The notes beneath the pieces were generated by a model. The model was not told the origin of the DNA, searched no databases, and saw nothing but the letters and a program-made list of their open reading frames with translations. 28,375 bases of DNA from a virus (lineage: Duplodnaviria > Caudoviricetes): positions 1-28,375 of the IMG/VR virus record IMGVR_UViG_3300031857_001042; one strand, 5' to 3'. Positions 1 to 28,375 of this stretch are shown here, piece by piece. The translations under genes were made by a program, and so were the position numbers. Positions within the stretch are counted from its first letter, which is position 1. Each line of letters opens with the position of its first letter.

Positions 1-1872
1 GACCCTGCCAACCTAAATCCCGGGATCTTGCAATCGAGCTTTAACGTCCGTTTGCAGCGCGGGATTGCTCAACCTCGCAAGGGAACTAAGCGTCTTACCG
101 AGACGGAACTGATCGGACTGACGATGGTTGGCTCGGGCCTGTACGTTGACGCCGACGGTCATGACAACATCGTAATGGTCTTTACAGACCGCATGTATTT
201 GTACAAGCCAGCTCAGGGGCTGGATGTCGAGGACTTGATTGGGCCGTACATGTTCCCCGCTGATCGCACCATAGACGTTGGCGGCATCTGCGACGTAGTC
301 ACGGCACTCAACAAGATCTACATTTTCCGTGGGAAGTACGACAAGACAACGTTTGTTGCAACCGAGTCAAACTCGGACATCCTCGACGGCGACACTGGAA
401 CGATCACAATCACAACGGTCCTTCCGCATGGTTACGCCACAGGCGACGAGGTCACCATTGGGCGCACAGACGGCTCAGACACGGCGGGACAGGATGTCAC
501 TGGCAGCTATGTTATTGCGGTGACCGGCACGAACAGCTTTACATTCCAGTACACGAACAACACTGGCGTCACTTATGCCGCTCGGCCCACACAGACAGGC
601 TGGACGGCTCGCCGTGGGTTGCCCCCGTTGATATGGGAGGACGGTCTAGCAGCGGTTGCGTTTGCACAGCAGAAGTTTGTTATCGACGGCACTACGGTCA
701 CGGGCATCACCCAGTCTGTACCCTGCGCTGACTTTGGATTGTACTTTCAGAACAGGCTTATCCTTAAGTTCGGCGACTACCAGATGCTGGTAAGTGACAT
801 CTTGAGTGAGCAGTGCGATACGACGCTCAACAACTTTGTTATCAATACCGGCGGGAACGACTCGATTGTAGGCGTGCTGCCGTGGGTGCAGGACCAGTTC
901 TTGGTCTTTATGACCAACAGCATCTACGTTGTTTACGTCGAGACAGACAACTTTGCCGCTGACTCGCCTCCAGGGGCGCAGAGCAGCACGACAGTAGTAA
1001 CGACCGAGATTGGCTGCTTGGCTAGACGGTCTATTGTAGCAGCCGGTCAGTTCGTGTTCTTCCTTTCGGCCAACGGCGTCCACATGCTGACGCCACAGCT
1101 TGACCTCAAGCTACTAGGTAACACGCTGCCGCTGAGCGAGCCGATTGCAGATTTCTTTGACACCGTCAACTTCGATGCCGTTCAAAACTCGGTGGCTACC
1201 TACTATAACAATCGCTTCTACATTGCCATGCCTACTGGCAGCGCAACTAGGAATGACAAGATCTTGGTCTACAACACGCTGAACCAAGCATGGGAGTCGA
1301 TTGACTATTATCCGACTGGATTGTTCTCAGATAACTTGATCCTCTCAGCATATATCAATCAACGCCGGTTGATGATCATTACCAACTTTGCTGGAGCAGG
1401 CCAATACGGCGGCGTGTTCCTTTCGGAGGAGCAGGTCGAGGGTGACGAGTTTAACACGTCCAACGCACTGCCAGTGCTACCATTCAACCTGTTCCCGCAA
1501 TCGTCTCAGATCACGCCATCGACGCTGATCCCTAGCACCCAAAACTTCGTTCACATTCCGGCTTCTGTAAAGACTCGGGAATACACGTTTGGCGGTACTT
1601 CCGAGAAGCGGTACAGCAGGGGCGAGTTTAGTTTCAACAACGTGCAGAACGACTTTGTGCGTATTGACGCGACCACTTACGACCCGGATGCGACCGAAAC
1701 GGTGCTTGAGTACAGCTTTAGCGGCACAACCGACGGGACGCTACGCCCACGAATAGCAGCTCGGGGAACGTCAATTGCGTGTACCATAAGTTTCGTTATT
1801 GGAAGACCATCCTTGAAAAGTACGGCTGTTTATGCTATAGCCGCTAGTAGACCAATGATTTCGCAGGAGTAA
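1..1872 (+). CDS. Tail tubular/stabilization protein (T7 gp12/P22 gp10-like position), 5'-truncated by the window edge
   Basis: Frame 1 is open from base 1 to TAA at 1870-1872. The product is beta-rich with repeated propeller-like segments (e.g. EIGCLARRSIVAAGQFVFFLSANGVHML, ILVYNTLNQAW) and lies directly upstream of a tail-collar gene and ejection proteins. Confidence 0.65.
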   Translation, partial: DPANLNPGILQSSFNVRLQRGIAQPRKGTKRLTETELIGLTMVGSGLYVDADGHDNIVMVFTDRMYLYKPAQGLDVEDLIGPYMFPADRTIDVGGICDVVTALNKIYIFRGKYDKTTFVATESNSDILDGDTGTITITTVLPHGYATGDEVTIGRTDGSDTAGQDVTGSYVIAVTGTNSFTFQYTNNTGVTYAARPTQTGWTARRGLPPLIWEDGLAAVAFAQQKFVIDGTTVTGITQSVPCADFGLYFQNRLILKFGDYQMLVSDILSEQCDTTLNNFVINTGGNDSIVGVLPWVQDQFLVFMTNSIYVVYVETDNFAADSPPGAQSSTTVVTTEIGCLARRSIVAAGQFVFFLSANGVHMLTPQLDLKLLGNTLPLSEPIADFFDTVNFDAVQNSVATYYNNRFYIAMPTGSATRNDKILVYNTLNQAWESIDYYPTGLFSDNLILSAYINQRRLMIITNFAGAGQYGGVFLSEEQVEGDEFNTSNALPVLPFNLFPQSSQITPSTLIPSTQNFVHIPASVKTREYTFGGTSEKRYSRGEFSFNNVQNDFVRIDATTYDPDATETVLEYSFSGTTDGTLRPRIAARGTSIACTISFVIGRPSLKSTAVYAIAASRPMISQE

Positions 1873-1875
1873 TTT

Positions 1876-2637
1876 ATGCCCGGCCAACAAATCCAAAAAG
1901 GAACGACCTACGTCAACTATCCGACAGTTGGCGCTTCGCAGGTGACTGCCGAGAACCTAAACGACCATGTCGATAACGCTATTTTGTTGCCTGGCGCAAT
2001 CTCGGCACAGACAAGCGGCACGCCTGAAGAGGGTGACTATATCATCGCTGAACGCACAGGGGCGCTCTTTAAGTATACCATTCAGAGTGTTAAGGAGCTT
2101 TTTGCAACCATCGTAAACGGGTTCTTGCCCACTTCTGGCGGCACCATGACAGGTGCGCTTATCCTTAACAACAGCAACCCCGCCACGGCGGCTACAGCGG
2201 CCAGTAAGGGGTACGTTGACGCTACAGCAGCAGCCACAGTGCTCTCTGGGGCAATTGTCATGTGGGGCACGTCTGTGCCTCCTGCTGGGTGGATTGAATG
2301 CAACGGTCAGTCTACGGCTGGCTACCCCAACCTAATCGAGTTATTTGGCACCAATGTTCCCGATTTACGAGGTGAGTTTGTCCGTGGATGGGATAGCATT
2401 CCAGCTAGAAATGTAGATCCGGGCCGCGTAATCAGATCTGCTCAAGCGCAGGACGTTCAACCACACACGCACACTTATCAAAAAGCAAGTTTGCAATTTG
2501 TGACATCAGGTAGCGGTTTATCAACAACGTCAACCTCAAGTCCATCTATAATATATAGCGTTGCGGCAACAAGCTCCACCGGCACAGCCGAAACCCGTCC
2601 ACGCAATGTGGCGCTTATGTTTATTGTTAAGACCTAA
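1876..2637 (+). CDS. Tail fiber protein with phage tail-collar domain
   Basis: Collar motif GAIVMWGTSVPPAGWIECNGQ...YPNL...PDLRGEFVRGWD, plus HTHT and C-terminal ETRPRNVALMFIVK; FLPTSGGTMTGAL is a fiber repeat. Confidence 0.9.
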   Translation: MPGQQIQKGTTYVNYPTVGASQVTAENLNDHVDNAILLPGAISAQTSGTPEEGDYIIAERTGALFKYTIQSVKELFATIVNGFLPTSGGTMTGALILNNSNPATAATAASKGYVDATAAATVLSGAIVMWGTSVPPAGWIECNGQSTAGYPNLIELFGTNVPDLRGEFVRGWDSIPARNVDPGRVIRSAQAQDVQPHTHTYQKASLQFVTSGSGLSTTSTSSPSIIYSVAATSSTGTAETRPRNVALMFIVKT

Positions 2638-3110
2638 TGACCATCCAAGAATGGGAACAACTTGTCGATACGTTATATGAACAATGCCGAAACCATTTAC
2701 AGCTTCTGGGACAGGTATCCAGAGATGACGTTGATGGTTATCTTAGTTTTTATGGCGTCCATAACAGTGTTTATTTCTATAAGCGCAACGGCGTTATTAC
2801 AGGCATTTCAACGGGCCATCCAGGAGTCAGTGACTTTAATTGGAAATGGCGAAGACGAAACGGCATCTGGACGATTCACTTGGCATGGGCCAGTGAGCCA
2901 GAAGCTGTACCAGACATGTTTAACCAGTTTTTTCAAAGAGAACCCTTAATTACTCAGATTTGGGCATGGAGATGCGACCATGCTGTTCCAATCACTGCAA
3001 CAAAACTAGAAAGACTTTTATATGGGAGGAGGAAAATCAGCAGCCCCGGCACCACCGCCAGCTCCGAATTATCAGGAGTCGATGCGGTCGATTCTACAAG
3101 CGCAAATTGA
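2637..3110 (+). CDS. Hypothetical protein, possibly GNAT-fold virion assembly protein (T7 gp13/P22 gp14-like position)
   Basis: Translationally coupled (TAATG) to the fiber gene and placed between tail and ejection genes. The fold assignment is positional inference only. Confidence 0.5.
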   Translation: MTIQEWEQLVDTLYEQCRNHLQLLGQVSRDDVDGYLSFYGVHNSVYFYKRNGVITGISTGHPGVSDFNWKWRRRNGIWTIHLAWASEPEAVPDMFNQFFQREPLITQIWAWRCDHAVPITATKLERLLYGRRKISSPGTTASSELSGVDAVDSTSAN

Positions 3111-3897
3111 TCTGGCTCCACAAGTGTATGCTCAAGAGGCTGCACTACAACCTAAGTATCAAGCCTTACAAGATCAGCTTGCCAAACAGGCTGCTGAAAG
3201 CCAGATTTCCCTGTACCGTGGACTTCAGCCTCAGTATTCGCAGCTAGAAGAAGCATACATGAAGGACCAGCAGGCGGCGCAATTGCGCGGCTTGCAGGAG
3301 CGTGCGCCAGGGTACGTTCAAGCGTTTCAAGAAGCTCAAGGTGTTGGTGGAATCAACCAAGCTCTCCAGCAGTACACCCAGCAAAAGCTCGCTGGATTAC
3401 AGGTTGACGGAACAAACATTTCACCGCAAGAACAACGCGCCATCGAGCAGCAGACCCGCGCAGGCTTTGCGGCTCGGGGAACGGCGCTTGGCGGACAGTC
3501 CAACCTTGCCGAGGTGCTCAACCGTTATAACGCTCGTCAGGCTCGGGAACAGCAGCTTGTCGCTCTTGGCACTGGCCTTGGCGGTTACTTTGCACAGCAG
3601 TCTGCGCCGGCACTTACGTCGTTCTATCAGCAACCGATGTACGCAGGTTCGTTTGGTGGACAGGCTGCACAGAACGCGATGATGGCGCAGCAGCAGGCTG
3701 GTCCGCAATACTTCAACCCAGAGTCACAGACTGGCATGGGGTCGATCTATGGTGCGTATAACTCACAAATGCAATACGCCGCTGGGATGGCTCAAGCTAA
3801 TGCGGCGAAGAGTGCTGGCAAGATGGGCATGATCGGTTCGCTTGGCGGTGCAGTCATTGGCGCGGGAGGCATGCTTGGTGGAGCAGCCATTTTATAA
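3022..3897 (+). CDS. Internal virion/DNA ejection (pilot) protein
   Basis: N-terminal MGGGKSAAPAPPPAPNY, Gln/Ala-rich helical body and Gly-rich hydrophobic C-terminus (GMIGSLGGAVIGAGGMLGGAAIL), as in podovirus ejection proteins. Confidence 0.7.
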   Translation: MGGGKSAAPAPPPAPNYQESMRSILQAQIDLAPQVYAQEAALQPKYQALQDQLAKQAAESQISLYRGLQPQYSQLEEAYMKDQQAAQLRGLQERAPGYVQAFQEAQGVGGINQALQQYTQQKLAGLQVDGTNISPQEQRAIEQQTRAGFAARGTALGGQSNLAEVLNRYNARQAREQQLVALGTGLGGYFAQQSAPALTSFYQQPMYAGSFGGQAAQNAMMAQQQAGPQYFNPESQTGMGSIYGAYNSQMQYAAGMAQANAAKSAGKMGMIGSLGGAVIGAGGMLGGAAIL

Positions 3898-4739
3898 TGA
3901 ACACTGCATCTGCCATAACCATAATCAACAAGGCGCTTAAACACGCCAAACGGCCTGCCGTGCTTTGGAGTGGAGGTAAAGACTCCACCGTGCTGTTGGA
4001 TCTGGCTCTAAAGATTCGACCAGACATAGAAGTCATCCACTTCAAACTGCCGTTTCTATCTCACAAGTATAAGCATCACCATGAAGTGCAAGAGGAGCTT
4101 AAGCTCACAGTCCACGACTGGGTGCCAATGTCGATTGCTTTAACTCACGGAAAGAACCGGATTGACGTTTGTGAAACATATTCGATTGGGACAGGAACAC
4201 TGAAGGTGATGAGGGGGACGGAGGTTGTGGATCTTACCAAACCGTGGGTATGCGGTAAGGAGTGGCTTAATCGTCCTAAGGCGCACATTGCAAGCAACTT
4301 TGATGTTTTGCTGTGCGGCCACAAGAGCAGTGATGAAGATCCACTTACTGGTGCAGTGCCGCTGATGCTAGACATGAAACTGCTGGAAATTGGCACCGAG
4401 ATGTGGTTTCCGCTGCGGGAATGGACTGACGCAGACATCTCGCTGTATATCACTTCAAACAACGTCAAGTACGACCAAAACAGGTACGACACCGATGTTG
4501 TGTCCAAGCCAGACAAGCACATGAACAGTGACTATGTTCATGCCTGTTTTCGGTGCATCGACCGCCGGGAATCCAAATTTGTGCATTGCCCAAAGCTACA
4601 GATCGACGTAGAGAACCTGCATGAGCATGTCCTCCACGAAGAGCCAAAGTTTGAATACTGCAACATGCGAACTGGATTGCCAAAAGTGCGGGGCGTGTTG
4701 CAGCCACAAGGCCAGTTGGCCGATTCTGCGAAAGGATAG
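3897..4739 (+). CDS. PAPS-reductase-family (adenine nucleotide alpha-hydrolase, PP-loop) protein
   Basis: PP-loop AVLWSGGKDSTVLLDL, G-H-K-S-S-D-E segment, FPLREWTDADISLYI motif and C-terminal CFRC...CPK cysteines; TAATG coupling to the upstream gene. Confidence 0.85.
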   Translation: MNTASAITIINKALKHAKRPAVLWSGGKDSTVLLDLALKIRPDIEVIHFKLPFLSHKYKHHHEVQEELKLTVHDWVPMSIALTHGKNRIDVCETYSIGTGTLKVMRGTEVVDLTKPWVCGKEWLNRPKAHIASNFDVLLCGHKSSDEDPLTGAVPLMLDMKLLEIGTEMWFPLREWTDADISLYITSNNVKYDQNRYDTDVVSKPDKHMNSDYVHACFRCIDRRESKFVHCPKLQIDVENLHEHVLHEEPKFEYCNMRTGLPKVRGVLQPQGQLADSAKG

Positions 4740-4953
4740 ATCAGATGCAGTCAATATCCCACCTGAGTTTATCCGAGATGATTTGCCACTGCTTAAGTGC
4801 GTTGGAACGCGCTGTGTGGCGTTATCTGGGGTTGTGGGGCAGGAAGTTTCGTGTACAATCTATGAACATAGGCCATTGGCCTGCAAGAAGTTTGAAAAGG
4901 GCAGTCCTCTCTGCCTAGAAGCTAGAACTAAATTTTATGGCAAAACCCCGTGA
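4621..4953 (+). CDS. YkgJ/UPF0153-family cysteine-cluster (Zn/Fe-S) protein
   Basis: CQKCGACC ... RCVALSG ... CTIYEHRPLACKKF ... C pattern. The start could be 4621 or 4627; the ORF overlaps the upstream gene. Confidence 0.85.
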   Translation: MSMSSTKSQSLNTATCELDCQKCGACCSHKASWPILRKDRSDAVNIPPEFIRDDLPLLKCVGTRCVALSGVVGQEVSCTIYEHRPLACKKFEKGSPLCLEARTKFYGKTP

Positions 4954-5596
4954 ACTTTTTAATACGCCAGCTCCTCAGGCGATGAGCATGATGGGGCAGG
5001 GAATTGCAGACGCTTACGCTAGAGCCGGGGAGATCGAGGGGAAGGGCATGATGGCAATGGGCCAGGGCATCGCGCAGGGGCTTACGAGTGCGGCGTCGTC
5101 AGTGGCCAGCTACATGAAAGAGGCGAAGCAGCTTGAATCGCAGAATAAGTCCTACGAGAACTTCCTTAACAATAAGGTTGGGCAATCAATGCTTGGATAC
5201 ACTCCAGAGCAGTCACAGCAGTTGATTGGTGAGGCAAGAAAGCTTTCGATGGATGGCGGCATCCGCGCCGGCAACGACTTCCTCAACTTGGCCGTTGGTG
5301 GAAGGCTACAGCAGCAGAATAAGTTGCAGTTGGTTAATGCGGCACATGGCCCCAAAAGAATGCCAACAAACCTTGGGTCTATAGAAAAAGGAATAGATGA
5401 TATTTTGAATTTGAGTGACGACGGTTTTTCGCCTCAACCAGTGACGCCACCACAGGCACAGCCACAATACGCAGCTCAAGATGCAACAACTCCAGCCATG
5501 ACTCTTTCTGAGTTTTTAAGGCAGCGCGGATGGAGGGGGCCAGGCGCAATACCACCTGCGCTAATGGCTGAATGGAATGCACTAACAGGTCAATAA
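4937..5596 (+). CDS. Probable internal virion/ejection protein
   Basis: Ala/Gly/Met-rich amphipathic N-terminus (GQGIAQGLTSAASSVASY); lies in the ejection cluster. Confidence 0.55.
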   Translation: MAKPRELFNTPAPQAMSMMGQGIADAYARAGEIEGKGMMAMGQGIAQGLTSAASSVASYMKEAKQLESQNKSYENFLNNKVGQSMLGYTPEQSQQLIGEARKLSMDGGIRAGNDFLNLAVGGRLQQQNKLQLVNAAHGPKRMPTNLGSIEKGIDDILNLSDDGFSPQPVTPPQAQPQYAAQDATTPAMTLSEFLRQRGWRGPGAIPPALMAEWNALTGQ

Positions 5597-5599
5597 CAT

Positions 5600-6937
5600 A
5601 TGGCTTTTCGAGATATTCTTCCAAACAGAATGCAGAGTGATATCGCTTATGGCGATTACATGAATGCAGAGGCTGACATCAACCGCTTGCAGGGGTTGAA
5701 TCAAAACCTTGCTGCTTATCGTGATGCCTTACAAGAGGCACAGAAAGCTAAGTTTGTTGCTGGCGAGCAATATCTTTCTGCAATAAATGCGTCGAGGGCT
5801 AATGCAGGCCAAGCTCCGTTTACTGGATGGCCAGAAGAAGCTATGGGCGGACGTAGGGTGCTGCCGGCAGTAGATCGCATGGGCTATCCGCTTACGCCTC
5901 AAGAGGAGGCTATGTACGCGCAGGCATCTCCGCGCCGTGTTGTTCCATTAACCCCGGCAGAAATGGCAACATCTCAGCCTGCTGTGCGTCCAGATGTTGT
6001 CGATACAAGCTACAGTGGTTCAGGCGCAGACTTTGACGCAGAAGAGCCAGTCCAAGCCGCCCCAAGGCGCGTTGTGGAATTAACTCCACAAGAACAAGCG
6101 GCAATCAAAGCTGAAGCAGCACAAAAACAAGCACAGGCACCTCAGTACCCAGAAGAGCAGTGGGAATTAACGCGGAGGTCATTGCAGGACCGTATCAGCA
6201 AAGCAAGTCAGTTAACCTATTCTGCAATTCAACAAAATCCAGATCAGTCTCAATTGCTGACAAATATGCTCAAAGACAAAGTTGAGCGGTTTAAGGATCA
6301 GCTTAAACCTTTTGAAGAAACTGCAAACTACAAAAAAGCGCAAGAGTTTGCATATTCTAATGACTTCACAAAAAAGTCAGAACTGATTGATGTTTTACAG
6401 CAAGAAATTAACAACGCAGAAAGGTACGCAAATCCACAAGAAAAATCTAGGTACTTGCTTGCTAATGCAGTCAAAGTTGTAAACAACATTATCTCTGCTG
6501 ATGCCGTAACTGGAACAGAGTTAATGTATAAATTTCCAGAGCTTTTGTCTTCTCCAGAATACGCAGCATTAATGGGAAAAGGAGAGTTTAACCCAACTAC
6601 ATTTCGCTCAAAGCTTGCTACCCAAGAAGGTTCTGTTGGGCTGTTAAAATCAATAGGAAATGCATTTTCAACTAATCCCGATTCGGCGATTAGAAAAATG
6701 AAAGACATTCACGATAGCGTTGCGGAAGCACACAACAAAGCAGCGCAAAAAAGAATTATAACGCCAACAAGCCCTAGAGTTGCCGCAAGCTGGGGAATTC
6801 AGCCAATTAAAACATTTGCAGCAATGGAAAAGGAAGAGTCTCAAACAAGGGGCGAACCAACTCCTTCAGTAAGCTCTGGCCCTAAGCGTATTCGTTTTGA
6901 GATGAAAGATGGCGCAATGGTGCCTATAAACCCTTAA
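5600..6937 (+). CDS. Probable internal virion/ejection protein
   Basis: 445-aa helical, Gln/Ala-rich ORF tightly packed between ejection-like genes, with internal PRRVVxLTPxE repeats. Confidence 0.55.
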   Translation: MAFRDILPNRMQSDIAYGDYMNAEADINRLQGLNQNLAAYRDALQEAQKAKFVAGEQYLSAINASRANAGQAPFTGWPEEAMGGRRVLPAVDRMGYPLTPQEEAMYAQASPRRVVPLTPAEMATSQPAVRPDVVDTSYSGSGADFDAEEPVQAAPRRVVELTPQEQAAIKAEAAQKQAQAPQYPEEQWELTRRSLQDRISKASQLTYSAIQQNPDQSQLLTNMLKDKVERFKDQLKPFEETANYKKAQEFAYSNDFTKKSELIDVLQQEINNAERYANPQEKSRYLLANAVKVVNNIISADAVTGTELMYKFPELLSSPEYAALMGKGEFNPTTFRSKLATQEGSVGLLKSIGNAFSTNPDSAIRKMKDIHDSVAEAHNKAAQKRIITPTSPRVAASWGIQPIKTFAAMEKEESQTRGEPTPSVSSGPKRIRFEMKDGAMVPINP

Positions 6938-6939
6938 TT

Positions 6940-9159
6940 ATGCCACAAGAAGCTGTACTACCTGACGGCACCATACTGGAGTTTCCAGACCAAGCGACTG
7001 CTGAGCAAATCACTCAGGCCGTAAACCAGTACGCTCAAAGCTCTCGTCAGCCTGTGGCTGCACAGGAGCCAACCAGTGAGACTGCCGATGTTGCTCGTGG
7101 ACTAGCTCGCGGCATGGGGCCAGTCGCCATGGGCGCTGCTGCTGGATTGCTTACTCCTATTCCCGGTGGTGCAGCAATGGGAGCAACTGCTGTTGCGGCA
7201 GGACAGCTTATTGGTGATCCGCTGGTGCTTGGGTTAAACCACTTCATGGGCACTAACCTAAGGACTCCTACGGAGCTTTTTGGCGAGCTGTTCACTCAGC
7301 TTGGCCTTGATCCTACTAGCACAGAAGCAGGCCGCATCGCGGAATCGGTTGGGAGCTCTGTGGCGTCTACAGCAGCTGGTATCGGCATTGGTCAACGACT
7401 TATGGGTGCTGCATCGGCAACCGCTCGTAAGATTGGCGCTGTGTTGGCAGAGAAGCCGCTGCAACAGCTTGCCGCTGCCGCTGCTGGTGGAGCTACGGCT
7501 GAAGGGGCAAGGTACCTTGCTGAGGAAATGGGCGCTGGCACAGGTGGGCAGATTTTGGCGGCTGCGGTTGGTGGCGTTGCCGGTGGCATGACTGGCAGCA
7601 AGCTTGCGGGCTTTAATCGAGGGCCACTTTCGACTCCAGCAGTTGCAGGCATGACTGCTGCGGAAACCGCACAGGCAGTAGCAGACGCTGAAGCGGCAGG
7701 AAGACTTGTTCGCACCTCGGATGTAATTCGGCCTGGTGGACCAATCTCTAAGCGGATGCAAGATATTCGCGAAGCTGTTGGTGGTAGAGAGGCGTTAGTT
7801 AAGCAAGCCGAACAAAACGCACAATTGGTTCAAGCTACACTTGGCAATTTTGGAGCAAGCGTTGGCGGCAGTGCAATCAATGATGTGGCCGCTAGTTTAA
7901 GAGAAACTAGAGCACTTGAAATCAAGACCAATAAAGATTTTGTTAAAAATATTCTTTCCTCTTTGGATAGCACCGGAATTCCTGTAGCAACTCCTAAGTC
8001 TATTGCCGCGATTGATGATGCAGTAAGCAAACTAAAAGGAATTAATCCTGTTGCTTATGAAAAAGTAATTTCGCAACTTGAGCAAACTAAGCTGCAAATC
8101 CAAAACAAAAACGCATCTCAAGTAAGCGGAAACTTGCGTCTTGTTGGAGACATGCTGGAAGATCCAGCATTAGCGGCTGTTAAAACTGATGCTGCTCCTT
8201 TAACAAAAAATGTTTATTCTGCAATGAGGGAGGACCTTGGCGATTTTATTGAAGCTCAAGGAATGGACAGAGCTGGATGGACCACCGCCAATAAAGTATT
8301 ACATGACGCCTATAACGAGCTGCAAAATTCTGCGCTTAAGGCCGCTTTAAATAAAGGAACCGTAACTCCAGAACTTGCTGGAAATTTACTGCTCAGCAAA
8401 AGAAAAAGTGAAGTTCAATTGCTGTACAGAAACCTTAACGATGCAGGGAAAGCCAACGCACGCGCAGCAATTCTCGAAGACATTGCAAGTAGGTCTTTAG
8501 ATGATAAAACAAAGCAACTTTCTACTGTGCAGTTTCTTGCAAATCTTGGCAGAGCAGAAAAACAAACTGGCGTGTTTTTTAAAGGCCCAGATAAAGATGT
8601 CCTTGATGCAGCAGTTCGCCACTTAAACCTTACTAAAAGGGCTGGTGAATTTAATTATGACCCAGCTACGGGGCAAAGAAATTTAATTCCCCTGCTTCTT
8701 GGTGGCGCTGGAGGCGCACTTGGATTTATTGGCTCAGTGGCTACGGCAATAGGAACTTATGGGTTTGGCCGCTTGTACGAAACTCCAAGCGTCCGTAAGT
8801 TACTGCTCCAGATGTCAAGGTTCAGCGCCGGGTCACCTGAAGAGTTTGCTATATCCAAGCGCATTACTCAAACAATGCAGTCTACGGCACAAGAACAGGC
8901 TATTAGCGACATCGAGCGTAAGAAGATGCCACTAGCATTCATGGATAAGGCGAGCAACCGTGAGGCTCTTGGCAACGGGTATGTACTGTCTGATGGCGTG
9001 AATGGCATGAAGATTGTCAGCCGAGATAAAGCATCGCACAAGCTGTTTGACGGCAGTGGTAGGTTGGTTGGCGTTTTTGCCACGGAACAAGAAGCTAAAG
9101 ACAAGGCAACCAAAGAAGTTGTCAGCAGAATTAAGCGAGAACTCAAGCAGGCCAAATAA
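6940..9159 (+). CDS. Large DNA ejection/transfer protein (P22 gp16/gp20-like)
   Basis: N-terminal LPDGTILEFPD motif, long Gly/Ala hydrophobic stretches, helical core and C-terminal hydrophobic segment LLLGGAGGALGFIGSVATAIG. Confidence 0.65.
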   Translation: MPQEAVLPDGTILEFPDQATAEQITQAVNQYAQSSRQPVAAQEPTSETADVARGLARGMGPVAMGAAAGLLTPIPGGAAMGATAVAAGQLIGDPLVLGLNHFMGTNLRTPTELFGELFTQLGLDPTSTEAGRIAESVGSSVASTAAGIGIGQRLMGAASATARKIGAVLAEKPLQQLAAAAAGGATAEGARYLAEEMGAGTGGQILAAAVGGVAGGMTGSKLAGFNRGPLSTPAVAGMTAAETAQAVADAEAAGRLVRTSDVIRPGGPISKRMQDIREAVGGREALVKQAEQNAQLVQATLGNFGASVGGSAINDVAASLRETRALEIKTNKDFVKNILSSLDSTGIPVATPKSIAAIDDAVSKLKGINPVAYEKVISQLEQTKLQIQNKNASQVSGNLRLVGDMLEDPALAAVKTDAAPLTKNVYSAMREDLGDFIEAQGMDRAGWTTANKVLHDAYNELQNSALKAALNKGTVTPELAGNLLLSKRKSEVQLLYRNLNDAGKANARAAILEDIASRSLDDKTKQLSTVQFLANLGRAEKQTGVFFKGPDKDVLDAAVRHLNLTKRAGEFNYDPATGQRNLIPLLLGGAGGALGFIGSVATAIGTYGFGRLYETPSVRKLLLQMSRFSAGSPEEFAISKRITQTMQSTAQEQAISDIERKKMPLAFMDKASNREALGNGYVLSDGVNGMKIVSRDKASHKLFDGSGRLVGVFATEQEAKDKATKEVVSRIKRELKQAK

Positions 9160-9163
9160 CACT

Positions 9164-9304
9164 ATGCCACTAAAGAAATCCGCAAGCGAAAAGGCGTTTG
9201 TCCAGAACATCAAGACTGAGATCAAGCACGGTAAGCCGCCTAAGCAGGCTGTAGCCATCGCATACTCCGTGCAGAAGGCTGCCGCTACTAAGCGCAAGAA
9301 ATAG
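9164..9304 (+). CDS. Small basic phage protein (MPLKK...KQAVAIA type)
   Basis: 46 aa MPLKKSASEKAFVQNIKTEIKHGKPPKQAVAIAYSVQKAAATKRKK. ATG at 9164 fills the gap exactly; I recall this motif from other phages. Confidence 0.75.
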   Translation: MPLKKSASEKAFVQNIKTEIKHGKPPKQAVAIAYSVQKAAATKRKK

Positions 9305-9307
9305 CCT

Positions 9308-10060
9308 ATGGCAAACATAACACGGAAGTGGAAACGCTTCCTTGCAGTCTCATGCAGCCACGGCTTCATGGCCGACCAGGCTGTACTCAAGGAAGTCCTC
9401 CGCTTTCGTGATCGCTGGAAGCCGGATACGGTGCTGCATCTGGGCGATGCCATCGACATGACCTGCTTGCGTAGTGGCGCTATCACTAACGACAGTCACG
9501 ACGCTACGGTAGATCCCGAGGCTGACCTGAACGACGGTCTGGCGTTCATCTCCGCGCTGCGCCCCCAGCATTACCTGCTTGGCAACCATGAGGCCCGGTT
9601 GGTGACACTGATGAGTCACCCCAAGGCGATTATCTCGGCTCTGGCGACCCGCGTCTATCATCAGATCCACGACCGGGCTAAGTCGATTAGGTGCAAGGTG
9701 TACGACTACAAGCTCAAGACTGGCTTCGTTGGCCTTGGTGACGCTCTCTTCCAGCATGGCTACCTGCACAGCGAGAACGCGCTGCGTGATTCTGCGGAGC
9801 GCATGTGCCACGGACGGTACACAAAACTTGTCATGGGGCACATCCACCGTGTACAAATCGCTGAAGGCAGGCGCATTAAAGGGGTGACCGGTTACTCTGT
9901 TGGGTGGCTCGGAGATCCCGAAATGGCTGGCTACGCGGAAAATAGGATTGCAACCACCGCTTGGAGCAGAGGCTGGGCGTGGGGCGAATATACTGACAAC
10001 GAGACAATTGTATGGCTAACAAAAGAACTAAAGGACGGGACATTCAAGCTGCCCCTGTAG
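9308..10060 (+). CDS. Calcineurin-like metallophosphoesterase
   Basis: Motifs SCSHG (DxH variant), LGDAID, GNHE, FQHG and GHIHR. Confidence 0.85.
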   Translation: MANITRKWKRFLAVSCSHGFMADQAVLKEVLRFRDRWKPDTVLHLGDAIDMTCLRSGAITNDSHDATVDPEADLNDGLAFISALRPQHYLLGNHEARLVTLMSHPKAIISALATRVYHQIHDRAKSIRCKVYDYKLKTGFVGLGDALFQHGYLHSENALRDSAERMCHGRYTKLVMGHIHRVQIAEGRRIKGVTGYSVGWLGDPEMAGYAENRIATTAWSRGWAWGEYTDNETIVWLTKELKDGTFKLPL

Positions 10061-10269
10061 AGGGGGACTGGCTTACACAACTTGCGGAGAACTTGGAGCT
10101 ACAGCCGGCACCTCCAGGGTGGTATACGCTGAGCCAAATCGCTCAACATCTAAAGATTGGGAGGACTGCCACAAGAAGAATCCTTCTTGAAAAGAAGGCT
10201 ATGCGGCAAAAGTTCTACCATAAGACTCAAGACGGCAGAATCATTCCGACGTTACACTACAAGCTATGA
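10012..10269 (+). CDS. Small HTH-like protein
   Basis: WYTLSQIAQHLKIGRTATRRIL resembles a helix-turn-helix; ATGA overlap with the next gene. Confidence 0.55.
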   Translation: MANKRTKGRDIQAAPVEGDWLTQLAENLELQPAPPGWYTLSQIAQHLKIGRTATRRILLEKKAMRQKFYHKTQDGRIIPTLHYKL

Positions 10270-10547
10270 CCCCCGAGGAAAAGGAACGCCAGGCCATCAT
10301 TCAACGCGCAAAGGACATTCTTTCCGAACACTTTGAGTGTGGCGAGATCCTTGTTCAAGCACAGGATGAGCTGGATAGCGACAATACGAACCGCTACGAG
10401 ACTGGCTGGGGCAACCGTTTTGCCCGAGATAGGCACATCCACCTTGTTTATCAAGATCGAGTGGTCGAACACTCTTGGACGGAAGAGTGTGGGGATGAAG
10501 ACGATGACGAGGACGACGATGAGGATGACAAAATAAAAGCAAAATAA
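10266..10547 (+). CDS. Hypothetical protein with acidic C-terminal tail
   Basis: ATGA-coupled ORF ending EECGDEDDDEDDDEDDKIKAK. Confidence 0.7.
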   Translation: MTPEEKERQAIIQRAKDILSEHFECGEILVQAQDELDSDNTNRYETGWGNRFARDRHIHLVYQDRVVEHSWTEECGDEDDDEDDDEDDKIKAK

Positions 10548-10550
10548 TAG

Positions 10551-10578
10551 TTGCGCGTAGACAAACAACGTGTAGCTT
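10551..10578 (+). promoter_or_regulatory. Sigma70-like promoter for the replication module (TTGCGC-N16-TAGCTT)
   Basis: TTGCGC at 10551-10556 and TAGCTT at 10573-10578, preceded by an A-rich tract. The same architecture occurs on the minus strand at 21718-21745. Confidence 0.6.
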
Positions 10579-10621
10579 GCACGGCATTCAGCAGATGGTC
10601 TGCTGATGAAACCTTACAAAA

Positions 10622-11263
10622 ATGAAAGTAGCACAAATTAGCGACTTAGCGAACTTGGCCGATGGCAGCGTCATCGGGGAAATGCGGGTGACGATCAAAG
10701 CGACGTTCCCGCCAAAGACAGGTGAAGGCAAGTTTGGTCCTTGGCGCGTGCAGAACGCGATCCTTCAAGATAGCACTGGCGAGTGCCGAGCATCGTTCTG
10801 GGTGCCAGATGAGATGGGTGACCTCAAGGGTCAGATGGTGACTCTTAAAAGCCAAGCTGGTAAGAAGGGGCTTCAGGGCATCAGCGTGAAGCACTCGACC
10901 CACAGTGGCGAGAACGAGCTGAAGATCACCGATCAGTGTGCCATCATCGACGACGCCGGCGCAGCAGTCGCAGCAGCAGGCCCACGCAAGCCGGTTAAGG
11001 CCAGCGACCCGATCTCATTGACGGTGGCAGACGCCAAGCGTGCGCTCTTCCAAGCAGCTCAATTGATGGCCGAGGCCATCAAGGCAGCCGAGTGGGTTGG
11101 CTCGCAGGCGCAGGTTACGCCAGAGCAGTTGCAGGCTATCGCTACCAGCTTGTTTATCTCCGCAGATCGCGCGGGCTTTGCCAAAGCATTCCCATCGGCG
11201 CAGACTAAGCCAGTCAAGAAAGACGAACCCGTTGAACTTGAGGAGGACGATCTCAAATGGTAA
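10622..11263 (+). CDS. Single-stranded DNA-binding protein, OB fold (RPA-like)
   Basis: LQDSTGECRASFW resembles the RPA OB-fold LxDxTGxIxxxxW motif; acidic-aromatic C-terminus ELEEDDLKW; first gene of the replication module. Confidence 0.65.
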   Translation: MKVAQISDLANLADGSVIGEMRVTIKATFPPKTGEGKFGPWRVQNAILQDSTGECRASFWVPDEMGDLKGQMVTLKSQAGKKGLQGISVKHSTHSGENELKITDQCAIIDDAGAAVAAAGPRKPVKASDPISLTVADAKRALFQAAQLMAEAIKAAEWVGSQAQVTPEQLQAIATSLFISADRAGFAKAFPSAQTKPVKKDEPVELEEDDLKW

Positions 11264-11436
11264 AAGCACGCGACATCTCCGTATTGTGCGGCGTCACACT
11301 CCAGACTGTCTTGAAGTGGGCGCGTGAGAACAAGATCCCGCATCACCGTATCAGCGCACGCTGCCTGCGGTTCTCAGTGGAAGAGGTCAACGCCTGGCTC
11401 CAAGCTAAACGCGATGCCAATAAACAGCAGAGCTAA
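11257..11436 (+). CDS. Excisionase/MerR-like (HTH_17-type) DNA-binding protein
   Basis: Hand-translated 59 aa, below the ORF track cutoff: MVKARDISVLCGVTLQTVLKWARENKIPHHRISARCLRFSVEEVNAWLQAKRDANKQQS. Confidence 0.8.
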   Translation: MVKARDISVLCGVTLQTVLKWARENKIPHHRISARCLRFSVEEVNAWLQAKRDANKQQS

Positions 11437-11746
11437 AGGCTGCCGAGGCGAGCGTCTCTGGCGCGACGAGTTGCGTGCGGCGGGCTTTACGGCCCGTCGT
11501 GGGCAGCAGTTCGCCGGAGGTGGCGACAGCCCGGATGTGATCTGCGAAGAGCTGCGTGGACTCCACCAAGAGGTGAAGTTCGTGGAGAATCTTAATCTCA
11601 TCAAGGCCACTGAGCAGGCAGAACGTGACGGCGCTGGCAAGCCGTGGATCGTTGCTCACAAGAAGAACCGTACTCCCTGGTTAGTCACGATGAACGCTGA
11701 GTTGTTCTTCCGGCTGCTTAGGGATGGGATGGATGGCCTGAAATAA
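11414..11746 (+). CDS. Holliday junction resolvase, Hjc-like PD-(D/E)XK
   Basis: NSRAKGCRGER...GFTARRGQQF...SPDV...EVK motif set; ATG at 11414 chosen as start. Confidence 0.85.
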   Translation: MPINSRAKGCRGERLWRDELRAAGFTARRGQQFAGGGDSPDVICEELRGLHQEVKFVENLNLIKATEQAERDGAGKPWIVAHKKNRTPWLVTMNAELFFRLLRDGMDGLK

Positions 11747-11790
11747 TTCTGCACCAATGCAGGGGCGCGACTGCACAACGCGCACACTTT

Positions 11791-12348
11791 ATGAACATCA
11801 GCATCAATATAACATATACATCTGGCACTAAAGTCGAACTGGTTGTCCCACTTGAGGAGCCATGCCAGATCGTCAGCCAGCCAGAGTCACCTGTGACGCC
11901 TGTGCAACCCGCGCAGGACTTGGCTGACGCGATGGCGGGCATCCCCGTGCTTACCGACGAGGAGCGTGAATTGCTCAAGCCATCCGGCAGACGGTACACG
12001 TCCGTGCAAGAGATGGTCGATGAGCTTAAGCAAGACCCTGAGTCAGGCAAGACGATGAGCCTGTACGACATCACCTACGTCACTCAGGACGGTAAAGAGT
12101 GGAAGGTGCCACCCGGCTTGATGAAAGACTTGATCATCATCTACGGGGAGAAGACCGTCGAGCAAGAGCTGTGGAAGGCCCACGCCTGGATCGAAGCTGA
12201 CATCCACCGTCGCAAGACCGCTCGCGGCATGGGGCGCTTCCTCAACGGGTGGCTATCCCGTGCATCGTCGATGGTGCGGACGCCGATCAAGACCCTGCTT
12301 AAACGCGACTCTTTACTGACTACAAATGGAACCCAAGAAAGCTGGTAG
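11791..12348 (+). CDS. Putative replication initiator/helicase-loader-like protein
   Basis: C-terminal ELWKAHAW...RRKTARGMGRFLNGWLSRA resembles C-terminal domains of phage replisome organizers; lies immediately upstream of DnaB. Confidence 0.5.
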   Translation: MNISINITYTSGTKVELVVPLEEPCQIVSQPESPVTPVQPAQDLADAMAGIPVLTDEERELLKPSGRRYTSVQEMVDELKQDPESGKTMSLYDITYVTQDGKEWKVPPGLMKDLIIIYGEKTVEQELWKAHAWIEADIHRRKTARGMGRFLNGWLSRASSMVRTPIKTLLKRDSLLTTNGTQESW

Positions 12349-13039
12349 GCGCAGGCCGGTGGAGTTGCCGCCTGACACGGTGGTGCCGACTGCAACCGAG
12401 GCTGAACGTGGGATAGCGTCGATTGCGCTCAACCATCCTGAGGTGTTCCTTCACCACATTAGCGAGAAGAACTTCAAGGTGGCAGACATCTTTGATCCGC
12501 TCAGTCACCGGGTATGCGAGATCATTCTACAGCAGCAGAGCCGCAACGCTTCGTCAGAAATTCGTGTGGTTTTTGAGAAGTGCCGGGAGACGCTGCCAAC
12601 AACCCAGTTCCATGAACTAAGCGACCTATACACCATCATGCCTATTGCCGGCGCGATTGGCGAGCTTATCGAGATCGTCAAGTCCACGGCGAAGCGGCGC
12701 ACCTTGCAACATGTCGCACATGAGGTGCTCATGGCGATTGGCGACTCAACCGTGCAGACGCCTGAGCTACTGAGCGATGTCGTGATGAAGGTGGAGAGTC
12801 TGTCGCGGGAGCTTGCTCCACCGAAAGTGATGGACACGAAGGCACTCCTGCTTAATGCGCTCAACCGCTACGAAACAGGCGATGACGAGTCGATGCGGAT
12901 AAAGACTGGCTACTCTGCTATCGACAACATCTGCCCGATCAGATACGGAGACTTTGTCGTCATCGGTGGTGAAACCAAATCGGGCAAAACCATGCTGGCA
13001 CTCAACATAATTGCAAACTTAATAAATGAAACTAATTAA
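12326..13039 (+). CDS. dnaB: DnaB-like replicative helicase, N-terminal part (N-domain, linker, Walker A)
   Basis: PTATEAERGIAS...DIFDPLSHRVCE (DnaB N-domain), IKTGYSAIDNI...GDFVVIGGETKSGKTMLALNI (Walker A), then a stop codon. Confidence 0.88.
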   Translation: MEPKKAGRRRPVELPPDTVVPTATEAERGIASIALNHPEVFLHHISEKNFKVADIFDPLSHRVCEIILQQQSRNASSEIRVVFEKCRETLPTTQFHELSDLYTIMPIAGAIGELIEIVKSTAKRRTLQHVAHEVLMAIGDSTVQTPELLSDVVMKVESLSRELAPPKVMDTKALLLNALNRYETGDDESMRIKTGYSAIDNICPIRYGDFVVIGGETKSGKTMLALNIIANLINETN

Positions 13040-13337
13040 CCTTACTCCTCACGACATAGCCATCACTGGCTACGGGATCGTGGAACCAAGCGGACAGTCC
13101 GTCAAAGTGCATAGTCACTTGTCCAAAGTGGCAGACGCTGACGGTGTGCCGATCATGTGCTGCAAAGAGAGCAAAGTCTCCAACCTGCCTGACCCTATGG
13201 ACGGGATACTGTACATCGTCCCGGCATACGTCAGAACGGCGTTGCCAGCCAGAACAGATTTGGCTAGTCCAACAAAACTCATCCGTGACGGAGCCGGCAG
13301 AATCGTTGGCTGCGGTGCGCTTGAAATCAACCCATAA
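13026..13337 (+). CDS. Phage hypothetical protein (NLTPH...RDxxGRIVGC type)
   Basis: MKLINLTPHDI...LPDPMDGILYIV...RTDLASP...IRDGAGRIVGC is a motif pattern I recall from other phages; it overlaps the DnaB-N stop. Confidence 0.75.
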   Translation: MKLINLTPHDIAITGYGIVEPSGQSVKVHSHLSKVADADGVPIMCCKESKVSNLPDPMDGILYIVPAYVRTALPARTDLASPTKLIRDGAGRIVGCGALEINP

Positions 13338-13341
13338 CAAT

Positions 13342-14121
13342 ATGAAAACAGAGCTATTACAAAACCTCGAAATGACAACTTACCGTGCGATGCACGGCCT
13401 GAGTAAACACAGCCTCGACGCATTTGCTGTGTGTCCCTCGTACTACAAGTGGAAGGAGAGCCAAGAGTGGAAGCCATCCCGCGAGATGGAACTTGGCACA
13501 CTCGTCCATAGCCTGGCGCTGGAGGGGCGCTGTGACTACGCTATCGCTCCAGCGTGCGACCGTCGCACGAAAGAAGGCAAGCTCATCTGGGAGAACTTTT
13601 GCCAGGCTAACATTGGCAAGGTCATTCTCAACGAGGATGAAGGGGCGCGTGTAGAGGGTGCCTGTGCTGCCGTGGAGCCGCTCCTTGAGATGGTGACAGC
13701 AGCGAAGGTGATCGAAGCGTCCATGTTCTGGGAGCGCGACGGCGTGCAGTGCAAGGGCAGGCCGGACATGATAACCGAGATCAAGGGTCGTCCGGCTATC
13801 GTTGACCTTAAGACGACCAGCGACTGGTCTAAGTTCGACCACAAGTTCTTTGGGTTTGGCTACGACAAGCAGGCCGCTTGGTACACCTACGGTCTTGAGC
13901 AGATCACCGGCCAAGAGGACATCGACTTCTACTTCCTCGTCGTCGATATGCAAGCGCCCCATCTCTCGCAGTGGGTGAAGGCGTCGAGCGAACTCATCGA
14001 CATTGCTAACCAGCAGCTCGACGTGACACTGTCGCAGTACAAGCTGTGCCTCGACCAAAACGTGTGGCCTGGTCCACCAACGATGCGCGTGATGCTGCCG
14101 CGTAGATGGGAGGAAGCATGA
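13342..14121 (+). CDS. RecE/Exonuclease VIII-like PD-(D/E)XK exonuclease (DUF3799-like)
   Basis: YRAMHGLSKHSL, GTLVHSLALE, CKGRPDMI, IVDLKTT and YDKQAAWY motifs; ATG at 13342. Confidence 0.88.
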   Translation: MKTELLQNLEMTTYRAMHGLSKHSLDAFAVCPSYYKWKESQEWKPSREMELGTLVHSLALEGRCDYAIAPACDRRTKEGKLIWENFCQANIGKVILNEDEGARVEGACAAVEPLLEMVTAAKVIEASMFWERDGVQCKGRPDMITEIKGRPAIVDLKTTSDWSKFDHKFFGFGYDKQAAWYTYGLEQITGQEDIDFYFLVVDMQAPHLSQWVKASSELIDIANQQLDVTLSQYKLCLDQNVWPGPPTMRVMLPRRWEEA

Positions 14122-14426
14122 GCAACGAACTAAGTGACGCAACATTGCGAGATCAGATTTACGGGATGGAGTTTTTAATGACTGATGGATGCACTCGCTG
14201 CCCAAAAGACATTCTTGATCTTGCCATCAACAGATACGGAGAAGAGACTGTTTACAAAGAGATGCTGAAGGCAGATAAGTGGTTGCTTTCACATGCAGCA
14301 AGACACAAGAAACGTAGAGTTTCTGGAATCGGATTGTTTTTGCTGAACTGGTTTGAGAGTGCCGCCTTCTTTCGTTTGCGCGACGCAGAACAAAAGAAAA
14401 ACTCATACAACAGATGGGAGGACTAA
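14118..14426 (+). CDS. Hypothetical protein, paralog of the C-terminal domain of 11791-12348
   Basis: YGEETVYKEMLKADKW...GIGLFLLNWFESA aligns with YGEKTVEQELWKAHAW...GMGRFLNGWLSRA; ATGA coupling. Confidence 0.7.
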   Translation: MSNELSDATLRDQIYGMEFLMTDGCTRCPKDILDLAINRYGEETVYKEMLKADKWLLSHAARHKKRRVSGIGLFLLNWFESAAFFRLRDAEQKKNSYNRWED

Positions 14427-14427
14427 C

Positions 14428-14670
14428 ATGAGCGACTGGGTACTCATCCGCCGTACAAACGTCCTGCAAGACGTGGAGCTGCCCCGCCCCAAGCGCACGC
14501 AGGACATCATCTGTGTTGGCCCGAAAGACGCACTCGGCTCCAAGATGGAGGCACTCATGCTACTGCCGGAGAATCAATCGACGGATCTTATCGAGGTGAA
14601 GTATGTGCTTGAGCCGTACACTGGCCAGCACTCGCACACTTCGGCACGGCCTGGTAATGGAACACGCTAA
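14428..14670 (+). CDS. Hypothetical protein
   Basis: GGAGG upstream of ATG 14428; the stop overlaps the next ATG (TAATG). Confidence 0.65.
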   Translation: MSDWVLIRRTNVLQDVELPRPKRTQDIICVGPKDALGSKMEALMLLPENQSTDLIEVKYVLEPYTGQHSHTSARPGNGTR

Positions 14671-15448
14671 TGTGGATACTGCCAAAACAATTACACACGT
14701 TGGCCTCTGTGCAGGCTACGGAGGCATTGAACTTGGACTTAAACGAGTCCTCCCAGCTTTGCGCTCAGTCGCTCTTTGTGAGATCGAAGCCTTCGCCATT
14801 GCGAACTTGGTTGCAAAAATGGAAGCGGGACTCATGGACGCAGCACCTGTTTGGACGGATCTTAAAACCTTCCCTTGGGAAAGTTTTCGAGACCGAGTGG
14901 ACATCCTTACTGGTGGTTATCCCTGCCAGCCATTCAGTGCAGCAGGCAAGCGAGCCGGTAAGGACGACCCAAGACACTTGTGGCCTTGGATCGCAGATGG
15001 AATTGCTGCCATGCGACCCAGAGTCTGCTTCTTCGAGAACGTCGAAGGACACATCTCGTTGGGACTCTCCAGCGTCATTAGCGATCTGGAAGAAATGGGT
15101 TACAAAGTGTCGTGGGGCATATTTAGCGCGGCTGAATGCGGTGCTGTTCACCAGCGCAAACGAGTGTTTATCTTGGCCGACGATCAGAGCGAGCGAGTAC
15201 AAAGGATGTGGTCCGCTTGGCAGCAAGAGTCACATTTATCGAGTCAGCAAGTTTTATCTGGATGCGGTCGCCCAAGAACGGACTGGTCAGACGGGACGAC
15301 TGAACCCATCCTGGTGCGAATGGCTGACGGGGGTGCCAATTGGGTGGACAGGATGCGCCTCCTCGGAAACGGAGTCGTCCCAGTCACAGCAGCTTTAGCG
15401 TTTACCACACTACTAAATGAACAAAGGAATCCTCGTCATCTCGCTTGA
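14657..15448 (+). CDS. C5 cytosine DNA methyltransferase, alpha polypeptide (motifs I-VIII and X)
   Basis: LCAGYGG (I), GGYPCQPFSAAGKR (IV), FFENVEG (VI), HQRKRVFI (VIII) and RMRLLGNGVVP (X). Alternative start is GTG at 14672. Confidence 0.9.
   Translation: MEHANVDTAKTITHVGLCAGYGGIELGLKRVLPALRSVALCEIEAFAIANLVAKMEAGLMDAAPVWTDLKTFPWESFRDRVDILTGGYPCQPFSAAGKRAGKDDPRHLWPWIADGIAAMRPRVCFFENVEGHISLGLSSVISDLEEMGYKVSWGIFSAAECGAVHQRKRVFILADDQSERVQRMWSAWQQESHLSSQQVLSGCGRPRTDWSDGTTEPILVRMADGGANWVDRMRLLGNGVVPVTAALAFTTLLNEQRNPRHLA
14670..15398 (+). CDS. Nested alternative-frame ORF: probable C5 methyltransferase beta polypeptide (TRD/motif IX)
   Basis: 242-codon open frame fully inside the MTase gene, TAATG-coupled to the upstream gene, containing WPTIRASEYKG and RLNPSWCEWLTGVPIGWT. 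Confidence 0.75.
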   Translation: MWILPKQLHTLASVQATEALNLDLNESSQLCAQSLFVRSKPSPLRTWLQKWKRDSWTQHLFGRILKPSLGKVFETEWTSLLVVIPASHSVQQASEPVRTTQDTCGLGSQMELLPCDPESASSRTSKDTSRWDSPASLAIWKKWVTKCRGAYLARLNAVLFTSANECLSWPTIRASEYKGCGPLGSKSHIYRVSKFYLDAVAQERTGQTGRLNPSWCEWLTGVPIGWTGCASSETESSQSQQL

Positions 15449-16001
15449 GATGCCAGCGAATCAGATCATCGACCGGCTCGTCGCCCGGCTAGGCAGCGTC
15501 AGCCTACGCACCCTCGCTGAAGGAGCCAAGCTGGAGCGTGACATCAGGGGCGTCCACAGTGCCATCCAGAAGCTCAATAGCAGCCGTTTGGTTGTGCGCG
15601 ACGACCTGTACGATATCGCCAACATCTGCGCCACGGCACGGGCTATGGCTAAGTCCCCGGATGGCCTTGGTGTGCTGTTTGTAGACTATATCCAGTTGGT
15701 CAGGTGCGACCTAGGCAAGGACAGCAGCCGTGAGCGTGAGGTGGCTGAGGTCAGCCGTAGTTTGCGACTGCTCGGCATCGAATTAGGTTGCTTAGTCATC
15801 TCAATTACGCAACTAAATGAGCAGGGCAAGGCTCGCGAAAGCCGCGCAATCGGACAAGACGCTACAGCCGTGATGGTTGTGAAGCTCTCCGATGAGGCGG
15901 AGTTCCGCGAGATTAGCATCCCCATCCAACGCAACGGGCCGTGTGGCGTCAGTGCAAATCTGCGATTCCATGGCAAAACTGCAACCTTCCACAATGAATA
16001 A
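15417..16001 (+). CDS. dnaB: DnaB-like replicative helicase, C-terminal part (motifs H1a-H4)
   Basis: ILVISLEMP (H1a), VLFVDYIQL (Walker B), REREVAEVSRSLRLL...ITQLN, RESRAIGQDA and QRNGP. Confidence 0.9.
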   Translation: MNKGILVISLEMPANQIIDRLVARLGSVSLRTLAEGAKLERDIRGVHSAIQKLNSSRLVVRDDLYDIANICATARAMAKSPDGLGVLFVDYIQLVRCDLGKDSSREREVAEVSRSLRLLGIELGCLVISITQLNEQGKARESRAIGQDATAVMVVKLSDEAEFREISIPIQRNGPCGVSANLRFHGKTATFHNE

Positions 16002-16209
16002 ACACTACCAAAGTTACATGAAAATTGAACCTGACAACTCCAACAAAGCCGTACCCTACCTGTGGGGCTTTGCCACTCTGGCCGTCTTTGACGGTCTCGC
16101 TATCGCTTGGTTTGCCGAAGAGCTGTGGGAAGCCATCGTGCTGCTCATTCTGTTCTGGGCAAGCGCACTGTTTGCAGCCTCAGCGATGGAGGAATGGAAG
16201 GGCCGGTGA
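15994..16209 (+). CDS. Small membrane protein (two hydrophobic segments)
   Basis: YLWGFATLAVFDGLAIAWF and AIVLLILFWASALFAA; ATG at 15994. Confidence 0.6.
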   Translation: MNKHYQSYMKIEPDNSNKAVPYLWGFATLAVFDGLAIAWFAEELWEAIVLLILFWASALFAASAMEEWKGR

Positions 16210-16379
16210 AACGAGTCTGCAAAGACTGCGGGGCGCAATTGGTACGAGACTTCTTTGGAGACTGGTTTTGCGATGAATGTGAAGCCGAGAAAATGAAGAA
16301 CCCACCAAAACTACAACTGATCATTGCACTGCTGAGCATATTGGCATTCGCAATCGGTTTTGCACTCGACCGGGAATGA
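16206..16379 (+). CDS. Small zinc-finger protein with C-terminal TM helix
   Basis: GTGA overlap start; CKDC...CDEC followed by LIIALLSILAFAIGFAL. Confidence 0.6.
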   Translation: MKRVCKDCGAQLVRDFFGDWFCDECEAEKMKNPPKLQLIIALLSILAFAIGFALDRE

Positions 16380-16627
16380 GCGCACAATTAATCGACACAC
16401 TCATGGAGAAGATCCATGTACTAACAACAGAAAACAAACGACTAACAGATGAGAATCAGAAACAGGCAAAGACAATCGAACGGCTGGGTCGCCAGGTTGC
16501 GGAGGGTCGATCCACGGGAGTGGAGATTGCGGATCATGGAACTTCCGGTGAAGCTACAGGTATTTGTGGCGCAGATCGTGTGGTGGGACTACTTCGGCGA
16601 CAAGACGGTGCCGAACCGTTGGCCTGA
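16376..16627 (+). CDS. Hypothetical coiled-coil protein
   Basis: ATGA coupling; heptad-like IHVLTTENKRLTDENQKQAKTIERL. Confidence 0.55.
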   Translation: MSAQLIDTLMEKIHVLTTENKRLTDENQKQAKTIERLGRQVAEGRSTGVEIADHGTSGEATGICGADRVVGLLRRQDGAEPLA

Positions 16628-16790
16628 GCTTGACCTGTGGCTCTGTGCACATCCCTGCACTTTCCGCAAAGAAATGTGGCCTCCGACTGAGGAAATGGTT
16701 GATGCGCTGATTAGCATCGGGTACGAAGAAAGGACGGCACTACGCCGGATGAACGTAAATCAAAATACAAAATGGAAGAAGTACAATTAA
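16449..16790 (+). CDS. Hypothetical protein (start uncertain, 16449 or 16536)
   Basis: Trp-rich globular-looking ORF bridging its neighbours. Confidence 0.55.
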   Translation: MRIRNRQRQSNGWVARLRRVDPREWRLRIMELPVKLQVFVAQIVWWDYFGDKTVPNRWPELDLWLCAHPCTFRKEMWPPTEEMVDALISIGYEERTALRRMNVNQNTKWKKYN

Positions 16791-17026
16791 GACAGTATCA
16801 AGAGGCGCACAACAAGCAGGTTGAGACTATCACTCAGCTTCGCAACCAGCTCAGGCAGTACAAACACTTCTGCTTGCAAGCCGCTGAGGTCATCGAGTCA
16901 CTCAAGCACCGGGTGCTGCGTACAAATGACAACGACAGTGCATTCCCGAACGACCGCACGATCCTGCTCGACGCCGATCTGGTGCTTAGTGAGTGCTACA
17001 GGATGAACCTGAAGGAGGGGAGATGA
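16772..17026 (+). CDS. Hypothetical coiled-coil protein
   Basis: Part of a chain of overlapping plus-strand ORFs. Confidence 0.6.
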   Translation: MEEVQLRQYQEAHNKQVETITQLRNQLRQYKHFCLQAAEVIESLKHRVLRTNDNDSAFPNDRTILLDADLVLSECYRMNLKEGR

Positions 17027-17367
17027 CCGACAAACAAATCAACGCGGCGATTGCCGAGGTGTGCGGATGGACTGAAATCCAAAACACAACGGATGGGTGC
17101 TATGGGCTGAAAAGCCCAACGCGCGGGTACATTCGGATTCCAGACTACTGCACCGACCTCAACGCAATGCATCAAGCGGAATCAATTCTGGATGAAGATT
17201 GCCGGAACGGGTTTAGACTAGAGCTGTTAAATGTTACTGACTCAAAGCATTTTGGATGTTTTGAGCATATTCATGCAACGGCTCGCCAACGCGCAGAGGC
17301 GTTTCTGCGGACGCTAGACAAATGGGACCAATCTGGTGAGCGCACCGAAATGGAGGTGCAGAAGTGA
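17023..17367 (+). CDS. Phage hypothetical protein (IAEVCGW...PDYCTDLNAMH...ATARQRAEAFL type)
   Basis: GGAGGG SD and ATGA coupling; motif pattern I recall from other phages. Confidence 0.75.
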   Translation: MTDKQINAAIAEVCGWTEIQNTTDGCYGLKSPTRGYIRIPDYCTDLNAMHQAESILDEDCRNGFRLELLNVTDSKHFGCFEHIHATARQRAEAFLRTLDKWDQSGERTEMEVQK

Positions 17368-17570
17368 GTGGCATGTTAGTCGAAGATGTGGCGAGCGAGC
17401 TTGCAAAGGCAAAGGAGAAGATCGAGCAAATGCAACCATTATTGCTAAAGGCCGCCAGTCTTATCGAGGGGTGGAATGAATACTACAAAATCTATGCAAT
17501 GGAAGAGTATGTTTCGTACTACCACGACATTTGCAAATTTACGCAACGACTGCGAAAGGAGGCTCAATAA
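17364..17570 (+). CDS. Hypothetical protein
   Basis: GGAGGT SD and GTGA overlap. Confidence 0.6.
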   Translation: MSGMLVEDVASELAKAKEKIEQMQPLLLKAASLIEGWNEYYKIYAMEEYVSYYHDICKFTQRLRKEAQ

Positions 17571-17869
17571 TGAACCTTACCCGCAGGCAACTTTGGATAC
17601 GTCAGGTTGAGACTCGTAGCGGCATTGCGCCCCTCGACTTTAAGATGGCACGGTATATCGAGCTAATGAACATCAGCAACATGCAAGACCTGCGCTGGTC
17701 GTTCACCACACCGGGGCGCGTGCAGGGTATCGGCGTTGGTACGCTGGATAAGCTGAAGGCGCTCGCCGGCATGACGGTGCCACCCAAGCGGGTGACGTGG
17801 AAGGTAGAAGCCAAGCGGCTGTATGCGCTTCTCGACGCGGCAGGAATAGAGTATATTAAACAAAAATGA
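17570..17869 (+). CDS. Small protein with helix-hairpin-helix / RNAP alpha-CTD-like motif
   Basis: TAATG coupling and GGAGG SD; MNISNMQDL...RVQGIGVGTLDKLKAL. Confidence 0.55.
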   Translation: MNLTRRQLWIRQVETRSGIAPLDFKMARYIELMNISNMQDLRWSFTTPGRVQGIGVGTLDKLKALAGMTVPPKRVTWKVEAKRLYALLDAAGIEYIKQK

Positions 17870-18111
17870 CACCAGAGAACGCTATCGCTGCCGAGATGCT
17901 CCTGCTTCAGGCTGAGCAGGAGATTTCAAGATTGAAATCCGAAATTCAAATTTTGAAAAAGGAACGTGAAATTGAGGCTGATATTCAGCTCAAGATTGCG
18001 CTCAAGGCTGACAAGTACTACATGCAGCTTCAGGCCATCCGAGAGTCAGCTTTCGGTGACATCTCCGGGATCACGGCGGAAGACCTGTCGTTTATGAGCG
18101 AACGAGAATGA
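17866..18111 (+). CDS. Hypothetical coiled-coil protein
   Basis: ATGA overlaps at both ends. Confidence 0.65.
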   Translation: MTPENAIAAEMLLLQAEQEISRLKSEIQILKKEREIEADIQLKIALKADKYYMQLQAIRESAFGDISGITAEDLSFMSERE

Positions 18112-18689
18112 GCGACGCACCTAAGCGCAAGAAGCGCAACGCAGTTTATCGTAGTCCAGAGTCCCGTGCGAGGCAGCTTGCCGGGCTGAGTGGCGTGAAG
18201 ATAGAGAAGCATGTGCCTGGGGTGATTCAAGAGAAGGTGAACGGATTAGGGGCGCTGGCCGGCATACCGCCTGAGATACAGAAGAAGGTGCTCGATCTAT
18301 TTGTGACTGGCCAGCACAGCCGAGCCATAGCGATGCAGCTTGGCATCAGTGAGCGAAGCGTGGATGAGATCAAGGTGAGTGCGCTTGATATGGACTCGCA
18401 GTTCCGCAATGCGTTCTTCAACACGAACCTGAAGGCGAAGCTACAGTCCGTGATCGATGGCGCTGCACAGCGTGTCATGGAGCTGATGCCGGAGATGTCC
18501 GCGAAGGACGCTGTGCTGGCACTGGGAATCACGTTGGACAAGTATGCTAATCTGGAGAAGAACAAGACCCCGGATGCGCTGCACCAGCACGTTCACCTGC
18601 ACACCAACCAGGACATCTCTGCCGCTTTCATGGCGGCCCTTAAGCCGCCGAAAGCTCAAGACCATGTTGGAACGATTGAAAACGAGTGA
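18108..18689 (+). CDS. HTH DNA-binding protein, possible terminase small subunit
   Basis: Basic N-terminus, HTH LDLFVTGQHSRAIAMQLGISERSVDEIK, two long helices and HQHVHLH beta-like tail. The TerS call is inference. Confidence 0.55.
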   Translation: MSDAPKRKKRNAVYRSPESRARQLAGLSGVKIEKHVPGVIQEKVNGLGALAGIPPEIQKKVLDLFVTGQHSRAIAMQLGISERSVDEIKVSALDMDSQFRNAFFNTNLKAKLQSVIDGAAQRVMELMPEMSAKDAVLALGITLDKYANLEKNKTPDALHQHVHLHTNQDISAAFMAALKPPKAQDHVGTIENE

Positions 18690-18948
18690 CGCCCTTGCCA
18701 GATTGGGTTGGAAAATGGAAGACAGACTTCCAAATTGCAAGGTTGAATCTGGAATTCAAATTTCAAATTCAAATTTCAAAATTGAAAATCAAATTTCAAA
18801 ACTGGTTTCACGAGAGCAACCCGACTTAGCCAACGAGGTTCTCGACCTGCGCGATTTGACCGAGCGGTACTGGCGCGTCATCCAGGCGCAGCACGTCAGG
18901 ATCGCACGGCTCGAAAGCGAACTATGTGCGAAGACTGCGCCGCGCTAG
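18664..18948 (+). CDS. Hypothetical protein
   Basis: ORF from ATG 18664 spanning a TTCAAAT repeat cluster; coiled-coil C-terminus. Confidence 0.45.
   Translation: MLERLKTSDALARLGWKMEDRLPNCKVESGIQISNSNFKIENQISKLVSREQPDLANEVLDLRDLTERYWRVIQAQHVRIARLESELCAKTAPR
18750..18800. repeat. TTCAAA(T) tandem-like AT-rich repeat cluster
   Basis: gaattcaaatttcaaattcaaatttcaaaattgaaaatcaaatttcaaa. Confidence 0.85.
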
Positions 18949-19106
18949 AGGAAGAAGCGGAGTTTTATGCGCAGGAGTGTGCGCGATGGAAGGCGATGTG
19001 CGAGGTGTCACATAAGCGTGAAATGGCGCTGGCGCAGAGGCTCCGGGTGCTGCTCCAGAGTCTGCGCCAGGTTGCTAGCGAGGTGCGCGGGATGGGTAGG
19101 AATTAA
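18924..19106 (+). CDS. Small coiled-coil hypothetical protein
   Basis: MCEDCAALEEEAEFYAQECARWK...; last plus-strand gene before the convergent cluster. Confidence 0.55.
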   Translation: MCEDCAALEEEAEFYAQECARWKAMCEVSHKREMALAQRLRVLLQSLRQVASEVRGMGRN

Positions 19107-19129
19107 CCCCGTGGAATTCGACGGGATTA
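19104..19129. terminator. Near-palindrome between convergent stop codons (terminator or operator)
   Basis: CCCGT-G-GAATTC-G-ACGGG (19108-19125) flanked by TAA and TTA stop codons; no U-tail. Confidence 0.4.
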
Positions 19130-19399
19130 GAACGTGCAGCACCCACAGCATGGCGCGTCCTCACAGCGCCCAGCCCGGTTGCGGATGCCACGCCAGCCTG
19201 AGGACGTGACGACGCCGTAGGATATTGCGTTGCCGCGCGACCAGGCGAGTGCCTCGTTGACGTCGCTGGATGGCCCAGCACCAGCGGTGCAGTCAGGACA
19301 GAGGACGGTCCATCCACGGCGGGCACGGGAGAGAGTGCCGGCTTGAGCGGGCACGGTGGTGCAGCATTCGCTGCAGTTTGCGGGGTATCGGTTTTTCAT
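19127..19399 (-). CDS. Cys-rich small protein (RCEDAPCCGCC C-terminus)
   Basis: CSEC...CPDC and RNRAGRCEDAPCCGCCTF; AACCAAAACACAC leader. Confidence 0.75.
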   Translation of the reverse strand: MKNRYPANCSECCTTVPAQAGTLSRARRGWTVLCPDCTAGAGPSSDVNEALAWSRGNAISYGVVTSSGWRGIRNRAGRCEDAPCCGCCTF

Positions 19400-19417
19400 G
19401 TGTGTTTTGGTTAGCGG

Positions 19418-19789
19418 TTAATCCACAATTGCACTCCACATCTCATTGAACTCGGCATCCGACATACCGCAGGTGCAGCCCCACATAGGGTTGTATGGCG
19501 GCTCACCAGCGCAGTGAGGGCAGAGCGGCGCAGGTTGCACCCGGTTGATGAGCTTGCTTGGCACCGGCTTGCCCGTGTCAGTGTAGCGCAGGTGCGCCTT
19601 GTACTTGTGGCCACGCGCAGTCTGTAGCGAGCGTCCCCAGCCGCAATAGGTGGCGCGAACCGGGCGACCGTCCAGGGTGCCGGTAAGGCCATCCCAGCCG
19701 TGAATGGCTTTACGCACGGCGGCGTGGACGTAGGTGACACCAAAGCGGCGAGTTTCTTTGACGTAGGGTAGTAGGTTGATGATTGTCAT
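19418..19789 (-). CDS. Hypothetical early protein with C-terminal CPHC...CTC
   Basis: ATG at 19789 follows the same leader repeat as the 19399 start. Confidence 0.65.
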   Translation of the reverse strand: MTIINLLPYVKETRRFGVTYVHAAVRKAIHGWDGLTGTLDGRPVRATYCGWGRSLQTARGHKYKAHLRYTDTGKPVPSKLINRVQPAPLCPHCAGEPPYNPMWGCTCGMSDAEFNEMWSAIVD

Positions 19790-19815
19790 GTGTGTTTTGG
19801 TTTTGGTTGGTTTGT

Positions 19816-20112
19816 TTAAGCGAGCGTCACTTCGTACGTCCATCCACGACCGTTTTCATGGTCAATGTCGCCGATTTGATTTAAGCCAGCGACGTCAGGC
19901 AGATTCTCGATTGCGTGACAAAGGTCGCCGAGGTCGTTCCACCTGGCATCTTCATCCGCTTGCGAGCGGGTGCGCCAAGCGAGGATGTCTACGCGCAGCT
20001 TTCGGTCTTCCAGCTCCATGTCGTCGTCGAGAAACAGGTAAGCCCAGTGGTCGCAAAGTGCTGCGCCGCGAGGAAGTGCGTTGATGGTTTCCATGATGGT
20101 TTCTGTTTTCAT
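19816..20112 (-). CDS. Hypothetical acidic early protein
   Basis: ATG at 20112 follows a related A/C-rich leader. Confidence 0.65.
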   Translation of the reverse strand: MKTETIMETINALPRGAALCDHWAYLFLDDDMELEDRKLRVDILAWRTRSQADEDARWNDLGDLCHAIENLPDVAGLNQIGDIDHENGRGWTYEVTLA

Positions 20113-20143
20113 ATGTGTGTTTTAGTTTTGGTTTTGCTTATCC

Positions 20144-20228
20144 GAATTTCAAATTCAAATTTCAAATTCAAATTCTAAACTCGGATTTCAAAATCAAAAT
20201 TGGTTTTCAAATTTCAAATTTCAAAAAA
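20144..20228. repeat. TTCAAA(T) repeat cluster, intergenic
   Basis: gaatttcaaattcaaatttcaaattcaaattctaaac...tttcaaaatcaaaattggttttcaaatttcaaatttcaaaaaa. Confidence 0.85.
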
Positions 20229-20391
20229 GGTTTTTAGCCTGGGGAATCGAAAGCCGAAAACGGCCTGGGTGATGCGACGATGCGGGTGTGGACGCGAATA
20301 TGGGGGTGAAAAAGCGTCAAAAAGGGGCGCAAATCGGCGCAAAAAGAGCCGAAAAGACTGAAGGGGAGTAGGTTAAGTGAAGCGCGAAGGC

Positions 20392-20424
20392 AAAAGAAAG
20401 CCCCTAGGCGCGAAACCTAGGGGC
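20392..20424 (-). terminator. Rho-independent terminator
   Basis: Minus strand reads GCCCCTAGG-TTTCGCG-CCTAGGGGC-TTTCTTTT, just downstream of the stop at 20432. Confidence 0.8.
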
Positions 20425-20431
20425 GCTTTGG

Positions 20432-20704
20432 TTAAGCCTCCATGTTGGCGAGTGATCGCTCTATTTCATCGGCGAGCAATTCTTGGTTATAACCATCATA
20501 AAGATCCGTCATAGCACAGGCAGCTCCATTTGCATCGGCTCGCCACAAGCGTGACAGGGCCGATTCTAGGCGTTCCAGCAGCGTGTAGGGGACAACGCTA
20601 TACTCGTGATCTTCCCACACCTTGCGAGCGTCATAGTGCGCCGACGATGGTGTACGGTAGATTTCTGGAGTAAGTCCTTCTGGGGTTTGGATACGGTAGT
20701 ACAT
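20432..20704 (-). CDS. Hypothetical early protein
   Basis: MYYRIQTPEGLTPEIY...; ATG at 20704 gives tight packing with neighbours. Confidence 0.65.
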   Translation of the reverse strand: MYYRIQTPEGLTPEIYRTPSSAHYDARKVWEDHEYSVVPYTLLERLESALSRLWRADANGAACAMTDLYDGYNQELLADEIERSLANMEA

Positions 20705-20708
20705 GAGG

Positions 20709-20921
20709 TTATTCGTATATGTCGCAATCAGCAGGCATTTCAACGGGTACGATACGCCAATCGTCGGGCAAGCCGTCGCAACCATCTAGGATGTCTGCAA
20801 GCTCGGATTCAGCTTCTGCTCTGGTTGCGAATGTGCACGCAGCATAGATGTCAGAATCATTGTCGCATGCTTTAAGGTCTGCCCAACCATAGCAGGCGGC
20901 AGTTTGGATTTTGTAGTTCAT
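20709..20921 (-). CDS. Hypothetical acidic early protein
   Basis: MNYKIQT...FATRAEAESELADIL...DDWRIVPV. Confidence 0.65.
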   Translation of the reverse strand: MNYKIQTAACYGWADLKACDNDSDIYAACTFATRAEAESELADILDGCDGLPDDWRIVPVEMPADCDIYE

Positions 20922-20935
20922 GGGATTAGCGTTGG

Positions 20936-21202
20936 TTAGAACAGTCCGCGAATTGATTCAGCGTTATCAAACGAGAAAAGAAGGATCACCTGCGAGCCGT
21001 TGCAAGCGCGGGCAATCGGGTGAAGGTTAGCCTCTGCAAACCAACGGAGCGCGCCAGCTTCAGCATCACGCTCCTCGTAGTTATAGGATAACCAAGCGCG
21101 CTTTTCCCAAAGCGGAAGACTTAGCTTGATGCGCGCGCCTTTGGTATTGGTTGCGCCAACGTAGTTAACTAGGATTGCGATCGTGTTTTGTGGTGTATTC
21201 AT
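20936..21202 (-). CDS. Phage hypothetical protein (YxGxTNTKGxRIK type)
   Basis: YVGATNTKGARIKL motif; A/C-rich leader before ATG 21202. Confidence 0.7.
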   Translation of the reverse strand: MNTPQNTIAILVNYVGATNTKGARIKLSLPLWEKRAWLSYNYEERDAEAGALRWFAEANLHPIARACNGSQVILLFSFDNAESIRGLF

Positions 21203-21278
21203 TTTTGTATTGTGTTTGTGTGGAGCGTCTCTGCTCCCCTCTGGCCACCCCGCAGGATGACCAACTCGGGAGCCTAGG

Positions 21279-21506
21279 CTAGCAAGACTCGCAAACATGC
21301 GATTGGATGCGGATAATTGATATGTCCTTAGGCGATGGCCTGCTGTCGCATGATTGGGCTACCATACGCGCCGCACCACGATGGGTTGGAGTTTTGGCGC
21401 AATAGGGGCGGAAAAACGTCCAAGTGCCACCCTGAATGGCCTTTGTGCCGCTTTCGTTGTGGATGACCGCTTCAATACTAAACATCATTTTCTTTATAGT
21501 GTTCAT
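21279..21506 (-). CDS. Hypothetical early protein
   Basis: ATG at 21506 follows an A/C-rich leader (AACCTAACCTAACACACTACAA). Confidence 0.6.
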   Translation of the reverse strand: MNTIKKMMFSIEAVIHNESGTKAIQGGTWTFFRPYCAKTPTHRGAARMVAQSCDSRPSPKDISIIRIQSHVCESC

Positions 21507-21532
21507 TTGTAGTGTGTTAGGTTAGGTTGGGT

Positions 21533-21676
21533 TTACTTGCGGTTACTTTTGCGATAGTCGCAATAGACTGACAGCCAGAGCGATGCGGTGATGATTGCGC
21601 AGCCTCCCATTAGCAGGAAAAGGCACAAGCGGACGTAGGCGGCGTACTCTAAGGCGTTCATATCGTTTGGGTTCAT
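21533..21676 (-). CDS. Small single-TM protein
   Basis: Hand-translated 47 aa, MNPNDMNALEYAAYVRLCLFLLMGGCAIITASLWLSVYCDYRKSNRK; first gene after the minus-strand promoter. Confidence 0.6.
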   Translation of the reverse strand: MNPNDMNALEYAAYVRLCLFLLMGGCAIITASLWLSVYCDYRKSNRK

Positions 21677-21717
21677 AAGCTGAGTTGAGTTGAGTTAAGG
21701 TTGAACTGACAAGGGCG

Positions 21718-21745
21718 AGACTAGCGCTTGCTGATAAGTGCGCAA
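21718..21745 (-). promoter_or_regulatory. Sigma70-like promoter for the early cluster (TTGCGC-N16-TAGTCT)
   Basis: Minus strand reads ttttttaTTGCGCacttatcagcaagcgcTAGTCT, matching the promoter at 10551. Confidence 0.65.
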
Positions 21746-21773
21746 TAAAAAAGAGAGGATGAGCAAAGAAAAG

Positions 21774-21960
21774 CGTGCAGTGCAGTGCGTGCCCTGAGCG
21801 TGCGTGAGTGCAGTGCGTGCGTAGCTCGTGGGGTGCACGAGTGTCGCGACTGTGGTACGGTGCGTGCGCAATGTGCGGAGCGAATGTGCGGAGTGCGGAG
21901 GATGTGCAGACGGCGATCCGGTCGAAGCGTGATGCGGAGTGCGGGCGTGCGTGCGTGCGG
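21774..21960 (+). repeat. Strand-biased GTGC(G/A) microrepeat tract
   Basis: Many copies of GTGCG/GTGCA/TGCGGAG in a non-coding interval. Confidence 0.75.
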
Positions 21961-22241
21961 CTGAGATAGTTCGTGTACGAAGGAAATGCGTTACAGCCCT
22001 TAGATTGTATACAATCACCGCGCGCGCTCCCGTGTGCTGGCCAGCGCCCCTCGCAAGCGTGCTGGCACCGTCTTTCGGACGCTCTCCGGAGCACCAATTC
22101 GGTGGTCTTACCCACTTGGTTTGGACGGCCTTTGCAAGCTGTTGCGCCGCAGTGCCTTGCCAATAACACAATACAAACATAGTTATATGGAGTGGCTTTT
22201 TACAGAGTAAAAGCGCGAATCTACAGAGAAAACCGGCAATA

Positions 22242-22311
22242 GGGGGGGAGGGGGGTGCGACCTGGATATACGACGGCGACGACGACGCATTACCCCCCTC
22301 AGACTTTTTTT
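22242..22311. other. G-run/C-run inverted repeat, possible genome-end or packaging signal
   Basis: GAGGGGGGT (22248-22256) pairs with ACCCCCCTC (22292-22300), followed by a T-run. Confidence 0.4.
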
Positions 22312-22413
22312 CGCCAACTGGCCCCCTTCGCGCACCGGCTCGCGCACCCGTCGCCATGCTATGCTACACCTTGCTTGTGTAGTTGGCCGACTCAGTGTAC
22401 CGTCGCTGGTAAT

Positions 22414-22818
22414 ATGACCAAGTACACACTAAGCGAAAAGACGGTTAAGCAGCATCTGGGGACGGCGTATCGGCCTACGTCATACAAGCTCGGGGAGGAC
22501 TACATCGAGCGGAAATGCTTTCGCAGCTTCAAGCGGATCTATCGGAGCGACCTGTTGGATGGTACGCTGCCCGGTGAAGTGGCCGAGGCTGACACATACA
22601 CGGAGAAGCCGCTCACGGTGGACGTGCCGGCTGTTACGGAACCTCGCTACATACCGATACACAACGAGAGTGTGCAGCAAAGGATCGTGTACTTGTACCC
22701 CAACAAGCGGTGGGTACGCACAGACGTGGAGGATATGGTATTCGTCGGTATGAAGGGGCTCAACTTTCGGCAGGGTCAGCAAATTTGGGTTAAGAACAAG
22801 ACGCTATGCATAAGATGA
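22414..22818 (+). CDS. Hypothetical protein
   Basis: MTKYTLSEKTVKQHLG...; ATG at 22414 in an AATATG context. Confidence 0.65.
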   Translation: MTKYTLSEKTVKQHLGTAYRPTSYKLGEDYIERKCFRSFKRIYRSDLLDGTLPGEVAEADTYTEKPLTVDVPAVTEPRYIPIHNESVQQRIVYLYPNKRWVRTDVEDMVFVGMKGLNFRQGQQIWVKNKTLCIR

Positions 22819-23009
22819 CGCTTAAGGACAAGTTGGCGGTATATGACAAGCTTGAGAAGCTTAAGTGCAAGCTTAAGTCGCTTATGTTCGCATTAAGCGC
22901 AGGTTATGTTCTGCATATCGCGCTTAAGTGGTGCTTAAGCCTGGTGAACGCGCAAGAGATGCAGCTTAACACGTTTGAGCTAGCGATACTTTGGATTATC
23001 TGTTCTTAA
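22806..23009 (+). CDS. Possible small membrane protein overlapping the CTTAAG repeat array
   Basis: 67-aa ORF whose Leu-Lys richness partly reflects the DNA repeat, so coding status is uncertain. Confidence 0.35.
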   Translation: MHKMTLKDKLAVYDKLEKLKCKLKSLMFALSAGYVLHIALKWCLSLVNAQEMQLNTFELAILWIICS

Positions 23010-23011
23010 GC
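22820..23011. repeat. Array of palindromic (G)CTTAAG sites
   Basis: CTTAAG at 22821, 22860, 22872, 22923, 22934 and 23005, plus near-matches at 22881, 22892 and 22965. Confidence 0.8.
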
Positions 23012-23484
23012 TGAGTGCTTACTCAGTTATCAAGTTCTTACTCACTAGTGATATTCCCCTTCTCTAGTGACTTTCCCTTACTCTTGCTTCGTGTTGCCGT
23101 TCGCACTAGGCTTCGCCCAGATGCTCACTCTCGCAGCAAGCTGCTCACCGGAGGAGATAAACAATCCGGCAAGGAGAGTTGCGAGTGAGCATAGTACCCC
23201 CAAGACTCAGCATTACTGCCTATCTTGGGGGAGTACTATACAAAAATGAGATCAACGATCCGTATAAGTGTCGTCGTTTCGTTTCGCAATTACAGTCATG
23301 AGTGATGGCTACCCGTTCGGGAAACTCTTGCCCTTCTCGTAGGCGTGACTGTCAGCACTCTGCAACTTTGAGACCGAAGCAGATGTTTAATCCAGCTCAA
23401 GAGGCATAGCTGGAACCATTTAGTCGCTCGTGCGTCCGATGTTTCAGGTTTCGCAGAAGGTACACGGTCGTTATTTGACGACAC
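23011..23484 (-). ncRNA. Candidate structured non-coding RNA (or ssDNA structure); family not recognised
   Basis: No credible ORF, many nested inverted repeats, and an upstream sigma70 promoter on the minus strand. The strand is inferred from the promoter. Confidence 0.5.
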
Positions 23485-23488
23485 AGGG

Positions 23489-23517
23489 AATATAGAGCAT
23501 GTTCGTGAAAAGGTCAA
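23489..23517 (-). promoter_or_regulatory. Sigma70 promoter TTGACC-N17-TATATT, divergent from terL
   Basis: Plus-strand GGTCAA at 23512-23517 and AATATA at 23489-23494, with a 17-bp spacer. Confidence 0.75.
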
Positions 23518-23522
23518 CTGGT

Positions 23523-25241
23523 ATGGATGAAAAAAATCAAGAAATTATCAACAAGGTTTTAGAGTACAAACTGGAGGATCATCCGATACTGCCGGCACCC
23601 AACAAGCGGCAGCGGATGGCTATGATCCAGAACATTGGCCCGGAGAAGGTGCTTGATCTGTTTCTCATGCGGGAGAACAAGATTAAGGCCGAGCAGAACG
23701 ATCCGATGCGGTACGGCCACGAACTGGCGCATTGGCCGGATGCGGATAACCTGCTAGACCGCTACAACGAGCTGGTTGTCCTTGGGGGGAACCGCTCCGG
23801 TAAGACCGAGTACGCCGCCAAGCGGATGGCCCAGGCTTTCGTGGGGACTGACCTCAACGGGAGCGCCCCTGGCTGGATTAAGGAACGGTACGCCAAACGG
23901 AACATCCGCATCTGGTGCCTGCACACAACCCACATGACCAGTGTCTCCGCCCAGCAAAACGTCTTTTACAAGTACCTGCCGCCTGAGATACGGAACATCA
24001 AACGTACTAATCATACTCAGATTAGTTTTAGCCAGAAGAACGGCTTTAGCGACAATACGGCGGTGTATATGGGTAACCAGATCTGGTTCCTTAACTACGC
24101 TCAGGACATTAAGGTGGTCGAAGGGGGTGAAGTGGACTACGTCTGGTGCGACGAACTTGTCCCGCAGAACTGGCTGGAGACCCTCCGCTACCGTCTGGTC
24201 ACCCGTTCGGGTAAGCTGATCGTCACCTTTACGCCGGTGCAAGGGTACACCCAGGTCGTGAAGGAGTATATCAATAGTACCAAGGTCACCGTCAGCCGCC
24301 CCTCGCCCCTTTTACCAAATAACAATGTTCTAACGGTCCCCAAAGGTGAGATGCCCTACCAGGCGGAGAACCTGTATGGCCGGCACGCCTGTATCTGGTA
24401 TCATACGGAACTTAACCCGTACAACAATTGGGAACGGATGAAGCAGGAGCTTTCGGGGCGCTCCAGCCACGACATCAAGATCCGCGCTTACGGCTGGGCA
24501 GATCAGACGGCTGGCTCCGAATTTCCCATGTTTGGTGACCATAACCTGTGGAAGGGCGACGCTGAGGAGGTCATACCAGAGGGTAGCAACTATATGGCCG
24601 TCGATCCGGCTGGGGCGCGGAACTGGTTCATGCTCTGGGCCAGAGTAGACAAGCACGGTATACTGTGGGTCTATCGGGAATGGCCCGACCAAAGCTACGG
24701 GGAATGGGCGCTGCCTAGCGACAAGCCCGACGGTCGAGCTGGCCCGGCACAGAAGGCTGGTGCTGGCCGCGGGGTCAATGAGTATACGGAGCTTATCTGG
24801 AGCCTGGAGACTGCCGGGGACAAGCGCGAGATGATCGTGGACCGTTGGATTGACCCGAGAACCGCCGGCACCGAGACGATCACTAAAGACGGCGGTATCA
24901 CCGTGCTTGACCTGCTTGGTCAGACTGACAATCCGTTGATATTTACGCCTGCAGCAGGTCTGCCAATTGAGGAGCGGGTGCTGTTAATCAATGATCTTTT
25001 GTCGTGGGATAGAGAAAAACCAATGGTAAAAGGCGAAAACCACCCAAAACTGATGGTACATGAGTCTTGCCAGAACTTGATTTATAGTTTAAAGGAATGG
25101 ACTGGACAAGATGGGCAAAAAGGTGCTAGTAAAGATCCTATCGACGCTTTAGGGTATATGGTTGTGATGCAGCCGCAATACTTTGGCGGCTTGGATTGGG
25201 AAAAGCAATCTAAACGAATGTCTATGACCGGAAGTTATTAA
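23523..25241 (+). CDS. terL: Terminase large subunit
   Basis: Walker A GGNRSGKT, Walker B YVWCDE, coupling motif VTFTP, RNase H-like AVDPAG and KDPIDAL; ATG at 23523. Confidence 0.93.
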   Translation: MDEKNQEIINKVLEYKLEDHPILPAPNKRQRMAMIQNIGPEKVLDLFLMRENKIKAEQNDPMRYGHELAHWPDADNLLDRYNELVVLGGNRSGKTEYAAKRMAQAFVGTDLNGSAPGWIKERYAKRNIRIWCLHTTHMTSVSAQQNVFYKYLPPEIRNIKRTNHTQISFSQKNGFSDNTAVYMGNQIWFLNYAQDIKVVEGGEVDYVWCDELVPQNWLETLRYRLVTRSGKLIVTFTPVQGYTQVVKEYINSTKVTVSRPSPLLPNNNVLTVPKGEMPYQAENLYGRHACIWYHTELNPYNNWERMKQELSGRSSHDIKIRAYGWADQTAGSEFPMFGDHNLWKGDAEEVIPEGSNYMAVDPAGARNWFMLWARVDKHGILWVYREWPDQSYGEWALPSDKPDGRAGPAQKAGAGRGVNEYTELIWSLETAGDKREMIVDRWIDPRTAGTETITKDGGITVLDLLGQTDNPLIFTPAAGLPIEERVLLINDLLSWDREKPMVKGENHPKLMVHESCQNLIYSLKEWTGQDGQKGASKDPIDALGYMVVMQPQYFGGLDWEKQSKRMSMTGSY

Positions 25242-25243
25242 AT

Positions 25244-27349
25244 ATGATATCGCCAGTTGATCCTTTAGCTATTGCTTCTGATACGCCTGACATTGGCGAG
25301 CTATTGAGCGAGTACAACCGCTCGATGATTAACTCGTCACAGGGCAACTTGGTGACTAAGTTTGATAACATCCGTTTTGCTCGTTGGGCCGGCCAGACTG
25401 ACGACGGCAAAAAGCACAGTACTGCGCGCCCAGAGGGCAGCCCGGCATGGCCGTTTGAAGGTGCGAGTGACGTTCGCAACCGACTCATCGACTCGTCCTG
25501 CAACGAACTCTCCGCACTGTTGGTCACAGCCTTTCAACGTGCAACCATTCGGGCATCCGGGGTCACACTCGACGATGCACCGATCAGCGGCATTGCAACG
25601 AACCTTTTGCACTGGATTCGTGACGCTAAGATGCCGCAGGAGTTGCGTAAAGAAGCTGAACTTGGCGCCCAGTACGCTTTGCAGTACGGTTGGTCTGCAT
25701 TCTTCGTAGGCTGGCAGCAGAACATCAGCAAGCGCACACAAGAGATTACCGCTGAAGAACTCTTCCAGATGGCCGCGCAGGCGCAGGGCTCTGTGCTTGC
25801 GGAACTGCCGCAGATGATTCTCGATGCGCCCGACCAGGCCGCTGCAATCATTCAAGCGGCAATCCCTGACCTTGATGCGGACAACGCCAAGCGCATGGTT
25901 AATGAGATGGCTACGACTGGCCGCGCGACGTATGACCAGGAGTACGTCAGCCGGAACCTTCCCGAGATCGTTGCGCTTAAGCCTTGGGACGAGATCATCG
26001 TTCCACCAGAGACGGCTGATTTGCAGCGATCACGGGTCATTTACCGCAGGACATGGATGTCCGAGGTTGAGTTGCGTGAAAAGATTACCACGGAAGGTTG
26101 GGACCCGGACTGGGTCGAGCGTGCGCTGCAACAGATCGGCAAGAGCAGCACGTTCTACAACATCAACCTGCTGCCGACAACAACCATGTTGGTTTACAAC
26201 GGCGTAAACTACATGAACATGGTGGAGGTTGTGTATGCTTATACCAAGAGTCTCGACGGAAAAGCGCCCGCGATTTACTACACCGTTTTTTGTCCGCAAG
26301 CGGCGTCCAATCGAAAAGAAGATGCAGCCTCGTGGGCCATCCATCAGCGACTGGATTACGCTCATGGCGAATACCCGTTTGTGGAATTCCGTCGTGAACA
26401 GTTGCGCCGCGCTATTACTGATACTCGTGGTATACCCGAACTTGCAAGCACGGATCAAGATGAGATCAAGGCTCAGCACGATTCCATTCGGGACCATACT
26501 GCCTTCTCGACTTTACCTCCCATCAAAGTCGTCAAACGAATTGGTGCCATCAACAAGGTGGGCCCAGGAGTACAGCTCCCTGTCGTAAGTCCGACCGACT
26601 ACAGTTTCATGGAGCCGCCGGCACGCGAACCCACGGTGGCATTCAAGCTCATCGAGCGTGTCGAGGCTAATCACGCGGCTTACTTTGGCACGGTCAACGC
26701 CTTGGTGCCACCCGTAAAGACGCAGATGCTCCAACAGTTGCTGGTCAATAGCTGGCTGCTGAGTTGGCGCAACATCTACCGGCAGATGTTCTCGCTGTGC
26801 TGCCAGTACATGAGTCCAGAGGAGATCATGCGCGTCACAGGTGGGCAACTACCGCAGAGCATGTCCGAGATACACAACGAATTCGACCTTAACGTCCGAT
26901 TTGACGTGATGGACATGGACAAGGAGTACATCGCGCAGAAGATTGACTTCCTCACGAAGGTTGCTCAGTTGGACACTGGTGGAGTGCTTAACAGAACACG
27001 GCTGACCGAGATGATGATTCAAGCCATCGCACCTGAGATGGCAAGCGAGCTTATCCTTAACCAACAGCAGGCCAGTGTGCAGATGTTCAAGGACGTGCAA
27101 AGTGACATTGGCATGATGCTGCTCGGAAACGAGGCGTTGTACCAACAGAACGATCCTGCCGCACAGACCAAGTTGCAATACGCGCAGCAGGTGATGCAGG
27201 CCAACCCGAAAGCGCAGGCTGCGCTTCAGCAGGACGAGAACTTCCGTGCGCTCTTTGAGAACTACGTTAAGAGCCTTCAGATGTCTGTTATGCAACAGCA
27301 AAACGCGCAGATTGGCCGGATTGGTGTAACTCCTGTATCTCAACAATGA
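25244..27349 (+). CDS. Portal protein (P22-like, with Gln-rich C-terminal barrel)
   Basis: 701 aa directly after terL; YPFVEF...RGIPEL...QDEI segment and Gln-rich helical C-terminus. Confidence 0.85.
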   Translation: MISPVDPLAIASDTPDIGELLSEYNRSMINSSQGNLVTKFDNIRFARWAGQTDDGKKHSTARPEGSPAWPFEGASDVRNRLIDSSCNELSALLVTAFQRATIRASGVTLDDAPISGIATNLLHWIRDAKMPQELRKEAELGAQYALQYGWSAFFVGWQQNISKRTQEITAEELFQMAAQAQGSVLAELPQMILDAPDQAAAIIQAAIPDLDADNAKRMVNEMATTGRATYDQEYVSRNLPEIVALKPWDEIIVPPETADLQRSRVIYRRTWMSEVELREKITTEGWDPDWVERALQQIGKSSTFYNINLLPTTTMLVYNGVNYMNMVEVVYAYTKSLDGKAPAIYYTVFCPQAASNRKEDAASWAIHQRLDYAHGEYPFVEFRREQLRRAITDTRGIPELASTDQDEIKAQHDSIRDHTAFSTLPPIKVVKRIGAINKVGPGVQLPVVSPTDYSFMEPPAREPTVAFKLIERVEANHAAYFGTVNALVPPVKTQMLQQLLVNSWLLSWRNIYRQMFSLCCQYMSPEEIMRVTGGQLPQSMSEIHNEFDLNVRFDVMDMDKEYIAQKIDFLTKVAQLDTGGVLNRTRLTEMMIQAIAPEMASELILNQQQASVQMFKDVQSDIGMMLLGNEALYQQNDPAAQTKLQYAQQVMQANPKAQAALQQDENFRALFENYVKSLQMSVMQQQNAQIGRIGVTPVSQQ

Positions 27350-27597
27350 CGGAAAATCAAAAGGACGCCTTTGGCTTTTCAGGAAAAAACATTGTCTGGA
27401 GCGAAGTGCTAAAAGTTATTGAGCAGTTGCAGGAGCAACATTGGATGCTTGCTATAAGTAAAGACTGCAAAGGAGAAGATAGGATACATGCGGCAGGGCA
27501 GGCTGACGGGATTAATTTACTTTTGAGCACACTTATTGAATTAAGAAAACAAGCTAGAGAATTAAACGGCTTGACAACAAACGAAGATTTGGCATAA
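27346..27597 (+). CDS. Small hypothetical protein between portal and scaffold
   Basis: ATGA coupling; RIHAAGQADGINLL helical motif. Confidence 0.7.
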   Translation: MTENQKDAFGFSGKNIVWSEVLKVIEQLQEQHWMLAISKDCKGEDRIHAAGQADGINLLLSTLIELRKQARELNGLTTNEDLA

Positions 27598-27659
27598 CGC
27601 TAAAAGCGGGCTAACCAGCGTTACTGGTTTGATTAAATAAGGACTTGCTACCTATTAGC

Positions 27660-28375
27660 ATGAACGAAACACAATCACAGCCTGACGCCGGGAGTCAGGA
27701 GGCAGGCAGTACACCCGTTGCACAGAAACTCGGTTTGCTGGACCAGCAAAGTCTTAGTGACCTGCTCAAGTCTGGTTTCCTTGACGAGAAGGAGGCGGCT
27801 CCCGCCACAGAGGAGAAGGCTGAACCTGTAGCTGAGACTGAGGAGCCAATTGTGGACTCGGAAGCTGAAGCAGAGGTAGAAGCCGATCAGCCCATTGAAG
27901 AAGAAGCTGAAGCTGAAGAAAGTTCGTTAAGCAAGGGCGTACAGAAGCGCATCAACAAGTTAGTTGCTGCGAAGAAGGCCGCTCAAGCTGAACTGGAAGC
28001 GCAAAAGTCGCGTCTGGCTGAACTGCAAAAGGAACTGGAGACTGCGAAGTCCTCAGCGCCGGCAAGACAGGTGGACGTATCTGATGTTGTCGAGCGTTTG
28101 ACTACACTTGAACAAGTGAAGGAAGAACGCCAGAGAGCGTTGGATGTCATTTTGTGGTGCGAAGAGAACCCAGATGGTGGAGTCATCACCCTGCCCGATG
28201 GCACGGAGAAGGATCTTACCGACCAGGAAGTTCGCAGCATGAAGAGACTGGCGATTCGGCGCAAGGAAATCGAGCTGCCAGCCCGCGAAGAGTACCTGCA
28301 ACAGCAGTCCTACGTCGAGGGTGAAGTGGTGAAGGACTTTCCTTGGTGGAGCAAGCCAGAGACTGAGGAGTACCA
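27660..28375 (+). CDS. Capsid scaffolding protein, 3'-truncated by the window edge
   Basis: Hand-translated MNETQSQPDAGSQEAG..., acidic disordered region, then SKGVQKRINKLVAAKK coiled coil. No stop was seen before the window end. Confidence 0.8.
   Translation, partial: MNETQSQPDAGSQEAGSTPVAQKLGLLDQQSLSDLLKSGFLDEKEAAPATEEKAEPVAETEEPIVDSEAEAEVEADQPIEEEAEAEESSLSKGVQKRINKLVAAKKAAQAELEAQKSRLAELQKELETAKSSAPARQVDVSDVVERLTTLEQVKEERQRALDVILWCEENPDGGVITLPDGTEKDLTDQEVRSMKRLAIRRKEIELPAREEYLQQQSYVEGEVVKDFPWWSKPETEEY

Follow-up and report, generated by a model that had tools for sequence, protein, structure and literature searches.

Two-gene phage enzymes and the split dnaB locus

In Aeromonas phage Aeh1, ribonucleotide reductase is encoded in two pieces, NrdA-a and NrdA-b, which are translated as two chains and form a composite active site with no splicing; as far as the published account goes, this is a single phage in which the gene was split by the homing endonuclease mobE and in which acquired tails are needed for assembly (PMC3045599). 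Other replication enzymes have been described as intein-free two-gene products whose chains reassemble in interdigitated form: the gp43A/gp43B polymerases of Aeromonas phages 25 and 44RR and the T4 topoisomerase split by mobA (PMC2988022), and the split polymerase DNAP-N/DNAP-C of PhiKZ (PMC13648687). In the fractured helicase genes gp41-1 to gp41-9, split inteins ligate the products into one chain (PMC2677866). For a DnaB-type ring motor we found no description of the two-chain, intein-free layout, which is known for a few other phage enzymes.

We analyzed a window of 28,375 nucleotides of a Caudoviricetes genome from IMG/VR, in which a DnaB-type helicase is divided into an N-chain and a C-chain gene. 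As in Aeh1 NrdA, an essential phage enzyme is cut through its active site between core strands (PMC3045599), and the active-site residues are divided over two intact, selected ORFs. Unlike what is described for Aeh1, a whole clade is split, at least three ordinary genes are conserved in the gap, a ring motor is affected, and there is probably a re-fused form; the gap genes of the window match no homing endonuclease family (HNH, GIY-YIG, Vsr-like), the constant nuclease being exonuclease VIII-like, and the tails range from absent to about 26 residues and are unconserved. From the polymerases and the topoisomerase, as those are described, it differs in being an SF4 helicase in which the cut parts Walker A from Walker B within the RecA fold. 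With the fractured gp41 genes it shares a phage helicase of the DnaB family, division into two genes that flank a nuclease gene, and purifying selection (PMC2677866), but neither the N end nor the C start carries the intein sequence reported there. Domain order, fold and catalytic residues are those of DnaB/SF4 helicases (TIGR00665, PF03796, PF00772; PDB 4esv, 6bbm, 8a3v), from which it departs by its two chains, the missing Lys finger and a short loop ahead of the RES motif. The features of the locus are:

11791..12348, + strand: conserved gene overlapping the N-chain start, putative initiator or loader
12326..13039, + strand: DnaB N-chain gene, 237 aa (profile matches); N-terminal collar domain, linker helix, first RecA-fold strand, Walker A loop and next helix
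12950..12991, + strand: strand 1 (residues 209-213) and Walker A (214-222) of the N-chain, from the complex model and motif alignment
13026..13337, + strand: core gap gene F1, 103-aa phage protein, ATG overlapping the N-chain stop; PHROG 30542/21731 (function unknown)
13342..14121, + strand: core gap gene, exonuclease VIII (RecE)-like PD-(D/E)XK nuclease; PHROG 412, Pfam DUF3799, NF007259
14106..14426, + strand: accessory gap gene, paralog of the C-terminal part of ORF 11791-12348 (E 6e-10)
14428..14670, + strand: core gap gene F2, 80-aa protein, no family match
14603..15448, + strand: accessory C5 cytosine methyltransferase catalytic chain
14670-15398: second-frame ORF overlapping the methyltransferase chain; methyltransferase-associated PHROG 1008
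15417..16001, + strand: DnaB C-chain gene, 194 aa (profile matches); catalytic Glu11, Walker B Asp90, Gln132, RES 140-142, Arg finger 172

Break point, gap genes and conservation of both halves

The original prediction of two intact ORFs about 2.4 kb apart, with Walker A on the first and the catalytic Glu and Walker B on the second, was confirmed, including the ends it quoted: the gap is 2377 nt, the Arg finger also lies on the second ORF, and the C-chain ATG (15417) is immediately 3' of an in-frame TAA. Matches to TIGR00665 and PDB profiles recovered the order collar domain, linker helix, RecA-type C-terminal domain. The two halves are complementary and nearly abut on DnaB profiles, the N-chain covering positions 3-222 and the C-chain 224-432 of TIGR00665 (435 positions), 155-377 and 381-580 of PHROG 19, and 2-45 and 49-255 of Pfam DnaB_C; on E. 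coli DnaB (6bbm), the profile of the N-half extends to residue 247 and that of the C-half begins at 254. To this extent the proposed collinearity held, while the precise number of residues and the common Asn at the joint turned out to be specific to the subclade of the window. Among 87 distinct loci with both halves (drawn from IMG/VR, JGI and one MAG), the break is always in the same loop, which varies in length. N tails extend 14-40 residues past the Walker A Gly-Lys, the shortest ending at the helix end, and most C chains begin three residues ahead of the conserved strand.

In 79/79 full pairs there is no variation at the Walker A Lys-Thr, the catalytic Glu, the Walker B Asp, the sensor Gln or the Arg finger, nor at G214, G215 and K218-T222 of the N-chain or Glu11, Asp90, Gln132, RES 140-142 and Arg172 of the C-chain. 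The Lys finger position, which precedes the Arg finger by two residues and is Lys in the solved V. cholerae DnaB, carries I/Y/F/W in all 79, and about a dozen residues ahead of the RES motif are missing. Since the closest contiguous relatives show the same two changes, both predate the split; given these changes, helicase activity of the whole subfamily is a prediction from sequence. The Pfam DnaB_C cut-off is exceeded by the C-half. Scores against the DnaB equivalog model, with a cut-off of 385 bits, are 51 and 102 for the halves and 144 for the fused relative P0121.

Three genes, F1, the exonuclease and F2, are constant in the gaps of the 87 loci: F1 and the exonuclease gene (dN/dS 0.055) were found in 87/87, and F2 in 82/87 by tblastn and in the remaining five through ORF clustering. 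An Atlas search, in which F1 hit unnamed viral clusters, assigned no function to F1 or F2. Accessory genes come and go, the methyltransferase chain being present in 21/87 gaps, its PHROG 1008 partner in 19/87 and the paralog of ORF 11791-12348 in 5/87. The window's gap thus holds the ordinary genes listed by the original prediction, with the methyltransferase in two frames. The paralogy it proposed was found too, but its label of initiator has no family match behind it, as Pfam, PHROG and TIGR-type profile searches returned none for either copy. The counterpart of ORF 11791-12348 lies immediately upstream of the N-chain in 9/9 split loci listed, and this ORF is a possible candidate initiator or loader.

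Gap lengths range over 1299-3820 nt, with 67 distinct values, at a median coding fraction of 1.0 (range 89-100%). Eighty viral loci with the C-half were inspected: the N-half is upstream in 73, and the other seven have less than 2 kb of upstream DNA. Among 41 close relatives, dN/dS was 0.057 for the N-half and 0.042 for the C-half, indicating purifying selection on both, with 0.019 for the strand-P-loop-helix segment and 0.065 for the collar domain. The two checks proposed beforehand, a fixed split position amid varying gap genes and constraint on both halves, thus came out positive. Conservation of the strand-P-loop-helix segment was 0.77 in split versus 0.72 in contiguous relatives (C-chain, 0.73 versus 0.60); because the segment is not clearly more conserved in split relatives, we claim no extra interface constraint. 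In 10/10 genome records (nine with a completeness rating of 100%, one with terminal repeats), the only matches to DnaB_C are the two halves, with no further DnaB. These data show that the gene is split, where it is split, that this arrangement is conserved and that both halves are under selection. An assembly artefact or a decaying pseudogene is refuted by the 87 loci and this selection; excision of DNA to rejoin the gene is just as extremely improbable, since the 8-nt word common to both gap ends in the window would join the halves out of frame and no recombinase occurs among the recurrent gap families of the 87 loci.

Predicted assembly of the two chains and competing readings

The likely explanation is that this DnaB-type helicase is made as two separate gene products, cut in the surface loop that connects the Walker A helix to the catalytic-Glu strand, with chains probably produced independently and assembling without splicing into a two-chain subunit of the usual six-membered ring. 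Both genes would be expressed from one tight same-strand run and started by translational coupling to their neighbours; the C-start ATG overlaps the upstream stop as ATGA in 40/87 loci. Counts from a promoter scan (0 sites versus 3.2 expected) and of terminators (5 versus 6.5 expected) do not bear on this either way. The first beta-strand of the N-chain would then enter the middle of the C-chain sheet, with its helix packed on that sheet, so that the fold itself would be the clasp and neither intein nor tail would be needed. Each ATP site would combine the P-loop of the N-chain with Glu, Asp and Gln of its partner C-chain, and the Arg finger would be supplied by the adjacent C-chain; the ring would then have 12 chains.

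A complex model of the 1:1 pair (N residues 165-237, the hexamer being assumed from the family) agreed with this arrangement, with an ipSAE of 0.93 against 0.36 for the best control, 184-191 contacts, at least 97% agreement between runs and a partner pLDDT of 85. The score mark is reached by 116/157 solved pairs and 2/215 mismatched pairs; halves of a solved fold reach it by likeness, and the score may reflect memory of solved DnaB. N-chain strand 1 is predicted to lie between C-chain residues 126-130 and 151-155, as expected from resemblance to solved DnaB. The predicted fold of the fused relative P0121 is that of a DnaB (pLDDT 87.8, TM 0.81 to 4esv_L) with its junction within a coil at 234-239, and its best fold matches are all replicative DnaBs. 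Conservation, selection, invariant motifs, single copy and the model support the two-chain helicase with a composite active site that had been put forward.

If the split helicase is active, a hexameric RecA-fold motor would withstand separation of Walker A from the remainder of its ATP site, with neither intein nor tail and stably across a clade. The natural split point could serve to construct helicase rings whose P-loop chain and motor chain are labelled or mutated independently.

There is a small but appreciable chance that the halves pair not into the processive fork helicase but into an ATPase with another role (a loader, a recombination motor beside the RecE-like nuclease or a modulator of host DnaB), or that each half also acts alone. 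The replaced Lys finger, the shortened pre-RES loop, the score of even the fused P0121 far under the DnaB cut-off and the recombination nuclease in every gap all point that way. The full DnaB architecture is nonetheless kept and constrained, including the collar, the best fold matches are replicative DnaBs, and the pair is the sole DnaB-like gene in all ten records. It also seems rather unlikely that the split is adaptive and alters ring building, with N-chains pre-assembling or sitting at the origin, which placement of the P-loop on the collar chain would permit, and C-chains closing the motor around DNA later. Such staged assembly would allow activation that is timed or needs no loader, or would keep host sensors from detecting the intact helicase, and F1 and F2 might be its chaperones or gates.

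Bypassing of the T4 gene 60 type uses matched take-off and landing codons that are kept in relatives. A join after transcription, by such bypassing or through a gene-packed group I/II intron, appears very improbable here. In the window, the N-chain ends on an Asn codon and the C-chain has Asn as its second codon, a match on which the original prediction had based its proposal of gene-60-like bypassing, but the two residues are identical in 8/87 loci only. The C-start ATG is nearly fixed, 8 codons ahead of SLEM in 83/87 loci, with a G that might in theory be the last base of an intron; yet this ATG lies further upstream in 4/87, N tails vary over 14-40 residues, and the DNA ahead of the C start differs among near-identical phages, changing with the upstream gene. 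The gaps are moreover 1.3-3.8 kb long and 89-100% coding, and an Rfam search (E<=5) of region 12800-15700 gave no match. With general motif patterns, group I R- and S-like motifs were absent from the window's gap; over all gaps they were close to the shuffled level, occurring in 25 and 25 of 87 versus 33.7 and 17.8 in shuffles, and only 2 had them in the correct order. Four RNA runs yielded contigs with four listed joints, none from N end to C start; as coverage is patchy, contigs drop rare forms and DNA may be present, this speaks neither for nor against a join. The predicted lack of intein or intron hallmarks was borne out by the Rfam, intein-family and group I searches. Joining by a hidden split intein or a protein-ligation tail, of the kind seen with the fractured gp41 genes, is hardly credible: phage helicases are reported often to host split inteins (PMC2677866), but profile searches found no intein family match, and there is no room for one where the shortest N chains end 14 residues past Gly-Lys and most C chains have three residues ahead of their conserved strand.

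Phylogenetic history and occurrence

N and C trees recovered largely the same subclades, with the contiguous DnaB form nested within the split clade. This nesting implies re-fusion, so that at least one lineage has probably re-fused, as judged from two protein records; with the C-half alone, an AU test did not reject split-only monophyly (p-AU 0.12). One ancestral split would have put the block F1, exonuclease and F2 into the loop, after which other genes came and went. For P0289, a deeper, C-half-like protein, no viral locus was found. With the natural split and re-fused pair (P0121/P0239 versus L213/P0237), what gene fission costs could be tested directly.

N-halves of the clade have diverged to about 43-60% identity, and the contiguous phage relatives that likewise have no Lys finger and a short pre-RES loop are at 39-52%. 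No relative above 60% identity occurs among 50,697 GenBank phage records, so no cultured member was found; the split-DnaB phages are a widespread family of uncultured freshwater phages. The split accounts for more than 100 database entries called Walker-A-less 'replicative helicase'. One split locus (L357) is located on a 13-kb contig of a Pedosphaera MAG that also carries a phage terminase; this may be a mis-binned phage contig, and a Verrucomicrobiota host is only a hint.

The DnaB gene in two pieces

The window is a linear virus record of 28 kb, about 70% complete, in which tail (podovirus-like), terminase and portal genes were recognized by family and profile matches. Analysis of its DnaB region upheld the original prediction that the helicase is divided within the ATPase core into two collinear ORFs, 2377 nt apart, which together tile the TIGR00665 DnaB profile (3-222 in the N-half and 224-432 in the C-half):

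12326-13039, same strand as the C-half: DnaB N-half, 237 aa
15417-16001, same strand as the N-half: DnaB C-half, 194 aa

Against solved structures, the N-half profile stops at E. coli DnaB residue 247 and the C-half profile begins at 254, which by alignment places the break in the loop between the post-Walker A helix and the catalytic-Glu strand. In the predicted structure of the natural contiguous relative P0121, a model resembling replicative DnaBs in fold comparison, the junction falls in coil linking helix 220-233 to strand 240-244.

Conservation of the split and of the gap

One search per half found 108 and 101 viral relatives; 80 were retained from each, and further loci were added by more searches. 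An N-half lies upstream in 73 of the 80 retained C-half loci, all 73 being split, and the other seven end within 2 kb. Pooling and duplicate removal left 87 distinct loci with both halves, window included. All 87 were split, with gaps of 1299-3820 nt, and the accessory genes in the gap varied. In 10/10 long genome records a DnaB_C search matched the two halves and nothing else. Among the best 120 of 211 clusters of proteins of 106-340 aa, Walker A occurred in none, and 103 start at a Met 8 residues ahead of SLEM. GenBank contained no phage >60% identical, and sequencing runs containing the window stretch were mostly freshwater. One split locus (L357:245-4680) lies on a Pedosphaera sp. MAG contig carrying a phage terminase, a weak hint at a Verrucomicrobiota host.

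F1 (13026-13337, 103 aa) and the exonuclease VIII-like gene (13342-14121) were present in 87/87 gaps, and F2 (14428-14670, 80 aa) in 82/87 by tblastn and in the remaining 5 by ORF clustering. The variable genes include a dNMP kinase (33/87) and a two-frame methyltransferase (about 20), a mobile cassette that in L213 and L357 occurs outside the gap too. Other features of the window were:

14603-15448 and 14670-15398: C5 methyltransferase catalytic chain and methyltransferase-associated second chain, two long overlapping frames
11791-12348 and 14106-14426: two genes sharing a paralogous C-terminal domain, 31% over 71 aa
3897-4739: gene with a PAPS reductase domain, lying amid structural genes (family/profile matches), possibly serving DNA or nucleotide modification

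The N-chain gene always has the 11791-12348 copy next to it, and this copy may encode an initiator or loader.

Nei-Gojobori dN/dS over 41 close relatives (C identity >90%) was low for each half (N 0.057, C 0.042) and 0.019 in the strand-P-loop-helix segment of N; as controls, the same relatives gave 0.055 for the exonuclease, 0.077 for F1, 0.116 for F2 and 0.143 for the upstream ORF, values that are descriptive since the pairs have common ancestry. What Walker A, the catalytic Glu and the two fingers (Lys and Arg) do is in part general background. For the rest we followed an excerpt of 10.1101/2021.04.08.438047. Walker A Gly-Lys-Thr, Glu11, Asp90, Gln132, C-chain residues 140-142 (RES) and Arg172 showed no variation in 79/79 full pairs (8/87 were left out as partial), and the Lys finger position was hydrophobic in all 79. 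The loop ahead of RES is short. Since the nearest contiguous relatives also lack the Lys finger and have the short loop, both are a subfamily trait predating the split, and they caution against assuming helicase activity. The split DnaB is real and conserved, and very likely functional.

Two chains or a joined product

We consider a two-chain helicase the likely reading. When N residues 165-237 were modelled together with the C chain, ATP and Mg, the complex scored 0.93 vs 0.36 for the best control (184-191 contacts, run-to-run agreement at least 97%, partner pLDDT 85); the tool's score mark was reached by 116/157 solved pairs and 2/215 mismatched pairs. The score is to be read as geometric fit, not in-cell binding, because two halves of a fold that is already solved should reach the mark anyway. 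In the model, N residues 209-213 sit between C residues 126-130 and 151-155; this central strand would itself act as the clasp in the C-chain sheet, so no tail would be needed. Of the proposed hexamer, the model covers a 1:1 pair of N and C; the 12-chain ring would follow from the DnaB family.

T4 gene 60-like bypassing, offered originally as a way of joining the halves, was not borne out: the final residue of N matches residue 2 of C in just 8/87 loci, N tails run 14-40 residues past Gly-Lys, and 4/87 C chains begin 1-12 codons farther upstream. As to splicing, Rfam gave no match in the gap region, and group I R- and S-like core motifs were not enriched in the gaps, which are 89-100% coding; DNA ahead of the C start differs between phages 95-100% alike. 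No intein family matched, and the N and C ends leave no space for one. Excision of DNA is unlikely, the sole word common to both gap ends (8 nt) joining out of frame.

The C start overlaps the upstream stop as ATGA in 40/87 loci and lies within 60 nt of an upstream stop in 77/87; from these arrangements it behaves like an ordinary coupled start. Within 10000-17000 of the window, sigma-70-like promoter matches numbered 0 vs 3.2 expected and starts and stops overlap tightly, which suggests expression of these genes by translational coupling.

Excerpts of earlier papers describe intein-free split phage enzymes: Aeh1 NrdA (PMC3045599), gp43A/B and T4 topoisomerase (PMC2988022) and the PhiKZ polymerase (PMC13648687). 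The split gp41 helicases, in the excerpt of PMC2677866, carry split inteins, whereas the window DnaB halves have no intein match. Titles and abstract openings yielded no intein-free split DnaB, in a literature where subscription journals were thinly covered and genome supplements could mention one. The split adds a ring motor to the genes-in-pieces enzymes, with no evident selfish element and a probable natural revertant.

Origin and history of the split

The C-part tree was built from 45 rows, and the N-part tree from 38 after five contiguous rows on long branches were dropped. All split forms made one clade in both (support 98/93 for C, 97/95 for N), with the contiguous P0122/P0240 as sister. 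P0121 and P0239 are contiguous proteins of 431 aa that are 97% alike and lie on contigs of 9 and 40 kb. Both trees nest them inside that clade beside split locus L213 (99/97), and their 90% cluster also includes P0237, a C chain of 196 aa that starts at the usual place and comes from a short contig. AU tests rejected a split-only clade without them for N (p-AU 0.004) and N+C (0.0045), and not for C alone (p-AU 0.12), p-values weakened by the choice of the group after viewing the trees. The most economical account is a single split with a later re-fusion, and from this nesting and clustering P0121/P0239 are probably a natural re-fusion; recombination or repeated splits could instead account for their position. 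The split itself could have arisen when the three-gene block was inserted, or when a duplication was followed by reciprocal loss. In L363, the sole sister contiguous locus, none of the three gap genes was matched within the 9.6 kb available, almost all of it downstream.

Two deeper C-half-like proteins of 226 aa (P0289 and P0428, contigs of 5.0 and 1.3 kb) both begin just ahead of the catalytic-Glu strand and may represent a deeper member, a split that arose independently, or fragments. The P0003 C chain is like the window's clade at first and like the L071/L077 clade from there on, a pattern suggesting that diverged subclades recombined inside the C gene.
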